DNA of 64,000 nucleotides from a virus (Duplodnaviria > Caudoviricetes): positions 3,360 to 67,359 of the IMG/VR virus record IMGVR_UViG_2974752881_000001. One strand, written 5' to 3'. Each line of letters opens with the position of its first letter. Position 1 is the stretch's first letter. The position numbers were made by a program, and so were the translations under genes. A model generated the notes under the pieces. The model searched no databases. It saw nothing but the letters and a program-made list of their open reading frames with translations, and was not told the DNA's origin. Shown here one piece after another: positions 1 through 64,000 of the stretch.

Positions 1-9
1 GAGCTGTCG

Positions 10-417
10 ATGGCCCTCGATGGCCTGGTGCCCGGCCAGACGAACGCGGTGTACCGACTCCGCACGTCGGCTCAGGCAGCCGACGAGGTCCGGAAGCTGT
101 GTCTGAAGGCGGGCTACTACCAGGACTGGCGACAGGGAATCAGCGGGGTGCTCGGCGTCCGGCCGGGTGAGCAGAACCTCGAACTCGACACCGCGGTGAA
201 CAAGATCGGCGAGCTGCGCAAGGACCACGGCGCCCGGGCGACCGGCGACGAGTGGCGAGCGGGGGTCGCTGATGCCCTCGGACGGACCGAGGAGGGCACA
301 TCCCTCGGTCTCGCGGAGGCGGTGACGTCGATCCGTGACCTGCGTCAGGCGAACGGGTTCACGAAGGCGCTGAAGCAGTTCCTCGACGACACCGGCCTCA
401 CGAGGGAGGGGGACTGA
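10..417 (+). CDS. hypothetical protein (may be 5'-truncated by the window edge)
   Basis: 135-aa ORF with GC3-rich codons; TGATG-coupled to the next ORF. Confidence 0.7.
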   Translation: MALDGLVPGQTNAVYRLRTSAQAADEVRKLCLKAGYYQDWRQGISGVLGVRPGEQNLELDTAVNKIGELRKDHGARATGDEWRAGVADALGRTEEGTSLGLAEAVTSIRDLRQANGFTKALKQFLDDTGLTREGD

Positions 418-746
418 TGGTCACCTCGTCAGAATTGGCTCTCGCGGCGGCCACGCTGAAGCAGCTCCGCGAGAGCCTCGGGAAGATCGACCACGGCACC
501 AGCGAGGGCTTCGACGCCGTTCTGGCGGCCATGGAGGACGAGCGAAAGGACCTCGAAGAGCGCGAGGCCGAGCAGGAGAAGGTGCTCCGGCGGGTGAGGG
601 CGCATGTTGCCAACGCGATGACGCCGATCGAGCGCAAGATCACTCACGAGGACCAGGTGAAGCTGTTCGACGATCTGGTCAACGGCCTACTCGACGAGGG
701 GCTGTTGATCCCCTACCTGGGATACGACGAGGAGATCGTGCCGTGA
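417..746 (+). CDS. hypothetical protein (coiled-coil like)
   Basis: 109 aa; SD GGAGGGGG; overlap coupling at both ends. Confidence 0.8.
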   Translation: MVTSSELALAAATLKQLRESLGKIDHGTSEGFDAVLAAMEDERKDLEEREAEQEKVLRRVRAHVANAMTPIERKITHEDQVKLFDDLVNGLLDEGLLIPYLGYDEEIVP

Positions 747-967
747 GCTACAAGACGAAGATGACCTTCTACTGCGACGCGGTGGACTGCAAGGTCAACC
801 AGACCCTCGTGATCGGTGCCGACGGCAAGGTCGAGACCGGCCCCGGGGACCGGCAGCCGGTGTGGTTCTTCCTCACGCGCAACCTCGGGTGGGGCTCGTC
901 GGCCAAGCGCGGAGCGTCGCAGCGGCCGGAGAGCATCCTGACCTTCTGCCCGCAACACCGACGTTAA
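743..967 (+). CDS. small Cys/His hypothetical protein
   Basis: GTGA overlap; CDAVDC...FCPQH possible Zn ligands. Confidence 0.75.
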   Translation: MSYKTKMTFYCDAVDCKVNQTLVIGADGKVETGPGDRQPVWFFLTRNLGWGSSAKRGASQRPESILTFCPQHRR

Positions 968-969
968 GG

Positions 970-998
970 TTGACACCAAGCCGTACGTCACGTACGGT
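970..998 (+). promoter_or_regulatory. SigA-like promoter overlapping a TTGACACCAA operator
   Basis: TTGACA-17 nt-TACGGT; ATG of the next gene is 6 nt after the -10. Confidence 0.75.
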
Positions 999-1004
999 GG
1001 AGTC

Positions 1005-1235
1005 ATGGAAAACGAGACACAGCAGGCGGCGGGCACGACCGTATCGGTCGGCCTGTCGCTGCTGATCACCTTCGTCGTACTCCGGCTCACTGACGTCATC
1101 GACTGGTCGTGGTTCTTCGTGCTGATGCCCCTCTGGGCCCCGGCGCTGATGTTCGCGATCCTGATGGCCTCGGCCGGAATCCTCATGAAGATCAAGAAGG
1201 GAGCTCACCGCCGTGAATCACGTCCCCGACGATGA
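1005..1235 (+). CDS. small membrane protein (2 TM)
   Basis: two hydrophobic segments flanking DVIDWSWFFVLMPLW. Confidence 0.8.
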   Translation: MENETQQAAGTTVSVGLSLLITFVVLRLTDVIDWSWFFVLMPLWAPALMFAILMASAGILMKIKKGAHRRESRPRR

Positions 1236-1836
1236 CGAGTTCGGCACCGAGGCACACGAGCTGCTGGAGCGCTACCTCGGCATCCGCGAAGAAGCCGCGC
1301 AGGGCCGGATGGAAGACCTGAAGCGCGTCATGGCGCCATCGAATCCGTTCCTCCCGCTGGGTGCCCCCCTGCCCGACGACGACTACCCGCTGATCCCAAT
1401 CGGGTATGTCGGCGCCGACGAGTTCGAGGGGCCACAGTACCCGCCGCTGCGCGTCGTAGAGGCGCAGAACCCGGGCTTCCCGATCCGATTCAGCTCGCTC
1501 CAAGTCAGCTTCCCGCGTCGGTGCGGGAAAGAGGAGATGCGAGGGATCATCGGGAAAGCTCGGGCTGGCATGGAGCTCAGCCCGGAGGAGTACGACCGGG
1601 CCAACCAGGTCTTCCGGCATTTCGCCGAGGCGATGCAGCCGGTGATCCGACAGTTCGCCGAGCAGATGCGCAGCCTGGCCGACGTCGTCCAGCAGACGGC
1701 CCTGGAGAACCCCGACGTGTTCTCCGACGGCCCGGTCCACCCCAAGGACGTGCGCGACGAGCGAGGGATCAAGCGCCCCTCGACGAAGCCACCGATGTGG
1801 GCCAACGATCCGACGAAGGGACGGCGCCGCCGATGA
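1213..1836 (+). CDS. hypothetical protein
   Basis: 207 aa; SD AAGGGAG; ATGA-coupled downstream. Confidence 0.7.
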   Translation: MNHVPDDDEFGTEAHELLERYLGIREEAAQGRMEDLKRVMAPSNPFLPLGAPLPDDDYPLIPIGYVGADEFEGPQYPPLRVVEAQNPGFPIRFSSLQVSFPRRCGKEEMRGIIGKARAGMELSPEEYDRANQVFRHFAEAMQPVIRQFAEQMRSLADVVQQTALENPDVFSDGPVHPKDVRDERGIKRPSTKPPMWANDPTKGRRRR

Positions 1837-2198
1837 CTGACGACCACAGCGGGCTGGCGAAGCTCGCCAAGCAGATGGGGTTCTTCCAGGAGCCTGCCAC
1901 GAAGGGCGATGCGCCGGAGTGTGAGGCGAAGAACTGGCGCAACGGCGCCAAGTGCGTGCTTCCCAAGGGACACCCGGGCTGGCACGGCAACCTTACGAGC
2001 ACGTCCTGGCCGCGCCACGAAGACTTCCGGGCCGAAAACTACCCCGACCCCGAGGCCGTCGAGGCGCTCGAAGTCCTCGTCAGCGAGTTCGGCAACACCG
2101 TCGGGTCGATGAGCGCGTCGGACTGGGACGGCATGGAGCTTCTCGGGGACTTCCTGGAGAAGTACGAAGTACGAAAGATCAAGAAGGACAACGAATGA
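1833..2198 (+). CDS. hypothetical protein with C-x8-C-x5-H-x3-H cluster
   Basis: start reassigned to the ATGA overlap at 1833 (MTDDHSG...). Confidence 0.75.
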   Translation: MTDDHSGLAKLAKQMGFFQEPATKGDAPECEAKNWRNGAKCVLPKGHPGWHGNLTSTSWPRHEDFRAENYPDPEAVEALEVLVSEFGNTVGSMSASDWDGMELLGDFLEKYEVRKIKKDNE

Positions 2199-2551
2199 CA
2201 GACATCGAATCGCTCGACGACCTGCCCTCGTTCGCGGTGGAGTCCACCACGACCAAGGTGGTCATGTCGATCGACGGAGCCCCGGACACCCGCGGCAAGT
2301 ATCACGTGAAATCGGTCCGGCCGAGCAAGGCCGTGCTGGTGTTCGAGGGAGCCGGAAACCAGCCCTGGAACCAACACCCCCGGGTTCGCATCAGCCTCAC
2401 CGGTTGGCAGGTGCGCAAGGACGGATCGGCCGGACAGAACGAGACCACGTTCCTCGACGGCGAGTTCGAGGTCCTGCCCTGGATGCTCGAAATGATCGAG
2501 ATCGCCCGGCCGACAACGCACCCGAAGGCCGACGACGAGGTGATCGGATGA
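2195..2551 (+). CDS. hypothetical protein
   Basis: ATGA overlap, SD AAGGA (MTDIESL...). Confidence 0.75.
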   Translation: MTDIESLDDLPSFAVESTTTKVVMSIDGAPDTRGKYHVKSVRPSKAVLVFEGAGNQPWNQHPRVRISLTGWQVRKDGSAGQNETTFLDGEFEVLPWMLEMIEIARPTTHPKADDEVIG

Positions 2552-2988
2552 CCGAGGAGCTGACGTGGGAGGCAGTATCGCGTGGCGTACCCAAGGTGTA
2601 CGCCGACGTCCTGGAGGTGGTCTGGAATCACCGCGAGGGCACGCGCGACGGCGTCGAACTGATGGCGGGAGTCGCCGCACTGGCCGAGAAGGCCAAGGCC
2701 GTGATGGAGATGGGGGACCCGAACGCCGACCCCGACCACCCGAACCGGTGGACCAACGATTCGTCCCTCGGCGCCAAGCTCTACTGGGAGGACTTCCAGG
2801 AGCTCGGTCCCGACCACCCCCGGACCCAGTTCTGGATCCACTTCTTCGCCGGAAACATTGCGCACGCTGGAGGAATGCTGCTTCGGCTGGCAGCCATGTA
2901 CCCCATGGACCCGTTGGGGGAGGGGGAGGGCTTATGGACGGCGGCCGAAGACGACGTCGTGCAGTGGTGCGGGGTCGATCCCGCATGA
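2548..2988 (+). CDS. hypothetical protein
   Basis: ATGA overlap, SD GAGGTG (MTEELTW...). Confidence 0.75.
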   Translation: MTEELTWEAVSRGVPKVYADVLEVVWNHREGTRDGVELMAGVAALAEKAKAVMEMGDPNADPDHPNRWTNDSSLGAKLYWEDFQELGPDHPRTQFWIHFFAGNIAHAGGMLLRLAAMYPMDPLGEGEGLWTAAEDDVVQWCGVDPA

Positions 2989-3239
2989 CGCAGTCGGCCC
3001 CGCAGAGCGGGAGTCGCAGCTCGGCGCGCAAGGCCGGACTGACTGGCTCGAAGCGGTACCGCGTCTTCGTCAAGAAGCTCGTGGCGGCCGGGGCCGAGGT
3101 GCGCAAGCCGATCGGCCAGGGTCACCCCCGCATTTTCTACCGCGGCGAGTTCGTCGCATCCCTGTCATGGACCCCCTCGGACGGACGTGCCGAGAAGAAC
3201 GTGCTCGCGAAGTGTCGTCGAGCAGGAATGGATATTTGA
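2985..3239 (+). CDS. hicA: HicA-like mRNA interferase toxin (84 aa)
   Basis: KKLVAAGAEVRKPIGQGHPRIFY...SWTPSDGRAEKNVLAKCRRAG matches the HicA dsRBD-fold pattern (G-x-H, TPSD-x-R-x2-KN). Confidence 0.7.
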   Translation: MTQSAPQSGSRSSARKAGLTGSKRYRVFVKKLVAAGAEVRKPIGQGHPRIFYRGEFVASLSWTPSDGRAEKNVLAKCRRAGMDI

Positions 3240-3586
3240 TGACCGAAGCTGAACACCGCAGTATCGGGCCCCGGGATGCCCTGCGAGCGCTGCTGTATCG
3301 CGCACAGACCGTCCGTGGGTTCCCGACGGACAACGACATGCTCATGGACGAGTTCCTGGCCGACTGGGTCGTGATGAGCAAGATCGACTACGAGCTGGAC
3401 AGCCTCCGGCAGAACGAGTGGCAACGTGAGGCGAAGCTGGCGTTCGCGGTCATGGTGCAGTCGCTCGCGGCCGTCGGCGAGCAACTGAAGACCGACATCG
3501 GCTCGATGGTCATGGCCAAGGCCAAGGAGATCTTCGAGTTCCACGGACACGACGTCGACGAGGCGTTGGAGAGGTTCCTGCCATGA
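3239..3586 (+). CDS. hypothetical acidic helical protein
   Basis: TGATG overlap with hicA-like gene. Confidence 0.75.
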   Translation: MTEAEHRSIGPRDALRALLYRAQTVRGFPTDNDMLMDEFLADWVVMSKIDYELDSLRQNEWQREAKLAFAVMVQSLAAVGEQLKTDIGSMVMAKAKEIFEFHGHDVDEALERFLP

Positions 3587-3912
3587 AGAGGTTGGCGGCG
3601 ATGTTCGCAGGTCTGCGATTCCGTCGCGAGTACGCGGTGGAGTGGGTGCATCTGGCGCCCGACCCCGCACGGCCCGGCGAGCAGAAGGTCGTGACGACGC
3701 AGTCAGAAGCGACGCGGTCGTGGGAGGTCGCGAGGTCGGCGTCGAAGTGGCTCAACGGGGCACCCGGGATCATGTGGGCCCGCGTCGTCGAGCGGTCGGT
3801 GCGCGAGGAGCGCGAGCACTGGTGGCGGCCGTGGCGGACGACCGGCGAGACCCGTTGGTACGAGCTGGAGCTCGGCGGGTCCGAGGGAAAGCCGATGTTC
3901 CAGACCGACTAG
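3583..3912 (+). CDS. hypothetical Trp-rich protein
   Basis: ATGA overlap; 109 aa. Confidence 0.7.
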   Translation: MKRLAAMFAGLRFRREYAVEWVHLAPDPARPGEQKVVTTQSEATRSWEVARSASKWLNGAPGIMWARVVERSVREEREHWWRPWRTTGETRWYELELGGSEGKPMFQTD

Positions 3913-3913
3913 T

Positions 3914-3942
3914 TTGACTGGGTTGACGTCAACCCTTACAGT
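3914..3942 (+). promoter_or_regulatory. SigA-like promoter whose spacer is the perfect palindrome GGGTTGACGTCAACCC (3920-3935)
   Basis: TTGACT-17 nt-TACAGT; SD GAGAGGA upstream of 3968. Confidence 0.85.
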
Positions 3943-3967
3943 GGACTGACCTGCACGAGAGGAACCC

Positions 3968-4174
3968 ATGCCCATTCGTCGAGACCGGACCACGCCGGTC
4001 GAGATCCGTATCTTTGGCTTCTACCTGGTCATTTACCAGATGGCGAAGCAGGGGCCGGGTCGCAACCTGCGCGCCGGGACGATCCGTCGCAACATCGTCG
4101 GCGGCAAGACCGTCGGCATCGCGATCGTCCTCCGGGCTCAGTCGTGGACCATGTCGCTCGGGAAGATGCAATGA
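3968..4174 (+). CDS. hypothetical protein
   Basis: 68 aa, strong SD, first gene after the promoter. Confidence 0.75.
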   Translation: MPIRRDRTTPVEIRIFGFYLVIYQMAKQGPGRNLRAGTIRRNIVGGKTVGIAIVLRAQSWTMSLGKMQ

Positions 4175-4473
4175 CCATCGCCGTCGGCCGACGTCCCGGC
4201 GCAGCACAGGGAGGACAGTTCGCACCGCGGGCCACGCTCGTCGGCTGTGACTTCCCGTTGTGCGACAAGGCCATCCACTTCCCGGTCAACATGCAGTCGT
4301 CGAGCGCGCAGTGCGTCCGCGACACCATCCGGTTCATGCAGCGGTACGACCGGGACCCGAAGATCTCCGGCTGGACTGTCGACACCACCGTCGACCCGGC
4401 GAAGTTCTTCTGCTCCCGGCACGCCGACATGCCGAAGCGGCCGACCGGCACCCTGATCCTCCCAACGAATTGA
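4171..4473 (+). CDS. hypothetical protein (RRPG..GGQFAP N-terminus; Cys/His motifs)
   Basis: ATGA overlap. Confidence 0.75.
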   Translation: MTIAVGRRPGAAQGGQFAPRATLVGCDFPLCDKAIHFPVNMQSSSAQCVRDTIRFMQRYDRDPKISGWTVDTTVDPAKFFCSRHADMPKRPTGTLILPTN

Positions 4474-4479
4474 GACCCG

Positions 4480-4893
4480 ATGTCTGACAGTGAAATTGAG
4501 CTGACGATCAACGATTACCAGCTCGCCAACGAGACGCTGGAGAAGGTCCGCGCGCGCAAGCTGGCGGACAAGAAGCTCTCCCGCAAGGACCAGGCGATCC
4601 TGGTCTACGCCGCGGACGCCGTCGCTGCACACCGCACCGCGGATCTGCTCCGGGACTGCCTGCCCGATCCGCCGATGTTCGCCGTGAGCAGCGTCGACGA
4701 GGAGGTCGCCGCCGCGGTCGCGCAGGGCCGGGCCGCCGCCGTCAGTCGCGGTTGGCGTCTCCGGTACTTCCGGCGGATGCTGATGCAAGCGGAGACCGCG
4801 CTGAACCGAGGTCTCCGGATCGGCGAGGAGAACTTCGCGCGGTCGGTCCGGTCCGACTTCGAGTCCGTCTTCGCCTCGGAGCTGAGCGAGTGA
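4480..4893 (+). CDS. hypothetical protein
   Basis: 137-aa ORF with typical codon use. Confidence 0.75.
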   Translation: MSDSEIELTINDYQLANETLEKVRARKLADKKLSRKDQAILVYAADAVAAHRTADLLRDCLPDPPMFAVSSVDEEVAAAVAQGRAAAVSRGWRLRYFRRMLMQAETALNRGLRIGEENFARSVRSDFESVFASELSE

Positions 4894-5153
4894 GCCACGA
4901 GCAGCTCGTCGGCGAGCTGAAGGTCACCAAGCGCATCGACCCGGACCGCGTCGGCCGGGTGCTGAAGCAGAACTACGACACCGTCCACTCCATGACGAAC
5001 GACCAGGTGAGCAACCTGATCCGACAGGCCGAGGCCGACATGAAGCGGTGCTACGACGCCTCGGAGACGCTTCGAGAGGTCGGCGGACAGCTCGGCGGGA
5101 TCATGGAGATGGCCCTGGCCGAAGCGCTGAAGAGGAACATCAGAATCCAGTGA
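4890..5153 (+). CDS. hypothetical protein
   Basis: GTGA overlap (MSHEQLVG...). Confidence 0.75.
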   Translation: MSHEQLVGELKVTKRIDPDRVGRVLKQNYDTVHSMTNDQVSNLIRQAEADMKRCYDASETLREVGGQLGGIMEMALAEALKRNIRIQ

Positions 5154-5524
5154 GCACGATGGAACGACTGGTGATCGCGGTTGGCGGGTGGCTGTTTCTC
5201 GCCGCGGCCGTGAACGCCAAGGAGCATCACTGGCTTGCGGTCGGCGTATGCCTGGCCTGGGGAACCGCGTGTTTCCTCGGGGTCTTCGGGTATGCCGCCG
5301 ACCGCCGGACACGACGTGCGCAGCGACAGAATAGCGCATTACTGGCGCAGATTGAGCGCGACCAGAGGATGATCGACCAACAGCAGTACCGCTCGGGAGA
5401 GTGGATCAGGACCCAGGAGGGGCACTATGTCCGGCTCGGAGATGACACCGGAGGAAGTGGCGGAGGCGTCGGCGGACACGATTCGCAACGCGATGAACTC
5501 GGAGACGAAGATTCGGTTCGGTGA
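5150..5524 (+). CDS. membrane protein (2 TM)
   Basis: GTGA overlap; two hydrophobic segments; 3' end overlaps the next gene by about 98 nt. Confidence 0.6.
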   Translation: MSTMERLVIAVGGWLFLAAAVNAKEHHWLAVGVCLAWGTACFLGVFGYAADRRTRRAQRQNSALLAQIERDQRMIDQQQYRSGEWIRTQEGHYVRLGDDTGGSGGGVGGHDSQRDELGDEDSVR

Positions 5525-5720
5525 GGACTTCTTCGTCAAGCACGCCATCGTGATCGCGCTCGTCGAGCGCCCCCGCGGCGACCTGGAGAAACCGAACGCC
5601 GAGCGGTTCTCCCTGCTGGTCAAGAACCTCGACTCGGTGAACCCCGGGATCGCCATCAACATGCTCCGCGAAGCAGCCGCGAAGTTCCAGGCCAAGAAGG
5701 CCGAACAGGGAGGAACCTGA
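5427..5720 (+). CDS. hypothetical protein
   Basis: SD AGGAGGGG; TGATG-coupled to lysB-like gene. Confidence 0.75.
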   Translation: MSGSEMTPEEVAEASADTIRNAMNSETKIRFGEDFFVKHAIVIALVERPRGDLEKPNAERFSLLVKNLDSVNPGIAINMLREAAAKFQAKKAEQGGT

Positions 5721-6493
5721 TGTCCGCACCACCGATCGTCCTGCGCACACTCCGCGGGACCGGCGAGCCCTTCCAGGGCAACACCGGACCTCTCGGCGCA
5801 CAGCCGGACGGAACCAATGGCTTCAACATGATGGACGACATCACCAGGCGCGCAGCATCTCTCGGCGTCGCTCACTACCCGGTGCCGTACTACGCCTCGA
5901 TAGCCCCGGCCGGGGGCACGAAGATGTTCCACGAGAGCTACGCCGACGGCTACCGGCGGGCTCAGCTCGCCGACGCCGACGGCCATCCGACCATCTGGGC
6001 CTTCTACTCGCTCGGTGCCCTCATCGGCGGGGATCTGTTGGCCGCCGGGGCCCTCGGCAACTGCGTCGGCGCGATCCTGATCTCCGACCCGATGCGACAC
6101 TCGAAGCAGATCGACCCGGAGTGCAAAGTCAACCGTGCGCACTACGGGTGCGTCGACCGACGGTTCATCACGACGACCACGGAGTTTCATCAGATCTCCG
6201 CTCCCGATGATCCGATCTCGGCGTTGGCCGCCACCAACGGATTCCGGACCCTCGCGCAGGCGATCACCGGCGTCCGGCAGCCGTGGAACGTCGGATTCCT
6301 CGATCTGAACGCCACCCTCGATGCGGTCCGGCGGTACCTCGGCACGCCGCCGAACGCGATCCTTCGCACCCCCGCGCGTCCGAGTCGACACGTCATCTAC
6401 AACTCCGAGAAGATGCCCGGATCGACCAAGACCTACACCGGCCACGCCGCCGACCTAGTCGAGCAGATGATCCGGCGACATCGAGCGGCGTGA
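5720..6493 (+). CDS. lysB: lysin B-like cutinase/serine esterase (alpha/beta hydrolase)
   Basis: LRGTGEP N-terminus, YPVPYYAS, nucleophile elbow FYSLGA, ISDPMR, DDPIS. Confidence 0.75.
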   Translation: MSAPPIVLRTLRGTGEPFQGNTGPLGAQPDGTNGFNMMDDITRRAASLGVAHYPVPYYASIAPAGGTKMFHESYADGYRRAQLADADGHPTIWAFYSLGALIGGDLLAAGALGNCVGAILISDPMRHSKQIDPECKVNRAHYGCVDRRFITTTTEFHQISAPDDPISALAATNGFRTLAQAITGVRQPWNVGFLDLNATLDAVRRYLGTPPNAILRTPARPSRHVIYNSEKMPGSTKTYTGHAADLVEQMIRRHRAA

Positions 6494-6544
6494 TACGCTG
6501 ACGCCGTCTTCTACTCGTGCAGGTAGCGGGACAGCCACAGCAGT

Positions 6545-6580
6545 CGAAACCCCCGGTCCACAAGGCTGGGGGTTTCGTCT
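6545..6580 (+). terminator. intrinsic terminator
   Basis: CGAAACCCCCGG-9 nt-CTGGGGGTTTCG followed by TCTT. Confidence 0.75.
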
Positions 6581-6602
6581 TGCTCGGGGGTACGATCGCG
6601 CC

Positions 6603-6854
6603 ATGTCGTCATCGTCGAGCCGCGCCAAGGGGAAGGCCTCCGACGGCGCCAACCTGAAGGTGTACTGGTCGACCGGCAAGGGCGGGGCCAAGATCAAATG
6701 GAACACCCCAGGGGACATGACCAGGTGTATCCGGTACATCCGCAAGTACGCAGAGAAGGAGGGCTTCTCCGCGGAGGGGTTCTGCGCTCGGCTGCACAAG
6801 CAGATGACCGGCGTCTACCCAGGTGACAAGCGCAACGTGGGTCGCAAGACGTGA
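6603..6854 (+). CDS. small basic conserved phage protein (YW..GKGGAKIKWNTPGD..RC...FCARLH), probably leaderless
   Basis: 83 aa; TACGAT 6 nt before ATG and no SD. Confidence 0.75.
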   Translation: MSSSSSRAKGKASDGANLKVYWSTGKGGAKIKWNTPGDMTRCIRYIRKYAEKEGFSAEGFCARLHKQMTGVYPGDKRNVGRKT

Positions 6855-8737
6855 GTCGCTCAGTTCCACAGAGATGGGAATGGGTCTATGGAGAAAACGG
6901 AGAGCTAGTGGCAACGAATCCAGGTGCTCGCGTCAACCGGGTCTACACGGCAGCGAAGCTAACCGAGCTTAACCCGACCCTGCTCGACGGACAGATGGTC
7001 CTAGAGAAGGACACCGGTGCGTTGAAGATTGGCGACGGGACGCTAGCCTGGCGAGACCTACCTTACTTCGTGGGGGCTGTCGCGCAGCTTTCTGACGAGC
7101 AGCTCAGCGAGGTGCTGGACGCTAAGGGGCTCCTCACTCAAGAGGAGGCCGACGCCGCTTATGCCCCGACGGTGGACTCACGGGTCCCCGCCGCTAACCT
7201 TCCCCAGGCATTCCGCACCACCGACAGCCAGCCGTTCGCTGCCAGCTCGCACTGGAACACCCCTATTGGCACCGAGGTGCTCTTCGAGTCAGCCAGCGAC
7301 TCGGCGACGGCCAGTCTGCTCGCCGCCACCCCAGCCATCAACGACGGCACGGTCTACGGATTCACCAACAATATCGCGCGACCAACGGACCCTCTTTGCA
7401 CGGCAGTGTGGAAGTCGGGGGGAGTGACTCACGGGAACTTCCAGTTCAAGTGCCCCTATGACCCGATCATCTCCTCGGGCACCGACCTCTCGATGCGCGT
7501 GATCGACGGCCGGTGGGCATTTGACCTATGGAAGACTGTTCGCACCGGGGTGTTCAAGTTCGAGGCCGAGTTCATCACCAAGACCGACCTTCTCGGAACC
7601 GGCCGCAATGCGGGGACCCGGGCCGCACGCTGGCCGACGGCGGGTGGACTGATCCGTGCTCACGAGCTGACCTACATCCCGCACGCCATCGCGATGTCGA
7701 TCCCCGGGACCTCGTTGAAGCGCGGGTTCGTGTGGCCCGCAGCGGCCGAGGACGCCGCTGGCGTGGTCTACTCGGGCCAGGTTCCCATGGGCTCGTTCTT
7801 CGCCATCCCGCCCAACGTCAATCTCGACTCCCTCGGGCTGTCGGTCGAGGGCTACGCCCTGGCTGAAGCGATGCAGAACTACGGGGTCTACATCGGCGAC
7901 CAGTCCGGATCGGCTGCGATTTCAGTCGACGGCGAGGCCTACACTTCGGCTCGTCCGGCACTGGAACGGATGCGAACCGACTGGACTACCAAGATCTTCC
8001 AGCAGCTTCGTCGGGTCACGAATCTCGCTGAGCCCCAGCCGGGTGGCCCCGGTCCCCGCAAGGTTGCACCGACCGGCCCTGTCACGGTCCGCGGCGACTC
8101 GCAGGACTTCCTCGTTGACAACCTCTCGCTGAAGCTCCAGGCCCTTCTAGGGACCACAATCACCTCGGACGACTTCACCGTCCCGGCGGCGACGATGGTT
8201 CCGACGACCGCTTCCCAAGGAGGGAAGCCGTGCAACTGGACAGGGTATCCTCTCCAGTACCGAATCGCCGACGGCGCGATCAAGCGCATCGCCGAGCCCG
8301 ACGGCCAGACCCGGCTGCTGATGCTCGCCGTTGGCAAGCGAGACGTCAGGGTCAAGTTTCGGGTGAAGGCCTTGCACGCCTCCGGCTTCTGCTACGTGGC
8401 ACTGGCCACAGCGGGGTCGGGAGAGAACTATCGCCTGGCCATCACTTCGCAGGGGAGCTGCCACCTCCAGCGGGTGGCGCCGGGTGAGTCGGCGGTGGCG
8501 ATCACCCCCGGAACCCCGAACGGAACGATCGGCGCGAACAAGGACGTCGAGGTCTCGATTCGGGGGAACCGGCTGGAGTACAAGGTCGATGGCGAAGTGA
8601 CGGGGGAGGTCTACGACGTCGCCGAGATCGCCGGGACCAGTGTCGGCATCTGGTTCCCCAGCGACACCGCCATCGCCTGGACCAACCTCGTCGTGCAGAC
8701 AATCCCTCGACTGACCCGCAAGATCAGCGCCGGGTAA
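6851..8737 (+). CDS. putative receptor-binding/tail-spike protein: Mtd-N-like anchor + glycan-acting-like middle domain + ConA/LamG-like C-terminus
   Basis: LLDGQMVLEKDTGALKIGDGTLAWRDLPY (Mtd/hyaluronidase N-terminal motif); beta-rich C-terminus. Confidence 0.65.
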   Translation: MSRSVPQRWEWVYGENGELVATNPGARVNRVYTAAKLTELNPTLLDGQMVLEKDTGALKIGDGTLAWRDLPYFVGAVAQLSDEQLSEVLDAKGLLTQEEADAAYAPTVDSRVPAANLPQAFRTTDSQPFAASSHWNTPIGTEVLFESASDSATASLLAATPAINDGTVYGFTNNIARPTDPLCTAVWKSGGVTHGNFQFKCPYDPIISSGTDLSMRVIDGRWAFDLWKTVRTGVFKFEAEFITKTDLLGTGRNAGTRAARWPTAGGLIRAHELTYIPHAIAMSIPGTSLKRGFVWPAAAEDAAGVVYSGQVPMGSFFAIPPNVNLDSLGLSVEGYALAEAMQNYGVYIGDQSGSAAISVDGEAYTSARPALERMRTDWTTKIFQQLRRVTNLAEPQPGGPGPRKVAPTGPVTVRGDSQDFLVDNLSLKLQALLGTTITSDDFTVPAATMVPTTASQGGKPCNWTGYPLQYRIADGAIKRIAEPDGQTRLLMLAVGKRDVRVKFRVKALHASGFCYVALATAGSGENYRLAITSQGSCHLQRVAPGESAVAITPGTPNGTIGANKDVEVSIRGNRLEYKVDGEVTGEVYDVAEIAGTSVGIWFPSDTAIAWTNLVVQTIPRLTRKISAG

Positions 8738-8753
8738 CGGCTACAATCCTGAC

Positions 8754-8936
8754 ATGGCCAAGACACGACGGCGCGGCGGGTCGCTGAACACCCGGAAGAA
8801 GGGCAAGGCGAAGAACGGGGCCAAGTGGGGCCACGGCTTCGTGCCGAAGAACGCCGCCGCGCGCAAGCTGAAGAAGAAGCTCGACCGAAACGGTAAGCGC
8901 CGCAAGCGAACCTCGCAGGGGTACCCGAAGCGATGA
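8754..8936 (+). CDS. 60-aa extremely basic protein, probably leaderless
   Basis: K/R-rich; TACAAT at 8742-8747, 6 nt before ATG. Confidence 0.75.
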   Translation: MAKTRRRGGSLNTRKKGKAKNGAKWGHGFVPKNAAARKLKKKLDRNGKRRKRTSQGYPKR

Positions 8937-9400
8937 AGCGCTCCACGCGGCCCGACGGCCTGCTGGAGTGGTTCACCGTTCACTCTCCCCGGGCCGAGTT
9001 CGAGGACGGCTGGGTCCTCCCCCAGCACTGGTTTCGGGTGAACCTCTACGAGACCACCGCGCACCTGCGTGAGTACCGGCGGCGCATGGTCGCCAACATC
9101 ACCGGCGAGAAGAACGCCGGAGCTGGGGTGATCTGGCACCGCGACGAGATCCCGCCGAACGGCTTCCTCGGCACGCTGATCGTCACCCAGGACTGGCTCT
9201 CGGACCGTGTCCTCATCCACGAGAGCGTCCACCTGGCCACCCGAGCGCTGAAGGGGCACATCGGCTCCCAGCGACCGACGCTGAGCAACGGGGTGGTCGG
9301 CGTTCGGAACGAGGAGGTCTTGGCCTACCTCACCGACGGGATCGCCACGGCGCTGACGAAAGAGCTGAAGCCGTTCTACAGCGCGGAGGAGCCGAAGTGA
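8933..9400 (+). CDS. putative zincin-like metallopeptidase
   Basis: VLIHESVHLA (HExxH) plus downstream NEEVLAY glutamate. Confidence 0.6.
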   Translation: MKRSTRPDGLLEWFTVHSPRAEFEDGWVLPQHWFRVNLYETTAHLREYRRRMVANITGEKNAGAGVIWHRDEIPPNGFLGTLIVTQDWLSDRVLIHESVHLATRALKGHIGSQRPTLSNGVVGVRNEEVLAYLTDGIATALTKELKPFYSAEEPK

Positions 9401-9828
9401 CCGGCCGGGCCCCGAAGCTCTGCTCCTGGCGAGACCCAGAGAACATGTCGCGCAAGTGCTCTCGGCGGGCCGAGGAAGCGCCGAACGGGGATGACTTCCG
9501 ATGCAAGGAGCACTGGCGCAAGTCCTTCGGCGTCAAGGTGCCGACCCGCGACCGGCCGCTGACCGAGGACGAGAAGAACTTCGTGCGCGAGCGCGACTTC
9601 CACGTCTGCCGCGAATGCGGGGAGCCCGCGCACCAGGTCGACCACATCGTCGAACGCATCGACGGCGGGGGCAACGAACCGTCGAATCTCCAGCTCTTGT
9701 GCGACGCCTGCCACGCCGACAAGACGCGCAACTCGCAGGAGGAGTGGCGACCGGGAATCCGCCGCGGCACTTCGTCGCGAGCGCAGGTGAAACGCAAGGC
9801 CAGAGCCGCGGGGCTCTACATGCAGTGA
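9397..9828 (+). CDS. HNH endonuclease (packaging-associated position)
   Basis: CRECGEPAHQVDHIVERIDGGGNEPSNLQLLCDACHADKT; directly upstream of terminase. Confidence 0.9.
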   Translation: MTGRAPKLCSWRDPENMSRKCSRRAEEAPNGDDFRCKEHWRKSFGVKVPTRDRPLTEDEKNFVRERDFHVCRECGEPAHQVDHIVERIDGGGNEPSNLQLLCDACHADKTRNSQEEWRPGIRRGTSSRAQVKRKARAAGLYMQ

Positions 9829-9834
9829 AGGAGA

Positions 9835-9886
9835 CTTGAATTGTCGGGGAGGCAATTCAAGGAAAACGGGTTTCGCTTTAAAAGCG
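9835..9886. other. AT-rich hairpin plus palindrome between HNH and terminase
   Basis: CTTGAATTGTC-GGGGA-GGCAATTCAAG and CGCTTT-A-AAAGCG. Confidence 0.6.
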
Positions 9887-9908
9887 CAGGTCAGGGGAGG
9901 AGAGAACG

Positions 9909-11588
9909 ATGCTGATCGAATACCCGGCGGCCGAGAACGACGACATCGAGTTCCCGACCCTCGGGCCGCAGGTCGCGGCGTTCATCGAGGACCGCTTCAA
10001 GTTCGGTCCGGGCTCGCTCCAAGGACAACCGGCGCGGCTGTCCGACGACCAGCTCACCGTGCTCTACCGGGCCTACGAGTACTACCCCGAGGGGTACACG
10101 CTCTACGGCATCGACATGTCCGGCCGCCGCCGCTTCCAGCGGGTGAGCTGGTCGGTGCGCAAGGGTTCAGCGAAGACCGAGTTCCTCGCCTGGGTGACCG
10201 GTTGCGAGCTGCACCCCGACGCGCCGGTGCGATTCACCGCGTACGACCCCGAGGCCGAAGGTGGACTCGCCCCCGGACGCGCGGTCAACAACCCCTACAT
10301 CCCTCTCCTGGCCTACACCAAGGATCAGACCGAGGAGCTGGCGTTCGGAGCGCTCCGCTCGATCCTGGAGACCACCGAGGATGCCGACAAGATCTTCGAC
10401 ATCGGCAAGCAGCGCATCCTTCGGCTCAACGAGTTCGGCGCCGAGGACGGCAAGTGCCACGCGCTGGCCGGTAACCCGAACTCCGCCGACGGCGCGCGCA
10501 CCACCTTCCAGGGTCTCGACGAGACACACCGCCTCTACACCGAGACCCACCGCGACGCCATCGAGACCATGCTCAACAACCTGCCGAAGCGACCGATGGA
10601 GGACGCCTGGCAGCTCGCGATCACTACGGCGGGAGAGCCAGGGCAGGGGTCCTACGCCGAGGACGAGTACCGCGAGGGGAAGGCCTGCGCCGAGGGCAAG
10701 AAGAAGTCGGAGGGGTTCTACTTCCTGCACCGACAGGCGCCGGACAACTCGAAGTTCGACACCATGGAGCAGCGCATGGCCGCCATCTGGGAGGCCACCA
10801 GCCCCTCGGTGCGCGAGTGGTCGCGGCTCGATGCCATCGCGGCCAACTGGGATCGCGAGGGAGCCGACAAGCAGTACCTGGAGCGGGTGTGGACCAACCG
10901 CTGGACCCAGACCGCGGCGCAGGCCTTCGACCGCAACGAGTTCGAGGCCCTCGGCGACCCCCGATTCACGATCCCGGATGGCTCATTCGTGACCGTTGGA
11001 TTCGACGGCGCCAAGTTCAACGACTCGGTCGGGTTCGTCGTCACCGACATCCGGACCGGGAAGCAGAACGTCCTCGGATTCTGGGAGCGGCCGGACGACT
11101 CGGTGATCGGGAAGAACGAGGACGGATCGAAGAAGAAGTGGCAGGTCTCCGAGGCCGAGGTCAACGCCAAGTTCGACGAGATCATGCGTCGGTTCAAGGT
11201 GTGGCGGCTCTACGGCGACCCGCCGCACTGGGTCGAGTCGATGAGCAACTGGCACGCCAAGTACCCCGACCAGGTCTTCGAGTTCTGGACCAAAGACCCG
11301 ACCCGGATGTACTACGCGGTGAAGGGCTACATCAGCGCGATTCGCAGCGGCGCAGTGTCCCACGACGGCGACCCAGACTTCGTGCGGCACATCGGAAATA
11401 CGGGCAAGCGCGCCACCCGCGGGGTCGACGAGGACGGCCAGCCGAGGTTCGTGTTGACGAAGATCGCCTACGAACGCAAGTTCGACCTCGCCGTCGCCGC
11501 GGTTCTATCGTGGGAGGCGCGCATGGACGCGATCAACGAGGGGGCCCAACCGCCGGAGGAGGCCACCGAGATCATCCGAGTCCGGTAG
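9909..11588 (+). CDS. terL: terminase large subunit
   Basis: Walker A VRKGSAKTE, Walker B GLDETH, ITTAG coupling motif, nuclease GFDGA...KFDLAVAAV. Confidence 0.95.
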   Translation: MLIEYPAAENDDIEFPTLGPQVAAFIEDRFKFGPGSLQGQPARLSDDQLTVLYRAYEYYPEGYTLYGIDMSGRRRFQRVSWSVRKGSAKTEFLAWVTGCELHPDAPVRFTAYDPEAEGGLAPGRAVNNPYIPLLAYTKDQTEELAFGALRSILETTEDADKIFDIGKQRILRLNEFGAEDGKCHALAGNPNSADGARTTFQGLDETHRLYTETHRDAIETMLNNLPKRPMEDAWQLAITTAGEPGQGSYAEDEYREGKACAEGKKKSEGFYFLHRQAPDNSKFDTMEQRMAAIWEATSPSVREWSRLDAIAANWDREGADKQYLERVWTNRWTQTAAQAFDRNEFEALGDPRFTIPDGSFVTVGFDGAKFNDSVGFVVTDIRTGKQNVLGFWERPDDSVIGKNEDGSKKKWQVSEAEVNAKFDEIMRRFKVWRLYGDPPHWVESMSNWHAKYPDQVFEFWTKDPTRMYYAVKGYISAIRSGAVSHDGDPDFVRHIGNTGKRATRGVDEDGQPRFVLTKIAYERKFDLAVAAVLSWEARMDAINEGAQPPEEATEIIRVR

Positions 11589-11630
11589 CAGGGCTGTTAC
11601 AGTGAGCGGAATCGACGAGGGAGACACTCG

Positions 11631-13214
11631 GTGAAGGTCGTGAAGTACGGCGACGCGGTCAAGGCCGCGCGTCCCGGCGATGCCGAGGACCCCTCGAACG
11701 ACTGGTTCCTGATCTACATGCTGAAGGAGCTCTACTCCGCTCACCCCGAGTTCAAGCGGCTGAACCGCTACGTCGACGGTGACCCGCCGAAGCCGGAGAC
11801 GCCGTCGAGCACCGAGGACTCGTGGAAGGAGTTCGAGGTCTTCCGAAAGAAGTCCCGGACCAACCTCGCCGAGCAGATCATCGGGGCCTGCACTGATCGC
11901 ACCACCGTCCAGGGGTTCCGCACCGCCGCCGACTACGACACCGATGGCGACAAGAAGGCCCGCGAACTGTGGGACGCCAACGACATGGATGTCAAGGGCG
12001 ACAAGGCAATCTCGGACAGCTACACCTTCGGCAAGGGGTACCTCCTGGCCGACCCGATCACGAAGAAGGCCCGGCACTACCTCCCCTCGCAGGCCCTCGT
12101 GATCAACGACGTCGCCGAGGAGCCCCGCGCCGGACTCTGCATCGAGCACCGACCCACCGAGGGCCGCGACTACGCCTTCCTCTACCTGCGCGACGTCGAC
12201 CAGAACGGGCTCGGGACCGGGCCGGTCAGCATCCACATCGCCGTCCGCGACCGCGATGCCCGCGGGAGGGTCGGCGCTCTCGGCGGGAACTTCGAGCGCG
12301 AGATCCCGGTCACCACCTACCTCACCCAGCGGTGGACGTGGTGGAAGACCGTCGAGACTGGCCTCACCATGATCCCGCTCGTCGACTTCCCGAACCGGGA
12401 CGAGTGCGGCGAGTTCAAGAAGCACACCGACATCCTGGACCGGATCAACCACATGATCCTCCAGCGCGTGGTCATCGCGACCATGCAGGCCTTCAAGCAG
12501 CGTGCGATCAAGGGCAAGTTCCCGAAGTACGACAAAGACGGCAAAGAGATTGACTACGACAAGATGTTCCCGTCGGACCCCAACGCGCTCTGGCTTCTCC
12601 CCGAGGACGCCGAGATCTGGGAGTCGGGGCAGACGTCGATCCAGGACATCCTCTCGGCGGTCAAGGACGACGTGCGCGACCTCGCCTCGGTCACCCGGAC
12701 CCCGATGAACTACTTCTCGTCCGACGCGGCGAATCAGTCGGCGACCGGCTCTGAGCTCCAGAACGACAGCTACCTACTGAAGATCCGAGATCGCAAGACG
12801 CGCATGTCCGCGCGCTGGCGCCGGTTCATGTCGCTGATGTTCGAGATCAACGGCGACACCGAGCGGGCCAATATCGAGAAGCTCGCCGTCATCTGGATGC
12901 CGAGCGACAACGTCTCGATCACCGACCGCTACAGCGCGGCCAGCCAGGCCAAGGCGCTCGGGATGCCGCTCCGCACGATCATGCGCGAGGTGCTCAACTT
13001 CGACCCCGAGACGATCGAGGTCACGGAGCTGGAGATGATCTCCGAGACGTTGAAGAACGCCATCCGCACCCCGGCCGCCGGTGAGACCTCCGGCGCCAAT
13101 CCCGCACAGCAGACGCCTCTCCAGCAGCGCGCCGCGAGCGCGACGGCTCTGGCGTCCAGCAATGGCGCCACGAGCCGGGCCACCGGTGCCACCGCGGGCC
13201 GGAGCGGCCAGTGA
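11631..13214 (+). CDS. portal protein
   Basis: 527 aa after terL; SPP1 gp6-like actinophage portal features (LDRINHMILQR, ANQSATG). Confidence 0.92.
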   Translation: MKVVKYGDAVKAARPGDAEDPSNDWFLIYMLKELYSAHPEFKRLNRYVDGDPPKPETPSSTEDSWKEFEVFRKKSRTNLAEQIIGACTDRTTVQGFRTAADYDTDGDKKARELWDANDMDVKGDKAISDSYTFGKGYLLADPITKKARHYLPSQALVINDVAEEPRAGLCIEHRPTEGRDYAFLYLRDVDQNGLGTGPVSIHIAVRDRDARGRVGALGGNFEREIPVTTYLTQRWTWWKTVETGLTMIPLVDFPNRDECGEFKKHTDILDRINHMILQRVVIATMQAFKQRAIKGKFPKYDKDGKEIDYDKMFPSDPNALWLLPEDAEIWESGQTSIQDILSAVKDDVRDLASVTRTPMNYFSSDAANQSATGSELQNDSYLLKIRDRKTRMSARWRRFMSLMFEINGDTERANIEKLAVIWMPSDNVSITDRYSAASQAKALGMPLRTIMREVLNFDPETIEVTELEMISETLKNAIRTPAAGETSGANPAQQTPLQQRAASATALASSNGATSRATGATAGRSGQ

Positions 13215-14638
13215 CCACCCCGGGAGCCCTCGCGCCGCGTCCGGCGCTGATCGACGTGCCGCCGGTGCCGCCGGACCAGATGACGGCCGAGGAGCAGGAG
13301 CAGTGGACCGTGGCGCAGGTCGCTGCGATCACCCTGGCCGCCGCCGAGGCTCGCTCCGCGGTGACGACCAACGTCGTGCTCCAGCTCGTGCCGATGCTGC
13401 GAATGATCAACCCCTACAACGAGACTGCCGTCACCCGGTTCGCCGAGGAAGCCGCGCAGCTCGTCGGCATGGGAATCTCGGAGGTTGGCCGTATCGCCTG
13501 GTCGGCCGTCTCGGCGCGACTCTCCGCACAGGGACACACCCTCCGCGGGGACTACGTCCCACCGGCCGACGGCCGGACGACCGACCTCGCGGTGGCCTAC
13601 AAGCGCGTGGCCGCCGACTACCGGCGCCGTGTGGCCGCCGGTCCCGAGTCGATCCGCGCGACGATCGCACAGGCCGAGGAAGAGCGCTTCCAGGCCATCG
13701 GCGGAGCGGTGGTGGCTGACAGCAGACGAGGGGAGTCGAATGCCGAAGTCAAAGGCACGTCGCGGACACCGGGCAAAGGTGGCGGCGCGCAATCGGGCTC
13801 TGGATCGGGAAGCGGTGGAGGCTCAGGTCGAGCCGGAGGTTCTAGCGGCGGCGCCGATGCATCTTCGTCTGAAGGCGCGTCGGGCAGTCGAGGAGGATCG
13901 TCGGCAGCGAAGGGTTCGTCGTCGCGCTCGGGAGCGGGAGGCGCAGGCCAAACCCGCAAAGCGGCCTCTGATCGAGCCGTCAACGACGGACCGGACGATT
14001 GGTCCGCTGAAGATGCCGTCGACGCCGCTGAGCGTGCAGCGCGAGCGGCCGAAGACGCCGAGGCCGATGAGGCTGAGCGACTCGAAGCAGAGCTTCGCCG
14101 TGAAGCGGCCCTGAGCGAAGAAGAGCAGCGGGTCCTGCTCGACCAGGTTGCGCAGCAGGAGATGGAGATCCGGCTGGAGCGCATGGTCAACGACGACCTC
14201 GGGATGGCGAACCGATCGGCGTTTCGCAACGCTGTGGCGGCTGCCGCGCCGGGAGTGATCACCGGCTACCGGCGGGTGCTGCACCCCGAGCTGGCGACGT
14301 CGGGCCAGTCGTGCGGCCTCTGCATCGCGGCGTCGACCCGGGTCTACAAGAAGAAGGATCTGATGCCGTTGCACAACCTGTGCAACTGCGAGCCGGTCGA
14401 GATCGTCGCTGGCCGGGATGTCGGGCAGCAGATCAACGACGAGGATCTGGATACACTCTACGGAGCTGCCGGGGACTCGACGGACCGGCAGAACCTGTCG
14501 AACACGAAGTGGAAGGTGTTCGATCACCCGGAGCTCGGACCGGTCCTCCGGTCGGTGCCCCGGAGCAAGAAGAGCAAGCCCGAGGACATCACCTTCAGTT
14601 CGCGGGAGTCAGCAAACGACCGGGGAGGTCAATCATGA
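13211..14638 (+). CDS. capsid maturation protease / MuF-like head morphogenesis protein
   Basis: GYRRVLHPE...CGLCIAASTRVY...PLHNLCNC; between portal and scaffold; internal Gly/Ser low-complexity insert. Confidence 0.8.
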   Translation: MTTPGALAPRPALIDVPPVPPDQMTAEEQEQWTVAQVAAITLAAAEARSAVTTNVVLQLVPMLRMINPYNETAVTRFAEEAAQLVGMGISEVGRIAWSAVSARLSAQGHTLRGDYVPPADGRTTDLAVAYKRVAADYRRRVAAGPESIRATIAQAEEERFQAIGGAVVADSRRGESNAEVKGTSRTPGKGGGAQSGSGSGSGGGSGRAGGSSGGADASSSEGASGSRGGSSAAKGSSSRSGAGGAGQTRKAASDRAVNDGPDDWSAEDAVDAAERAARAAEDAEADEAERLEAELRREAALSEEEQRVLLDQVAQQEMEIRLERMVNDDLGMANRSAFRNAVAAAAPGVITGYRRVLHPELATSGQSCGLCIAASTRVYKKKDLMPLHNLCNCEPVEIVAGRDVGQQINDEDLDTLYGAAGDSTDRQNLSNTKWKVFDHPELGPVLRSVPRSKKSKPEDITFSSRESANDRGGQS

Positions 14639-15321
14639 AGCACATCACCAGGACTCGCGCCATCGCCGCTGCGATGCCCCTCGACGGCGGGCTGCCGTTC
14701 ACAGGCCGCCCCCTGCGCGCCGGTCGCGCGATTCCGCGCCGCGACCCCAACGGCCACGAGAACGGGGGCGGGGGTGGAGGCAACGAGAACGACGGTGGCA
14801 ACGAGAACGACGAGAGCAAGAACAAGTCGGGCGAGAACGACGAGAACAAGCCCGAGCCCAAGCCCATCGACGTCACGAAGTCGAAAGAGTACAAGGCCGA
14901 GAAGAAGCGCGCCGACGACCTCCAGGCCCGGATCGAGGAGCTGGAGCGCAAGGGGATGTCGGAGGACGAGGCAGCTCGCGCCGACGAGATCAAGAACAAG
15001 GTCTCGGCTGCCGTCTCCGAGAAGGAGACCGAGCTGACCGACCACTACGAGGAGCGGATCTCCGGTCTCCAGACCCAGATCATCGACTCGGTCATCGACG
15101 GGATCTTCGAGGCGAGCCCGCTGAAGAAGAAGGATTTCGACGACGTCATCGCGACTTTGGACACCAGCAGGTTCATCAATGATGATGGGTCTGTCGACCG
15201 GGAGAAGATCAAGAAGGTCCTGACCCCGATCACCGGCGCTGCGACCTCGCGGCCCCCGCGCACCTCCACGAGCGCGCGAGCCTCGAACCGCGGCTTCGGC
15301 CGATACCTCGACCAAGACTGA
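14635..15321 (+). CDS. scaffolding protein
   Basis: ATGA overlap; acidic coiled-coil; position. Confidence 0.85.
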   Translation: MKHITRTRAIAAAMPLDGGLPFTGRPLRAGRAIPRRDPNGHENGGGGGGNENDGGNENDESKNKSGENDENKPEPKPIDVTKSKEYKAEKKRADDLQARIEELERKGMSEDEAARADEIKNKVSAAVSEKETELTDHYEERISGLQTQIIDSVIDGIFEASPLKKKDFDDVIATLDTSRFINDDGSVDREKIKKVLTPITGAATSRPPRTSTSARASNRGFGRYLDQD

Positions 15322-15336
15322 CAGAAGGAGCGACCC

Positions 15337-15756
15337 ATGCCCGGTCTTGTCCCCCAGCGGACGACCAATTTCAACATCCGGGATCACACCTGGATGGCGT
15401 CCGCCGACGGCCTGGAGTACGCGCAGAGCGCCACCCTCCACGCTGCCAGCCTGAAGGCCGCGGGGACCCACCGCGAGCAGAACTGGGTCAAGGGTGGCAC
15501 GCCTCTCGGCGAGATCACCGCCAACGGCGCGACCAAGGGTCAGTACGGTCTGTACGATCCCACGGCCACCGACGGTCGGCAGAAGCACGTCGCCTTCCTC
15601 GTCGACGCCAAGCAGCTCGTCGACCCGGTCACCGGCCAGGACAACGTCCCGCTCTCCGGCGCCATCATCAAGCGCGGTCAGATCATCGTCAACCGACTGC
15701 CGGTGGCGTTCGACAAGACCGACGCCGACGTCAGCCCCCATTTCATCTACCGGTAA
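15337..15756 (+). CDS. head decoration protein (lambda gpD-like position)
   Basis: 139 aa between scaffold and MCP; GTPLG...GQYGLYD...DGRQ. Confidence 0.8.
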   Translation: MPGLVPQRTTNFNIRDHTWMASADGLEYAQSATLHAASLKAAGTHREQNWVKGGTPLGEITANGATKGQYGLYDPTATDGRQKHVAFLVDAKQLVDPVTGQDNVPLSGAIIKRGQIIVNRLPVAFDKTDADVSPHFIYR

Positions 15757-15796
15757 TCGGTCTTCCGACTACCCCTTCACCAGATAGGAGTGGGCG

Positions 15797-16858
15797 ATGC
15801 CCATCAATCGCGATTTCATCGAACCGGCCGAGATCACGAACCAGGTTCGAGTCGCGCTGGCTGACCAGGACATCAACGGGCCCAACACGCTCGCGGAGTT
15901 CCTGCCGTCGGAGACCCTCGACGACATCGAGTACGCCGCGGACGAGGGCCAGGGTGGCCTGATCGAGGCCGCGATGTACCGCGCGTTCGACGCCGAGCTG
16001 CCGATCGCCAACGACGAGGCGCTCGGTCAGATGCGCGGTCGCATCCACCCGCTGGGCCAGAAGATCCCCCTCCTGGAGGAGGATCGGATTCGCCTCCGCG
16101 CCGGTGCCGAGGACGGCCTGCGTGCCTACATCGACCGGGTGTCGCGCCGTATCGCGCGTGCCGTCGCGCTTCAGATCAACCTGAAGCGGGCCGAGGCGCT
16201 GGCCCACGGCAAGCTGACCTTCGTCGGCAACAACCAGGACTTCGAGGTGCCGTTCGGCCGCCGCGCGGACTTCACCACCACCGCGGCCGAGCTGTTCACC
16301 GATCCCAACTCCGACCCCATCGAGTACCTCTCGGACCTCAACGAGCTGTACCTCGACGAGAACGGCTTCGAGATCGGCACCCTTCTCACCTCGACCCAGG
16401 TCCGAGCGGCGTTCTACCGCCACCCGAAGGTCGTCAACGCGGCCATGGGTCGCGACGCCGCCACCTACGGCCAGCTCGCTCCCGACGCCAACGTCGCGGC
16501 GCTGCTCCAGCAGCACAACCTCCCCGGCTTCACGGTCAAGGGTGGTCGCGTCAAGGTGCGCGAGCTGGACGGCTCGACCACGATCAAGGATCTCCTCCCG
16601 CGGGACTCGATCATCGCCCTCCCTGGCGCTGGCGACCCTGCCGTCGCGGGCTCGTCCGAGCTCGGCTCCACCTACTGGGGCAAGACGATCGAGGCCGACA
16701 AGCCGGAGTGGGGTCTCGACCCCGAGGAAGGCCCGGGTATCGTCGCTGCCGTCCACGACAACGACGACGTCCCGTCGCGGATGTGGGTTTCGGCTCACGC
16801 CATCGCGATGCCGGTCCTGATCAACCCGAACTACTCGCTTCGGGCCAAGGTGATCTGA
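15797..16858 (+). CDS. major capsid protein (lambda gpE-like family)
   Basis: 353 aa, strongly biased codons, position. Confidence 0.92.
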   Translation: MPINRDFIEPAEITNQVRVALADQDINGPNTLAEFLPSETLDDIEYAADEGQGGLIEAAMYRAFDAELPIANDEALGQMRGRIHPLGQKIPLLEEDRIRLRAGAEDGLRAYIDRVSRRIARAVALQINLKRAEALAHGKLTFVGNNQDFEVPFGRRADFTTTAAELFTDPNSDPIEYLSDLNELYLDENGFEIGTLLTSTQVRAAFYRHPKVVNAAMGRDAATYGQLAPDANVAALLQQHNLPGFTVKGGRVKVRELDGSTTIKDLLPRDSIIALPGAGDPAVAGSSELGSTYWGKTIEADKPEWGLDPEEGPGIVAAVHDNDDVPSRMWVSAHAIAMPVLINPNYSLRAKVI

Positions 16859-16859
16859 G

Positions 16860-17321
16860 ATGGCCGGGAAGCTCGTCACTCACGTGATGCTTCGGGAGCC
16901 GGGCGCGACCACCGTGTCGACGTTCGGCCCCGGAGACAAGCTGCCCGACTGGGCCCTGAAGCAGGTCGAGGGCAAGGACCACCTCTTCGAGAAGCTGGAC
17001 CTGGCAGAGCAGCTCCGCTCGGTCAGCCAGCCCCCTCCGGCCAAGCGCGGCGGCGAGAAGGACTACGCCGAGGGCATCGGTCCCGGCCGCGAGCCTGCCG
17101 CCAGCGAGCAGGGTCAGTCCCAGCTCGTGCCGGTCGACTCCGACGAACGCCAGACCGGCGGCGAGAACGCCGACGGCAAGCCGGAGCAGCCGAAGGGCAA
17201 CGCCTCTCGCGAGGCGTGGGAGCTGTTCGCCACCCACGACGACATCGGGGTGCCGGTCACTCCGGATATGGGTCGCGACGACATCCGTGACGCCTGCATC
17301 GAGGCCGGGGTCGCGGAGTAA
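16860..17321 (+). CDS. head-associated hypothetical protein
   Basis: directly after MCP; C-terminal PKGNASREAW...MGRDDIR small helical domain. Confidence 0.75.
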   Translation: MAGKLVTHVMLREPGATTVSTFGPGDKLPDWALKQVEGKDHLFEKLDLAEQLRSVSQPPPAKRGGEKDYAEGIGPGREPAASEQGQSQLVPVDSDERQTGGENADGKPEQPKGNASREAWELFATHDDIGVPVTPDMGRDDIRDACIEAGVAE

Positions 17322-17365
17322 GACGAACAGGAGAGGCCCGCACCAGGAAATCAGGGAGGATCGAC

Positions 17366-17824
17366 ATGCTCGCCACGTTTGAACACGTGCAGAGCGGCTT
17401 CGAGAAGCCGATCCCCTCCTCACTGAAGCCGAAGGTGGAGGTGTTCCTGGGGCGGGCCTCTCGTCGTCTCTCCATGATCGTCGGAGAGACCAAGCTCAAC
17501 GCGGCGATCGAGAAGGCTCTCGCCGCCAGCGACTACGACCCCGAGAGCCCCGAGGACGACGACAACATCGTCCCGGCGGTGGTCGGCTTCGCTCGGGACA
17601 TGATCGTCCAGGCCGCCGAGGCGAAGCTGCGTAATTTCTCCGGCTTCAGCTCCGAGTCCGCGGGCGTGTTCTCGGTGACCCGAGACGACTACTGGGCCAA
17701 GGGCCGCATCGTGTTCGACCCCGAGGATCTCGCGCTGCTCCGCGGCGCCATCGACGAGACCTTCGACGAGGTCGCCGTCGGTCCGATCCACAGCATGATC
17801 CCTGGCCATCGGTGGCCCCGATGA
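17366..17824 (+). CDS. head-to-tail adaptor
   Basis: position and size; SD AGGGAGGA. Confidence 0.75.
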   Translation: MLATFEHVQSGFEKPIPSSLKPKVEVFLGRASRRLSMIVGETKLNAAIEKALAASDYDPESPEDDDNIVPAVVGFARDMIVQAAEAKLRNFSGFSSESAGVFSVTRDDYWAKGRIVFDPEDLALLRGAIDETFDEVAVGPIHSMIPGHRWPR

Positions 17825-18219
17825 TTGGGATCAACGCCTGGATCGGCGGGTTCGACATCGAGGTGTGGTCGGTCGCCGGGGAGAAGGATTCGTGGGGCAA
17901 CAAGAAGCCCGCCACGAAAGTGCTGACACTGGAGAGCGTCCCCTTCGTCCCCCGCACCACCACTGTGGCGACCAACGACAGCTTCCGCGAGCGGATCGAG
18001 AGCGGGTACACCGCATGGCTATCCGCCGAGGACATCGGAAAGCTGCGCGAGGACTACGAGTTTCGCGTGACCTTCCCGTCCGGCCAACGGGCCGCCTACG
18101 CGCTCGACGGGTCGCTCGAAGGCCTCATGTGGAGCATGAACCCCCTCTCCAGCATCGACCTCGGCAACGAGGTCAACTTCAAGTTCCTCCGCCGGATCGG
18201 TGACCGCGGTGGCGAATAG
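17821..18219 (+). CDS. head-to-tail stopper
   Basis: ATGA overlap; beta-rich; position. Confidence 0.7.
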   Translation: MIGINAWIGGFDIEVWSVAGEKDSWGNKKPATKVLTLESVPFVPRTTTVATNDSFRERIESGYTAWLSAEDIGKLREDYEFRVTFPSGQRAAYALDGSLEGLMWSMNPLSSIDLGNEVNFKFLRRIGDRGGE

Positions 18220-18562
18220 ATCTCGGCTCTTCCGCACCGGATACGAGGAGAACATCAAGGGCTTCGGCCAGCTTCTCCGCAAGTCCAAGCCGCTCGACCG
18301 CGCACTGCGCTACGAGGCCGTGCAGATCGCATGGCACTTCCGCAACCGTGCCGGTCGTGGCCGCGGGCCAGGACCGCACTCCGCCGACCAGGTGAAAGTG
18401 TTCAAGCGGGTGCCCGGCGGTCGGAAGAAGGACCGCATGGAGATGATGGTCGTCGCCTATGGCCAGAAGAACATGAAGAACGCCTCGAAGACGTTGCGCG
18501 AGGGACTGATCAAGGAGTCGGGAGGTCGGAAGATCTCTCGGCGGGGGAGGGTATCAGCATGA
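18200..18562 (+). CDS. neck/tail-completion basic protein (HK97 gp10-like position)
   Basis: position; basic composition. Confidence 0.65.
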   Translation: MTAVANRSRLFRTGYEENIKGFGQLLRKSKPLDRALRYEAVQIAWHFRNRAGRGRGPGPHSADQVKVFKRVPGGRKKDRMEMMVVAYGQKNMKNASKTLREGLIKESGGRKISRRGRVSA

Positions 18563-19074
18563 CCTGGACACAGCCGACGCTCGACCAACTGGTCGCCGAC
18601 GCCAAGGAGAAGTTCCCGGGCTTCAACAGCGACTTTCCCGACGGTATCACCTACCCCGACATCGAGATGCTCTTCGGCTCGGTGCTGCGTCCCCTGGTCG
18701 AGAAGGACAGCCACATCGGCAACTTCGTGATCTCGGACTACGACCAGGACAAGATCGACGAAGTCACCGGTCAGGTGATCGAGACACCCTTCATCGAGAT
18801 CCACCGCCGCGGGGGTGAGTACGATCCCGACGACTTTTCGTACTCCCCGAATGTGGAGGTACTGTTCTGGGGTAAGTCGAGGGACATGGCCAACGGCACC
18901 GCCAACCTGGCGACGATCCTGCTGCTCGGGTGCAGTGGTGCCGAGGTTGACGGGGTCTACCTTGACTTCGTCGAGGACTCCACCGGCGACGAAGAGGTCC
19001 GGCAGAACAACTTCGATGACCGTTGCGTGACAAGGCAATTCAGGACCGGATACCGACCCATCTACCCCGATTGA
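18559..19074 (+). CDS. tail terminator
   Basis: ATGA overlap; PFIEIHRRGG; directly before major tail. Confidence 0.75.
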   Translation: MTWTQPTLDQLVADAKEKFPGFNSDFPDGITYPDIEMLFGSVLRPLVEKDSHIGNFVISDYDQDKIDEVTGQVIETPFIEIHRRGGEYDPDDFSYSPNVEVLFWGKSRDMANGTANLATILLLGCSGAEVDGVYLDFVEDSTGDEEVRQNNFDDRCVTRQFRTGYRPIYPD

Positions 19075-19104
19075 CTCGGGACGAGAGAGATAGGAGCAAG
19101 GCTG

Positions 19105-19788
19105 ATGCCTTCTTTCGCGACTCTGGCAAAGCGCCAGGGCGAGCTGATTCGCAAGCCCCTCGCAGGCATCATCGGCGTTGCCGACGAAGACCTCGAACTG
19201 GATGCCGACTTCAAGCTCACCACACTGGCCGCCGGTGGCGCCATCGAGCTCACCGCGCTGACCGACTGGGACCAGCTCGGATGGGTCTCCAAGTCCGACG
19301 GCGTCGTGTTCGCGGCCGACACCGAGACCAGCGACATCGAGTCGTGGGGCGCGCTGGAGCCGACCCGGTCGGACATCACCAAGGACGTCACCTCGGCGCA
19401 GTTCACCTGCCAGGAGACCAACAAGATCGTCCTGGAGATGTTCTACAACGTCGACCTCGACGGCGTGCTCGGCGACTTCGATACCGGTGAGGTCGCCTTC
19501 AACCAGTCGGTCGAGCCGACGACCACCTACCGCCGGATGCTGTTCCTGTCCAAGGACGGCAGCGGGCCCAAGGAGGTCTTCATCGGCAAGCTCATGCCGC
19601 GGGCGAACGTCTCGGCCAAGAGCGACCAGAACTGGAACTCCGAGGACGCCCTCGTCCACGGCATGACGGTCAACGCCAAGGTCGCCGACGACCTCGGCTA
19701 CGCGGTCCGGCACATGTTCGGTGGCGCCGGGTGGAAGGCGCAGCTCACCAAGATGGGCTTCACCCTCGCTCCCGACCCCACCCCGTAG
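19105..19788 (+). CDS. major tail protein
   Basis: LGWVSKSDGV, DIESWGALEPTRSDIT motifs typical of actinophage MTPs. Confidence 0.92.
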   Translation: MPSFATLAKRQGELIRKPLAGIIGVADEDLELDADFKLTTLAAGGAIELTALTDWDQLGWVSKSDGVVFAADTETSDIESWGALEPTRSDITKDVTSAQFTCQETNKIVLEMFYNVDLDGVLGDFDTGEVAFNQSVEPTTTYRRMLFLSKDGSGPKEVFIGKLMPRANVSAKSDQNWNSEDALVHGMTVNAKVADDLGYAVRHMFGGAGWKAQLTKMGFTLAPDPTP

Positions 19789-19791
19789 GCC

Positions 19792-19834
19792 CCGGCCCGG
19801 CTCGCCCTTCCTCCCCGGTGGCGAGCCGGGTCGG
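19792..19834 (+). terminator. GC hairpin after major tail gene
   Basis: CCGGCCCGGCTCGCC...GGCGAGCCGGGTCGG; no clear U-tract. Confidence 0.5.
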
Positions 19835-19873
19835 CCCCCACCGGGGAGCATCTCTTCCGAGAAGGAGAACACC

Positions 19874-20281
19874 ATGTCGTTCAACCCCGTCAAGCTGGTC
19901 CACCCGAAGACCGGCATCGTGGTCACCGCCACCACCGCGGTCGACCTCACCAACTTCCGCTTCAACGACGGCTACGTCCCCGTCGACACCGCGAAGCTGC
20001 TCGTCGGCGCCGAGGGTGGCGAGGAGAAGTACCCCAAGCTCGTCGAGGGCCTGAAGGTCGTCGAGGAGATCGAGGCCGCCGAGCGAGGAGATAAGGCCCC
20101 CGCCGACGAGGCACCGGCTGACGTCGACAAGCCCGGCGAGACCGCGGACAAGGCCGACGACGCCAAGTCGACCGAGACCGAGGTAGCCTCGACCACGTCG
20201 AAGACCACTCGCGGTGCGAAGGGCTCGACCGCCGCCAAGAGCGGCACCGATGCGTCCGGCCAGCAGGTCGGCGTCAACTGA
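19874..20281 (+). CDS. hypothetical tail-region protein
   Basis: SD AAGGAG; MSFNPVKLVHPKTG...; low-complexity C-terminus. Confidence 0.8.
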   Translation: MSFNPVKLVHPKTGIVVTATTAVDLTNFRFNDGYVPVDTAKLLVGAEGGEEKYPKLVEGLKVVEEIEAAERGDKAPADEAPADVDKPGETADKADDAKSTETEVASTTSKTTRGAKGSTAAKSGTDASGQQVGVN

Positions 20282-20304
20282 TCGAACTACCGGGGAGGTA
20301 GAGC

Positions 20305-20619
20305 ATGGGAACGAGTTTCGAGTCCCTCGTCGAACGGGCGAAGAAGCGCACCAAGGGGCGGAACCGAGAGCCGTTCGTCATCACCATCGAGGGTGACGAT
20401 CCGATCGAGGTTCCGTACCCCGACGCGATCAAGTCGATGAACTACGAGCGCGCGGAGACGGTCTATGACCAGCTCCGAGCCCTCCTCGGCGTCGACTTCA
20501 CGCGCATCCTCGACATGGTGCGGGGCAAGGACATCTCGGTCCTCCAGCTTCTCATCACGGAGATGTGGGACTACTGGGACGACGACAGCCACGAGGTCCC
20601 CGGGGGAAAAGAGGCCTGA
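20305..20619 (+). CDS. tail assembly chaperone (gpG)
   Basis: position; ends VPGGKEA at the slippery site. Confidence 0.9.
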   Translation: MGTSFESLVERAKKRTKGRNREPFVITIEGDDPIEVPYPDAIKSMNYERAETVYDQLRALLGVDFTRILDMVRGKDISVLQLLITEMWDYWDDDSHEVPGGKEA

Positions 20620-21116
20620 TCGACCTCTTCGACCATTTCGGTCGAGAGATCATGCTGGACTTCCGTGAATACTGGCATGGTCTCGACGTCCTGGACTACT
20701 TCGACGGGACCCGTTCGTGGTTCGAGTTCTACGAGTACCTCAACGGGCTCCGGTCGTACACCAGATTCAAGTCGGCACTCGCACTCGACGAGGACTATGC
20801 CAAGTCGCTGAAGCAGCGGCTCGACGAGATGAAGGCCGACCAGGACGAAGAGGACGAGGACGGATTCGGCTCGACGGAGTGGAGTCCCGAGACCCGGTCG
20901 CAGGAAGACTTCACGCCGGTGCTCGGGACCCTCTACTCGATGCTCGAATCCATCCAGGAGATCCCGCGGACACTGATCGCGGTCAACGGTCGGAAGCCTC
21001 CCAAGGCGCAGAAGATCCCGCGACCAGTCAGCGCGCTGGACATCCTGGAGCTCGAAGACGAACGGGACGAGATGGCCGACCTCTCCGCCAGGTTTGGCAT
21101 GAAGAAGCCGGGCTGA
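20305..21116 (+). CDS. tail assembly chaperone gpGT via -1 programmed frameshift
   Basis: G GGA AAA at 20604-20610 joins to the -1 frame ORF (RGLIDLFDHF...). Confidence 0.88.
20604..20610 (+). other. -1 slippery heptamer GGGAAAA
   Basis: in-frame X XXY YYZ pattern near the gpG stop. Confidence 0.88.
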
Positions 21117-21137
21117 GATAGGATCGGATCGCCTACC

Positions 21138-21176
21138 GAGAGGGCACCTGGGAACGGAAACCCCAGGTGCCCTTTC
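21138..21176 (+). terminator. intrinsic terminator/attenuator before tape measure
   Basis: GAGAGGGCACCTGGG-9 nt-CCCAGGTGCCCTTTC. Confidence 0.7.
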
Positions 21177-21203
21177 GCATATTCGGAGACGGGGTGAGCG
21201 CGA

Positions 21204-24200
21204 GTGGCCAAGACCTTCCTGGTCGGCGAAGGCGCTGTTCGGCTCATCCCCAACGCTGCCGGGTTCCACGTCTCGGCGCGCAAGGCCATCCGTGAAGGCG
21301 GCGGGCTCAACGTCGGCGTCGACCTCCGCCCGGACGCGAAGACCTTTCGCCAGGAAGCTCGGACCCGGCTCCAGGCGATCAAGCTCACCCACGACGTCAA
21401 GCTCCGCGCCGACACCACCGGGTTCGCCCGGGATGCCAAGGCTAAGCTCGAAGCGCACAAGCAGCTCACCGTCCGGGCGAAGGTCGAGGCCCACCTCGAC
21501 GCACGCTCGGTCGCATCAGCACACACCGCCGCGCAGGCACAGCTCCGCGCGATGGGGCCGCTGAAGATCGCGGTCAAGGCAGAGGGCAACCTCTCCTCGC
21601 TCGCCTCGGTCATGGCCGAGATGCAGGCGATTGCTCGCGCCGGGATCACCACGCCGGTCAACGCCGAACGGGGTCGCAGTCGCGGTGGCGCGCTCGGCGG
21701 AGGTGGCGGAGGTGGCGGAGGCGGAGGCCGACCAGTCCGCAAGGCCGCCATCGCCACTGGCACCGTCTTCGCCCCGATCGTCACCCAGGCTGCCCTCGGC
21801 GGCCTCACCGCGCTCGTCGGCGCCGCGTCGCAAGCTGCCGGTGCCCTCGGCCTCCTGCCCGCCGCGGCCACGGCCGCCGGTGCCGGTCTCGCCGCGGTGG
21901 CCATCGGCGCCGCGGGGATCGGCGGGGCCTTCTCTGCGTTGAGCAAGGAGTCCGAGGCGGCCGGTAGCTCGGTATCCCAGAGCGCCAGCGCGCAGGCCGG
22001 TGCGCAGCGCCAGATCGCCGCCGCCGACCGCGGACTCGCCACGGCACACCGCGGGGTCACCCGGGCCCTGCAAGATCTGAACAACGAGCGCCGCAACGCC
22101 GTTCGTCGCCTCCGCGACATGAACGACGAGATGAAGATGGCGCCGGTCAACGAGCGCGAGGCGGCGCTTGCGATCAAGGAGAGCTACAAGCGGCTCCAGG
22201 AGGCCTACGCTTCCGGCGACGCCCTCGAAATCGAGGGTGCGCAGATCGACATCGACAAGTCGAAGCTCCAGTACGACCAGCTCAAGAAGCAGAACTCCGA
22301 CCTGGCCGCCGACGTCGCCGAGGCCAACCGCAAGGGGGTCGAGGGCGACGAGCAGGTGATCGCGGCGAAGGACGGCGTCACCGACGCGGTCAACGGGCTG
22401 AAGGATGCCCAAGACGCGCTGGCCAGCGCCATGGAGGCCGCCGCCGACGCCACGAAGTCAATGGCGGGTGGGACCGACCAGCTCGCGAAGGCGATGGCCA
22501 AGCTGGCCCCCAACGCGCAGGACTTCGTCCGGAAAATCCACGCGCTCGGACCGGCGTGGACCGAGACCCGCAAGTTCATCCAGGACGCACTGTTCAGCCG
22601 ACTCGGCGACTCGGTCACCACCCTGGCCAACGTCCAGCTCCCGGTGCTGAAGACCGGCCTGGCGGGTATCGCGACCGAGATCAACGGCGGGCTCCGCGGT
22701 GCCCTCGCGACCTTCTCCACCGAGCAGGCCGCGATGGACTTCACCACCACGCTCAACAACTCGCGTGGCATGTGGGCCGGGATCGCGCAGAGCTTCGCGC
22801 CGTTCGCGCAGGCCTTCATGAACGTGACCACTGTCGGATCGGAGTTCATGCCCCGGCTCGGCACCGCGGTGTCGAACATGGCCTCGAACTTCAAGCAGTT
22901 CACCGACGAGGCCCGGGCCGACGGCTCGATGCAAGAGTTCTTCGAGAACTCCCTGACCATGGCCAAGCAGCTCGGACGCATCCTGGCCAACGTCGGTGCG
23001 ATCGTCGGGGAGGTCTTCTCGGCCGGAGCAGAGGTCGGCGGGGGCTTCCTCAACACCATCGAGACCGCGACCGGCGAGCTGCGCGAGTTCCTCGGATCGG
23101 CCGAGGGACAGGAGGGACTGAAGACCTTCTTCGAGGGGGTCAGGGTCGCCGTCCAGACCCTCGCACCGATAATCCAGATCGTCGCTTCGACGATCCTCAC
23201 CGTGCTCGGTCCGGCCCTGACCGACCTCGTCATCGGACTCGGACCCGGGCTCGTACAGATGTTCGAGGGCTTGTCCGGCGGGCTCGCGGCCATCCAGCCG
23301 GTCATGCAGGTGGTCGGCCAGGCCATCGGCTCCATCGGCACCGAGCTCGGCAGTGTCTTCGAGGTACTCGGACCTGTTATCGCACAGGTACTTTCGGCTC
23401 TGGCACCCGCCATCCAGCCGCTCGCACAGCTCCTCGGCGCCGTGATCAAGGCGCTCGCTCCGATCCTCGTGCTCGTCGGCGAGTTCGTCGGTCTGCTGAT
23501 CTCCGCGCTGGCGCCTGCTTTCACCAAGATCGTCGAGGCACTGACCCCGGTCATCCAGTCGCTCATCGACTCGCTGATGCCGATCCTGCCGCCCATCATG
23601 GACGTCCTCGGGCAGCTCGCGAGCACCATCGCCGACGCGCTGGTCATGGCCCTGGAGGCCATCGCGCCGTTCCTGCCGCAGCTCGTCGGCGCGTTCGGCT
23701 CGCTGCTGACCGCGATCCTGCCGCTCATGCCGGTGTTCGGTGAGCTGATCGCCTCTCTGATTCCACCGCTGATCAGCGTGCTCGAAGGCATCATGCCGAC
23801 GGTCGTCCGGATCATCGAGATCCTTGGCGATCTCGTCGGCTACATCGTGCCGATCCTGATCCCGATCCTGCGCCTGCTCGCGGCCATCGTCGGCGAGGTC
23901 TTCTCGTGGATCGGGTCGCTCATCGGCGCGATCTTCCGCAACGTGCTCGACCCGATCTTCATCGCGATCGGCTGGGCCCTGCGCAAACTCGGCGACTTCT
24001 TCAACTGGCTCTGGAACGTCGCCATCAAGCCAGCCTGGGACGCCATCTGGGGCGCGATCAAGTGGGGTTGGGAGAACGCCATCAAGCCCGCGTTCAACGC
24101 GCTGATGGACGGAATCCAGAACGTCGGCGACTTCTTCGCCGAGGTGGTCAGCGCCATCGGCAAGGCGTGGGGGATGCTCGCCGACATCGCCTCGAAGCCG

Positions 24201-26633
24201 ATCAACTGGGTCATCAACCACGTGATCAACGGCGGAATCGGCCGGGCGTGGAAGGCTGTCGACAACTTCCTCGGTGGCCACATGCCCGACTGGAAGGATG
24301 TCAGCCCGATTCGGATGGCCTCCGGCGGTGAGGTCCCGATGGCGGCCGGTGCCGAGCGAGGCAAGGACTCGGTCCGCATTCTCGGTATGCCGGGCGAGCA
24401 CATGTGGGACGTGACCGACGTCGCGCGCGCCGGTGGCCAGCAGGCGATGTACCGGATGCGCGACATGGTGATGAAGGGCAAGCCGTTCACCTGGACCCCG
24501 GCCGGGCTAGCCGACGCCGAGGGCGATGGCGCGCTGCCGCGGTACGCCAAGGGTGGCGAGCTGTCCGCCGGTGACAAGCTGTCCCCACTCCCGGGTGAAG
24601 GCGGCCTCCAGCCGATCGCTCAGCTCATGGCCCGCATCATCAAGAACACCTGGCCGGAGACGGTGTCGTCGATCGGCGGGTACCGGCCGCCGGACGGCTA
24701 CAACGAGCACTCCTCGGGTCGTGCGCTCGACGTCATGGTCAACGAGAACCGGAAGACCGGCGACGAGGTCACCGGCTTCTCCATGGCCAACCACCCGAAG
24801 TACCCGGTCACCCATACGATCTGGGCACAGAAGATGCACTACCCTCCGGACGGCCGGACCGAGGGGATGGATGACCGCGGGTCGCCGACGCAGAACCACA
24901 TGGACCACCCGCACATCTGGTACGCACCGAACCAGGGGCCGATCAACCCCAACGTCATGCCCGACAACATCGTGTTCGGCGGGGTCACCGACGCCGGGGT
25001 TCGCCGCGGCATCACCGCATGGGCCGAGAAGGCCTTCAACACCGCGCTGGCGCCGGTCAAGAAGCTCCTGGAGACCAGCGCGTTCGCTCCTCCGCCGGAG
25101 ATCAAGGCCGTCCCGCGCGAGATGTACAACGGGATGGTCGAGCCCGCGAAGGAGAAACTGCTCGACAAGGTCTCGGAGCTGACCTCGGTCGAGGGCTGGA
25201 AGAACCTCCTCGGCGGCGCCGTGGACAAGGTCCGCAACGGCGTCGGCGGCGCGCTCGGCGGGCTGAAGAAGATGCTCTTCGACACCGGCGGCGTCATCCG
25301 GCCGGGCACCACCGTGGTGCAGAACGACACCGGTCGCGACGAGTACATGCTCAACCCGACGGAGACCATCCTGCTCCGCGGGCTCGTCGCTGCGCTCCGC
25401 GGGATCGGGATCAACCCGACGCTCCCCCAGGACCAACAGACCACCCCCGGGACCCAGGACGTCAATATCGACTCGGTCGGTGGCAAGCAGACCACCCCGG
25501 GCGAGCTGCCGACCCCCGAGCAGACCGAGATCAAGCCGCCGACGGCCGAGGAACTCGGGCCGGACACCACCGTCGCGAAGGACGGGAAGCAGAAGCAGCG
25601 CACCATCGACGCGGTCATCGCCGAGGGCAAGCGCCGAGGGATGTCCGACGACGACATCAAGGCTGCCATCGCGACGGTCCTCGTCGAGTCCGAGGGCGAG
25701 ATCCACGCGAACCAGTCGGTCCCGGAGTCGATGAACCTGCCGCACACCGCGGTGGGCTCCGACCACGACTCGGTCGGACCGTTCCAGCAGCGCAACTCGT
25801 GGGGCACCGCGGCCGACCGCATGGACCCGACGAAGTCCGCCGGGCTGTTCTACGACGCACTGGCCAAGTCCGGGGCCACCGGCACCATCGGCCAGCGGGC
25901 ACAGGCCGTGCAGCGATCGGCCTTCCCGGACAAATACGACAAGCGCGTCGACGAGGCGACGGCGTACCTGGCCAAGTACAACGAGGCCGCTCCCACCGGC
26001 AGCTCGAACGACCCGGTCACCGTCACCCCGGCCGACCCCAAGGACTGGGAGACCACCGCCGACAACGTCAAGCCTGGGGACACCACCGGCTCGGCGTACG
26101 GGCAGAACCTCCAGGGTGCTGCGATCGGGAAGAACGGCGAGTACAAGCCGGACAACAACGTCACCACCGGGGGCAAGGGCGGGATCGGCGGCGCGACGAA
26201 GCCGATGTTCTCCAACCCCTTCGAGACCGACGGGGGCAAGTTCGCTCAGTCGATGGCCAAGCGCACCCCGCTCGGCATCGGCGGGCCCCAGATGGAGACC
26301 CTGGCGAAGAAGGCCCCGGCGGTCACCGAGCTGGCCAACGGCGTCGCGCAGAACATCCCGGCCTACGCCGCAGCTCTCGCTGGCAACCCCGCCGAGCTGG
26401 CCGCGAAGGTCGCCACCGCCACCGGCGCCTGGGCCACGAAGACCGCCACCGACTTCGCGACCTACCTCCCGGAGAACGCGCCGGGCATGATCGAGTCGGC
26501 GCTCTCCGCAGTTGCGGGGCCGCTCATCGGTACAGTGAACACCGGCATGAGCAAGGATGACTTGACGTCAACCATGGAAGACGTGCAGAACCGTCAGATT
26601 CGACGGTCCAAGAACGGACGACGGAGGATCTGA
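21204..26633 (+). CDS. tape measure protein with C-terminal M15-like peptidase and lytic transglycosylase-like domains
   Basis: 1809 aa, amphipathic repeats; EHSSGRALD...NHMDHPH; VLVES...DSVGPFQQR...AQAVQRSAFP. Confidence 0.95.
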   Translation: MAKTFLVGEGAVRLIPNAAGFHVSARKAIREGGGLNVGVDLRPDAKTFRQEARTRLQAIKLTHDVKLRADTTGFARDAKAKLEAHKQLTVRAKVEAHLDARSVASAHTAAQAQLRAMGPLKIAVKAEGNLSSLASVMAEMQAIARAGITTPVNAERGRSRGGALGGGGGGGGGGGRPVRKAAIATGTVFAPIVTQAALGGLTALVGAASQAAGALGLLPAAATAAGAGLAAVAIGAAGIGGAFSALSKESEAAGSSVSQSASAQAGAQRQIAAADRGLATAHRGVTRALQDLNNERRNAVRRLRDMNDEMKMAPVNEREAALAIKESYKRLQEAYASGDALEIEGAQIDIDKSKLQYDQLKKQNSDLAADVAEANRKGVEGDEQVIAAKDGVTDAVNGLKDAQDALASAMEAAADATKSMAGGTDQLAKAMAKLAPNAQDFVRKIHALGPAWTETRKFIQDALFSRLGDSVTTLANVQLPVLKTGLAGIATEINGGLRGALATFSTEQAAMDFTTTLNNSRGMWAGIAQSFAPFAQAFMNVTTVGSEFMPRLGTAVSNMASNFKQFTDEARADGSMQEFFENSLTMAKQLGRILANVGAIVGEVFSAGAEVGGGFLNTIETATGELREFLGSAEGQEGLKTFFEGVRVAVQTLAPIIQIVASTILTVLGPALTDLVIGLGPGLVQMFEGLSGGLAAIQPVMQVVGQAIGSIGTELGSVFEVLGPVIAQVLSALAPAIQPLAQLLGAVIKALAPILVLVGEFVGLLISALAPAFTKIVEALTPVIQSLIDSLMPILPPIMDVLGQLASTIADALVMALEAIAPFLPQLVGAFGSLLTAILPLMPVFGELIASLIPPLISVLEGIMPTVVRIIEILGDLVGYIVPILIPILRLLAAIVGEVFSWIGSLIGAIFRNVLDPIFIAIGWALRKLGDFFNWLWNVAIKPAWDAIWGAIKWGWENAIKPAFNALMDGIQNVGDFFAEVVSAIGKAWGMLADIASKPINWVINHVINGGIGRAWKAVDNFLGGHMPDWKDVSPIRMASGGEVPMAAGAERGKDSVRILGMPGEHMWDVTDVARAGGQQAMYRMRDMVMKGKPFTWTPAGLADAEGDGALPRYAKGGELSAGDKLSPLPGEGGLQPIAQLMARIIKNTWPETVSSIGGYRPPDGYNEHSSGRALDVMVNENRKTGDEVTGFSMANHPKYPVTHTIWAQKMHYPPDGRTEGMDDRGSPTQNHMDHPHIWYAPNQGPINPNVMPDNIVFGGVTDAGVRRGITAWAEKAFNTALAPVKKLLETSAFAPPPEIKAVPREMYNGMVEPAKEKLLDKVSELTSVEGWKNLLGGAVDKVRNGVGGALGGLKKMLFDTGGVIRPGTTVVQNDTGRDEYMLNPTETILLRGLVAALRGIGINPTLPQDQQTTPGTQDVNIDSVGGKQTTPGELPTPEQTEIKPPTAEELGPDTTVAKDGKQKQRTIDAVIAEGKRRGMSDDDIKAAIATVLVESEGEIHANQSVPESMNLPHTAVGSDHDSVGPFQQRNSWGTAADRMDPTKSAGLFYDALAKSGATGTIGQRAQAVQRSAFPDKYDKRVDEATAYLAKYNEAAPTGSSNDPVTVTPADPKDWETTADNVKPGDTTGSAYGQNLQGAAIGKNGEYKPDNNVTTGGKGGIGGATKPMFSNPFETDGGKFAQSMAKRTPLGIGGPQMETLAKKAPAVTELANGVAQNIPAYAAALAGNPAELAAKVATATGAWATKTATDFATYLPENAPGMIESALSAVAGPLIGTVNTGMSKDDLTSTMEDVQNRQIRRSKNGRRRI
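26562..26571. promoter_or_regulatory. intragenic TTGACGTCAA operator copy
   Basis: perfect palindromic match in the last codons of the tape measure gene. Confidence 0.5.
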
Positions 26634-27550
26634 TGGGAGGGCTCAGCCGCGGCGACAAGACCTGGGTCATCCTCCGCGGGCCGGAGGGAGGCCGGTTCTG
26701 GCTGTCCGGGATGCGCGGTCGAGGCAAGCAGGGGGTCGAGCTGGCCAACGGTCTTGTCGGCCTCGACCGGCCGCCGACCGAACTCGTGTGGCTCCAGGAG
26801 GCTCGCCAGAACGGTGCCGACCTTGTCGGCAGCAACACCGACATCCGCACGATCAAGGGCGCGGTCAACATCCTCGGTCGCACCCCTCGCGAGGTGCGCG
26901 CGGCGTACGCCGACTGGCAGCGGAACAACTTCTTCACCAGATACTCCCGGCTGTTCTTCATCAACAGCTACAGCGGCGTGCGGTTCCTCGACGTCCTGAC
27001 GGGTGAGACCCCGAACGGCTCCCTCGACAAAGACCCCGCGCTGCTGAGACGCATCGCCGACTACCCCTGGACCTGGGCGTCTCCGAATCCCTTCTACAAG
27101 GGGTACTCCGAGACCTTCGAGGCGAAGATCCCCACCAGCGGCGAGACGATCGTCCGGATGAAGGTGCGCAACTTCGGCGACGCACCGCGCGTCTACCCGC
27201 GCATCTACCTGCCTGGGCCCGGCGTCTGGCACATTCCCCGCGGGACGCGCGCAGTCAACTGGCGGGGCGAGGAAGGTCTCGGCCCGCTCGTCGCCGAGGA
27301 CACCATCCCGCTCCCCGCGCTGAAGGCCAACGAGGGGATCTGGCTCAACCCCGACCCTCGCATCGAGACCATCACGCGGGTGTCGGCCGACGGCACCGAG
27401 AAGAACCTGTGGGCACAGATGAGCGGTCAGCGGCCGAAGCTCTGGCTCAACCCCCGATCGGAAGAGGAGTGGCAGTTCCGTGTCGTCGGCGGCGTGTCGA
27501 ACAAGGTGGTCAAGATGGTCGTCCAGCCTCTCTACATGACGTTCTGGTGA
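26633..27550 (+). CDS. minor tail protein (distal tail, Dit-like)
   Basis: first gene after TMP; YPWTWASPNPF motif. Confidence 0.85.
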   Translation: MGGLSRGDKTWVILRGPEGGRFWLSGMRGRGKQGVELANGLVGLDRPPTELVWLQEARQNGADLVGSNTDIRTIKGAVNILGRTPREVRAAYADWQRNNFFTRYSRLFFINSYSGVRFLDVLTGETPNGSLDKDPALLRRIADYPWTWASPNPFYKGYSETFEAKIPTSGETIVRMKVRNFGDAPRVYPRIYLPGPGVWHIPRGTRAVNWRGEEGLGPLVAEDTIPLPALKANEGIWLNPDPRIETITRVSADGTEKNLWAQMSGQRPKLWLNPRSEEEWQFRVVGGVSNKVVKMVVQPLYMTFW

Positions 27551-27554
27551 GCCG

Positions 27555-29177
27555 ATGACCACAGCATTCCTCGACGAGGCACCCCCGATCCCGCTCGACG
27601 ACCGCGGGATCGTTCCGTCGTGGCGCACCGAGGCCGAGATCGAGGTCCGCCGGTGGATCGACGACGACCCCATGGGCCTGGAGGGGTACTGCAACGACTT
27701 CATCGAGGGCGAGTTCGAGTTCGCCGAGAACGAGACCGGCCCCGGGCGAGTGGAGGTCCCCCACAACTCGAAGTGGGCCAAGATCTTCGCCAACTGCGAC
27801 AACGAGAACGTTTTCGTCCACGCCAAGGTCAACGGAAAATGGTGGACCGGCCGCGTCGACAAGTGCCGGAAGAAGCGCAAGGGCAAGAAGCGCACGGTCA
27901 TCGCCGAACTGGTGAGTGACTACGTGTGGCTGGAGTCAATGTTCTGCTGGCCCAACAACTTCAGTCCTCTCGGGTTCCAATTCCCGAAGAAGAACGTCAA
28001 GCTCATGCCGACGAAGAGCATGATCGAGGCGTACCTGTTCGAGGTCATTTTCCGGCTCCAGGCGTTCGGCAGCGGGCTCTATCGGTTCCCGATCGGATTC
28101 TTCAACAACCCCGGTGAGAACTGGTGGTCGATGAAGGTCAAGGACTGGGCACAGCCATGCATGGTGATCCCGGGCAACATCCTCTACGACACCACCCGCT
28201 GGAACACTCTCCTCGCGCGTATGACCCCGCTCGACGAGCTGTTCAAGGAGGTCACCTACGACGAGCACGTCGTCATCGAGGCGCAAGCCTGGGTGAAGGG
28301 GCGAGATCCCCAGCCGTCGAAGGACATCACCCTGGAGAAGAGCTGCATCTTCTTCCGGGTCAAGGACAAGCGTGGCGTGGTCGGCCGTACCGGCACGGTG
28401 CTCGACGGTCTGTTCAACACGATCATCGACACCATCTCGCCGGTCGTCGAGAACGTCGTCGGCGCCTTCACCGAGAACAGCGAGATGTACTCGCTGAGCA
28501 AGTTCTTCGGCACCGACCCCGACGACCCCTGGGTGGTCATCCGCGAGGACGATCTCGACGACGACATCGAAGAGTCCGAAGTCATCATCAACAGCCCCCA
28601 GGCGCACACCGGGATCGTCGGCGGACAGGCCCCGGAGTGGCTGAACAAGGGCATCGAGATGGTGGCCAACGCGGCCATCTCGGGCATCCTGGCGATGGCC
28701 GGTATCTCGTTCCTGTCCGACCTGATCAGCGGCGAGCTCTCCGACATCGTCATGGCCTTCCAGAGCCAGACGAACGAGCGGCTCCGAGCGAAGTTCGGCA
28801 TCTTCACCCTGCCCGAGGCGTACTCGGGGACTGGCACGACGGCCTACACCTTCGACGCCGTCCAGGCGCTCCGCAAGATCATGTTCGAGACCCGGCCCTA
28901 CCGGTCGTTCTCGGTCACCGTGGTCGATGGCAAGCCGTTCATCCCCTTCGTCCACTTCGACATCGGCGACCCCATCGGCTGGGAGGACGACGGCGAGATC
29001 CACGTCGACTACGTCCGGCGGGTCGTGGTCACCCTGAGCCGCGCGCAGAAGACGAAGGTCTCCATCAAGATCGGCGACGACCAGGGTATGAAGGACCCGA
29101 TGGAACTCGCGATGAAGCGGGTGCAGGGGGTCAAGCAGGCCTTCGACTTCTGGACATTGTCGGACGCCGGGTCCTGA
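27555..29177 (+). CDS. minor tail protein (baseplate hub/Tal-like)
   Basis: second gene after TMP; HFDIGDPIG C-terminal motif. Confidence 0.85.
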   Translation: MTTAFLDEAPPIPLDDRGIVPSWRTEAEIEVRRWIDDDPMGLEGYCNDFIEGEFEFAENETGPGRVEVPHNSKWAKIFANCDNENVFVHAKVNGKWWTGRVDKCRKKRKGKKRTVIAELVSDYVWLESMFCWPNNFSPLGFQFPKKNVKLMPTKSMIEAYLFEVIFRLQAFGSGLYRFPIGFFNNPGENWWSMKVKDWAQPCMVIPGNILYDTTRWNTLLARMTPLDELFKEVTYDEHVVIEAQAWVKGRDPQPSKDITLEKSCIFFRVKDKRGVVGRTGTVLDGLFNTIIDTISPVVENVVGAFTENSEMYSLSKFFGTDPDDPWVVIREDDLDDDIEESEVIINSPQAHTGIVGGQAPEWLNKGIEMVANAAISGILAMAGISFLSDLISGELSDIVMAFQSQTNERLRAKFGIFTLPEAYSGTGTTAYTFDAVQALRKIMFETRPYRSFSVTVVDGKPFIPFVHFDIGDPIGWEDDGEIHVDYVRRVVVTLSRAQKTKVSIKIGDDQGMKDPMELAMKRVQGVKQAFDFWTLSDAGS

Positions 29178-29209
29178 CCGATAGACTGACGCGCAACCGA
29201 GGGAGAGAC

Positions 29210-30319
29210 ATGGCGGACACGATCAAAGAGGCGATCGTCCAGCTCAGGCTGCGCTGGGACGGCGACGTCATGGACTTCGAGTCCGAACGCCGGGCCATCA
29301 TCGAGGTCACCAACGGCGTCGGCGAGCTGTTGCTCCCGCGGGGACGGCAGGGAGACCCGGGCAACGACGGCGAGCCTGGCCCGAAGCTCGCGCCGGACGT
29401 CCTGATCAACGAGGCCAACGACGCCGACGTCACTGCACAGCTCCCCCAGGGGCTCGCCGACGGTGACCGCGGGTACGTCGTGCTCAACGACATCACCAAG
29501 ACCGCATGGTTCTGGTCCGGCACTGAGTGGATCATCGTCCACGACGTCGTCGGCCTCCAGGGCGAGATCGGCCCGTCGGTCGGCTTCACCGTCGGCACCG
29601 TGACCACCTCCCCCTCCGGCGGGAACGCCTCGGTGTCCATCGACCCGGCCAGCACCCCGACCAACAAGATCCTGAACTTCATGCTCCCCCGCGGCGACAA
29701 GGGGGCCGTCGGCGTCGGCCAGAAGGGCGATCCCGGCGAGGCCATCACCGAAGCGGCCGACTTCGCCATGCCCGAGGGAGGTCTCGAAGACGGCCAAGTG
29801 CCAGTCTGGGATGAGACCGTCGGCAAGTTCGTCCCGCTCACCATCACCAGCGGCCCGGTCGGCCCCTACGGCATTGGCCCGAACGAGTTCACCGTCGTCA
29901 CCGACAACAACTGGTCGAACGACTACAAGGTCGTCGCTCAAATGGAGATCCCCGCACAGGGATTCGCCTGGCACCCGCGGGTCTTCGCACAGTGCGACGT
30001 CCGCCTGACCGGCATCCAGGCGCGCGTGGACCTCGAAGCTCGACTCGGCTCGCCGACCGGCCCCGTCATCGGCCGCGGGCCGGGGCACACCATCTCGGCG
30101 TTCATCGACAACTACTACCCGCGAGACCTCTCCCCGGCATTCGAGGGAGGCCCGATCACCCCCGACTCCTCGGCGTACTCGGTGGCCAAGGGGGCCGTCG
30201 GCGTCATCTACCTGGTGATCCGTCGGATCGACACCCTGGCATCGTTCGGCGTCAGCACCCGGCGGGATCGTGCGTCGATGACCGTCTACTGCGACCCGAT
30301 CCCGGGGTCGGAGACGTAG
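29210..30319 (+). CDS. minor tail protein with short collagen-like G-X-Y stretches
   Basis: PRGRQGDPGNDGEPGP, PRGDKGAVGVGQKGDPG; SD GAGGGAG. Confidence 0.85.
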   Translation: MADTIKEAIVQLRLRWDGDVMDFESERRAIIEVTNGVGELLLPRGRQGDPGNDGEPGPKLAPDVLINEANDADVTAQLPQGLADGDRGYVVLNDITKTAWFWSGTEWIIVHDVVGLQGEIGPSVGFTVGTVTTSPSGGNASVSIDPASTPTNKILNFMLPRGDKGAVGVGQKGDPGEAITEAADFAMPEGGLEDGQVPVWDETVGKFVPLTITSGPVGPYGIGPNEFTVVTDNNWSNDYKVVAQMEIPAQGFAWHPRVFAQCDVRLTGIQARVDLEARLGSPTGPVIGRGPGHTISAFIDNYYPRDLSPAFEGGPITPDSSAYSVAKGAVGVIYLVIRRIDTLASFGVSTRRDRASMTVYCDPIPGSET

Positions 30320-30320
30320 G

Positions 30321-32879
30321 GTGAGCAGTCCTCTCGACCTCAACCCGCGGACGCCGGAGGAACTGCTTCGCGCGGGTAGTCAGATCGCGCTGAAACGGGA
30401 CATCTGGGACCCGAAGAGCGTCCAGGAGATCGTCGCCAAGATCTTCGAGCTGTTCGACTTCGACATCCCCAATTGGCAAGACGCCATTGCCAATTGGGAA
30501 GCGCTGAAGGATGCATTCGAGGGGAAGTATGTCGGAAATGACATCGCCCTCAACATCATCCAGAACACCATGGGTACGATCCGGAGACTGGTCACCGGAC
30601 TCATCGACCCTTCTCGACTCCCCCTGATCCCCTTCTCCCACATCGGCGAGAGCTACCCCAACCTGCTAGACAACGGCAGCTTCGAGGGGCCGGACTCGCT
30701 CGTCGGCGACGAGGTCTGGGAGTGGGACGGCACCGAGGGGCACACGACCCCCGGCTCGGCACGCGCGACGGCCGACGGAACCCGAAAGGTGTTGCTGTCC
30801 AACGCCGTTGCAGCCACCCCGGAGCAGAAGTTCAACATCGCCGGATGGGTCAAGTGGGCTGGGTTGACCGCCGGTCCCGCAGCGCTGCGCGTCTCCGCAG
30901 TCGCCTACAACGGCCCCGCGGTGGTCAACGAGGCGGTCGTCGTGAACGCCGACTCCCCGGGGGCCTCGTCCAACTGGATCGAGTTCACCGGCGTCTACCA
31001 AGTCCCCGCCGGAGCGACCAGCGTCCGCGTGCAGGTCGAGGTCGGCGCCAGCGCGTCGGCGGGCACCGTGTGGTGGGACGACATCAAGGTCTCGAAGTAC
31101 GGCAGCCTGCCCCAGCGCTTCATCGGCGGGCTCATCGACGCACTCGGGGATCTCGGCGACGGCATCGCCGCCATCGTCGGCCGGGTCGGCGACTTCTTCG
31201 ACAACATCACCGGCCGCGTCGGCGCGACGATCGTCGACATCCAGGAGTGGATCTCCCAGCTCGGCACGATCCTCGGTGGCGGCACCGTCGGAGCGGGCAT
31301 CCTGCCAACCCTGTCCAACGGCCTCCGCGGGGTCGTCGGGGGCATCCAGGACTTCGCACAGAACATCCTCGACGCCATCATCCGCGCGATCCGCGGCGTC
31401 CCCTTCGTCGGCGGCTCGCTGGCCAACCTGATCGAGGAAGTGACCGGCCTGCGCACCACGGCCGACGTCGCCAAGACCACCGCGATCTCCGCGGACCTGA
31501 AGGCCGAAGACCTCGCGGCCAACGTGCGCGATGGTGCCGAGAACACCGGCACAGCCGCCGGGACCGGGCCGATCGCACAGGCGTTCGAGGCCGTCCGCGG
31601 GCTCCGCCGCCGGGCCGACGAGGCGCAGGAAGCGGCCGTCGTCGCGCAGCAACAGCTCCAGGAACTCCTGGCCTCCAACGAGGCCGGTGCCTCCGGCGGC
31701 CGTAGCGGCACCGACACCATCAACCGGCCGGACGCCAACACCCTCGGCCCGCTGTGGATCTCGAACAACGTCGGCGGCGGCCAGCTCTCGATCGTCAACA
31801 ACGCAATCGAGCTGACCTACAGCAACGTCGAGCAACCGGCCCGCGGGTACGCGCTCTGGGACGGCGAGGCGCCGGTCAGCGACTACTTCCAGAACACCGT
31901 CGTGCTGAAGAGTGGGTTCTCCAGCTCGCTCGGCGGTGGCACCCCCTATCTCTACCTGCTCAACCGGTGGGATGGCCTCTGGGTCGGCAACGACGCGAGC
32001 AACCTCATGCCGAACAACGCGATCATGACTCGGATCTCCCGGACCGGCGGGCTCGCGGTGTACATCGTCCTCAACGGCGTGCCTGGCAACCCGGTCGCCA
32101 CTTCCGACGTCGAGGACCCGCGCGCCGGTGACGTGATCCAGTTTCGTCCCGGGTCGTTGGCGAACGAGCGGCAGTTCTCCCTGCTCTACAACGGTCGCAC
32201 AGTGGCCGGTCACACCGACAACGCGGACCTCTCGAAGATGGGTCCGGTGTTCCGGCGACACGGCGTCGCGATGTACGGCGAGGGAGTCCCCTTCATCGGT
32301 TGGAAGCGGCCGTCGCCGATCTCCAGCTACTCCTGGTCGGACATCCCCGGCGGTGGCATCGTGCTCGGGAACGCCTTCCGATACTCGCGCGTCGCCGCGG
32401 CGTCGGTCAACCAGCCTGTCAACGCTCGCATCCCAGCGAACTTCTTTGACACGCAAGTCATGTCGGAGGACATTAAACCCCCGGCCGGAACGACCTATGA
32501 CTACGCCCACGGGGAGTTCGTCGTGACGAAGGAAGGCTGGTGGCAGTTCGAGCTGATGTACACCGGCACCACCGTGGTGATCGACTCCTCCTCCTCCTCC
32601 CTTCTTCGCCCGGTGCTGTTCCATGGTCAAGGGACCGTGGGGAACTCTTCGATCCCGATGTCGACCACCGTCCGCGTTAACCCGGACCAAGACGACCCAG
32701 ACACCTTCGGAGACCAGGGGAAACAGGCACTCTCCATCACCCAGGCGATGGGCTCGGTCATGAGATACTGCACCGTCGGCGAGCGGGTTGCCCCTGGGTG
32801 GGGAGCGAGCGGACCGGCCAGTCTCGTCGGGGTTGCCGACGGATACGGAACGTCGTTCTCCGGACGACTGCTGAGCTAG
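30321..32879 (+). CDS. large minor tail protein with CBM-like domain (host-recognition candidate)
   Basis: NLLDNGSFEG...WWDDIKV carbohydrate-binding-module-like segment; 852 aa. Confidence 0.85.
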   Translation: MSSPLDLNPRTPEELLRAGSQIALKRDIWDPKSVQEIVAKIFELFDFDIPNWQDAIANWEALKDAFEGKYVGNDIALNIIQNTMGTIRRLVTGLIDPSRLPLIPFSHIGESYPNLLDNGSFEGPDSLVGDEVWEWDGTEGHTTPGSARATADGTRKVLLSNAVAATPEQKFNIAGWVKWAGLTAGPAALRVSAVAYNGPAVVNEAVVVNADSPGASSNWIEFTGVYQVPAGATSVRVQVEVGASASAGTVWWDDIKVSKYGSLPQRFIGGLIDALGDLGDGIAAIVGRVGDFFDNITGRVGATIVDIQEWISQLGTILGGGTVGAGILPTLSNGLRGVVGGIQDFAQNILDAIIRAIRGVPFVGGSLANLIEEVTGLRTTADVAKTTAISADLKAEDLAANVRDGAENTGTAAGTGPIAQAFEAVRGLRRRADEAQEAAVVAQQQLQELLASNEAGASGGRSGTDTINRPDANTLGPLWISNNVGGGQLSIVNNAIELTYSNVEQPARGYALWDGEAPVSDYFQNTVVLKSGFSSSLGGGTPYLYLLNRWDGLWVGNDASNLMPNNAIMTRISRTGGLAVYIVLNGVPGNPVATSDVEDPRAGDVIQFRPGSLANERQFSLLYNGRTVAGHTDNADLSKMGPVFRRHGVAMYGEGVPFIGWKRPSPISSYSWSDIPGGGIVLGNAFRYSRVAAASVNQPVNARIPANFFDTQVMSEDIKPPAGTTYDYAHGEFVVTKEGWWQFELMYTGTTVVIDSSSSSLLRPVLFHGQGTVGNSSIPMSTTVRVNPDQDDPDTFGDQGKQALSITQAMGSVMRYCTVGERVAPGWGASGPASLVGVADGYGTSFSGRLLS

Positions 32880-32887
32880 GGGAGACA

Positions 32888-33055
32888 ATGTCGGAAACCA
32901 TTCTCGCACAGTTCGATTCGCTGCCCGGCGTCGACGTCGTGCTCACCCGAGGACACGACGAGTTCGGCCCGGACTTCATCTCGGTCGAGTGCTACCGCAA
33001 CGGCGAGCTGATCCGCGGTGCCAACGGCGGGTTCAGCGGTCCCGGGGCCGTCTGA
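32888..33055 (+). CDS. 55-aa hypothetical tail-region protein
   Basis: SD GGGGAGA; MSETILAQFD... Confidence 0.7.
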   Translation: MSETILAQFDSLPGVDVVLTRGHDEFGPDFISVECYRNGELIRGANGGFSGPGAV

Positions 33056-33058
33056 CCG

Positions 33059-34120
33059 ATGTGGACCCCGGCGCCGGTCCCCGACGTCGAGATCAACCCT
33101 GGTCTCGGCTGGTCGGCCGACGGTCCACAACCACCACCCACCGACCCCCTTGTCGGCTGGTGGGCCACGAAGCAGGCTCTCGCGTCGTTCGAGGGGAGCG
33201 GCGAGTTCCGAGCGGTCCTCCTGGCCCACCTCCTCGCGACCGCAGTGGCGGACGGGTCATTCTCGGCCTCCGCGGCGGTCCACCTCCTCGCGAAAGTCAT
33301 CGGAGAGGGATCGTTCCCGGCGTCGGTTGCGGCGCATCTCAATGGCCAGTTCACCGGCGCCGGAGAGTTCTCGGCCCGACTCGCCCTCCCCGCCAGCGCG
33401 AGCTTCACCGGAACCGGATCGTTCCAGGCCATGGTGGCGGCTCACCTTCTCGCCTCGGCGGCGCAGGGGGAGGGCTCTTTTGCCGCGGGCCAGCTTGCGC
33501 ACCTGATCGCGAGTTTCACCGGAGCCGGGTCCTTCTCCGCGTCGGCGGCCTTCAGTCCCGTCGAGCCGGTCACGACCGCTTTCACCACGGTCGGGGCCTT
33601 CTCCTACCCGATCCCGGGGTGGTGTACCTACCTCGACCTCATCGTGCTCGGCGGCGGCCGAGGCGGCCAGACCGGCTCCGGCGCGAACAGTCAACCCGGC
33701 TCCGGCGGTCTCCCTGGAGAATGGGCCGTCGCGACGCTCCAGCGCGGCGTCAACATCCCCTGGAGCGAAGCGCAGCTCACCGGAACCGTTGGCGCCGGTG
33801 GGGCCGGAGGCGCGAACTCCGACAACGCCGCGGGGCAGCCCGGCGGCAACTCCACGGTCGTCGCATCGGTCGGCACGCTCACCGGCCTCGGAGGAACCGG
33901 AGTCAACAGCGGCTCGACGAGGCGTGATGGACCCGGCCCGGGCAACTACACTTACCTCGGCATCGAGTACATCGGCGGTGCGCTGTCTGACGGCAGCGGG
34001 CTCCCCGGCAACCCACCCGGCGGCGGCGGGTCCGGCGGCAACGGTGGCATCTTCGGCAACAGGACCCGCGGCGGCGCGGGAGCGAGAGGGCAGGTATGGA
34101 TCAGGGCACGACAGTCGTGA
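33059..34120 (+). CDS. glycine-rich minor tail protein
   Basis: repeated G-x-G-x-F-x-A units and GGGGxG-rich C-terminus. Confidence 0.85.
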   Translation: MWTPAPVPDVEINPGLGWSADGPQPPPTDPLVGWWATKQALASFEGSGEFRAVLLAHLLATAVADGSFSASAAVHLLAKVIGEGSFPASVAAHLNGQFTGAGEFSARLALPASASFTGTGSFQAMVAAHLLASAAQGEGSFAAGQLAHLIASFTGAGSFSASAAFSPVEPVTTAFTTVGAFSYPIPGWCTYLDLIVLGGGRGGQTGSGANSQPGSGGLPGEWAVATLQRGVNIPWSEAQLTGTVGAGGAGGANSDNAAGQPGGNSTVVASVGTLTGLGGTGVNSGSTRRDGPGPGNYTYLGIEYIGGALSDGSGLPGNPPGGGGSGGNGGIFGNRTRGGAGARGQVWIRARQS

Positions 34121-34395
34121 CGTTCGAGACCGAGCTGTGGATCGAGTTCGGCAGCTACGCGCTCATGCCGGTCGACACCGAGATCCTCTACAGCTCAATC
34201 GAGGATCGGTTCATCGTCGCGGCCTGCTTCACCACCTACGACTACGGGCCCTTCTCCGACGGGTACGCTCCGACCTTCGAGTTCGAGGGCCTTCGGATCT
34301 CGGCAAGTCTGTTCGGCGAGATCGACTCGGCCGTCGTCACCTGCATCAGCTCACCCAGCGGGGATGGGTCCCGCATCACCACGATCAAGGAGTGA
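34117..34395 (+). CDS. hypothetical tail-region protein
   Basis: GTGA overlap (alternative ATG at 34096). Confidence 0.7.
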   Translation: MTFETELWIEFGSYALMPVDTEILYSSIEDRFIVAACFTTYDYGPFSDGYAPTFEFEGLRISASLFGEIDSAVVTCISSPSGDGSRITTIKE

Positions 34396-34398
34396 TCC

Positions 34399-34743
34399 AT
34401 GGCCTCAACCAACGCCGACCGTATCGCCATCGCCGAGTTCATGGCGGGACGAGGGAACAAGATCACCCCGCACAACGGGGACCCCGGCACCACCGGCGCC
34501 AGCCGCATCGGCACCCTGGAGGGCAACACCACCTGGGGAGCCGGGTCGGTCGCGGGGACCGTCGCAACGGTCGTGGGATCGGCGGTGCCCTTCAGCATCC
34601 CGGCCAACACCACAGTCAGCCACTACGGGATGTGGAATGGGTCGACCTTCCTTCGTGGGTATCCGATGGACAACCCGATCACCGTCGGAGCCGCGGCTAC
34701 CTCGGTCGACATCACGCCGACGGTCAAGTACAACGCGGCCTGA
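34399..34743 (+). CDS. small minor tail protein
   Basis: 114 aa; SD AAGGAG; TVSHYGMWNGSTF motif. Confidence 0.75.
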   Translation: MASTNADRIAIAEFMAGRGNKITPHNGDPGTTGASRIGTLEGNTTWGAGSVAGTVATVVGSAVPFSIPANTTVSHYGMWNGSTFLRGYPMDNPITVGAAATSVDITPTVKYNAA

Positions 34744-34751
34744 GTTTCGAC

Positions 34752-34799
34752 CAGTGCCTCTTGCCGGTGATACCTTCGGGACACCGGGAAGGGGTGCTG
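34752..34799 (+). promoter_or_regulatory. hairpin with cUUCGg loop sequestering the lysin A SD; internal -10-like TACCTT (34771-34776)
   Basis: CAGTGCCTCTT-G-CCGGTG...CACCGG-G-AAGGGGTGCTG; ends 1 nt before ATG 34801. Confidence 0.65.
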
Positions 34800-34800
34800 T

Positions 34801-35433
34801 ATGGCTGAGGGCGACGTCCTTCTGAAGTTCGATCACGTGATCATTCCGCAGGAGACCTACTACTGGTGTGGGCCTGCGACGATGCAGGTGCTCCTGTCGA
34901 TCCGCGGGATCAAGGTCACCGAGAAACACATGGCTGACCAGCTCCCCACCACGGTGAACGGGACGGACACGATCCGCTACCTCACCCGCGAGCTGAATGA
35001 GCGCCTCGGCGACATCTATCGCACCGTCGAGATCCCGAACCGAGGCAATCTCAACACCTTCCGCGAGCACGTTTTTCACTCGATCGACGCGGGTTACGGC
35101 GTCGGTGGCAACATCATGGTCCCGCCGGTCAACTACCCACGGCCGCAGCGAGGGGAGCGTGCGCGGTACAGCGGGGGATGGGTCTACCACTACTGGACGA
35201 TCGTGGCCTACAACCGGCGCCTCGACCAGGTGGCCATCGCCGACAGTGGGTTCCCGGACTACTTCTACTGGGTGACCGTCGAGCAGGCTCTCTCGATGAT
35301 CGAGGGCAAGGGGTACACCTGGGCCGCCAACGCCAAGGTGACCGACGACTTCCTCGGTCTGCTCACCGACGCCGAGATCGCGAAGGTGCTTGCCGGTGCC
35401 GCGCAGGTCGGCGAACCGCACAGGGGGCTGTGA
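34801..35433 (+). CDS. lysA: lysin A, peptidase C39-like part
   Basis: PQETYYWCGPAT (catalytic Cys), YHYWTIVAY (His), AIADSG (Asp). Confidence 0.9.
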   Translation: MAEGDVLLKFDHVIIPQETYYWCGPATMQVLLSIRGIKVTEKHMADQLPTTVNGTDTIRYLTRELNERLGDIYRTVEIPNRGNLNTFREHVFHSIDAGYGVGGNIMVPPVNYPRPQRGERARYSGGWVYHYWTIVAYNRRLDQVAIADSGFPDYFYWVTVEQALSMIEGKGYTWAANAKVTDDFLGLLTDAEIAKVLAGAAQVGEPHRGL

Positions 35434-36455
35434 TGGACGTCGCGACCCTCCGCAGGGCCCTCTCCCCGACCCCGCTGACTGATGCTGAGCTGGCCAACTA
35501 CCTGCCCGCGGTCGAGGCCGCCATGACCCAGGCAGGCGTGAACACCGTTCGTCGCGCCGCAGCGTGGTTCTCGCAGATCACCGTGGAGTCCGGCGGGCTT
35601 CGGTGGTTCGAGGAGATCTGGGGGCCGACCAGCCAGCAACGCGGATACGAGGGACGCCGGGATCTCGGCAACACGATCCCGGGTGACGGGTACCGCTTCC
35701 GCGGACGCGGTCCGATTCAGCTCACTGGCCGAAACAACTACCGCGAGTTCGGAAAGTGGTGTGTCGCACAGGGTCTCGTCACTGATCCCGAGCACTTCAC
35801 GAAGAATCCCGACCTGGTCGCAACGCCGAAGTGGGGGTTTCTCGCCGCGGCGAAGTACTGGTCGACCACCTTCCGCTACGGCAAGTCGATCAACCAGTGG
35901 GCCGACGAAGGTGACATCCTTGCGGTCAGCCGGTGCGTGAACGGCTGGATCGAGGGTCGCGAGCCCTACCACTTCGCAGAACGAAAGAAGAGCTGGAACA
36001 ACTGCCTCGCACTCGGCGAAGCAATCCTACCGGGAGGTTTTCTCATGGCCATCGACGAAGTCGGACAGCGCAAGATCCTCGGCGCCGCGATCCAGACCGC
36101 GGACCCGCAGCAGACCGACCTGGAGAAGGGGGTCATCGGCCCTCGTCCGCAGCGGCACACCCAGTACTACAACGTCGACGGTGCCCCGTCGCTGGCGGCG
36201 AAAGGCAAGAAGCTCGCCTACCTCCGCGCGATGGTCATGGACCTCTGGAACGAGCTGGTCTACGACGGCTACGTGGCCGAGGTCGAGGACCCCGCGCTCG
36301 ACGACAAGCGCTACGGCTCGCCGGTGCGATTCATCACCGCGATCCACAAGAACGTGCGGCAGAGCTTCCTGCTCATCCGCGCCATCGCCGAGAAGGTCGG
36401 CGTCGACACCAAGGCCGTGCTCGAACCGGCCCCCATCATCGAGGAGAAGAAGTGA
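35433..36455 (+). CDS. lysA: lysin A, glycoside hydrolase family 19 part
   Basis: QITVES, YEGRRDLGN..PGDGYRFRGRGPIQLTGRNNY; TGATG overlap. Confidence 0.92.
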   Translation: MDVATLRRALSPTPLTDAELANYLPAVEAAMTQAGVNTVRRAAAWFSQITVESGGLRWFEEIWGPTSQQRGYEGRRDLGNTIPGDGYRFRGRGPIQLTGRNNYREFGKWCVAQGLVTDPEHFTKNPDLVATPKWGFLAAAKYWSTTFRYGKSINQWADEGDILAVSRCVNGWIEGREPYHFAERKKSWNNCLALGEAILPGGFLMAIDEVGQRKILGAAIQTADPQQTDLEKGVIGPRPQRHTQYYNVDGAPSLAAKGKKLAYLRAMVMDLWNELVYDGYVAEVEDPALDDKRYGSPVRFITAIHKNVRQSFLLIRAIAEKVGVDTKAVLEPAPIIEEKK

Positions 36456-36766
36456 CCCTTCCCAACGTCCCTGACGTCCCGTCCAGCGTCCTGATCGACG
36501 AGCTCCGGAACACCCTCCAGGCTCAGCCCTGGTACCGGCGCTTCGCCAACACCGTCTCCTCGGCCGTCGGCGTCCTGTCGCTGGTCATCTGGGTCGCTGT
36601 CGCCAATGGTGTGGAAATCGACCCGGCAGTGCAGACTGGTGTCGGGGCCGTCCTCGCGGTCCTGACGATCCTCGGTGTGCTGAGAACCCCGAACGGTGTC
36701 ACTCCGCGCGGCGTGGCCACCGTCCAGGTTGCCGCCGTCACCGCTGCGCGACACCGACAGGAGTAA
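36452..36766 (+). CDS. holin
   Basis: GTGA overlap; 2 TM segments; TPNGVT motif; follows lysin. Confidence 0.8.
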   Translation: MTLPNVPDVPSSVLIDELRNTLQAQPWYRRFANTVSSAVGVLSLVIWVAVANGVEIDPAVQTGVGAVLAVLTILGVLRTPNGVTPRGVATVQVAAVTAARHRQE

Positions 36767-36770
36767 GCGA

Positions 36771-37277
36771 GTGCTCGATCGCCTGAAGAAGGCCCTCCCC
36801 GACCGCGGGAACTGGGTCCCCCTGATTCCCATGCCGATCAGGATGGTCATCCTGATTCTTTGGGCGATCGAGCCAATCTCGCGAGGATTGGACTACATCA
36901 CCGGTGACGGACCGAACGTCACCCAATCGCTCAACGCCGTCGAGAACGCCTTCCCGCTGCACGTGTGGGGGATCTTCTGCTTCACGGCGGGAGTCATGAT
37001 CCTGGTCGGGTTCGCCGGGAGGTGGAAGAGGATCGCGATCTCCGGGCTGCACCTGGCCGGAGCGACCTACTTCGCTCTCGCTTGCGGGCTGACCGATACC
37101 GCCATCGAACGTGGTGGTGACGGGTTTCGCACCCCGGTGATGTTCTTCATCTTCGCCTTCACATATTGGTGTGCGGCGTTCGGATACGCTTTGATCCGGC
37201 GAGAGCCAGTGGTCGTCGTGGACGACGACCCGGAAGACGCGAAGGTGCCCGATGGAACTGCCAATCCCCACGACTGA
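36771..37277 (+). CDS. membrane protein (4 TM) in lysis cassette
   Basis: multiple hydrophobic segments. Confidence 0.8.
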   Translation: MLDRLKKALPDRGNWVPLIPMPIRMVILILWAIEPISRGLDYITGDGPNVTQSLNAVENAFPLHVWGIFCFTAGVMILVGFAGRWKRIAISGLHLAGATYFALACGLTDTAIERGGDGFRTPVMFFIFAFTYWCAAFGYALIRREPVVVVDDDPEDAKVPDGTANPHD

Positions 37278-37680
37278 GAACTTCTGGCTCACCCTTCTCG
37301 TCTTCATCCTGTTCGGTTCCCCGGCTCTGTTCAGCAAGGGGATGGCCAAGGTGCCCGGGTTCCTCGGCGCCGGGGCCCGCTGGTGGCAGCGGCGGTCCGA
37401 GACCAACTCCCCGGCCGGACGGGTCATCACCGCGGCCAACCTCGATCGCATCATCGACGAGCGAGTCAGCGAGAAGGTCGGCCACGTCGAGAAGGAGGTC
37501 GAAGAGCTCCGGGAGGACGTCGACTCCTACTCCGAGTACCTCACCTACGACGCTGGCTGGCACCGCGAGATCAACATCTTCGCAGCTCAACAGGGGTTCG
37601 ACTTCCCACCCCCGCCACACATGACGTTCACCCAGTGGCGGGAGCGGAAGCGTGCCGCGCTGCTCGGCGATCAGGGCTGA
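37252..37680 (+). CDS. membrane-anchored coiled-coil protein in lysis cassette
   Basis: N-terminal TM, central coiled coil; stop overlaps primase stop convergently. Confidence 0.8.
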   Translation: MELPIPTTENFWLTLLVFILFGSPALFSKGMAKVPGFLGAGARWWQRRSETNSPAGRVITAANLDRIIDERVSEKVGHVEKEVEELREDVDSYSEYLTYDAGWHREINIFAAQQGFDFPPPPHMTFTQWRERKRAALLGDQG

Positions 37681-40232
37681 CCGGAGAGCCGGAAGCCGAT
37701 GAAGATCGTCTCGGAGGTCACCTTGTCGCGACGGCGCACGGTGGCCTTCTTCGTGGGGTAGCCGTTCTCTCGCATCCGCGAGTAGAACTCCCGGCGGCTG
37801 AGCGGTTCGACCTCTTCGCGCTTGGACCACTGACGGAACAGGTCGTAGACCTTCATCGCGATCTCTTTGCCGTCTTCGTCGGCGGTGAGCATCTCGGCCA
37901 GGAAGGTCTGGAACGTCGAGGTCCCCGCGATGAACATGGCCCGGCGCTTCGAGACCTCCTTCGGCAGGCTCTCGTCGAGGCCCTCCAGTAGGTAGTCGAG
38001 CAGCCCGTCGACGAGCCAGGACAGCACCGCGCGCAGGGCTTCGGGGACGTCGCGGATCGGCGTCACGTCGGCGTTGCTCAACGGCACGGCCTTGTCGAAC
38101 GGGAGCACGAGCAGACGACGCCAGAGCGCGGCGTCGCCGTCCTCGATCGTCGGCATGGAGTTGGTCGCGATGATCGGTGTGAACATCGGGGTCCGCTGGA
38201 CCATCACGTTGCTGTAGAGCGCGCGAGCGGTGACCGAGTCGCCACCGGTGAGCCGCTTGATCACGTCTGAGTGGAGCCGGTTGCGCTGGCCGACCTCGCT
38301 AGCGAAGACCACCCGGCGGGGGAAGGCCGCGATGATCTCGGGCATGGGACCGGCCTCGCGCTTCTGCCGGAACAGGCCGTTGATGTCGATCGACCCGGCG
38401 TAGTCGCCGAGCGCCGCCTGGCACGCCTCGATGATCGTCGTCTTGCCGGTCGAGGTTCCACCCTGGAGGAAGATGATGCGGCGCTGGGGGTTTCCGCCCA
38501 TGAAGGCGTAGCCGAAGACCTTTCGCACGTAGCGCCGGTACTCCCGGTCGGGGAGGAACGTGTCGAGGTAGCTCTCCCACAGCGGGTGGGTGTAGTTCGG
38601 CTCGTAGGCGACCGGGGTGTGCTGGAGGATGAGGTCTTCGGGTTTGCCCTTGCGGCACAGCGAGTCGTATTCAGCGATGCCGTTCGTCGCGCCGGTCAGG
38701 TCGAGCACGCCGTTGCCGACGCCCCAGGTGAGCCGGTTGGTGTCGAAGTCCGCGGGGTCGATCGGGTTCTTCGAGAGCACGTGGGCCATCGACATCGAGT
38801 GCTCGATCTTCATTCGGTTGCCCGCGTCGGTGGCCCGCTTCTCGAAGTCCTTGGCGGCCTTGAAGCTGTCATCGGCCTCGACATCCCCGGCCTCCTCCTG
38901 GAGGTTGCCGCGATGCCATGCAGCCCCCGCCGCGGCGCGCAGGGACGCCTGGACCGAACGCGACCACAACAGGCCGTAGGTCTCGGACTTCGACAGCTTG
39001 ACCAGCCTGCCGATCTCGTCGTCCCACCAGGCCCACTCGTCGGCGCCACCGCGGATCGGACGGATGGAGTCACCGAGCGCGTCGAGGAACATGTGGGCCC
39101 GGCCGGAGTCGCTGTCTTCGTATTCGCTGGCGTCGACGATGGTGTTGCGGCGCTCGATCCACTGCTTCAGCGTCTTCTCGCGGAACACCTCGATGTCGAT
39201 CTCGCCGTCGGCCGCGGTGTAACCGCCGACCGTGGAGATCCGCACCATGCCGTTGGCGATGTCGTCGCGGAGCTTCGAGACTTCCCCGCACACCGCGCGC
39301 CGCCACTCCAGCTTCGCGCTGGTCAGGTCACGCCGGGCCTCACCGTCGTTGGCGCCGAGGGTCTCCTCGAAGAAGGCCTTGCGCACCCGCTGGATGCCGA
39401 TCTCCAGGCCGTGGTGGCCCTCGGCGGCGAGCTGCACGATCTCATGGAGACGCGCGACCATCATGTCGTGCGCACCGGCGCTCATCTGGTCGGCGAGCTT
39501 GCCCGGCTCCGAGGCGCGGTCCATCTGGCCGGACGGCGCCTCGGCGTAGCCGGGGATCTCGTCCTTCAGCCAGGCGAAGGCGAGGTCGATGTCGTTGATC
39601 TCGTCGACGATCACGCGGTCGCCGCTGGCCCACCCCTTGAACATAGCCTCGCGCCAGTTGTCCGGAAGGTGAGGGAGGTCGGAGACGACCGGCGGCTCGT
39701 CGCAGGGGATGTCGTCGGCGTCATACCAGCGGTAGTGCCGCGGGGGATCGACCTTGCCCTTGTCCCAGGTGACGACGGACGGCCAGGTGATGGCGTAGCG
39801 ATGGGTGCGCTGGATGATCTCGATGTCCGGGCCGGGCTTGCCGACCCACTTCGCTCCGGCGGGGACGAGGTAGAACCGGATGCCCGAGGGGTTCTCGGGA
39901 TCGCGCGAGGTCGAGCGCCACGTGCTCGGCAGCGGGCCGTACTGCTCGATCAGGGTGTCGAGGGTCTCGCCGCCGGACTTGCTGTCGTACTGATCGACGT
40001 CGATGCCGATGACTTCGTACTTCTCACCGTCGATCGTGACCGTCGGCATCCGGACCCCGATGTTGCTCTCGGGGATCTCCTCACACCAGTTCTCGACGTC
40101 GATCTCGGTGATGTAGGGCTTGTTCCCGGTGGTGTCGTCGGGAGGGGTCGACTTCAACCCCTCGGGGATCGGGAGTGGGCAGTGCCAGCCCCGTTGCAGG
40201 TACACACCAGCGTGGTCCCCGTAGATCGTCAC
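37671..40232 (-). CDS. DNA primase/polymerase-SF3 helicase fusion
   Basis: Prim-Pol N-terminus (NIGVRMP, IGIDVD, GIRFY); D5-like helicase GGTSTGKTT; start at the GTGA overlap 40232. Confidence 0.92.
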   Translation of the reverse strand: MTIYGDHAGVYLQRGWHCPLPIPEGLKSTPPDDTTGNKPYITEIDVENWCEEIPESNIGVRMPTVTIDGEKYEVIGIDVDQYDSKSGGETLDTLIEQYGPLPSTWRSTSRDPENPSGIRFYLVPAGAKWVGKPGPDIEIIQRTHRYAITWPSVVTWDKGKVDPPRHYRWYDADDIPCDEPPVVSDLPHLPDNWREAMFKGWASGDRVIVDEINDIDLAFAWLKDEIPGYAEAPSGQMDRASEPGKLADQMSAGAHDMMVARLHEIVQLAAEGHHGLEIGIQRVRKAFFEETLGANDGEARRDLTSAKLEWRRAVCGEVSKLRDDIANGMVRISTVGGYTAADGEIDIEVFREKTLKQWIERRNTIVDASEYEDSDSGRAHMFLDALGDSIRPIRGGADEWAWWDDEIGRLVKLSKSETYGLLWSRSVQASLRAAAGAAWHRGNLQEEAGDVEADDSFKAAKDFEKRATDAGNRMKIEHSMSMAHVLSKNPIDPADFDTNRLTWGVGNGVLDLTGATNGIAEYDSLCRKGKPEDLILQHTPVAYEPNYTHPLWESYLDTFLPDREYRRYVRKVFGYAFMGGNPQRRIIFLQGGTSTGKTTIIEACQAALGDYAGSIDINGLFRQKREAGPMPEIIAAFPRRVVFASEVGQRNRLHSDVIKRLTGGDSVTARALYSNVMVQRTPMFTPIIATNSMPTIEDGDAALWRRLLVLPFDKAVPLSNADVTPIRDVPEALRAVLSWLVDGLLDYLLEGLDESLPKEVSKRRAMFIAGTSTFQTFLAEMLTADEDGKEIAMKVYDLFRQWSKREEVEPLSRREFYSRMRENGYPTKKATVRRRDKVTSETIFIGFRLSGQP

Positions 40233-40639
40233 ATCATCTCCTCGATGCTCTTCTGTCCCAGGATGATCTCGTCGGCGTTCTCGAAATGGACGCCGCACCC
40301 CGGGCAGAGGAACGGATAGTGCAGGTAGTCACGGAAGTAGCTCAGATGAGCATCGCACAGCATGAACTGACTGACGAGCAGCCCGTCGGCAAAGACGTAG
40401 TCCTCGAACCTCTTTCCCACCCGGGCGAAGTTCCGAGGGTCGTTCCAGCAGGGGCACAGCCGGGCCGCGTACATGACGGTCGTGCGGTTCTGGCAGCCCT
40501 CGGGATCGACCTCGGCGAGGCGGAGGTTGTCAGGAAGCGTCGATTGCGTGCGACGAGTGGTCCACAGCATCCTCTTCCCGTCGCAGGTCAGACCCCGAGG
40601 CTGGAAGTCCAGCTCGGAGAGAACCTTGTCGATGTCCAC
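40229..40639 (-). CDS. hypothetical Cys-rich protein
   Basis: 136 aa; CPCW, CDAH, CPGC. Confidence 0.75.
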   Translation of the reverse strand: MDIDKVLSELDFQPRGLTCDGKRMLWTTRRTQSTLPDNLRLAEVDPEGCQNRTTVMYAARLCPCWNDPRNFARVGKRFEDYVFADGLLVSQFMLCDAHLSYFRDYLHYPFLCPGCGVHFENADEIILGQKSIEEMM

Positions 40640-40949
40640 GGTGCAGCCCTTCGGTTCGAGTGATCAGCTCACCGCCGTAGATCCCCTCGGCCCGCGGGTC
40701 CGAGCGTCCGGCAGCGAGGCAGACGAGACGCTCGGGGCACGCCCGGCACACCGTCTTCGCAGCTTCGTGCCGGTCTGCACGTGCGACCGAGCTCTCGCCC
40801 TTCGCGTTCTTCTCGCCCCCGCCGTCGAGTTCCGCGTCCCACAGCCATCGCCCCTGGAAACGATCGGCGCAGCACAAGGCGACGCGCCAGTTGACCGCTC
40901 GCTGAGCGGGGGACAGCGGGAACGCGAGGAGGGGGCTGGCCTGGCTCAC
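40530..40949 (-). CDS. whiB: WhiB-family Fe-S transcription regulator 1
   Basis: NWRVALCC...AKTVCRACPERLVCL...EGIYGG; start at GTGA overlap; tail overlaps the next gene by 110 nt. Confidence 0.8.
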   Translation of the reverse strand: MSQASPLLAFPLSPAQRAVNWRVALCCADRFQGRWLWDAELDGGGEKNAKGESSVARADRHEAAKTVCRACPERLVCLAAGRSDPRAEGIYGGELITRTEGLHRGHRQGSLRAGLPASGSDLRREEDAVDHSSHAIDAS

Positions 40950-41218
40950 TGCTTCGGCGGCCGGGCTCCGAGGATGTTCTGACGAACGACCTCTGGGTTG
41001 AAGTAGACCAGGACCCCTTGCATCTCCAGACGTTCCGCGACGAGTCGCATCATGTTCTCGTTGGAGATGCCCTCCTCCGGGTCCCAGTCGTCGTCGAGCC
41101 GCTTGACCGGGTGGACGTCTCGCCCGGCCCGGAGCTTGCCCGCTTCGTAGTCGTTCGCGATGGAGGCGACGGTGGCGGTCAGCCGTTCCGTCACCTCCAT
41201 CGGGGTCAGCTTCTTCAT
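40946..41218 (-). CDS. hypothetical protein
   Basis: ATGA overlap (MKKLTPMEV...). Confidence 0.75.
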   Translation of the reverse strand: MKKLTPMEVTERLTATVASIANDYEAGKLRAGRDVHPVKRLDDDWDPEEGISNENMMRLVAERLEMQGVLVYFNPEVVRQNILGARPPKQ

Positions 41219-41673
41219 GCCCCCACCGCCTGATTGTCGAGGAGAGCAGCGATGCTCTCCCGGTAGTACCGAACTTGCTTCGGACCCAGCGGTCGGGTGC
41301 CGATGATCTTGCTCTCGCGCTCCCACCGACGCAGGGTCGGCCGCGACACCCCCAGCTCCATCGCCGCGGTGTTGGCGTCGACGGTCTCCCGCAGAACCTC
41401 GCGCAGCTTGGCCGACTTCTCCGGGTCGATCTCGATCGGCTTGTCCTCCCACCGCGTGTTCTCACGACGGCGGGCCAGCTCGGCCACGATCTGGTCGTGG
41501 TTGTCGAGGATCTGATCCAGGTAGACCCGGCGGTGATTGCCGCTCGTCTGCGCGATCTTCAGGCTCTTCATGCCCTCGATCACGGCGCGGCGCAGCGTGT
41601 AGTCATGCACGCCGATGACCTCCGCGGCCTGTTCTAGGCTGATGAGCACACCTCGGCTCTTCCCTCGTGCCAT
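41215..41673 (-). CDS. tandem MerR/excisionase-type HTH DNA-binding protein
   Basis: ISLEQAAEVIGVHDYTLRR and VDANTAAMELGVSRPTLRRWE...RYYRESI; SD GAGGA. Confidence 0.85.
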   Translation of the reverse strand: MARGKSRGVLISLEQAAEVIGVHDYTLRRAVIEGMKSLKIAQTSGNHRRVYLDQILDNHDQIVAELARRRENTRWEDKPIEIDPEKSAKLREVLRETVDANTAAMELGVSRPTLRRWERESKIIGTRPLGPKQVRYYRESIAALLDNQAVGA

Positions 41674-41693
41674 GACTTCCTCTTCTCGCTTGT

Positions 41694-42431
41694 TCAAGTT
41701 GACCTCAACCCTAGCATATCCCGCCGGTTGGCTTCGGCGAGGAGAGGCCACCGCTCGAAGATCTTCGTGCGGCTCTCGCGAGTCTTCCGTATCAGCAGGA
41801 GGGCATGGCGGTCAGCATCACGTGCGTGTCGGCCCCCAGATGCCCACATGCCCCACAGTTTCAGCCGCTCGTCGGTCGCTGTCGTCTTGGCCTCGCTCGG
41901 CTGCTGCTTGGTCACCGTGACGTTCTTGGACTCCCAGATCAGGAACTCCAGGATCGCGGTGATGCGCACCGGAGAGAGAGCGTCGCGAGCCTTCGACTGG
42001 GTGCGCAGGGTGAAGTCCTCGATCACCACCGCGGTGTTCAGTCGCTTCGAGTGGAGGGAGATGAGGTGCTCGCACATGAACGCCCCGGCCCACTCTCCCT
42101 CCTCGGACGCGCTCAGGTCGTACTGCGCGGCGGCCGACGACAGCGCGCCGGACCCCGCTCCGCAGTCGATCTCGCCGTGCCACCAGCGGGTGACGACCTC
42201 GTGCGCACGGACGTTTTTGTCGAACAGACGTTCGATGTCGAGGTTCATGACCGACCAACCGGTCGTCCCGCCGGGGTCGAACGACACGATGTTCACGCCC
42301 CGGTCGAGGGAGTCCTGGATCTCGGGGTCGGTCCGGTCGCGAAGCCGTTCCTCCAGCGGGTCCGGGTAGTCCGGGCTCTTGAACTGCCGCCGCCGGTCGA
42401 GCCAGTAATCCGGCGTGTCGAGGGGCTTCAC
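41694..42431 (-). CDS. RuvC-like Holliday junction resolvase
   Basis: VSFDPGGTTGW, VVIEDF, HARDADRH; start at GTG 42431. Confidence 0.85.
   Translation of the reverse strand: MKPLDTPDYWLDRRRQFKSPDYPDPLEERLRDRTDPEIQDSLDRGVNIVSFDPGGTTGWSVMNLDIERLFDKNVRAHEVVTRWWHGEIDCGAGSGALSSAAAQYDLSASEEGEWAGAFMCEHLISLHSKRLNTAVVIEDFTLRTQSKARDALSPVRITAILEFLIWESKNVTVTKQQPSEAKTTATDERLKLWGMWASGGRHARDADRHALLLIRKTRESRTKIFERWPLLAEANRRDMLGLRST
41699..41716 (-). promoter_or_regulatory. extended -10 promoter (TGC-TAGGGT) overlapping operator TTGACCTCAA, upstream of the HTH gene
   Basis: minus strand ATATGCTAGGGTTGAGGTCAAC; same arrangement as at 48899. Confidence 0.6.
42220..42235. promoter_or_regulatory. perfect actinobacterial SOS box TCGAAC-AGAC-GTTCGA (intragenic)
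   Basis: exact TCGAAC-N4-GTTCGA match. Confidence 0.55.
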
Positions 42432-42472
42432 CGGCCGTCGAGCGTGTAGCTGACGACGAGCATGATCTTCAT
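42428..42472 (-). CDS. 14-aa bridging mini-ORF MKIMLVVSYTLDGR
   Basis: ATG overlaps the dnaE stop (ATGA); its TGA overlaps the resolvase GTG (GTGA). Confidence 0.5.
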   Translation of the reverse strand: MKIMLVVSYTLDGR

Positions 42473-45400
42473 AGATCCTCCAATTCGATGAGGCTGACGT
42501 CCTCGGCCTGCACGGCGGGGCCGTGCCCGTCGCGCGCACGGCCGAAGACATGGATGGCGGTGTTCGGGGTGACCTCGGCCAGCTCGCTGGCGAGATCGGG
42601 GTAGAGGAACCGGTGGATGTAGACGTGGACCTCGATCCCCTCGCCGTCCTCGGCGATGATGGTCGCCTTCGTGGTCTTCTCCGGCGAGTCGAGGCTGGCC
42701 CGAATGTCCTCGGCCGACCGGCCGGTGCGCCGACGCTGTTGCTCGACCTCGTCCTTGATCACGACGTCGCGGATCAGGCCGATGAAGACGATGCGGTCGC
42801 CATCGCAGTCGGCGATCAGGTTCGACGGGGTCGAATCGCCGAGCAGCGCGAGGTCGCCGTCGGCGATGGCCGACTCGATGGAGCCGACCGCACGCGCGGC
42901 CCGGTTGATCCCGAAGGGGTCCGGTTCGTCCATGGCCCGGAGCTTCTCGATCATCTTCGGCCCAACGCCGGGGACACCGCGCGACGGCTCGTCGGGCTTG
43001 GTCTTGCGACCGGTCTTCGGCGCCACGTACCGCATGTCATCCCAGGTCAGACCGACGAGCTTGAAGTCGACCGGCCCCCTCTCCTCGGCGGGGGTCGCCC
43101 GAGCGTCTCGCCACTCGACCATCTTCCGGCCGACCTTCTCCGCGATCCCATCGACCTGGGTGAACCCGGCACGGATCGAGCGAGGGCCCTTGAACCGGCG
43201 CTGGATCGGGCTGCCGTCCTCGTTGAGTCCGCGGAACTCCTCGGTCGACATCGGCTCCCAGGTGAGTTGTGACATCGCGAGGCTCGGCGGGACGATACTC
43301 ACCTGGTGTCGCGCTGCATCCTTCATGAGGGCCAACGCCTGATCCTTGTCCGCGCGGCGGAGCGCCGCCGTGAAGAACTGGACCGGGTAGTAGAGCTTCA
43401 GCCAGGCGAGCCAGTAGCCGATGACGGCGTAACAGACCGCGTGCGCGATGTTGAACAGGTAGCTCGATGACGCGGCCATGTAGTCCCATAGCTCGCGCGC
43501 GTCGGCCTCGGTCATCCCGACCTCGCGCTTCATACCGTCCCGGAACTCTTCCCAGAAGGCCTCGAAGGCACCTCCCTGCTTCTTCTTCCCGATGATCCGG
43601 CGCAGTGCGCCGACCCGCGCGCCGGGCATCCCCGCGGCACGGCCCATGTCCATCACCTGTTCCTGGTAGACCAGGCAACCGTTGGTGGTCGAGAGCACGC
43701 CGTTGATCTGGTCGAATCCCCACCAGTCACGCGGCTCTTCGGTGCCGAGTTCGACGGCCTCGTAGTGGCCGGTCTGACCCGAGATCAGCGCGCCGGGACG
43801 GGAGAGCGCGTTGATGTCGGCGAGGTGGCGGAACTCGAACTTCGTGGCACCGGCCAGGTTGTTGACGATCCCGCGGGTGGTTCGGCCGTCGAACTGGAAG
43901 ATGCCGGTCAGGTCGCCGGTCCCGAAGACCTCGTCAAACACCCGCTGGTTGTCGCGGGGCAGCGCGTAGAGGTCGGTCCAGCTCATCCCGATCCACCGCA
44001 GCACGTCGGAGATCAGGCCGAGAGTGGCCAGCCCGAGGATGTCGAGCTTCAGCATCCCGAGGTACTCGGCGTCGCGCTTGTCGTAGGCGATGCCTCGGCG
44101 GGTCTTCCCGTCCTTGTTCACGGTGTAGATCGCGCACGTCTCGACGATCGGCTTGGTCGAGATCACCAGCCCAGCCGCGTGGATGCCGAGCCCGCGGTAG
44201 TCGCCCTCGATGTCGGCGGCCATGCGCAGGTCGGGGTACTTCTCGACGATCTCCTTGGCCCGGTCGAAGCTGGCGATGGCGTCGACGACAGAGAAGTTCT
44301 CCCGTGGGTCGCCGTCGTCGCGATCGACAATGAGGTCCTTCAGCTCGTGGATCTCGGAAAAGTCGAGCAGCTCGTGAGCACGCGCGACGTCCTTGACCGA
44401 GGTTCGGCCGCGGTAGCGCATGTAGTTGGCGATGTGGCTGGTCTTGTCGGCGCCGTACTTGCTGGTGGCGTAGTCGAAGACGGCCTTGGGGTCCTCGAAG
44501 TCGATGTCGATGTCGGGGTCGTCCGGCCGCGACGGGTCGATGAAGCGCTCGAACTGCATGAGCGGGAACTCCATCGGGTCGATCTCGGTGATGCGCAGGA
44601 GGTAGCAGATCTCCGACCCGGCAGCCGAACCACGACCGGGCCCGACACCCATCTTCGCGACGTCCTTGGCCCATCGGACCAGGTCAGAACACACCAGGAA
44701 GTAGTCGCAGAATCCCTTCTCTTCGAGCAGGCCGAACTCGTAGTGGATGCGCTCCAGGTAGGCGTCGGTGTCGGCGTCCCACCGCTGCGCGAAGCGGGGG
44801 TCGGTGTTCGCACGGAACTCGATTCCGTCGTTGACCCACTCGCGCAGCCGGTCCGGCGCTGACATCTGCTTGCCGCGCTCGATGTAGATGACGCGCTCCG
44901 ACTTCGGCAGCTCGACGGTGCAGCGATCGGCGATCTCGCGCGCACCCTGGACCGCGGACTTCGCCTCGGCTCGGGAGAGATCGCAGTCGATGAGCTTCTG
45001 GAGGCAGTGGGTGTCGGACTCGGGGTAGGTCAGCCGGACGTCGTACTCCCAGTCGGCGTCCTGGGTCGACACCGTGCCGCCGCGGTGCGCCGCGTGCAGC
45101 ATCCGCTGGACGGCGTTCTGATCCGGGTAGGGGTAGTGGACGTCGGCCGTCGCGACGGTGGGGATGCCATCGGCCGCGGCGACGTCGGCGAAGAACTGAT
45201 TGAGCAGCACCGATCGCTCCAGCTCCGGGAACATCTGCATCTCCAGATAGAACCGGTCGCCGTAGCACTTCTGGAACCGATGGATGAGCGCGCGGGTCTC
45301 GTCGACGGACTCGTCGGTCCAGTCGTCGCGCCGGTCGCCGAGCGTCTTGCCGCCGAGCAGGGTGCAGGAGATCCACGAGTCGGCACACCCGCTGGTCACG

Positions 45401-45780
45401 ATGAGGCCGCGGGTCAGCTCGGGGTCGAGGATCTGCTCCAGGTGCAGCCGCGGGACGTACTTCGTCTGCTCCCAGGCCAGACCGACGAGTCGATTGAGAT
45501 TGCGGTACCCCTCGGCGTTCATCGCGAGCACGGTCTGGTGGAAGTGCCGTCGGCGGGGCTCGTCGGCCGGTGCGATGTCGAACTCGCAGCCGAAGATCGG
45601 CTTGATCCCGGCCTCCTTCGCTGCCTGCTCGGCTTGGACGTGCGAGGAGACGTTCCGGTGTTCAGTGAACCCGAGCGCGTTCATCCCGAGCTCGACGGCC
45701 CGGGCCACGTGGTGCTTCGGCAGCCGGTATCCGTCGCCGTGGGAGAACGAGGTGTGCGTGTGCAGGGAGACCCACTCCAT
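42469..45780 (-). CDS. dnaE: DnaE-like DNA polymerase III alpha subunit with PHP domain
   Basis: HTHTSFSHGDG PHP motif, GPGRGSAAGS, FERFIDPSR, PDIDIDF, MLKLDILGL; start ATG 45780. Confidence 0.97.
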   Translation of the reverse strand: MEWVSLHTHTSFSHGDGYRLPKHHVARAVELGMNALGFTEHRNVSSHVQAEQAAKEAGIKPIFGCEFDIAPADEPRRRHFHQTVLAMNAEGYRNLNRLVGLAWEQTKYVPRLHLEQILDPELTRGLIVTSGCADSWISCTLLGGKTLGDRRDDWTDESVDETRALIHRFQKCYGDRFYLEMQMFPELERSVLLNQFFADVAAADGIPTVATADVHYPYPDQNAVQRMLHAAHRGGTVSTQDADWEYDVRLTYPESDTHCLQKLIDCDLSRAEAKSAVQGAREIADRCTVELPKSERVIYIERGKQMSAPDRLREWVNDGIEFRANTDPRFAQRWDADTDAYLERIHYEFGLLEEKGFCDYFLVCSDLVRWAKDVAKMGVGPGRGSAAGSEICYLLRITEIDPMEFPLMQFERFIDPSRPDDPDIDIDFEDPKAVFDYATSKYGADKTSHIANYMRYRGRTSVKDVARAHELLDFSEIHELKDLIVDRDDGDPRENFSVVDAIASFDRAKEIVEKYPDLRMAADIEGDYRGLGIHAAGLVISTKPIVETCAIYTVNKDGKTRRGIAYDKRDAEYLGMLKLDILGLATLGLISDVLRWIGMSWTDLYALPRDNQRVFDEVFGTGDLTGIFQFDGRTTRGIVNNLAGATKFEFRHLADINALSRPGALISGQTGHYEAVELGTEEPRDWWGFDQINGVLSTTNGCLVYQEQVMDMGRAAGMPGARVGALRRIIGKKKQGGAFEAFWEEFRDGMKREVGMTEADARELWDYMAASSSYLFNIAHAVCYAVIGYWLAWLKLYYPVQFFTAALRRADKDQALALMKDAARHQVSIVPPSLAMSQLTWEPMSTEEFRGLNEDGSPIQRRFKGPRSIRAGFTQVDGIAEKVGRKMVEWRDARATPAEERGPVDFKLVGLTWDDMRYVAPKTGRKTKPDEPSRGVPGVGPKMIEKLRAMDEPDPFGINRAARAVGSIESAIADGDLALLGDSTPSNLIADCDGDRIVFIGLIRDVVIKDEVEQQRRRTGRSAEDIRASLDSPEKTTKATIIAEDGEGIEVHVYIHRFLYPDLASELAEVTPNTAIHVFGRARDGHGPAVQAEDVSLIELEDL

Positions 45781-46076
45781 CAGCGCATCCTTCTCAGGTC
45801 TTCGGCCATCTCCTGCATCAATTGCGCGCTGCGAGAATGGCGGTTTCGGATCGCGCGGTCCATCAGCTCGGCGCGCTCTTTCGCCCGGCGCTTCTCTGCT
45901 TCGGTCATTCGCTGCCACCCGGGTAGCGCGCGAGGTGCAATCCACCAGTGGGGCTCGGGGTGTCCGGCCTTCAGTCGACAGGCCAGGAAACCCTCGGACA
46001 CCCTGGTCTTCGTGTGGTGCGTGGCCTGGCACATCGGGGTTGGCTTCAGCGTCGGGACGCGGTTCACGATGGTCAC
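45780..46076 (-). CDS. hypothetical protein (C-x13-C-x5-H-x3-H)
   Basis: TGATG overlap with dnaE. Confidence 0.75.
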   Translation of the reverse strand: MTIVNRVPTLKPTPMCQATHHTKTRVSEGFLACRLKAGHPEPHWWIAPRALPGWQRMTEAEKRRAKERAELMDRAIRNRHSRSAQLMQEMAEDLRRMR

Positions 46077-46315
46077 TTTCCCTCCAGGTGGTTGGCGATG
46101 GCTTGCAGGCCGATCTGTACCGCGGTCTCGGGGCCGAACCGGATGATGTCGCTAGGTTGCCCGTCGACGTACTTCACCACGAGCCCGTTGTTGCGGAACG
46201 GGGTCGAGATGCCGGAGTCGCGCCATTCGATCAGCTCGTCCTCGATGGCCTTGCGGGCGACCTCTAGCAGGTCTTGGTCCTTCGCGATCTCGCGCAGTTC
46301 GTCGGCATAGCTCAT
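46073..46315 (-). CDS. hypothetical protein
   Basis: SD GGAGG; MSYADELREIAK... Confidence 0.8.
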   Translation of the reverse strand: MSYADELREIAKDQDLLEVARKAIEDELIEWRDSGISTPFRNNGLVVKYVDGQPSDIIRFGPETAVQIGLQAIANHLEGK

Positions 46316-46363
46316 GGTGTCCTCCAAAATTTCCTGGAAAATTCGCTGGGGTGGCTGGGACCC

Positions 46364-46392
46364 AATGTAAGACTTGACGTCATCTTTGTCAA
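46364..46392 (-). promoter_or_regulatory. SigA-like leftward promoter for the dnaE operon with operator in the spacer
   Basis: TTGACA-17 nt (AAGATGACGTCAAGTCT)-TACATT. Confidence 0.85.
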
Positions 46393-46616
46393 GCCCACGA
46401 TCCGCCGCGCGAACCAATCAGCCACTTCTTGAAGGTGATGAGGTCCAAGGGGGTGTTGGTGGAGTCGCGGAACTCCATCCGGCCGCCGACCTCGACGCTG
46501 TACTCGCACTCGATCTCCTGGCGGTAGCGCTCCTGGCGGTATTCGTCGACCAGACGCGCGTGGTAGGCCGAGCACTGCACGTGGTCCGGGGTACAGCGCA
46601 GATGCCGCTCGATCAC
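46389..46616 (-). CDS. hypothetical protein
   Basis: GTGA overlap (MIERHLRC...). Confidence 0.7.
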   Translation of the reverse strand: MIERHLRCTPDHVQCSAYHARLVDEYRQERYRQEIECEYSVEVGGRMEFRDSTNTPLDLITFKKWLIGSRGGSWA

Positions 46617-47122
46617 GCCGGGTCGGTGCAGTCCGGACAGCCGCCCCCGTCGCATGTCGCGCAATTCGACGTTCCAGCCTCGGTGCGGTGAATCGGCAGC
46701 GTGGCATCGCCGGGCAGGCTGCCATCCTCCGACATCTCGGCGATCACGTCGGCCAGCCGCGTGGCTGGGGTGTCGGCGCAGAGTTCGTCGACGGCCGAGA
46801 GCAGGCGCTCGAAGGGGATGGCACCGGCGACCATGGTCTGAACCTCCCCGCGGCGGGAGAGCAGGATCGCGGGGGTATTGGAGACCATGTGCTTCTCCAG
46901 GAAGAACTGGAACTGGGAGTGCGCGAGGCCGTCGTCACCGAACCACGTGTCGCCCTTGGCGAAGCGAAGTCGGCGGTAGTGGGGCAGCCGGGAGATCACC
47001 TCGACGAAGTACTCGTAGAGTGGCTCCTCGCGCTGGCCGACGAGTAACAGCCACCGGTCACTGGAGCGCCGGTCCTGGACTTCAGTGAGCGTGTCTTCGT
47101 TGTGCAGATCGTCAAACTTCAT
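46613..47122 (-). CDS. thioredoxin-fold-like protein lacking active-site CxxC, with C-terminal CxxC-x3-CxxC
   Basis: TPAILLSRRGEVQTMVAGAIPFERL resembles the thioredoxin C-half; CATCDGGGCPDC. Confidence 0.55.
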   Translation of the reverse strand: MKFDDLHNEDTLTEVQDRRSSDRWLLLVGQREEPLYEYFVEVISRLPHYRRLRFAKGDTWFGDDGLAHSQFQFFLEKHMVSNTPAILLSRRGEVQTMVAGAIPFERLLSAVDELCADTPATRLADVIAEMSEDGSLPGDATLPIHRTEAGTSNCATCDGGGCPDCTDPA

Positions 47123-47147
47123 GGCGTGCAGGCCTTTCAACGGGAGA

Positions 47148-47182
47148 AGCGGGTGGACCGACCCCTCATCGGTCCACCCGCT
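47148..47182 (-). terminator. terminator hairpin after ssb-like gene
   Basis: perfect 14-bp stem AGCGGGTGGACCGA/TCGGTCCACCCGCT, 7-nt loop. Confidence 0.8.
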
Positions 47183-47196
47183 CCAGGTGGGGTAGA

Positions 47197-48081
47197 TCAG
47201 AACGCGCTACGGCGCTTTCGAGCGCTGGCCTTCTTCGGGGCCTCGGGCTCGGGCTCGGGCTCCGGGTCGGCCGCAGGCTCCTCGGGATCGTCGTCCGGGT
47301 CGTAGACCGGGTCGTCATCCTCGGGATCGGGAACAGTCTCGGGCTCCTCCGGATCGTCGTCCTCGGGGTCCGGGACTGTCTCGACCTCGGTGTCGTCGTC
47401 GACCGTGATCACCTCGTCGCCCGAATCGCCCCCGTCGTCGACCTCCAGATCGGCGTCGTCGACGTCGATGGCCTCCTCGTCCAGCGCGTCGAGATCCTCG
47501 TCGCTGACCTTCGAGGGCATCTCGTGGTCGGCCGGGTAGACATCGTTGACGCGCAGCGAGCGCACGTTCTCGGCGACGACCTTGCCCGCCGCGTTGCGCG
47601 ACTTGCGCTTGTAGTTGTCGTCGCGGGCCGACACGACGACCTTGATGCCCTGGAACTTCTTGCCGGAGACCAGCGTGGAGCCGATCTTCAGCACCTTCTC
47701 GCCCTTGTCGTCCATGACCGTTCCGCCACCCCAGAACTGGTTGCGCAGCGTCGTGTTGCCCGCCATGGCGTCGAGCAGCCGGTTGATCTTGCCGACGAAG
47801 AGATCGGCGTTCTCCTCGGACATGCTCTCGGGGATGACCATGCGCTCGAAGATCGCGTAGCCGTTGTACTTCGACGCCGGGTCGTCCTTCGCGGCGTCGA
47901 ACTCGATGACCGCGACGAGCAGATCCTTCGTCTTGGCCTTGTTCGGCTTGATCGACAGGCTCTTGACCCGAGCCCGGTAGATGCCCCGCGGGGGCACCTC
48001 GCCGACGTACTGACTGAATCCGGCTGTCGCCTCGACCTTGGCGGCCTCGGCGCCGATCTTCAGCTTGAGTTTGGTTGCCAT
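47197..48081 (-). CDS. ssDNA-binding protein-like (OB fold + long acidic tail)
   Basis: PRGIYRARVK N-terminus; D/E-rich C-terminus; follows AAA ATPase. Confidence 0.7.
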   Translation of the reverse strand: MATKLKLKIGAEAAKVEATAGFSQYVGEVPPRGIYRARVKSLSIKPNKAKTKDLLVAVIEFDAAKDDPASKYNGYAIFERMVIPESMSEENADLFVGKINRLLDAMAGNTTLRNQFWGGGTVMDDKGEKVLKIGSTLVSGKKFQGIKVVVSARDDNYKRKSRNAAGKVVAENVRSLRVNDVYPADHEMPSKVSDEDLDALDEEAIDVDDADLEVDDGGDSGDEVITVDDDTEVETVPDPEDDDPEEPETVPDPEDDDPVYDPDDDPEEPAADPEPEPEPEAPKKASARKRRSAF

Positions 48082-48100
48082 GCTGGGTTGTCTCCCTCTA

Positions 48101-48880
48101 CTACGAATCGACGGCGTTCGACGACTCGATGATCTTCGTGATGTCGGCCAAGCCCTTGTTCACGGTGCGCTTTCCGAGCGCGTCGAAACGGTCCTTGGCC
48201 AGGTACTTCGTATCGCTCTGCCACTCGATGACGCGCATCGTCTTCACGCCCTTGGTGGTGTTGACCGGCGCGAAGTGCATGTAGCCGACGAGGTGCATCT
48301 GCGCGGCGATCCAGTTCGCGACCTTGCCGTCGCGGCCGTGGAAGTTCGGCATCCGGATCTCTTCACCGTCCTCGTTGGTCCCGAACATGGCGTGTGCGGT
48401 CCAGCAGACGTTGACGCCGAGATCGTTGACCAGCGTGACGTAGCGCATGAGGCGCTGTTGCTCCTCGCCGTACTCCTGGAGCTCGACCTTGTCCGGATTG
48501 CGGCTGTCGTCGGCCTCGACCTCGGAATCGACGATGTCTCGGCGGATGTCGAGCTGGAGCTGGGTGCCGGTGTCGACGCAGATCCAGTCGAACGGAAAGT
48601 TCGGCTTGCGCGAGTTCTCTTCGAGCCACTCGTAGGCCTCGCGGAAGTTCTCCCATTTCGGGCACTTCCAGATCTTCGACGCGCCGGGCGACTTCTTGGC
48701 CGCGATCGTGCCGTTCTCCACGGCCAGGATCAGCGGTCGTTTCGCCGATCCGCAGAACCGGGTCTTGCCGACGCCCGGATCGGCGTAGAGCAGCATCGTG
48801 ATGTTCTCGGTGTACTCGTCGATGTCGACGATGTCGTCCGGAAGGTCGAAGCCCTTCAGGTCGTCCTTGGTTTCGGCCAT
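48101..48880 (-). CDS. AAA/RecA-like (Sak4-type) ATPase
   Basis: LYADPGVGKT Walker A; ICVDT Walker B; AKDRF C-terminal motif. Confidence 0.85.
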   Translation of the reverse strand: MAETKDDLKGFDLPDDIVDIDEYTENITMLLYADPGVGKTRFCGSAKRPLILAVENGTIAAKKSPGASKIWKCPKWENFREAYEWLEENSRKPNFPFDWICVDTGTQLQLDIRRDIVDSEVEADDSRNPDKVELQEYGEEQQRLMRYVTLVNDLGVNVCWTAHAMFGTNEDGEEIRMPNFHGRDGKVANWIAAQMHLVGYMHFAPVNTTKGVKTMRVIEWQSDTKYLAKDRFDALGKRTVNKGLADITKIIESSNAVDS

Positions 48881-48898
48881 GGTCTCCTCTTGTCTGTG

Positions 48899-48935
48899 TT
48901 GACGCCAACCCTACCATAGATCGGCGTGCGGTCAA
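48899..48935 (-). promoter_or_regulatory. leftward promoter with operator overlapping the -10/start site
   Basis: TTGACC-16 nt-TAGGGT (with TG extension), then TTGGCGTCAA. Confidence 0.7.
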
Positions 48936-50127
48936 TCAGAACTCGCCGCGACGTTCTTGCCGGTGAGCGGCATAGGGATCGCGGACCTGGTAGGCCACCG
49001 ACTTGATCAGATCGAGGTCGGCGTCCTGCTCGTCGGCCAGGCACAGGTCGTAGAAGTCGCAGTCCCACGTGCAGTCGCGGGTCGGGTTCTTGTACAGCGG
49101 GAGAGTGCCGTCCCGCATGAGGTTCATCGTCTGGACCTCGTCGGCGATGTGCTGGATCTGCTTGCGGCGCTCCTTCGAGGTCCGGAACACCGGCTCACGG
49201 TGAAACCGCGGCGCGGGCTGCTTCGTCGAGACGTCCCCGAGCACGGTCAGCTCCAGATCCTCCGATAGCTCGACCAGGTCGGCCAGCTTCATCTTGGTCA
49301 GCTCCTTCTCCCGAGCTGGCCCCTCCTCGTCGATCCACACCCGCTCCGGCACGATCGTCGTCTTGGCGTCGTGCTCCAGGATCGCCTTGACGTAGTGCTT
49401 CCGGATCGGCTTGTTCGTCGCGAGCCCCTGCTCGTTGACCGGCCGTTCGTCCGGCGGGGCCTTCATCAGGAAGTTGTAGAGGATGCCGTTGATCCGCTCC
49501 CGCTGGCCGAGCACGCCCTTGCGTCGCAACACGTTGTCGGCGACGGCCCAGTAGCCGCCAGCCTGGTCATCGAGCGGCAGGTGGTTGGTCTTGATCGACC
49601 GGGCCGTCTTGTGGTCCCACAGCCAGATCCGATGCGTCCCGAGGTTGCGCGCGACGATGTCGAAGGTGCCGTGGAACTTCGCGACCGGCGTCCGGTCGCC
49701 CTCGGCCGCGTTGCGGGGGATGCGCACGCCGAAGGCCTGCTCCGGCGACAGGATCTCCCACTCGTCGTCGTCGCCGTACTCCACGAGGTAGTTGTCCAGC
49801 ATCGCCAGGCCGACGGCCTCAGCATCCATCACCACCTGCTCGGAGTCGGCGAACAGCGCGCCGGACTTGATCTCGACCCGGACCAGCTCGGTGATCCCCT
49901 GGCAGTACTCCTCCCAGGTTTCGCGCATGTCCCGACCCCGCTTCGTGCCAGGGATGTACCACTGCTCGGCGGCCAGGTGGATGCCGGTGCCGAACCACAG
50001 CGGGACCTTGCGCTTCTTCGACTCCAGCCCGTCGCGCCACCCCCACCACCAGCGTTGCGGATCTCGGGCACCGTTTGAAGTCCTTCCGCTCAGAACCACG
50101 GAGCAGAGGAAGATCAGACGATGCCAT
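48936..50127 (-). CDS. Cas4/RecB-like PD-(D/E)xK exonuclease, reading frame broken near codon 21
   Basis: N-terminus MASSDLPLLRGSERKDFKRCP (SD GGAGG, ATG 50127) is out of frame with QRWWWGWRDGL...FDIVAR...DHKT...CTWDCDFYDLC; 7 extra nt at 50058-50064. Confidence 0.85.
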
Positions 50128-50320
50128 TGAGATCACCTCCGATCGGTACGTGAGACCAGTCCTTGCCGGTCTTGATCCTGCTGATGGTCACTTGGTGAAC
50201 TCCATAGGTTGCCTCGTCGCCCGTCCAGTTGTGATGCCCCTCCTCCCCCAGAACCCCTCTCGGCCGAGCCTTGCGCTCGGACCCGCGGAGCAGCGGGAGA
50301 TCGACGACGTCAGAAGTCAC
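50114..50320 (-). pseudogene. original exonuclease 5' end fused to the decayed C-terminal remnant of an HNH homing endonuclease
   Basis: VTSDVVDLPLLRGSERK followed by GEEGHHNW...YGVHQVTISRIKTGKDWSHV; no catalytic HNH core. Confidence 0.7.
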
Positions 50321-50639
50321 GAGTGGCCCCGCGGATCTTCTCGCCTGCCTCGATGAACGCCGAGGCCAGACGCACCTTCGCCGTCATCAGGCGCAGCTTC
50401 GGCAGGTCGGTCGAGAGGTGCTCGGGCAGGTTGTTGATCAGGACCAACTCCGACAGGCGGAAACGAGGGAAGTCGTCGACACCAACCTCCATGTCGCCGG
50501 TAGTCCGCCAGATCGCCGGATCGACTCCAAAGGCCTTTGTGCCCCACCAGACGTGCGATGGGGTGTTGGGGTGCTTGTCGTCGAGGTAGAGGAACTCGAT
50601 CGGCGGCCATTGCTGCTGGACCAGCCCGGGATTACTCAT
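50310..50639 (-). CDS. hypothetical protein
   Basis: 109 aa; SD GGAGG. Confidence 0.75.
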   Translation of the reverse strand: MSNPGLVQQQWPPIEFLYLDDKHPNTPSHVWWGTKAFGVDPAIWRTTGDMEVGVDDFPRFRLSELVLINNLPEHLSTDLPKLRLMTAKVRLASAFIEAGEKIRGATRDF

Positions 50640-50976
50640 CGGAGACCTCCGGCCGGACGTAGGCCTCGGCGGTGATCTTGATGACCCGGTCGAGATTGAT
50701 GGCGTCGAGACGAGCTCGAACCAGACCTCGGTAATCGGTGGGTTCGCTCCGATTGAACCTGGTGTTGTCCTCCTGCGTACCGACGTAGGTCAGCGGGAGG
50801 ATGAACAGCAAACCGGAGCCACGATCGGCATTGTGAGGCAAGACCTCGTACCCCACGATCGAAGCGTGCGGACCGCCGACGCCGCTCTCGTAGGTGACGG
50901 TCGACAACACCTGTGAGACTCGACCACCGATGTCTCGCTCGACCCAGGCTCGAACACCCGGAGACAGTTCGGACAT
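50632..50976 (-). CDS. hypothetical protein
   Basis: SD GGAAAGGA; MSELSPG... Confidence 0.75.
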   Translation of the reverse strand: MSELSPGVRAWVERDIGGRVSQVLSTVTYESGVGGPHASIVGYEVLPHNADRGSGLLFILPLTYVGTQEDNTRFNRSEPTDYRGLVRARLDAINLDRVIKITAEAYVRPEVSDE

Positions 50977-51013
50977 GTAAGACTTCCTTTCCACAGCAGC
51001 GGGATCGACCGTA

Positions 51014-51190
51014 TCAGGTCATGACGACAGGGACGGGGTTGATCCGCCCGCAGTCGAGGCACTCGCGATTACCGAATTTCCGAGAGCCCGCCGGAACGCC
51101 CTGCACGGTGACCGGACGAATCTCCTTGTAGATCAGACGAGTTCGCCTGTGCTTGCATCGTGCCGCAGCGCGGCGATCGGCCCGGTTCAT
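51014..51190 (-). CDS. 58-aa Zn-finger-like protein (not in ORF track)
   Basis: ATGA overlap; MNRADRRAAARCKH...ECLDCGRINP. Confidence 0.65.
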   Translation of the reverse strand: MNRADRRAAARCKHRRTRLIYKEIRPVTVQGVPAGSRKFGNRECLDCGRINPVPVVMT

Positions 51191-51567
51191 CGGCTGGCCA
51201 GCGGATTGACGTCGCGCGGATCAGGCTTCGAGGAGCCCAAGCGCCGCGGAGTCGGTGGCACCTGATCGAACACGTGCCAGACGAAGATCCCGTCGCGCAA
51301 GGTGGCGATGTGCTCGCCGACGTGGCCGAGTGGGTGCCCGGTCCCACGGACGTGGACGGTCCGGCGCTCGACGACGCCCGGGTGCGGCTCAACGACGGCC
51401 CACAGCTCGATGACGTGCTCGTCGATCTGAAGGCCGTCGATCTGTTGATGCCGCAGGACAGCGTCGCCGTGCGGCAGCCAGCGGACGAACTTGCCGTGGC
51501 GGATCGCGATCTCGACCTCGTCCTCGACGAGGATCGTGAACTTCCAGATGGTGTGGTTGTCGGTCAT
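51187..51567 (-). CDS. conserved phage hypothetical protein
   Basis: TIWKF...LWAVV...VRGTGHP...FVWHVF pattern. Confidence 0.8.
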   Translation of the reverse strand: MTDNHTIWKFTILVEDEVEIAIRHGKFVRWLPHGDAVLRHQQIDGLQIDEHVIELWAVVEPHPGVVERRTVHVRGTGHPLGHVGEHIATLRDGIFVWHVFDQVPPTPRRLGSSKPDPRDVNPLASR

Positions 51568-51905
51568 TCGATGCTCCCAACAGTAGGGAGGAGCGCGATT
51601 GCTCCTCGGATGCGGTTCGCCAGGTCCAAGTGGCCCTCCTGGCGAAGTTGATCAAGGTCATCAAGGTTTCCGAAACGCCAGTGCTCGGACTTGTGGCTGG
51701 CGATCCCGGACTTCAAGACTCTCGCCCCTCGGATTGACCAGGAGGTGTATGCCTCCTCGTTCCCTCGGCCGTCATATCCGATGTACCTCCAGGATCGGGT
51801 CACCCGAACCCGTTGCGGAACGATCGAGATCCCTCGCTCGCCGACGATGGCAGGGTGTCCCTCAACCCGAAAGATCAACTCTGCCTTGACCGTATGCATA
51901 TTCAT
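51564..51905 (-). CDS. hypothetical protein
   Basis: ATGA overlaps on both sides. Confidence 0.75.
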   Translation of the reverse strand: MNMHTVKAELIFRVEGHPAIVGERGISIVPQRVRVTRSWRYIGYDGRGNEEAYTSWSIRGARVLKSGIASHKSEHWRFGNLDDLDQLRQEGHLDLANRIRGAIALLPTVGSIE

Positions 51906-53959
51906 GCTGCCTTCTTTCGGTCGATCGGGGTGAGCAACGAGCGGGCGAACGTGACGCCGCGCTGGCCGTCGATGAGCATCTTGGTCAGACGCTCACGCCC
52001 GCCGGAGACGAAGGCGATGTTCTCCTCGACCGTCTCCAGCGTGCGCAGGTAGTGGATGGTGACCTGGTGCAGCCGCGAGACACGGTGGATGCGGTCCTCG
52101 ACCTGCTCCTGGTCGTCGGGAATCCAGGTCTCGTCGAGGAACACCAGATCGTCGGCGGCGTCGAGCGTCAGAGACACACCACCGGCGACGGTGTTGATCA
52201 GGAACACCCGCGGGCCACCGGCTTGCTGCCACCGATCCTTGTTCTCCTTCCGCTGAGCCTGGGACACCTTTCCGGTGATCTTCAGGCTCGGGATGCCGAG
52301 CTTGGAGAGCTGCTGTTCGTACATGTCCAAGATCGCGGTGAACTGGCTGGCCACGACGACCTTCCGCTCCTGGCCCTCCTCGTCGGGCTCCATCGACGTG
52401 TGCCGGTTGATGCCGAGCGAGTCGAGGAAGTCGACCAGCCAGTCGAACTTGACCGAGGGCATCTTGGGGAGGAAGCGGTAGGCCTCCTCGCCGTCGCTGT
52501 CGAGGTAGGTCTCGACGTCGCCATGGCAGATCGCGAACTGCTTCAGCCGGACCAGCTCGGCGAGCACGCCGTTGGCGGTCAGCACGCCGGACTCCAGGAT
52601 CGTCTCGGCCTCGTCGCGGATCTCGGCGTAGGCCTTCGCCTGCTTCGGGCTCATCGTGAGCCAGTGGCCGACCGGACTGTGATCGTCGACCGAGCCGTCC
52701 TCGTAGGGCAGCGGGGTGCCCGCGTAGAGCTTGGCCGGGAGCTCCGGGTAGACCTCGGCCTTGGTCCGGCGCAGCATGATCGGCGCGATGTCCTCGTAGA
52801 AGGCCTTCGCCTTCGTCTCGTCGAGACCGGCGATCTCCATGTTCGACTTGCGATCCTTGATGTCGCCGAGCACGTGGAACCACTGCTGAGCCCACGACCA
52901 GTAGGCGTGGTACTTGTCCGGGTAGAGCCAGTTCAGGGTGCCCCAGAGGTTCTCCGGCTTCCCGCGGAACGGGGTGCCCGACAGCGCGATCTTCATGCCG
53001 TCGTCGATGATCTTGATCATCCCGGCACCGGCGCGCACCTGGGTCTGACTCTGTGGGGTGGCGGAGTGGCAGATCATGAAGCGGTGGCTCTCGTCGGCGA
53101 CGAAGGCCGACCAGTGCCGATCGAACAGCTCGGGGTACTTCAGGTCCCACCAGCCGTCTTCTTTGAACATGCCCATCTTGCCGGTGCGCTTGTGCGGCCG
53201 TCGGACGGTGCGCGGCTTGACCCACTCCGCGCGCAGCATCTCCAGGTTGATGATCACCCACCGGCGCCGGTCGGTCGGCGGCGGCCCGAGCCGGTCGAGG
53301 ATCGTATGGCGGGCCTTGCCGGTGCCCATCACCGCGATGACCTCGTCGCCCGGGACCCAGCGCTCCAGCTCGTCCGGCCAGGTAGTGGCCACGGCGGCCG
53401 ACGGCGCCGCGACGAGGATGTCACCGACGAGGTCGTAGTTCACCGTGGCGCCGATGGTCTGGAGCGTCTTGCCCAGGCCCGGCTGGTCGGCCAGCAGCCC
53501 GCGGCGGGTCTCGGACAGGAATGCGATCCCGGCCCGCTGGTAGGCACGGACGGCCTCGTGGATCTCGGGGGCCTCCTCGGCCACCCAGGCTTCGAGTTCG
53601 GCGTCGCTGGTGGCGCTGGAGAAGTTCTCGATGCGACCCAGCCGCTCGGCCTCGTCGAGACTCCACGTGGCCAGGCCCTCGGAGACCTCCAGGCGCTCAC
53701 CGAAGATCCGGCGTAGCTCCTTGCAGTTGGTCAGCGTCAGCGGGAGGTTGCCCCCTCCACCGTCGACGCCGACCGCGCCGATCTCCTTTAGGCGCTCACC
53801 GAGTCGATTGTGTCGGTTCTGACCAGCGGGCCACCAGACCTCGATGGTGGACTCGGAAGTGTCGTCATCGGCAAGCTCGGCCCAGATGAATCCGTCTCGG
53901 AGGGAAGCGATTCGCTCGGCGACGGCTGGGTTGTCGGTTTCGAGCTCGACGGCTCCCAT
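51902..53959 (-). CDS. SNF2-family (SF2) DNA helicase
   Basis: LLADQPGLGKT, VADESH, LSGTP, QVEDRIHR; start ATG 53959 with SD GGGGAG. Confidence 0.92.
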   Translation of the reverse strand: MGAVELETDNPAVAERIASLRDGFIWAELADDDTSESTIEVWWPAGQNRHNRLGERLKEIGAVGVDGGGGNLPLTLTNCKELRRIFGERLEVSEGLATWSLDEAERLGRIENFSSATSDAELEAWVAEEAPEIHEAVRAYQRAGIAFLSETRRGLLADQPGLGKTLQTIGATVNYDLVGDILVAAPSAAVATTWPDELERWVPGDEVIAVMGTGKARHTILDRLGPPPTDRRRWVIINLEMLRAEWVKPRTVRRPHKRTGKMGMFKEDGWWDLKYPELFDRHWSAFVADESHRFMICHSATPQSQTQVRAGAGMIKIIDDGMKIALSGTPFRGKPENLWGTLNWLYPDKYHAYWSWAQQWFHVLGDIKDRKSNMEIAGLDETKAKAFYEDIAPIMLRRTKAEVYPELPAKLYAGTPLPYEDGSVDDHSPVGHWLTMSPKQAKAYAEIRDEAETILESGVLTANGVLAELVRLKQFAICHGDVETYLDSDGEEAYRFLPKMPSVKFDWLVDFLDSLGINRHTSMEPDEEGQERKVVVASQFTAILDMYEQQLSKLGIPSLKITGKVSQAQRKENKDRWQQAGGPRVFLINTVAGGVSLTLDAADDLVFLDETWIPDDQEQVEDRIHRVSRLHQVTIHYLRTLETVEENIAFVSGGRERLTKMLIDGQRGVTFARSLLTPIDRKKAA

Positions 53960-54426
53960 TGGATCTCCCCGTTGTGCATGACCTCGAACAGACGTTCGAG
54001 CTTGGTGATGTAGGGCCCGCGGTGCTCCACGCCGGAGAAGGTGACTCCGGCCCAGATCCCATTCAGGCGGCTGATCGACTGCGCGGTTTCGAGCGCGTGG
54101 CGAGCGCAGAGAGCGGCCACCGGACAGTGTTGCACGCATATCCGACGGGCCATCTCGTCTTCCTGCCGGAGTTCGATGCGCTCCTCGGGGCTGGCGGCCC
54201 GGCGGGCTTCGAGGTTGGGGACGAACGAGTCCCCGAGGCCGCCGCACGCCGCGTCGGCCATCCAGTTCTCATGTTCTCTCGGCAGGTCGGGAACGTCGAA
54301 CATGGAGGCGGCCCGCGGTGGTCCCGCGTTGGGCTTCGGGCCGACCTCTCCGAACGTGGTCACTCGTGCCGCGGTGATGACGTTGGTGCCCTGGAAGTAC
54401 ACCGCGGTGCGATGAGACCGGATCAC
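53788..54426 (-). CDS. whiB: WhiB-family Fe-S transcription regulator 2
   Basis: NWMADAAC...RRICVQHCPVAALC...NGIWAG; start at GTGA overlap 54426 (or ATG 54303); tail overlaps helicase by about 170 nt. Confidence 0.82.
   Translation of the reverse strand: MIRSHRTAVYFQGTNVITAARVTTFGEVGPKPNAGPPRAASMFDVPDLPREHENWMADAACGGLGDSFVPNLEARRAASPEERIELRQEDEMARRICVQHCPVAALCARHALETAQSISRLNGIWAGVTFSGVEHRGPYITKLERLFEVMHNGEIQWEPSSSKPTTQPSPSESLPSETDSSGPSLPMTTLPSPPSRSGGPLVRTDTIDSVSA
53984..53999. promoter_or_regulatory. perfect SOS box TCGAAC-AGAC-GTTCGA about 25 nt upstream of the helicase start
   Basis: exact match; identical to the 42220 copy. Confidence 0.6.
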
Positions 54427-54584
54427 TCCTGGGTCCCCGCGATCCACGGCTTCGAGCGCTGAAGCTCGGAGTGGATCGGCGTCCCGGAGTCGGCGAACCG
54501 CTCCAGTGCCTCCTCCGGGGTCTCAGCCTCGACCTCGTAGGTCGCGGTCTTCGTCTCGGTCTGCTCGACCAGGTATTTCGTCAT
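54423..54584 (-). CDS. 53-aa hypothetical protein
   Basis: SD GAGAGGA; MTKYLVEQTE...YEVEAETPEEA. Confidence 0.75.
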   Translation of the reverse strand: MTKYLVEQTETKTATYEVEAETPEEALERFADSGTPIHSELQRSKPWIAGTQE

Positions 54585-54619
54585 GGATGGGTCCTCTCGG
54601 CGGGTGTCCGCCACCGTAG

Positions 54620-54805
54620 TCAACCGGCTTCGTCAGGGGTGGGTTTCTCGACCGTCCATCGCCGTTTCATGCCGATCTGATGGCACTTGTCGCATCCCTT
54701 GCCCGGGGTGTACCCGAGCGTCGAGAAGACCATGACGTCGATGAGCGGGCCGACATGTCCGCAGTTGGAGCATTCGCCGTGCGGCACGGCGACGAGGTCG
54801 GTCAT
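54620..54805 (-). CDS. 61-aa Zn-ribbon protein
   Basis: CSNC...CDKC; ATGA overlap. Confidence 0.7.
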   Translation of the reverse strand: MTDLVAVPHGECSNCGHVGPLIDVMVFSTLGYTPGKGCDKCHQIGMKRRWTVEKPTPDEAG

Positions 54806-54927
54806 AGATGGAAGAAGTGGTTCGGGCTGAAGATGTAGTACACCGTGGGAATCCAGAGAAGGAAACCCCCGAACAGGGCGTGCAGAAGGACCGAGTGGCC
54901 CTTCTGCACGCGGGTGTAGCTGCTCAC
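54802..54927 (-). CDS. 41-aa membrane peptide (not in ORF track)
   Basis: MSSYTRVQKGHSVLLHALFGGFLLWIPTVYYIFSPNHFFHL; GTGA and ATGA coupling at both ends. Confidence 0.75.
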   Translation of the reverse strand: MSSYTRVQKGHSVLLHALFGGFLLWIPTVYYIFSPNHFFHL

Positions 54928-55229
54928 TCGTCGGTCTCGGGCTCGGCCGGGGCCTCCGGGGCCTCGGGCTCGTCGAAGTAGGTCGGGGCCTCGTAGGTGT
55001 AGTCCGGGCCGGTGCGCGGCAGGTCGCCCATGTTGATGGGCTCGCTGTTCGCGCCGCCGCCGATCTGGTCACCGTTGGTCGAGACGATCGGGGGCGGGCA
55101 GGGCGCGTCGCCGGTGGCCGTCGGGATCGAGCACGGCTTGGTCGGCGCCGCGTCAGCGGGAGCTGCCATGGCGACGAGGCCGAAGAAGATCAGCGCCGCG
55201 ACGGCGAGACCTGCGAAGAATGCTTTCAT
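54924..55229 (-). CDS. secreted/exported small protein
   Basis: signal peptide MKAFFAGLAVAALIFFGLVAMAAPADA; 2 Cys; SD AGGAGG. Confidence 0.8.
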   Translation of the reverse strand: MKAFFAGLAVAALIFFGLVAMAAPADAAPTKPCSIPTATGDAPCPPPIVSTNGDQIGGGANSEPINMGDLPRTGPDYTYEAPTYFDEPEAPEAPAEPETDE

Positions 55230-55270
55230 GTTGTCCTCCTGGACATTCGGGGTGTCGGTCGTACTATTTC

Positions 55271-55299
55271 AGTGTAAGAGTTGACGTCAACTCTGTCAA
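55271..55299 (-). promoter_or_regulatory. SigA-like leftward promoter; spacer is the 18-bp perfect palindrome AGAGTTGACGTCAACTCT (55277-55294)
   Basis: TTGACA-17 nt-TACACT. Confidence 0.88.
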
Positions 55300-55763
55300 T
55301 ACGAGATGTCGGCGCCTTCGCCGTTGTTCTGGATGTCGAGCATCTGATCCTCGCCGGTGATGATGTCCTTGATGCCGACTTCTCGACCGTAGACGGTTAC
55401 TCGGTCGAAGTGGTTGAAGCTGAACTCCTCGGCCGCACCGGCACCGACGTAGATGCGGACCTCTCCGCCGTCGAACGAGATCTGTCGCAGCTCGGCGATC
55501 ACGATCTTCATCGACATGCCGTCTTCGCCGAAGCGGACCGGGAAGCGGACGTACCGGCCGATGTCGCGTGCCATCAGCTCACAGGCGTAGACCTGCACCC
55601 CGCCGTCGCCGAGCTGGGAGGGCTCCAGGCGTGCGACCCAGCCGCCTTGCGAGAAGGTTGCGGCGCCGAGGTTCACCGTGTCGGTCTTCGGTTCGAGGTT
55701 GTCCATCATGTTGAGCTGGTACGCCATCCGGTCTCGGTCGGCGATCTTCTTCTTGGCAGCCAT
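55296..55763 (-). CDS. hypothetical protein
   Basis: 155 aa; TGATG-coupled. Confidence 0.8.
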   Translation of the reverse strand: MAAKKKIADRDRMAYQLNMMDNLEPKTDTVNLGAATFSQGGWVARLEPSQLGDGGVQVYACELMARDIGRYVRFPVRFGEDGMSMKIVIAELRQISFDGGEVRIYVGAGAAEEFSFNHFDRVTVYGREVGIKDIITGEDQMLDIQNNGEGADISY

Positions 55764-55978
55764 CAGCTCTTCTCCGCTCGTTGCAGCACGGTCACGAACG
55801 GGACAGCGGGGACCACCTCGTCGGATCGAATGTTGCGAACACCCGAGTCGATCAGCGACCAGTAGGCCAGCTTGCGTGGCAGGCGATGGGCCAGCCAGCG
55901 CCAGAACGCCTCGTCGGTTCGTCGGATGCGTTCTCGCAACGTCATCGCCGGGATCGTCCAGATGGTGGTGAGCTTCAT
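55763..55978 (-). CDS. hypothetical protein
   Basis: 71 aa. Confidence 0.7.
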   Translation of the reverse strand: MKLTTIWTIPAMTLRERIRRTDEAFWRWLAHRLPRKLAYWSLIDSGVRNIRSDEVVPAVPFVTVLQRAEKS

Positions 55979-55981
55979 GGG

Positions 55982-56989
55982 TTATCCGATCTTCTTGATG
56001 CGGCAGACGGCGACGGAGCGGAAACCCCCGCCGACCTGGAGGAAGTGGAGAATGCGGAGATCCTCGCCGTGCTCTTCGGGGTCGAAGTCCGAGGGCGTGA
56101 TGTGCGGCGGGTGCTTCCCGCCGTCGCCGTCGACGATTGCTCGGTCGAGCGCGCCGGACAGCGAGTTCACCCAGACGACCTCGACCCGGTTGTTCGACTT
56201 CCGGTTGGCGCCGAGCTTGGTGAGGATCTCGGCGGAGGTGAGCGGAGAGGCGACGGACGACCAGTTGCGATTCGGGTTCGCCTGTTGGCCCCGCACCGCG
56301 GCGTAGGTGTCTTGCTGGCTCCAGAGGGCGTGCTCGCGGTCCCTAGGCTTCTGCTTCTCCGCGGCGTCCTTGTGCCCCAGGGCCTCGGCCGCGATGTCGA
56401 ACTCGTCGACCTCGGGCACCATGCCGACGTGTTCCATGACCGTCTGCTGCCTCAGCTCCTTGACCTCTTCCGCGGCGGCTTCGAGGTACGGGGAATGGGC
56501 GGCACTATGGGCGGCACTATGGGCGGCACTCTCGTCGTCGCTGTCCGTATGGGCGGCATCAGTGGGCGGCACATCCGTATGGGCGGCACTATGGGCGGCA
56601 CTGGTGGGCGGCACTGGCGCCTCGTCGGCGTCCACCGGCTCGACCCCGAGCTGGTCGTCCTCGGGCTGTGGGTCGCCCGGCTGGATGACGTGGAAGTCGT
56701 TCTCGATCTGCTCGCGCACGTCGCCGCTCTCGGTGTCCAGCACCGTCACCGCGCCGTTGGGGTCGGTGTAGGTGACCTGGTCCTCGGCGACGTCCGGGTC
56801 GATGGCGTAGAAGGCCTTCAGCTCCTCCACCCCGATCTCGCCGAGGTCGCGGCGCAGCGTGACGAATGCGAACTTCTTGTTGACCTTCGGGTGCCCCTTG
56901 GCCGGGGCCCAACTGTACTTCTGAGCGTGCTCGGTGATCTGGTTGGCCAGATCGAGCGCGTCCTGCTGTTCTTCGGTCAGATCGGGCAT
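55982..56989 (-). CDS. 335-aa acidic protein with SAAH repeats
   Basis: first leftward gene; SD GGAG; internal repeat linker. Confidence 0.8.
   Translation of the reverse strand: MPDLTEEQQDALDLANQITEHAQKYSWAPAKGHPKVNKKFAFVTLRRDLGEIGVEELKAFYAIDPDVAEDQVTYTDPNGAVTVLDTESGDVREQIENDFHVIQPGDPQPEDDQLGVEPVDADEAPVPPTSAAHSAAHTDVPPTDAAHTDSDDESAAHSAAHSAAHSPYLEAAAEEVKELRQQTVMEHVGMVPEVDEFDIAAEALGHKDAAEKQKPRDREHALWSQQDTYAAVRGQQANPNRNWSSVASPLTSAEILTKLGANRKSNNRVEVVWVNSLSGALDRAIVDGDGGKHPPHITPSDFDPEEHGEDLRILHFLQVGGGFRSVAVCRIKKIG
56495..56615. repeat. ATGGGCGGCACT-type tandem repeat (8 GGGCGGCA cores)
   Basis: 12-bp units encoding SAAH/PPT. Confidence 0.85.
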
Positions 56990-57123
56990 CAGATCTCCAT
57001 GTTGTTATCGGGTACTACCTGCATATATGACTATTTCAGCGAATCGGCGAAATCGGCTGTACCGGGGTACCGGGGCCGGGGCGTGCGCGGCGCGGGTCGC
57101 GGGGCCGGTCGTCGGGTGCGCTG

Positions 57124-57191
57124 TCGAATGCATGTTCGATCGAATCCCTGTTCGATGACTCGAACGTGTGTTCGATCGAACCGATGTTCGA
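57124..57191. promoter_or_regulatory. array of four LexA/SOS boxes in two abutting pairs
   Basis: TCGAATGCATGTTCGA|TCGAATCCCTGTTCGA-TGAC-TCGAACGTGTGTTCGA|TCGAACCGATGTTCGA. Confidence 0.8.
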
Positions 57192-57314
57192 TCCGGTCTC
57201 GGTGTCCCCTAGTCCGTCCGCTGGACGTTCCCGCTAGCCGCGGGACTTCGGTGGCCCGACCGTCGGCGCGCTACCCCTGTCGCCGATCTCCGCTGTTCTG
57301 TTCTCAATACGACC

Positions 57315-57343
57315 AATGTACCGGTTGGCGTCAATCTGCGCAA
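57315..57343 (-). promoter_or_regulatory. leftward promoter with operator in the spacer
   Basis: TTGCGC-17 nt (AGATTGACGCCAACCGG)-TACATT. Confidence 0.7.
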
Positions 57344-57462
57344 CCCCTACCCCGGATCGTCCCGGGTGCGTCCTGCTGTCGTCGTCATGCTGATGACCCT
57401 ACGGCATGTCAGCGTCGACGTGCAACCCCTACATGCGGGGAAGGCTGGACCGGTTGCACGGG

Positions 57463-57492
57463 TTGACGCCAAGTCTCACATGTGCGTACTGT
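57463..57492 (+). promoter_or_regulatory. rightward promoter whose -35 is the operator
   Basis: TTGACG-18 nt-TACTGT; preceded by inverted repeat CGTGCAACC/GGTTGCACG. Confidence 0.75.
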
Positions 57493-57538
57493 GAGGGCAC
57501 GGCCGGAACACACCGGCCCCGAACTGGAGGAACACACC

Positions 57539-57970
57539 ATGAGTTACCGCTCCGTCTACGCGCCGAAGGATGCCGACATGCGGGCCGAATCGGTCGCCTA
57601 TCTCCGCGAAGTCTTCCCGATCACCGACGGCACGGCGACCGCGTACACCGTCGTCACTCACGTGACCGCTTCCGGCATGGGTCGGTCGATCCTGGTACTC
57701 GCACCGGGCACCGGCACCGACGGCCGCGAAGTGATCAACGTGTCTCGGCACGTGGCCCGCGTACTCGGCTGGAAGCTGGACGATCGGCACGGCGGTGTGT
57801 ACGTCCAGGGTTGCGGAATGGACATGGCCTTTCACACCGTCTACTCACTGGCCCGGGCACTATACGGCCACATGTCCGCCGAAGAGATCACCAAAGTGGC
57901 CGCGAAAGTCAATCGTTACACCGCATCGGCCGACGCCGGTTACCTGATCACAAACCGGGGCCTCCAGTGA
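57539..57970 (+). CDS. conserved phage hypothetical protein
   Basis: SD GGAGG; SGMGRSI...VQGCGMDMAFHTVYSL motif. Confidence 0.85.
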   Translation: MSYRSVYAPKDADMRAESVAYLREVFPITDGTATAYTVVTHVTASGMGRSILVLAPGTGTDGREVINVSRHVARVLGWKLDDRHGGVYVQGCGMDMAFHTVYSLARALYGHMSAEEITKVAAKVNRYTASADAGYLITNRGLQ

Positions 57971-58371
57971 TGACGGCGCCGACCATCACCGAACGGGTAC
58001 AGACCGGCCCGCTGGACGTGGCCATCGTCGGCCCGGCGGTCGACGGTCGGGCCGTCGGCGCCACGGCCGCGGGGTACGCCTGGACCGTGATTGCCGACGA
58101 CGACCACACCGGCTCCCCGCGGGTGCGGGTCACGTGCCACGGCCGCCGATCGTCTCTCATCTTTGAACGCTGGCAGTACCCCCGGGCCGATCTCTTCGAG
58201 GCCGTCGGTCGCGCGGCCGTCGTGACTCTCACCGGTGCCCGTCGGGCCGACCTGGAGGCCATCACGCACACCGACGGCGCCGGTTACGTCGGTCGTACCC
58301 CGATCACTGACGACATGCGGCCGTACGGTGCGGAATACACCCGCATGTACACCGTGACCGATCTCATCTAA
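57970..58371 (+). CDS. hypothetical protein
   Basis: TGATG overlap. Confidence 0.75.
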   Translation: MTAPTITERVQTGPLDVAIVGPAVDGRAVGATAAGYAWTVIADDDHTGSPRVRVTCHGRRSSLIFERWQYPRADLFEAVGRAAVVTLTGARRADLEAITHTDGAGYVGRTPITDDMRPYGAEYTRMYTVTDLI

Positions 58372-58397
58372 ACCTCACTCACACAAAGGATTACGAC

Positions 58398-59186
58398 ATG
58401 CTCACCACGCAATACGACGACGCCGGAAACCTCCAGGCCACATCGGCCACCGTGCGACAGGACATCACGCACCGCTTCGGCACGATGACGGCCACCGGCA
58501 CGGCCCGAACGTGCATCGTGGTCGATCGGCGCGGACTCGGCGCCGTTGTGCCGAAGTCGGGCCTTCCCCGCAACGGTGAGCATGTCTACGGCGGCGCGGC
58601 GCCGTGGTTTCACACCGACGGCCGCGGGATACGGCATATCGACTACAACCGCCGGACCGGTTTCTACACCCGGGCCTATGCCGATCGTCTCCTGACCGAG
58701 TTGCACAACCGGGCACTGGAAGGCCAGCGGACACCGGCCCGCGGGGAGATCATGACCGGCCCGGTTGCCCTGGACATCTACAACAGTGACGGCCGCGTAA
58801 CGGTGAACTGGAGGACGCGCGACGGTATCGAATACTGGGACGACCTGGTCATCCTGGACTACGCGCGCACCGGTTACCGGCACTATCCGTCCGGCGTCCT
58901 GGAGATCGGCGACACCGGGGAGTACCTGGACGCCGTGCGACAGGATGCGCACCACCGGGGCTATCACGTTCCGGCGCGTGGCCTCATCACCGAGCGTGCC
59001 ACCGGCCCGGCCCTGACCGGTTATCTCCGCGCCGATGGCCGCACCCTGGCCGAGATCGTCCGGTGCGAAGAATGCGGCCGCCGTTGGGACGACGCCGTAT
59101 CGACGTCGGTTACCCCGGCACCGTCGGGCCGGTGCCCTTTCGAGTACGACCACGGCCGCCCGTCATCGCTGGCACGCCTGTACTGA
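58398..59186 (+). CDS. hypothetical protein with C-terminal Zn-ribbon-like motif
   Basis: SD AAAGGA; CEECGRRW...PAPSGRCPFEYDH. Confidence 0.8.
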   Translation: MLTTQYDDAGNLQATSATVRQDITHRFGTMTATGTARTCIVVDRRGLGAVVPKSGLPRNGEHVYGGAAPWFHTDGRGIRHIDYNRRTGFYTRAYADRLLTELHNRALEGQRTPARGEIMTGPVALDIYNSDGRVTVNWRTRDGIEYWDDLVILDYARTGYRHYPSGVLEIGDTGEYLDAVRQDAHHRGYHVPARGLITERATGPALTGYLRADGRTLAEIVRCEECGRRWDDAVSTSVTPAPSGRCPFEYDHGRPSSLARLY

Positions 59187-59222
59187 CCACCGCCACACCG
59201 AGAGACACCGAAGGATCGAACG

Positions 59223-59885
59223 ATGCGCATCACCACACCGGACGGCCGCGTACTCGGCCATGTGACCCTCACCGCCGACGACATGGCCACCGTGGCCGAC
59301 ACACTGGAGGCCCGCACCCGTCGGCTGATCGACGACACTCGGCGCGCGGCCATCGCCACCGCTGGAGGCTGGACGCCGGGACCCCGACCGACCACCGAGA
59401 CCCCTGACCGAGATCGGCCCCGGCGTCGGCGGCCGTGGTGGCTTTACGTGGTCGGTGTGTTGGTTGTTCTCGGTGTCTTCGGCGCCATGGTCGACGATGA
59501 CGACGACACACCGCCGAGCACACCGGCGGCCGTCCAGACCATCGCCCCGCAACCGATCAACGCACCGCGGGCCATGCCCGGCCCGGACGGTTCGATCGTC
59601 GTCGGTTCGGTGGCCGTCGACAACGTCTATCGGGAAGGCTCCCCGTTGCGGGAGCGCTTCGCGGCCATCATGGTCGATCACAACGTGACCGGGACGACGG
59701 GCCGAGAACTGGACGCCAACGTCTCCGCGGGTGTGTCGTACTGCCACGCACTGGCCCGCGGAGAACTGGCCGCCGTGCGTGAGGCCGACGCCGTATCGGG
59801 CACGGCCGCCGACGGTGTCGAGATCGGGAAGCAACGGCGGGCCATCGTGGTCGGCGCGTTGTCTGCACTATGCCCGGCGTTGTGA
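59223..59885 (+). CDS. membrane-anchored protein with exported C-terminal domain
   Basis: TM WWLYVVGVLVVLGVFGAM; YCHAL...ALCP disulfide pair; SD GAAGGA. Confidence 0.8.
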   Translation: MRITTPDGRVLGHVTLTADDMATVADTLEARTRRLIDDTRRAAIATAGGWTPGPRPTTETPDRDRPRRRRPWWLYVVGVLVVLGVFGAMVDDDDDTPPSTPAAVQTIAPQPINAPRAMPGPDGSIVVGSVAVDNVYREGSPLRERFAAIMVDHNVTGTTGRELDANVSAGVSYCHALARGELAAVREADAVSGTAADGVEIGKQRRAIVVGALSALCPAL

Positions 59886-59888
59886 GGG

Positions 59889-59958
59889 TTGACGCCAAAC
59901 CTCACATGCCGTAACGTGATCGGTGTCAGCAGGAAACCACCACGAAAGGCAAGCCATG
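59889..59958 (+). promoter_or_regulatory. repeated promoter-leader cassette, copy 1
   Basis: TTGACG-17 nt-TAACGT ... GTCAG..GAAACC..CGAAAGGCAAGCCATG. Confidence 0.85.
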
Positions 59959-60300
59959 CACACCACCGACCGACTCACCGCCAACCGTGAAATCATCGCG
60001 CGCGTCCAGGCCACTCGCGGCCTCACCGCTTCCGAACGCAACGTGGCCGGTCCGGCCGTGGCCGACGCACGGGAGGCATCGCGCAACGGCTGGACGATCG
60101 TCGATCTCACCGCGTACACCATGACCCTGACCGACGTCGACGGCGACCACGTCAGCGCTTCCTACTCGGCGGCCAGCAACGGCGTCCTGGCCGCTGAACT
60201 GTCGATCGGCGGTAACACTCGGTCGATCACGCGACGCAACGGCGTAACGCTTCGTGAGCAGGTCCAGGCCCTCATCGGCTGGACCGCACCGACCAACTGA
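59956..60300 (+). CDS. hypothetical protein
   Basis: SD GAAAGG; MHTTDRL... Confidence 0.8.
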   Translation: MHTTDRLTANREIIARVQATRGLTASERNVAGPAVADAREASRNGWTIVDLTAYTMTLTDVDGDHVSASYSAASNGVLAAELSIGGNTRSITRRNGVTLREQVQALIGWTAPTN

Positions 60301-60307
60301 CCACCGT

Positions 60308-60334
60308 GGCCCGGCGTCGACTCGGCGCCGGGCC
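60308..60334 (+). terminator. GC-rich hairpin
   Basis: GGCCCGGCGTCG-ACT-CGGCGCCGGGCC. Confidence 0.55.
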
Positions 60335-60375
60335 GCACCATCACCGCACACCACCACACACCGAAGGATCGAACA

Positions 60376-60948
60376 ATGCGCTTCCACACCGACACACTGA
60401 CCGGCGTCGATTTGTTCGCGGCCGTATCCCTGGCCAACGATCGGATGATCGACGTTGCCACCGACCTGGCCGCAAACTCCGCCCGGAAGACTCACCGGCC
60501 GCACACCCTGACGCCGATGTATGCCGAGATCACCACGCACGGCTCCCGTATCCGCACCCGGGCACTGGAGGTCCAGTTGTCCGGTGATGCGTCGCGACGC
60601 ACCAACAGTGGCACCCGTGGTGCCGGAGATGAGTACGCGGCCACGTGGGATCAATGGGGAGTCTTCCTGTCGGAAGCATTCCGCCGTGACCCCGACCTGC
60701 TGGTCGGCAGTAAGGCATATCCGATCTACGACGGCGCCGAACACTTCCATTGGGTCACTGGAGGCCGTTACGCGGACATGTCGTACCCCGGGGTATCGCG
60801 CGGGTGGACGTCCGAGAACTATCACCGCGCGCACCGTTGGGGGTATGCCGACATGTCGGCCGGTGGCAATTACTCGGTGTCGGAATGCACAAATCACACG
60901 TGCCGGGCCATCATCCGCCGCGGAGACTGGTCGGCGGTCAGCGGGTGA
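60376..60948 (+). CDS. hypothetical protein
   Basis: same CACCGAAGGATCGAACnATG leader as 59223; YAATWDQWG motif. Confidence 0.8.
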   Translation: MRFHTDTLTGVDLFAAVSLANDRMIDVATDLAANSARKTHRPHTLTPMYAEITTHGSRIRTRALEVQLSGDASRRTNSGTRGAGDEYAATWDQWGVFLSEAFRRDPDLLVGSKAYPIYDGAEHFHWVTGGRYADMSYPGVSRGWTSENYHRAHRWGYADMSAGGNYSVSECTNHTCRAIIRRGDWSAVSG

Positions 60949-61115
60949 GGGCCACCGAGCGTCGCGCGTTGCGGGCCATCACCGCCGACGCACTGACCGG
61001 CGTCGTCCGCATTCCCGATCACTCACCGGCGTACTGGTCAGCGCTGGCAACCCTGCACACCGCCCGGGCACACCGCCGGGCCATCACCACCACCACGAAA
61101 GGCCCGAACCGATGA
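60945..61115 (+). CDS. 56-aa hypothetical protein
   Basis: GTGA and ATGA coupling at both ends. Confidence 0.6.
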   Translation: MRATERRALRAITADALTGVVRIPDHSPAYWSALATLHTARAHRRAITTTTKGPNR

Positions 61116-61678
61116 ACACACCGAACCGCGTACGTCTCGATTTGATCTCCAGTACTGCCCAACTGATCGGAATGGACGTCGACGAATACCGGACGGCCAA
61201 GGCCCTCCAGGCCGCTTTCGGTGAGGCCGATTTCACCGTTTACGTGTCGGCCGTGACCAGCATGGCCCGCGGTTACGTGGATGCGTTGTGCTGGACGCAA
61301 CGCGCGTACGACGACGACAACGCCGACGCTGACCTGACGTTGTCCGATCTCGGCTACGGCTACGACGATCTGCACCCGGGCACCCGGGCCCGGATCATCG
61401 GGGAGCTAGTGGCCCTCATCACCGCGCACCCGTTGGCCGTGCGCATGTACGGCGCCAACCGGCGTTACAGCGGGTGCAAAGGCGATGCGTGGTCGCACTT
61501 CGGCCATGACTACCTGCTCACCCGGGACGGGCACGGCGCCGGATTCTGGGACCGTGGCCTAGGTGACCTCGGCGACTACCTGACCGACATCGCGAAGACG
61601 ATGGGGGAGCATGACGAACTGTCGCGCGACTTCGACGACCCGGACAACCGACTCACCGACGGTGAGACTCCCCGATGA
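61112..61678 (+). CDS. conserved phage hypothetical protein (GHDYLLTRDGHGAGFWDR motif)
   Basis: SD GAAAGG; ATGA overlap. Confidence 0.85.
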   Translation: MNTPNRVRLDLISSTAQLIGMDVDEYRTAKALQAAFGEADFTVYVSAVTSMARGYVDALCWTQRAYDDDNADADLTLSDLGYGYDDLHPGTRARIIGELVALITAHPLAVRMYGANRRYSGCKGDAWSHFGHDYLLTRDGHGAGFWDRGLGDLGDYLTDIAKTMGEHDELSRDFDDPDNRLTDGETPR

Positions 61679-61971
61679 TCATCCACACCGCCGAGAAACC
61701 GGGCATGTTGGTCACTGGCGAAGTCTGGTCATCGTCCCGACCTGCATCGCTGAATGTGATCATGCCGAGTCTGTACAACGCCGACGGTAACAATCACTGC
61801 CCGCGGCCGTCCGGCCCGATCGTCGAAGCGGTGCGCGCGGCCGTCATGCGAACGTTCCGCGAGTGTCGGCCCGGTTTGGTCCAGCGCTACCCCGACGCCG
61901 TTGTGACTGTCGTCCAGTCGCATCGTGCGCGCGGCCATTGGCTCTATACGGTGTGGTCGCACCGGCCGTAA
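61675..61971 (+). CDS. hypothetical protein
   Basis: ATGA overlap; 98 aa. Confidence 0.65.
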   Translation: MIIHTAEKPGMLVTGEVWSSSRPASLNVIMPSLYNADGNNHCPRPSGPIVEAVRAAVMRTFRECRPGLVQRYPDAVVTVVQSHRARGHWLYTVWSHRP

Positions 61972-61977
61972 CCTCAA

Positions 61978-62110
61978 TCTGACAACGCGCGTTGTCACAT
62001 GTACCCCGGCACTGGTCACGGTGTCGGGGTACTTCCATGTTGACGCCAACACTTACATGCCGTAACGTCTCACCTGTCAGCAAGAAACCCCCGACGAAAG
62101 GCCCGACATG
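61978..62110 (+). repeat. palindrome + hairpin + promoter + leader cassette, copy 2
   Basis: TGACAACGCGCGTTGTCA; stem with TGGTCACG loop; TTGACG-17 nt-TAACGT (62040-62068). Confidence 0.85.
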
Positions 62111-62611
62111 ACCGACCACAACGCCACCACCACCGCCCTGGCCGTAGGCGACCGCGTACGCCTGGACGACGCTTCGGCTATCGTCCGGCCACACCTGGCC
62201 AACCGGAACCTGACCGTGACCGCCGTGCATGGCCGCGGGTGGGTCACGGTGTCCTATCTCGGCACCGAGCACAACGTCGGCGCCGAAGAGCTGGAGGCCG
62301 CCCCGGCCGCACACCGACCGACCACCGTCCGGGACGTCTTCGACGCACTGGCCGCGCGTCAGGTTGACGCCGACATGCGCACGGCCGCCGGTGGTGCGGA
62401 ATGGTGCGTGATCGACGTCGACGATAACGGCACGTTCGGCGGTTGGGTCGACGCTGGCCATGACCCCGGCGTAGTGGTGGTGCGTGGTCTCGGCGTCCTG
62501 ACCGATAAGCCTTTCACCGACGCCGAAGCGGCGGCCGAGTATATCGCTGGCCGAGTGACTCGGTTGGTTGCCGATATGGAAGCCGACGCCTACGGCTACC
62601 TGGACATCTGA
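62108..62611 (+). CDS. hypothetical protein with SH3/KOW-like N-terminus
   Basis: LAVGDRVRL...GWVTV; SD GAAAGG. Confidence 0.8.
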   Translation: MTDHNATTTALAVGDRVRLDDASAIVRPHLANRNLTVTAVHGRGWVTVSYLGTEHNVGAEELEAAPAAHRPTTVRDVFDALAARQVDADMRTAAGGAEWCVIDVDDNGTFGGWVDAGHDPGVVVVRGLGVLTDKPFTDAEAAAEYIAGRVTRLVADMEADAYGYLDI

Positions 62612-62734
62612 CAACGAGCGTGCTCACTGCCCCGACGCTGGTCACGGCGCCGGGGTAGTGTCGGCTTGACGCCAAGTCTTACATGCCGTAACGTCTTCCC
62701 TGTCAGACAGAAACCGACCGAAAGGCAAGCCATG
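62607..62734 (+). repeat. palindrome + hairpin + promoter + leader cassette, copy 3
   Basis: TCTGACAACGAGCGTGCTCAC; stem with TGGTCACG loop; TTGACG-17 nt-TAACGT (62666-62694). Confidence 0.85.
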
Positions 62735-62845
62735 TACCTGCTGGAAACCGCAACCGAGACCACCGCCTACGCCACGTACGAACTGGCCCGGGCCGCCCAA
62801 CTGGCACACCCGGAACGTCTCGGATCGTCCATCTCGGCGGCCTAG
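62732..62845 (+). CDS. 37-aa peptide (not in ORF track)
   Basis: MYLLETATETTAYATYELARAAQLAHPERLGSSISAA; own promoter cassette and SD GAAAGG. Confidence 0.7.
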   Translation: MYLLETATETTAYATYELARAAQLAHPERLGSSISAA

Positions 62846-62851
62846 GCCGCC

Positions 62852-62885
62852 CCAGCGGCGCCGGTCACGACGACGGCGCCGCTGG
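62852..62885 (+). terminator. perfect 12-bp hairpin carrying GGTCACG
   Basis: CCAGCGGCGCCG-GTCACGACGA-CGGCGCCGCTGG. Confidence 0.65.
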
Positions 62886-62950
62886 CCCGCATCCCCGATC
62901 TGAGAACACGTGTTGTCAGATTGATACTCCGACCTCGAAAGGCTCACACC

Positions 62951-63169
62951 ATGACCGACCAGCGGCCACCGATCTACACCGACCAGGATGGCGTCCAGTG
63001 GCGCACCGAGTACGCGCGTTGCCCGATGTGCGGACACGCCACCGACTGGACCAACCGCGTACACCCGTCGGGGTACTTCCGATGCAAGTGCGGGGCCATG
63101 TACGACGAACCGACTTTCGACAACGCCGAAGCGGCCTACGCCGGAACACTGGACACCTGGCAGGTGTAG
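62951..63169 (+). CDS. 72-aa Zn-ribbon protein
   Basis: CPMCG...CKCG; SD GAAAGG. Confidence 0.75.
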   Translation: MTDQRPPIYTDQDGVQWRTEYARCPMCGHATDWTNRVHPSGYFRCKCGAMYDEPTFDNAEAAYAGTLDTWQV

Positions 63170-63211
63170 ACCGAGATCGGCGGGCCTGGAGGCCCTACAA
63201 CGCACCACACC

Positions 63212-63247
63212 GCACACCCGGCGTCCACCATGGCGCCGGGTGTGTTT
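63212..63247 (+). terminator. intrinsic terminator ending the accessory array
   Basis: GCACACCCGGCG...CGCCGGGTGTGT followed by TT. Confidence 0.7.
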
Positions 63248-63279
63248 GCGTCTAGGCGTCGATCTCGGCGCGCGTATGG

Positions 63280-63700
63280 CGTGCCTGGAGGCATCGTGGT
63301 CGGCGGGTGCGGGGAGGGGTCTCCAGGGTAGGGGTCTCTCAGCGGCCAGGGAATGAGAGAAAAATCTATCTATCTATGGCCCTAGGGTGTGCATAGGAAA
63401 AATTTTTGAAACGTTTCAATGTGTGCTTACATGTGTGCCTGGAGGCATATAGATAGATAAGGGTAGGGGTCCTATATAGGGGTATTTATATGTATATGCA
63501 TATATGTATATTATATCTATAAATATATCTGAGATAATTGTTAGTAATTAATTCTTTTGAAACGTTTCAATTGACGCCAATAGATACATGCACATGCATT
63601 GATGCATATAGATAAATCATGATTGATTCATTCATTTATCAATGCCGGGGTACCCCCATGGGGGGGGTAGGTGGGGGTAGGGGTAGGGGTCTCATGTCAT
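63280..63700. other. non-coding AT-rich region with several repeat families (candidate origin or packaging-control region)
   Basis: TTGAAACGTTTCAA x2, TGCCTGGAGGCA x2, GGGTAGGGGT repeats, TTGACGCCAA at 63571, G-tract cluster 63660-63689. Confidence 0.75.
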
Positions 63701-64000
63701 GGGGCACATGGTGATTGATGGTGTGTGGTGGTGTGCAGTGTGCTGGCCCGGTGGTGTGATGCGGTGAGATCGGTTGCCCTGGAGGACGTGTGGTGCGTGG
63801 TGTGGCTGGAGGCATGGCGTCGGGGGAGGCCCTGAGATCGACGCTAGCCGGGTGTATGGCGGGTGCGGTGTGCGATGGTCGGCGGTGCCGTGCCAGGCCG
63901 TCAGCGTGGCCCTGACCTGGCAGTATGGCCGACCACAGGACGACGTGACCCCGGGGGTCTACCCCTCCCCGGGCCTGACGGCCGGGGGCCCGCCGCGTAC

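Follow-up and report, generated by a model that had tools for sequence, protein, structure and literature searches.

To our knowledge, natural translational bypassing with published support is limited to the T4 gene 60 family, the byp elements of yeast mitochondria and the terminase of phage phiHau3. In T4 gene 60 the bypass belongs to the MobA element, its gap opens with a stop or hungry codon and lies between matched take-off and landing codons, and it persists after loss of the endonuclease (bioRxiv 10.1101/2022.08.31.505936). Shorter counterparts with matched take-off and landing codons have long been presumed to exist according to a 2016 recoding review (PMC5009743), which also covers the stop-hops and hungry-codon hops of E. 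coli (Weiss 1987; Gallant and Lindsley; Kane 1992). UUA-led gaps are described in the large terminase of the Streptomyces phage phiHau3 and two prophages, where the bypass of 7-10 nt has mass-spectrometry support in E. coli and was favoured over a frameshift by the authors, as extra residues are not tolerated (Antonov et al. 2023, PMC10732093). Homing endonucleases can also leave a gene in pieces, as MobE does in nrdA of phage Aeh1 (bioRxiv 10.1101/2022.08.31.505936). A full-text literature search returned no paper on the site described here, the 5' end of a cas4 gene in 64,000 nucleotides of a Gordonia phage genome (the window).

Judging from its sequence, the break in this gene is, with a probability of roughly 0.7, a programmed translational bypass site borne by a mobile endonuclease cassette. 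As with T4 gene 60 and MobA, an HNH-type endonuclease gene would move as one cassette with an untranslatable insert in the neighbouring gene, and the cassette adds new terminal coding sequence and so keeps that gene usable; a stop or hungry codon follows the take-off codon, and take-off and landing codons match. In contrast to the 50 nt of T4, the cas4 gap comprises 2-6 nt (5-9 nt moved) and is too short for an internal Shine-Dalgarno sequence or a take-off stem-loop. The gap mostly opens with a rare sense codon, the gene encodes a Cas4-family exonuclease of high-GC actinophages and not a topoisomerase, and despite the similar cassette logic cas4 is not split into two polypeptides but has 21 codons rebuilt.

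The site shares with phiHau3 a short frame-shifting actinophage insert, a rare first codon, an invariant motif and predicted flanking mRNA structure, and bypass is preferred over frameshift for cas4 on the same ground of extra residues not being tolerated. It differs in gene and host genus, in a first codon that is AGA (AUA, UUA and UAG in relatives) and not UUA alone, and in its explicit link to an endonuclease cassette, the Hau3 passages mentioning neither HNH nor homing (PMC10732093). Hau3 moreover has the support of mass spectrometry, whereas the cas4 hop is predicted from sequence. Like the E. coli hops, the cas4 hop would consist in peptidyl-tRNA re-pairing on a matched codon a few nucleotides downstream while a slow codon occupies the A site; those hops, however, are synthetic or heterologous and of low efficiency, whereas the cas4 site is natural, conserved and serves a phage enzyme. 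As in the account of Aeh1 nrdA with MobE, an endonuclease within a coding sequence adds new, function-preserving termini, but there two separately translated polypeptides assemble, whereas most cas4 variants lack a second start codon. A second, independently evolved actinophage family of homing-endonuclease cassettes that brings its own ribosome hop, composed of a 21-codon start within a hairpin and a 2-6-nt gap, appears likely.

Anatomy of the interrupted cas4 gene

The locus comprises the following features (window coordinates):

50270..50320, minus strand: left (original) cas4 start copy, GTG plus 16 codons VTSDVVDLPLLRGSERK, matching the cas4 start of phage Patio
50114..50269, minus strand: remnant of a putative HNH-like homing-endonuclease gene, stop TGA at 50116-50114
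50136..50140, minus strand: Shine-Dalgarno GGAGG of the rebuilt cas4 start, read from the sequence
50060..50134, minus strand: imperfect 75-nt hairpin around the whole mini-exon, MFE -37.3 kcal/mol, z -5.7
50065..50127, minus strand: rebuilt cas4 N-terminal mini-exon, 21 codons MASSDLPLLRGSERKDFKRCP, ATG at 50127-50125
50097..50099, minus strand: landing-frame GTG that might act as an alternative start and give MVLSGRTSNGARDPQRWWW, private to this phage
50061..50064, minus strand: coding gap AGAT, its first triplet the rare AGA (50064-50062), which would occupy the A site at take-off
50058..50060, minus strand: landing codon CCG; the codon to resume on is CAA (50057-50055)
48936..50057, minus strand: body of the Cas4-family PD-(D/E)XK exonuclease, QRWWW to the stop, 373 codons

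The minus strand reads TGC CCG agat CCG CAA, just as given in the initial annotation, and the N-terminus led by the Shine-Dalgarno sequence (ATG 50127, ...KRCP) is indeed out of frame with QRWWW; removal of 7 nt yields the expected KRCPQRWWW, an exact match to Patio. The mini-exon holds the invariant first cysteine and ends with TGC (50070-50068) and the take-off codon CCG (50067-50065). Behind the landing codon the sequence resumes with CAA CGC TGG TGG TGG, and this +1 frame stays open for 373 codons up to the stop at 48936, while frame 0 past the gap leads to a 102-aa Arg-rich nonsense product. No Pfam match was found for the three window ORFs (none at E 0.1 for the frame-2 ORF alone), nor a match in a PDB sequence search with the frame-2 ORF. 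The cas4 orthologue of Patio (96% identical DNA) matches PDDEXK_1 (PF12705, 6.9e-13, from residue 17) and PHROG 1218 (1.4e-133). KRC is invariant in every cas4 sequence examined, and the window body possesses C-x3-C-x5-C at its C-terminus; the PDDEXK_1 domain together with one N-terminal and three C-terminal cysteines places the gene in the Cas4 family.

The left cas4 start copy now opens the ORF of the endonuclease remnant (50320-50114), in which an N-terminal ARPRGVLGEEGHHNWTGDEATY and a C-terminal GVHQVTISRIKTGKDWSH... are joined in frame near 50204/50203. Aligned to the full-length endonucleases of the Gordonia phages GTE5, Turuncu and HubbaBubba (167 aa), the remnant lacks some 100 codons from its interior, among them the Cys4/His core, with the gap still retained. 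The adjacent mobile element suspected in the initial annotation is real: the old cas4 N-terminus is fused to the two ends of the HNH-like gene. The window and the whole phage genome (67,359 bp) contain no tRNA gene, which rules out a phage-encoded suppressor or quadruplet-reading tRNA.

The endonuclease cassette and its gap variants

CCG-AGAT-CCG is identical in GTE5, Turuncu and HubbaBubba, the only database phages whose cas4 holds an HNH-like endonuclease gene in its 5' end; cassette and gap occur together in all four carriers, the window phage included. In GTE5, Turuncu and HubbaBubba cas4 is annotated from an internal ATG and thereby mis-annotated as N-terminally truncated. The distribution of the cassette is sporadic (4 of about 60 related phages, always at the same codon); GTE5 possesses it, its congeners GRU1 and Flapper do not. 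Nine cassette-free phages from five or more genera all read KDFKRCPQRWWW (KRCPQRWWW type), with the junction RCPQ(R/Q)WWW invariant, and the cassette-free allele of the Patio/GRU1 type would have its target region around TGCCCGCAACGC. About 55 relatives without the cassette align 7 nt shorter, the gap being absent. Such a lack in close relatives had been named beforehand as grounds for assuming an error or a private mutation; the closest ones (Patio and others) do lack the 7 nt, yet they do so only because the whole cassette is absent from them, and the criterion has to be qualified accordingly. The 7 nt are the right-hand edge of the cassette and not a separate scar.

The endonuclease has no nuclease match in Pfam or NCBIfam, but matches PHROG 4160, a family of unknown function (the window remnant weakly PHROG 59), and is 27-34% identical over 82-92% of its length to phage genes that bear an HNH or homing endonuclease annotation. 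CxxC...CxxCH is invariant. The structural model, with a pLDDT of only 59.5, has Cas5-HNH as its top Foldseek hit at a weak E of 0.034, and the same low-pLDDT model retrieves, with VIA, the GVE2 HNH at a weak Z of 4.1 (rmsd 4.0, 64 aligned); its predicted C-terminal HTH reaches Z 5-6. The assignment as an HNH-like endonuclease is weak. More distant endonuclease relatives (P0026, P0040) sit at other loci.

Exact and degenerate pattern scans of IMG/VR and JGI metagenomes returned only GTE5 and Turuncu; the additional variants were found by protein searches with the endonuclease, in assemblies from ENA, JGI and Logan. Ten distinct cassette-bearing sequences, isolates as well as metagenomic, possess seven gap variants at the same codon: AGAU-CCG, AGAG-CCG, UUAG-CCG, AGAGG-CCG, AUAGG-CCG, UU-ACG and UAGGUG-CCU. 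Their endonucleases are 50-91% identical, and a Shine-Dalgarno sequence (GGAGG, GGGGG or GAGG) is kept in all cassettes. Between L009 and L010 the cassette does not differ, all differences lying in the part of cas4 downstream of it; the left-copy junctions of L016 and L029 are located at the same codon.

The first gap codon in all seven types (AGA, AUA, UUA or UAG) is slow to decode. AGA, ATA and TTA account for 1.44, 0.35 and 0.12 per 1000 codons in the window phage, TTA, ATA and AGA being its first, second and sixth rarest sense codons. AGA, which the initial annotation calls very rare in high-GC actinobacteria, is rare (1.4 per 1000, sixth rarest) but not extremely so, and L011 and L019 use it as an ordinary Arg codon two codons past the landing site. 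The codons for take-off and landing read CCG/CCG in eight of the ten sequences, CCG/CCU in L029 and CCG/ACG, with two of three positions matching, in L027; they do not covary, and the frequent CCG/CCG could be inherited from a 3-nt duplication. With matched CCG and a slow first codon recurring in the ten cassette-bearing sequences, the hop put forward in the initial annotation is now the best-supported reading. Its size, given there as 4 nt, has to be revised: the peptidyl-tRNA would move 7 nt, i.e. the 4-nt gap plus the landing codon.

As the inserts are 5, 7, 8 and 9 nt long, all three frames occur, and the sole in-frame insert (9 nt) begins with a stop codon. A +1 shift works for AGAU and AGAG only and meets UAG in L016 (UUAG) and L009; a -1 shift works for the 5- and 8-nt inserts only and fails in the 7-nt class. 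A programmed frameshift in a single direction (+1 as in prfB and Ty3, or -1 on a slippery site) does not apply across the variants. Neither a restart nor any one +1 or -1 shift can account for every variant; a hop that leaves CCG and lands on the next Pro-like codon can account for all of them. Two further candidates were rejected, transcriptional slippage because there is no homopolymer run, and the frame-0 read-through ORF as a gene, its products (79-141 aa across the cassettes) being unrelated to one another and without conservation.

Conventional recoding that differs between lineages and yields a Cas4 with two or three extra residues is an improbable explanation, although each shift does open the frame in its own variant. 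It would involve, in the window phage, a +1 shift at CCG-AGA-U by Ty3-like out-of-frame A-site entry at a hungry codon, with KRCP-DP-QRWWW as the product; for the 5- and 8-nt inserts, a -1 slip onto C-CCG; and for the 9-nt insert, read-through or restart. Hungry codons are known to promote single-base shifts (PMC5009743), and the C preceding the take-off codon makes CCC available for a -1 slip. However, three or four mechanisms would be needed at one conserved site, the +1 shift runs into the UAG of L016, peptidyl-tRNA-Pro re-pairs poorly on CGA, and the inserted residues are unlikely to be neutral, since RCPQ(R/Q)WWW is invariant in the nine cassette-free phages.

Selection on both sides of the gap and the flanking hairpin

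Comparison of the mini-exons shows purifying selection on the rebuilt 21 codons of the N-terminus, confined to their own frame (frame 0): pN/pS is 0.25 (binomial P 1.2e-6, four independent pairs), and this selection spans cassettes with just 50% identical endonucleases. Synonymous usage in the mini-exon comprises AGC, TCC, TCG and TCT for Ser and AGG, CGA, CGC and CGG for Arg. Downstream counts were taken from ungapped close pairs, all-pairs dN/dS being spoiled by an indel and a truncated contig. Past the landing codon, GTE5 and Turuncu differ by 51 synonymous and 4 non-synonymous changes, of which 10 synonymous and no non-synonymous ones fall into the 54 codons before any canonical start (the annotated ATG); L009 and L010 differ by 6 synonymous and no non-synonymous changes. 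Part of the downstream divergence may predate the arrival of the cassette.

These counts also bear on the absence of any recoding, a quite unlikely case in which the exonuclease would lack its first 21 residues and start in the landing frame, leaving a 21-aa peptide either useless or acting in trans. Candidate starts are GTG 50099, a GTG in CGGTGCC or after UAG in some variants, and the annotated internal ATG. A landing-frame GTG is present in the window phage, the 8-nt variants and the 9-nt variant L029, database annotators picked internal starts, and genes split by homing endonucleases are known, e.g. nrdA in the account of Aeh1. Against this, the landing frame of four 7-nt sequences (GTE5, Turuncu, HubbaBubba and L019) offers neither ATG nor GTG nor TTG until codon 54-55, and L016 has UAG immediately before the landing codon. 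None of the candidate starts is conserved, and the stretch each would add to the protein changes freely (pN/pS exceeds 1 in the landing frame), whereas the mini-exon, which holds the invariant partner Cys of the C-terminal Cys triad, is strongly selected at the protein level; in the 54 codons preceding the annotated ATG, GTE5 and Turuncu show the 10:0 ratio given above.

A dead gene, in which the 7 nt are a sequencing error or a scar (e.g. of quasi-palindrome-templated insertion or of end-joining at the endonuclease cut site) and cas4 is a pseudogene in the cassette phages, is highly improbable. In its favour, the bases immediately 5' of the ATG are complementary to the gap, as inverted-repeat template switching would give, the CCG repeat resembles a 3-nt duplication, and homing into fresh alleles could keep downstream ORFs seemingly intact. 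Against it, the assembly error or private mutation considered in the initial annotation is excluded by the same or variant gaps in four isolates and several independent metagenome assemblies (ENA, JGI, Logan), its inactivating duplication agrees poorly with the lasting selection seen on the 21 codons of the N-terminus across cassettes with 50%-identical endonucleases, the downstream ORFs are all intact, and a slow first and a Pro-like last codon are kept in every variant.

The hairpin of the feature list has an outer stem in which GAUCUC (50134-50129) pairs with GAGAUC (50065-50060), the latter arm consisting of the last take-off base, the gap and the first landing base. Its core stem, GGCAUCGU with ACGGUGCC, abuts the take-off codon. 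The hairpin is found in all ten cassettes (z -2.3 to -5.2) and is absent from eight cassette-free starts (z -0.6 to +1.5), and 92.8% of its cells are paired compared with 30-45% when slid. One core pair occurs as C-G, U-G and A-U; covariation is modest, and the arms are constrained by coding too. The z-score is significant for the hairpin-sized segment alone and not for folded stretches of 141 nt.

Proposed bypass and its use to the cassette

In the bypass reading, an HNH-like homing-endonuclease gene inserted at the Cys-Pro/Gln codons near the start of cas4 and took over the old cas4 start. The 3' end of the cassette supplies a Shine-Dalgarno sequence, an ATG and the first 21 codons once more, recoded by synonymous changes, by which the exonuclease can still be made. 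Since this copy would recreate an uninterrupted target at the right junction, exactly at the position of the gap, the cassette terminates in a few untranslatable bases (AGAT plus the second CCG in the window phage), and the gap presumably protects its carrier against the endonuclease. The ribosome would read the mini-exon as far as Pro21 (CCG), where the rare AGA, now in the A site, would halt it, the peptidyl-tRNA-Pro would un-pair, the mRNA would slide by 7 nt, and after re-pairing on the second CCG decoding would restart at CAA, resulting in the wild-type KRCPQRWWW. The sequences show the anatomy, the joint occurrence of cassette and gap, the gap variants, the selection on both coding parts and the hairpin, and from these we infer the hop, its efficiency, the part played by AGA and the protection against the endonuclease; the dependence of full-length nuclease on tRNA-Arg(UCU) supply, put forward in the initial annotation, would be a further consequence. 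The hairpin may push the ribosome forward by re-zipping behind it, or alternatively may make initiation on cas4 depend on the endonuclease ORF being translated.

If this holds, a hungry- or stop-led gap would both split the rebuilt endonuclease target and be skipped by peptidyl-tRNA-Pro, and synthesis of a Fe-S exonuclease would hang on one of the shortest natural bypasses proposed. The cas4 locus is a candidate short bypass in phages that can be cultured on Gordonia terrae 3612, a tractable host. Its seven gap variants in three frames and the gap-free, cassette-free alleles form a natural mutant series, which makes the minimal bypass signals (hungry codon, Pro take-off, upstream hairpin) directly testable. 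As a second example linking an endonuclease with a bypass, the locus would support the evolution of bypass gaps as self-protection of homing cassettes that must keep the host gene working. The 10-mer CCGAGATCCG has two further copies, both ordinary: one is A-E-I-R coding sequence in the helicase, the other an antisense match.

The interrupted cas4 gene and its cassette

The window covers most of the 67,359 bp genome of a Gordonia phage (Zierdtviridae, Emilbogenvirinae), whose closest record is Patio with ~96% identity. No tRNA genes were found in the window or in the whole phage genome. Re-reading of the minus strand bears out the order described in the initial annotation, i.e. a Shine-Dalgarno-led N-terminus, CCG-AGAT-CCG and then CAA CGC TGG TGG TGG. 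The following features were read from the sequence, the last by alignment to full-length genes:

50140-50136, minus strand: Shine-Dalgarno sequence GGAGG
50127 (ATG) to 50065, minus strand: mini-exon (rebuilt N-terminus), 21 codons, MASSDLPLLRGSERKDFKRCP, the last two being TGC CCG (CCG 50067-50065)
50064-50061, minus strand: gap AGAT
50060-50058, minus strand: second CCG (landing codon)
to 48936, minus strand: cas4 body, starting CAA CGC TGG TGG TGG, 373 codons open
50320-50114, minus strand: ORF of the original cas4 start (VTSDVVDLPLLRGSERK) followed by the two ends of an endonuclease gene

The equivalent site of Patio, which lacks the endonuclease, reads TGC CCG CAA CGC (KRCPQRWWW) without interruption. 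Domain and profile searches match the Patio protein to PD-(D/E)XK (PDDEXK_1), i.e. a Cas4-family exonuclease, and the PDDEXK_1 match sets in before the break position, at residue 17.

The endonuclease gene is full length (167 aa) in the Gordonia phages GTE5, Turuncu and HubbaBubba, which together with the window phage are its only carriers among ~60 related database phages (4/~60). TGC CCG AGAT CCG CA is identical in 4/4 phages bearing this cassette of endonuclease gene, mini-exon and gap. Nine phages without the cassette, drawn from five or more genera, have KDFKRCPQRWWW with one CCG, and the remaining cassette-free records are 7 nt shorter at the gap position of the alignment. The orthologue comparison proposed initially thus finds the 7 nt in all four carriers and not in cassette-free relatives, so the suggested assembly error or private mutation is ruled out; from this distribution, the break is best assigned to the cassette itself. 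In two contigs with endonuclease relatives (L016, L029), the left-hand copy of the cas4 N-terminus extends to the same Cys/Pro codons, and therefore the insertion point coincides with the gap. This copy forms its own 28-codon ORF (ending KRCPGGGYG, stop) in L029 (~700-790), unfused and before the endonuclease. The endonuclease of the window phage is dead, since ~100 internal codons were lost by an in-frame deletion with TAC/TAT microhomology near 50204; the ORF at 50114-50320 remains open, still has its stop and still overlaps the rebuilt start of cas4.

The annotated cas4 starts of GTE5 (L002, 2217-3173), Turuncu (L003, 2211-3167) and HubbaBubba (L004, 2322-3302) lie at an internal ATG or GTG, so that ~75-80 residues, among them the invariant Cys and the WFGTGIH motif, are missing at the N-terminus. 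The gap has probably misled the annotation in these three phages.

Gap variants and decoding schemes

Further cassettes, all located before PDDEXK_1 genes, were obtained by protein searches with the endonuclease as query and subsequent contig look-ups. The inserts (gap plus landing codon) after the take-off CCG, which ends the mini-exon, are:

AGAG-CCG, 7 nt: L019
UUAG-CCG, 7 nt: L016
AGAGG-CCG, 8 nt: L011-L014, four sequencing runs
AUAGG-CCG, 8 nt: L009, L010
UU-ACG, 5 nt: L027, L028
UAGGUG-CCU, 9 nt, in frame, stop codon first: L029

Contigs L015 (junction KRCPTRWQW) and L018 (KRCICRWEW) are gap-free despite the endonuclease. Their related endonuclease genes (L015 626-1051, free-standing; L018 327-788, fused to the left N-terminus copy) occupy the same place before cas4 without a coding gap. 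The altered junction residues, which differ from PQRWWW, may represent an alternative escape from the nuclease.

The seven gap variants were each translated under four schemes. Only a hop, in which the peptidyl-tRNA-Pro leaves CCG and lands on the Pro-like triplet preceding Gln, recovers KRCPQ(R/Q/A/K)WWW in 7/7 variants; together with selection on both flanks, this supports the programmed hop suggested in the initial annotation, and we give translational bypass of the gap, judged from sequence comparison, a probability of about 0.7. Starts in the landing frame are absent from GTE5, Turuncu, HubbaBubba and L019, impossible in L016 because UAG precedes the landing codon, and elsewhere limited to non-conserved GTGs, including GTG 50099 in the window phage. 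An A-site +1 shift fits AGAU and AGAG and runs into UAG in UUAG and AUAGG. A -1 slip fits 5- and 8-nt inserts only, and the 9-nt insert of L029 requires read-through or restart if there is no hop. Frame 0 is nonsense in every variant, with read-through products of 79-141 aa and no mutual relatedness.

In all seven variants, the codon next to the take-off CCG is one of AGA, AUA, UUA and UAG. TTA is the rarest, ATA the second and AGA the sixth rarest sense codon in the ORFs of the window phage. The rarity claimed for AGA is to this extent correct, but AGA is an ordinary Arg codon in two gap-bearing lineages: it encodes the Arg of QRWWW, two codons past the landing site, in L011 (3112-3120) and L019 (~770). 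AGA can thus be decoded in these lineages, and the argument from a hungry codon loses some of its force; AGA supply could nevertheless play a part in the hop.

Selection on both flanks and the cassette hairpin

The mini-exon is part of the cassette, and its variation therefore arose within cassettes. Four independent pairs differ by 29.4 synonymous versus 22.6 non-synonymous changes (pN/pS 0.25, binomial P 1.2e-6), with ratios >1 in the other two frames. Synonymous variety includes Ser12 (AGC, TCC, TCG, TCT) and Arg14 (AGG, CGA, CGC, CGG). Downstream of the landing codon, GTE5 and Turuncu differ in 51 synonymous and 4 non-synonymous codons, and in the 54 codons ahead of any canonical start in 10 and 0, respectively; this divergence may partly predate cassette arrival. 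L009 and L010 have identical cassettes and 6 synonymous cas4 changes after them. These substitution patterns indicate that both mini-exon and cas4 body are translated.

L009 and L010 are identical for 897 bases, from the contig start to 60 nt past the gap, a stretch that takes in the upstream flank, the endonuclease and the mini-exon; the 100 nt that follow contain 7 differing sites, each of them synonymous. This boundary looks like a recombination or co-conversion edge, as homing would predict.

The mini-exon is enclosed in a long imperfect hairpin, whose core-stem 3' arm ACGGUGCC abuts the take-off codon and whose outer stem forms between the gap and the bases immediately 5' of the AUG. It is present in 10/10 cassettes (MFE -30 to -38 kcal/mol, z -2.3 to -5.7); eight cassette-free cas4 starts have z of -0.6 to +1.5. 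Its cells are paired in 92.8% across cassettes versus 30-45% with the partner slid, and one core-stem pair occurs as C-G, U-G and A-U. Re-forming behind the ribosome, the hairpin may drive it forward, a push proposed for mRNA structure in gene 60 (bioRxiv 10.1101/2024.12.09.627546). Alternatively, it may link initiation at cas4 with translation of the endonuclease ORF, or the complementarity of gap and pre-AUG bases could date from an origin by template switching.

Known systems and the inserted gene

The logic matches that of T4 MobA/gene 60, where endonuclease and bypass form a single mobile unit: a stop codon or a hungry codon comes after take-off, the landing codon matches the take-off codon, and the gap is kept after endonuclease decay. 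By analogy with T4, where the gap guards against the element's own nuclease, the cas4 gap may be self-protective. The phiHau3 terminase likewise has a short gap led by a rare codon in a high-GC phage, and its bypassing is supported by mass spectrometry in E. coli (PMC10732093). Unlike these systems, the cas4 case involves another gene and another phage group, a gap of 2-6 nt, AGA or AUA, and a rebuilt start within a hairpin. A full-text literature search found no publication on the cas4 gap site.

The gene carried by the cassette probably encodes a homing endonuclease, though this assignment is weak. It had no nuclease-domain match in Pfam or NCBIfam; structural matches to HNH domains are weak, and over most of its length it shares 27-34% identity with phage genes that carry an HNH or homing-endonuclease annotation. 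The CxxC...CxxCH core is invariant and a helix-turn-helix lies at the C-terminus. Distant family members (31-36% identity) occur at other loci, L030 (2501-2974), L031 and L032 (both 2501-3130), whose neighbourhoods comprise a lysin-like gene and a prophage-like region with an integrase.

Follow-up and report, generated by a model that had tools for sequence, protein, structure and literature searches.

A conserved array of host-type LexA boxes in the divergent control region of cluster CR Gordonia phages

The phage and its divergent gap

The window, meaning the whole stretch of DNA that was analyzed (64,000 nucleotides), comprises bases 3360 to 67359 of a complete virus record of 67,359 bp. 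The phage belongs to cluster CR of the Gordonia phages, subfamily Emilbogenvirinae. Its nearest relative is Ennea (93%), and its closest relatives are Ennea, Patio, Lollipop1437, and RedRaider (genus Skysandvirus). Rightward genes 1 to 58 encode the small terminase and functions in structure and lysis. The leftward arm encodes a primase/polymerase, two WhiB proteins, an HTH protein, a RuvC-like resolvase, a DnaE-like polymerase III alpha, a thioredoxin, a RecA-like recombinase, a Cas4-type exonuclease, and a helicase. Beyond the leftward arm lies a rightward arm of small genes without assigned function.

Does this phage carry the functions of a temperate virus? A preliminary description of this DNA had stated that it encodes no integrase and no repressor, and our searches agree. 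Six-frame searches of the phage genome revealed no tyrosine recombinase, serine recombinase, or ParB, and with a cutoff as loose as E ≤ 1 they detected neither a LexA family member nor a LexA DNA-binding domain. Among the 98 annotated genes of Ennea, there is no integrase, immunity repressor, or partition gene. Phage GTE8 is described in the literature as obligately lytic.

The region under study is a noncoding divergent gap of 549 bp (56990 to 57538), in keeping with the earlier estimate of about 550 bp. It is bounded by the start of a leftward gene at 56989 and by the ATG of a rightward gene at 57539. The gap contains an array of sites that we compared with the actinobacterial SOS box, the 16-bp palindrome TCGAAC-N4-GTTCGA: two of the sites match it perfectly, and two have one mismatch. 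The layout had been described beforehand as two perfect and two one-mismatch sites in abutting pairs separated by TGAC, which proved exact in every detail. The features of the region are as follows (bit scores are from the host-derived matrix described below).

55982-56989, minus strand: first gene downstream of the array, encoding a CR-phage-specific 335-amino-acid protein (phrog_12059, a PHROG of unknown function)
57124-57191: array of four 16-bp TCGAAY-N4-GTTCGA sites, 68 bp, two abutting pairs with TGAC (57156-57159) between them
57124-57139: LexA box 1, TCGAATGCATGTTCGA (TCGAAT-GCAT-GTTCGA), one mismatch, most distant from the predicted leftward promoters, 19.8 bits
57140-57155: LexA box 2, TCGAATCCCTGTTCGA (TCGAAT-CCCT-GTTCGA), one mismatch, abuts box 1, 14.5 bits
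57160-57175: LexA box 3, TCGAACGTGTGTTCGA (TCGAAC-GTGT-GTTCGA), perfect, 24.6 bits, top site of the window
57176-57191: LexA box 4, TCGAACCGATGTTCGA (TCGAAC-CGAT-GTTCGA), perfect, abuts box 3, 20.4 bits
57229-57245, minus strand: leader hairpin, stem TCCCGC/GCGGGA, 5-nt loop (5 to 6 nt across lineages), about 40 nt before the array
57315-57343, minus strand: P_L1, predicted leftward promoter, -35 TTGCGC (57343-57338), -10 TACATT (57320-57315)
57396-57425, minus strand: P_L2, second candidate leftward promoter, -35 TTGCAC (57425-57420), 18-nt spacer, -10 TAGGGT (57401-57396)
57463-57492, plus strand: P_R, predicted rightward promoter, -35 TTGACG, 18-nt spacer, -10 TACTGT, without a LexA box

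The 335-amino-acid protein has no Pfam match; single-sequence AlphaFold gave no usable fold for it (pLDDT 39), and the ESM Atlas contained no look-alike. The product of the second leftward gene (155 amino acids) is called HTH in some records, and inspection of its sequence by eye did not reveal the look of an HTH protein.

A coding explanation of the array was considered and rejected. Gene product 86 of Ennea is annotated across the array, but it is unannotated in Lollipop1437, Patio, and RedRaider. This gene (L001:5111-5353, approximately window positions 57155 to 57397, plus strand) encodes a hypothetical protein starting inside the array, and the call is probably spurious. Open frames are common around the array because the high GC content keeps many frames open.

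A consensus scanner found no promoters or terminators in positions 56800 to 57700. We inferred the promoters from conserved TANNNT elements, and they are hence predictions. The -10 column of P_L1 reads TACATT or TACAGT in all 13 phages of the alignment, which span three genera, and P_L2 is kept in 10 of the 13 (those of Skysandvirus and Gruunavirus). P_R is the sole conserved rightward -10-like element of the gap. All of the conserved leftward TANNNT elements lie upstream of the array, and the alignment of relatives contains none between the array and the gene for the 335-amino-acid protein. Thus, if these predictions hold, the array occupies positions of about +117 to +184 in a leader of about 320 nt that starts near position 57308, and box 4 is the first box met by transcription running leftward. 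The array would then lie past the start of the predicted promoter and not over it. The preliminary description had placed a leftward promoter at 57343 and the array about 120 to 190 nt downstream; the former coincides with the conserved TTGCGC-17-TACATT on the minus strand, and the latter is close to the 117 to 184 nt measured from the predicted start.

The 17-nt spacer of P_L1 holds a phage motif, TTGACGCCAA (57334-57325), and the P_L1 architecture is common to three more promoters of the genome, at 3914, 46392, and 55299. The recurrent motif TTGACGYCAA occupies the spacer (17 nt) of several near-consensus promoters, including TTGACA-17-TACACT at 55299 and TTGACA-17-TACATT at 46392. The P_L1 and P_R regions (57325-57345 and 57452-57472) form a 21-nt inverted repeat, GGTTGCRC-N3-TTGACGCCAA, with the two copies 106 nt apart; TTGACGYCAA serves as the spacer in one promoter of the repeat and as the -35 element in the other.

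Two further elements flank the array. The stem of the leader hairpin is kept by paired changes (CACCGC/GCGGTG in Gruunavirus, TCGCGC/GCGCGA in Foxborovirus, and TCTCGC/GCGAGA in Patio) and is followed by an invariant GAACG. Between the array and the 335-amino-acid gene are a GC-rich stretch, direct repeats of GTACCGGG and AATCGGC, and an AT-rich stretch. The repeats (57040-57076) comprise two to four copies of GTACCGGG(G), which reads GTACTCG in Foxborovirus, and two copies of AATCGGC, and their position is kept in the three genera. A phage protein may bind them, or they may form an origin-like element.

The boxes in the host and in related phages

TCGAAC-N4-GTTCGA is the LexA site of Mycobacterium tuberculosis as defined by experiment (PMC3381160). 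The window contains six distinct TCGAAY-N4-GTTCGA sites, compared to 0.01 expected from dinucleotide-preserving shuffles. Four of the six form the array, and the remaining two are the perfect boxes at 42220 and 53984. What does the corresponding operator look like in the host genus? A 16S probe specific for the genus Gordonia, Gor-0596, matched Gordonia records only, among them the chromosome of Gordonia terrae B62. In G. terrae, two one-mismatch boxes lie upstream of lexA, whose divergent neighbor is a LysM/YneA-like gene, and one box, TCGAACAGGTGTTCGT, lies about 190 nt upstream of recA. Both arrangements are widespread. A recA upstream box was found in 29 of 30 Gordonia species, and lexA boxes were found in 30 of 31 species (loci L107-L136 and L074). 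The latter consist of three boxes in the divergent region between lexA and the LysM gene: a proximal box, TCGAACANNNGTTTGA, and a distal pair, TCGATC-N4-GTTCGA plus A(A/T)GAAC-N4-GTTCGA. The two members of the pair are offset by 15 bp in 26 species (an overlap of one base) and by 16 bp in 4 species (abutting). This three-box structure of Gordonia lexA, with its pair offset by 15 to 16 bp, is a new detail on the host side.

The 5.3-Mb genome of G. terrae contains only 5 perfect boxes; when up to one mismatch is allowed, the count is 53, compared to 9 for a reversed control. Most of the open reading frames beside the five perfect boxes yielded no family assignment, so lexA and recA were taken as the host reference. 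A matrix was built from 89 lexA/recA sites (consensus, TCGAACATATGTTCGA). With this matrix, the boxes of the array scored 14.5 to 24.6 bits compared to a host median of 23.4 bits, and the best scores in 20 shuffled windows averaged 10.0 bits with a maximum of 15.7 bits. Box 2, the weakest of the array, taken alone scores inside the shuffle range; its register is kept in the relatives. One chromosomal 16-mer of G. terrae (G001:C1:432928-432943, L082) is identical to phage box 1 (TCGAACATGCATTCGA on the other strand).

An abutting pair of the quality found in the phage array occurred in none of 401 genomes of the host's order. A looser core pair pattern occurred in 3 of 41 Gordonia genomes, where one match was the lexA operator itself. 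On the basis of the motif match to the lexA and recA operators of Gordonia, the array consists of host-type SOS boxes, and boxes placed side by side are native to the host's own lexA operator. The identification of the sites as LexA boxes in the preliminary description therefore stands at the level of the motif, which is that of the conserved Gordonia operators; binding by LexA is what this match would predict.

Conservation in relatives had been proposed as a check, and the array is present in 13 genomes (12 of them relatives) from three genera, Skysandvirus, Gruunavirus, and Foxborovirus. Two to four boxes occupy the same spot of the divergent gap, and every relative's array has at least one pair abutting at exactly 16 bp. 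The number of boxes varies naturally among isolated phages (two in Patio, three in Emianna and GTE8, and four in others). A BLAST search with a 76-bp block containing the array matched 57 records, all of them Gordonia (CR) phages of 64 to 69 kb, and it matched no phage outside Gordonia. Foxborovirus genomes have almost no boxes outside the array, suggesting that the fixed location is what is conserved.

Our alignment of the 13 gaps revealed pairwise identities of 91% for the half-sites, 59% for the N4 spacers, and 73 to 78% for the flanks. The half-sites of the promoter-proximal pair (boxes 3 and 4) are 95% identical across the 13 phages, and box 4 is conserved in all of them. A ranking of half-site over flank over spacer is the pattern expected from selection on a site for a dimeric protein of the form 6-N4-6, and from this alignment we conclude that the boxes of the array are under purifying selection in all the relatives. 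Because the boxes lack compensatory changes, we read the array as a protein site and not as an RNA stem. We also considered the array as two 12-bp palindromes, GTTCGATCGAAC, centered on the junctions. This reading was rejected: it does not accommodate the isolated boxes (those at 42220 and 53984, the one preceding the small terminase gene, and the single Foxborovirus box) or the conserved outer half-sites, all of which fit 6-N4-6 alone.

The 67-kb phage genome contains four perfect boxes and six with one mismatch, 10 in total. The single boxes of interest are as follows.

53984-53999: perfect LexA box, TCGAACAGACGTTCGA, inside the 3' end of a WhiB gene, 25 nt before the helicase ATG, 23.9 bits
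42220-42235: perfect LexA box, a 16-mer identical to the box at 53984, inside the gene for the RuvC-like resolvase
Genome positions 29-44, outside the window (G000, L091): one-mismatch LexA box, TCGAAAGTCTGTTCGA, 76 nt before the small terminase ATG

The boxes at 53984 and 42220 are each kept with a variable spacer in Skysandvirus and Gruunavirus, and the box at 53984 is absent in Foxborovirus. The TCGAAAGTCTGTTCGA box lies directly upstream of a -10-like hexamer, TAGACT; its genome position is the same in Ennea and Lollipop1437, and Turuncu and Flapper have it as TCGAAAACCCGTTCGA. The RuvC-like, helicase, and small terminase boxes are common to Skysandvirus and Gruunavirus only.

Possible modes of action of the array

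How might the phage use these boxes? The best reading, to which we give about an even chance of being correct, is that of a LexA roadblock that makes leftward early expression dependent on the SOS response; from the sequence we infer the binding of LexA, the block, and its timing. The 68-bp block would serve as an operator array for host LexA within the transcribed leader at the 5' end of the leftward early operon, with four LexA dimers sitting side by side in the geometry of the host lexA operator. LexA on the boxes would stop RNA polymerase arriving from the two conserved predicted leftward promoters. The genes for the 335- and 155-amino-acid proteins and, by read-through, part of the replication/recombination arm would be fully expressed only once LexA had been depleted. 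Depletion would come from RecA-stimulated self-cleavage of LexA in an infected cell undergoing an SOS response, the trigger being either the infection or external DNA damage. Having no box, the rightward early promoter would fire regardless. The single boxes at the helicase, RuvC-like, and small terminase genes may extend this control in some lineages, and replicated genomes would titrate LexA as a side effect. Inside the ruvC gene of M. tuberculosis, a second LexA peak has been observed (PMC3381160).

The position of the array downstream of conserved leftward promoters makes the geometry of a roadblock plausible. However, LexA sites normally overlap the promoter, and a location 117 to 184 nt past the start is atypical. 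In phage GIL01, the LexA sites are located past the start of P1 (PMC4551915), and tandem SOS boxes at colicin genes provide very tight, late-released repression (PMC2994835). The arm also contains strong internal promoters (for example, TTGACA-17-TACACT at 55299) whose transcripts would start beyond the array; by itself, the array therefore cannot silence the replication arm as a whole. Of the roadblock proposed in the preliminary description, the geometry, with the array past the predicted promoters, is plausible, but not the idea that the entire arm is kept silent.

The phages form plaques on undamaged hosts and healthy lawns, which means that repression by the array would have to be leaky or relieved by infection itself. 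In Rhodococcus, a related host, phage infection induces SOS genes within 5 min. With such an induction, the gate could act as a timer in ordinary infections and hold where SOS is not triggered. The preliminary description had also suggested a dormant or carrier state. This was not borne out: we found no partition genes, the CR-specific 335-amino-acid protein was not found in 92 Gordonia species genomes (one genome per species), and GTE8 is described as obligately lytic.

A broader reading is more tentative, and we consider it possible but rather doubtful. In a family of lytic phages without a repressor, a DNA-damage gate of four LexA dimers would defer infection, the amplified arrays would then strip the host of LexA, and the similar four-box arrays in two other, unrelated lineages of metagenomic phages would make it a recurrent viral device. 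Undamaged or quiescent cells would hold the leftward early genes down, and an SOS response from infection or from the environment would release them.

Could the boxes instead act in trans, as a sponge for LexA? With 7 to 10 strong sites per copy and hundreds of copies, phage genomes would outnumber the approximately 50 sites of the host; LexA would be soaked up, and host SOS genes (recA, ruv, and the LysM-type division inhibitor beside lexA) would be turned on to the benefit of the phage. Counting sites with up to one mismatch, the phage has 10 in 67 kb and the host has 53 in 5.3 Mb, an approximately 15-fold higher density in the phage, and the phage boxes equal or beat the host lexA and recA operators, which all have a mismatch. 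The boxes inside genes, where an ordinary operator role is not obvious, and the tight pairs, of a quality missing from all 401 genomes of the order, would also fit a sponge. From this density and quality, titration of LexA by replicated genomes is likely as an effect. As the main function of the array, we regard it as unlikely. A sponge needs no fixed place, register, or pairing, whereas the boxes common to all three genera are only the in-register pairs of the leftward leader, and Foxborovirus has almost no others. A role in cis is favored by the single fixed location of the only boxes that are universally conserved. In addition, the phage has RecA-like, RuvC-like, and DnaE-like proteins of its own and so has less need for the host versions.

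Two other explanations appear improbable to us. The first is that a phage-encoded protein with a LexA-like specificity, a mimic or a competitor, regulates the divergent region. GIL01 reportedly encodes a LexA-like activator of this kind (gp6), and the present phage has several DNA-binding proteins of unassigned target, namely, two WhiB proteins and HTH proteins. The six-frame searches with E ≤ 1, however, returned no LexA family member or LexA DNA-binding domain. A match to the host operator at 12 of 12 positions, which extends to the preferred A at position 7 and T at position 10, would be hard to attribute to coincidence, and the recurrent motif of the phage itself is a different one, TTGACGYCAA.

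The second explanation, to which we likewise assign little chance, is that the array belongs to a replication origin or another DNA-level control region, where LexA or another protein would control firing rather than transcription. The array is flanked by the GC-rich stretch, the GTACCGGG and AATCGGC repeats, and the AT-rich stretch, and similar arrays adjoin iteron-like repeats in two unrelated phage contigs (L098 and L100). However, no initiator gene was identified beside the array, GC skew gave no signal, and the AT-rich, repeat-rich island near 63282 to 63640 is another candidate origin.

Finally, each box could fold into a hairpin (stem of 6 bp, loop of 4 nt), and a correct promoter map would mean that the array is transcribed, but leader RNA hairpins acting in processing, stability, or attenuation, with only an incidental likeness to LexA sites, are very improbable, as it is the box sequence and not the pairing that is conserved (the hairpin 40 nt upstream does have compensatory changes), half-site variants such as TCGAAA break the closing pair, the leader folds no better than shuffles (z = -1.7), and isolated boxes elsewhere in the phage and in the host share the sequence.

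Known systems and similar arrays elsewhere

Among mobile elements, temperate phages, plasmids, and colicins are known to exploit host LexA. One of the closest parallels to the proposed LexA roadblock is the switch of the betatectiviruses GIL01 and Bam35, in which host LexA acts at dinBox1 and dinBox1b of promoter P1 together with the phage protein gp7 (PMC4551915). Like GIL01, the CR phage has no repressor of its own class, more than one adjacent host LexA site lies past the start (in the CR phage, the predicted start) of an early replication promoter, and SOS would release the early genes. GIL01, however, is temperate and persists as a linear plasmid prophage; it has a single good box with a half-site and depends on both gp7 and the LexA homologue gp6. 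The CR phage is a lytic siphovirus in which we found no maintenance genes and no LexA homologue, and it has four full boxes placed 117 to 184 nt into a long predicted leader. A switch of the GIL01 or CTXphi type goes with a stable prophage or episome, and the absence of recombinases and ParB, along with the lytic description, speaks against such a state here.

Virulent phages that read their host provide a second comparison. Lytic deferment has been described for phi29 with Spo0A and for phiCbK-like phages with CtrA (PMC9437464). As in those phages, we found clustered and conserved sites for a host global regulator at the early control region of a virulent phage, apparently for reading the state of the host. 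The regulators and signals differ: Spo0A and sporulation for phi29, CtrA and the cell cycle for phiCbK, and, as judged here from sequence, LexA and DNA damage for the CR phage.

The tandem SOS boxes of colicin genes (PMC2994835) and the Gordonia lexA pair resemble the array in that two LexA dimers would occupy adjacent or overlapping boxes. Unlike these pairs, the phage array doubles the pair to four near-consensus boxes and lies in the predicted leader rather than over a promoter. The LexA-controlled antirepressors of phage 186 (Tum), Gifsy, and SPC32H and the CTXphi promoter PrstA (cited in PMC9437464) likewise make host LexA the DNA-damage sensor of a mobile element. Those elements are temperate, with a repressor of their own and one LexA site per gene, whereas the CR phage has no lysogeny module.

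A scan of actinobacterial tectiviruses for LexA sites was negative (PMC6950372). In the open literature, we found no description of SOS/LexA boxes in Gordonia phages, mycobacteriophages, or other lytic actinobacteriophages. What appears to be new here is the probable co-option of host LexA by a virulent family, through a four-box array in the predicted leader and not over the promoter. A conserved LexA array in virulent phages suggests that their early genes are tied to the SOS state of the host. If this is true, lytic phages too would read host DNA damage, beside phi29 with Spo0A and phiCbK with CtrA. The idea is directly testable in G. terrae, a harmless host, with isolated phages that differ in box number. 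It bears on foam control with phages of the GTE5, GRU1, and GTE8 type and on synergy between phages and DNA-damaging agents, and the array itself would provide a ready-made and, by prediction, very strong LexA operator for genetics in the Mycobacteriales.

Similar arrays were observed in other viral contigs. A metagenomic phage of 49% GC (L098:1990-2175 and L096:3265-3450) has four LexA boxes arranged as two plus two, with the pairs 2 nt apart. They lie in a divergent gap directly after about four tandem 24-bp repeats (GATCAGAACTTAGTTCAGCTAACG). This gap precedes an operon for an HNH endonuclease, the small terminase, and the large terminase; the closest matches to the terminase, at 58% identity, are those of mycobacteriophages. 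The four-box array of L098 lies upstream of the nearest likely promoter and not downstream, so the downstream geometry does not generalize. A 91-kb viral contig of 36% GC has two arrays of two to three abutting LexA-type boxes (L100:191-249 and 4186-4233; L101:571-602), each located after a GC-rich hairpin and before repeats of the CTAACT/AGTTAG type. One of these arrays lies about 45 nt downstream of a perfect TTGACA-17-TATAAT promoter.
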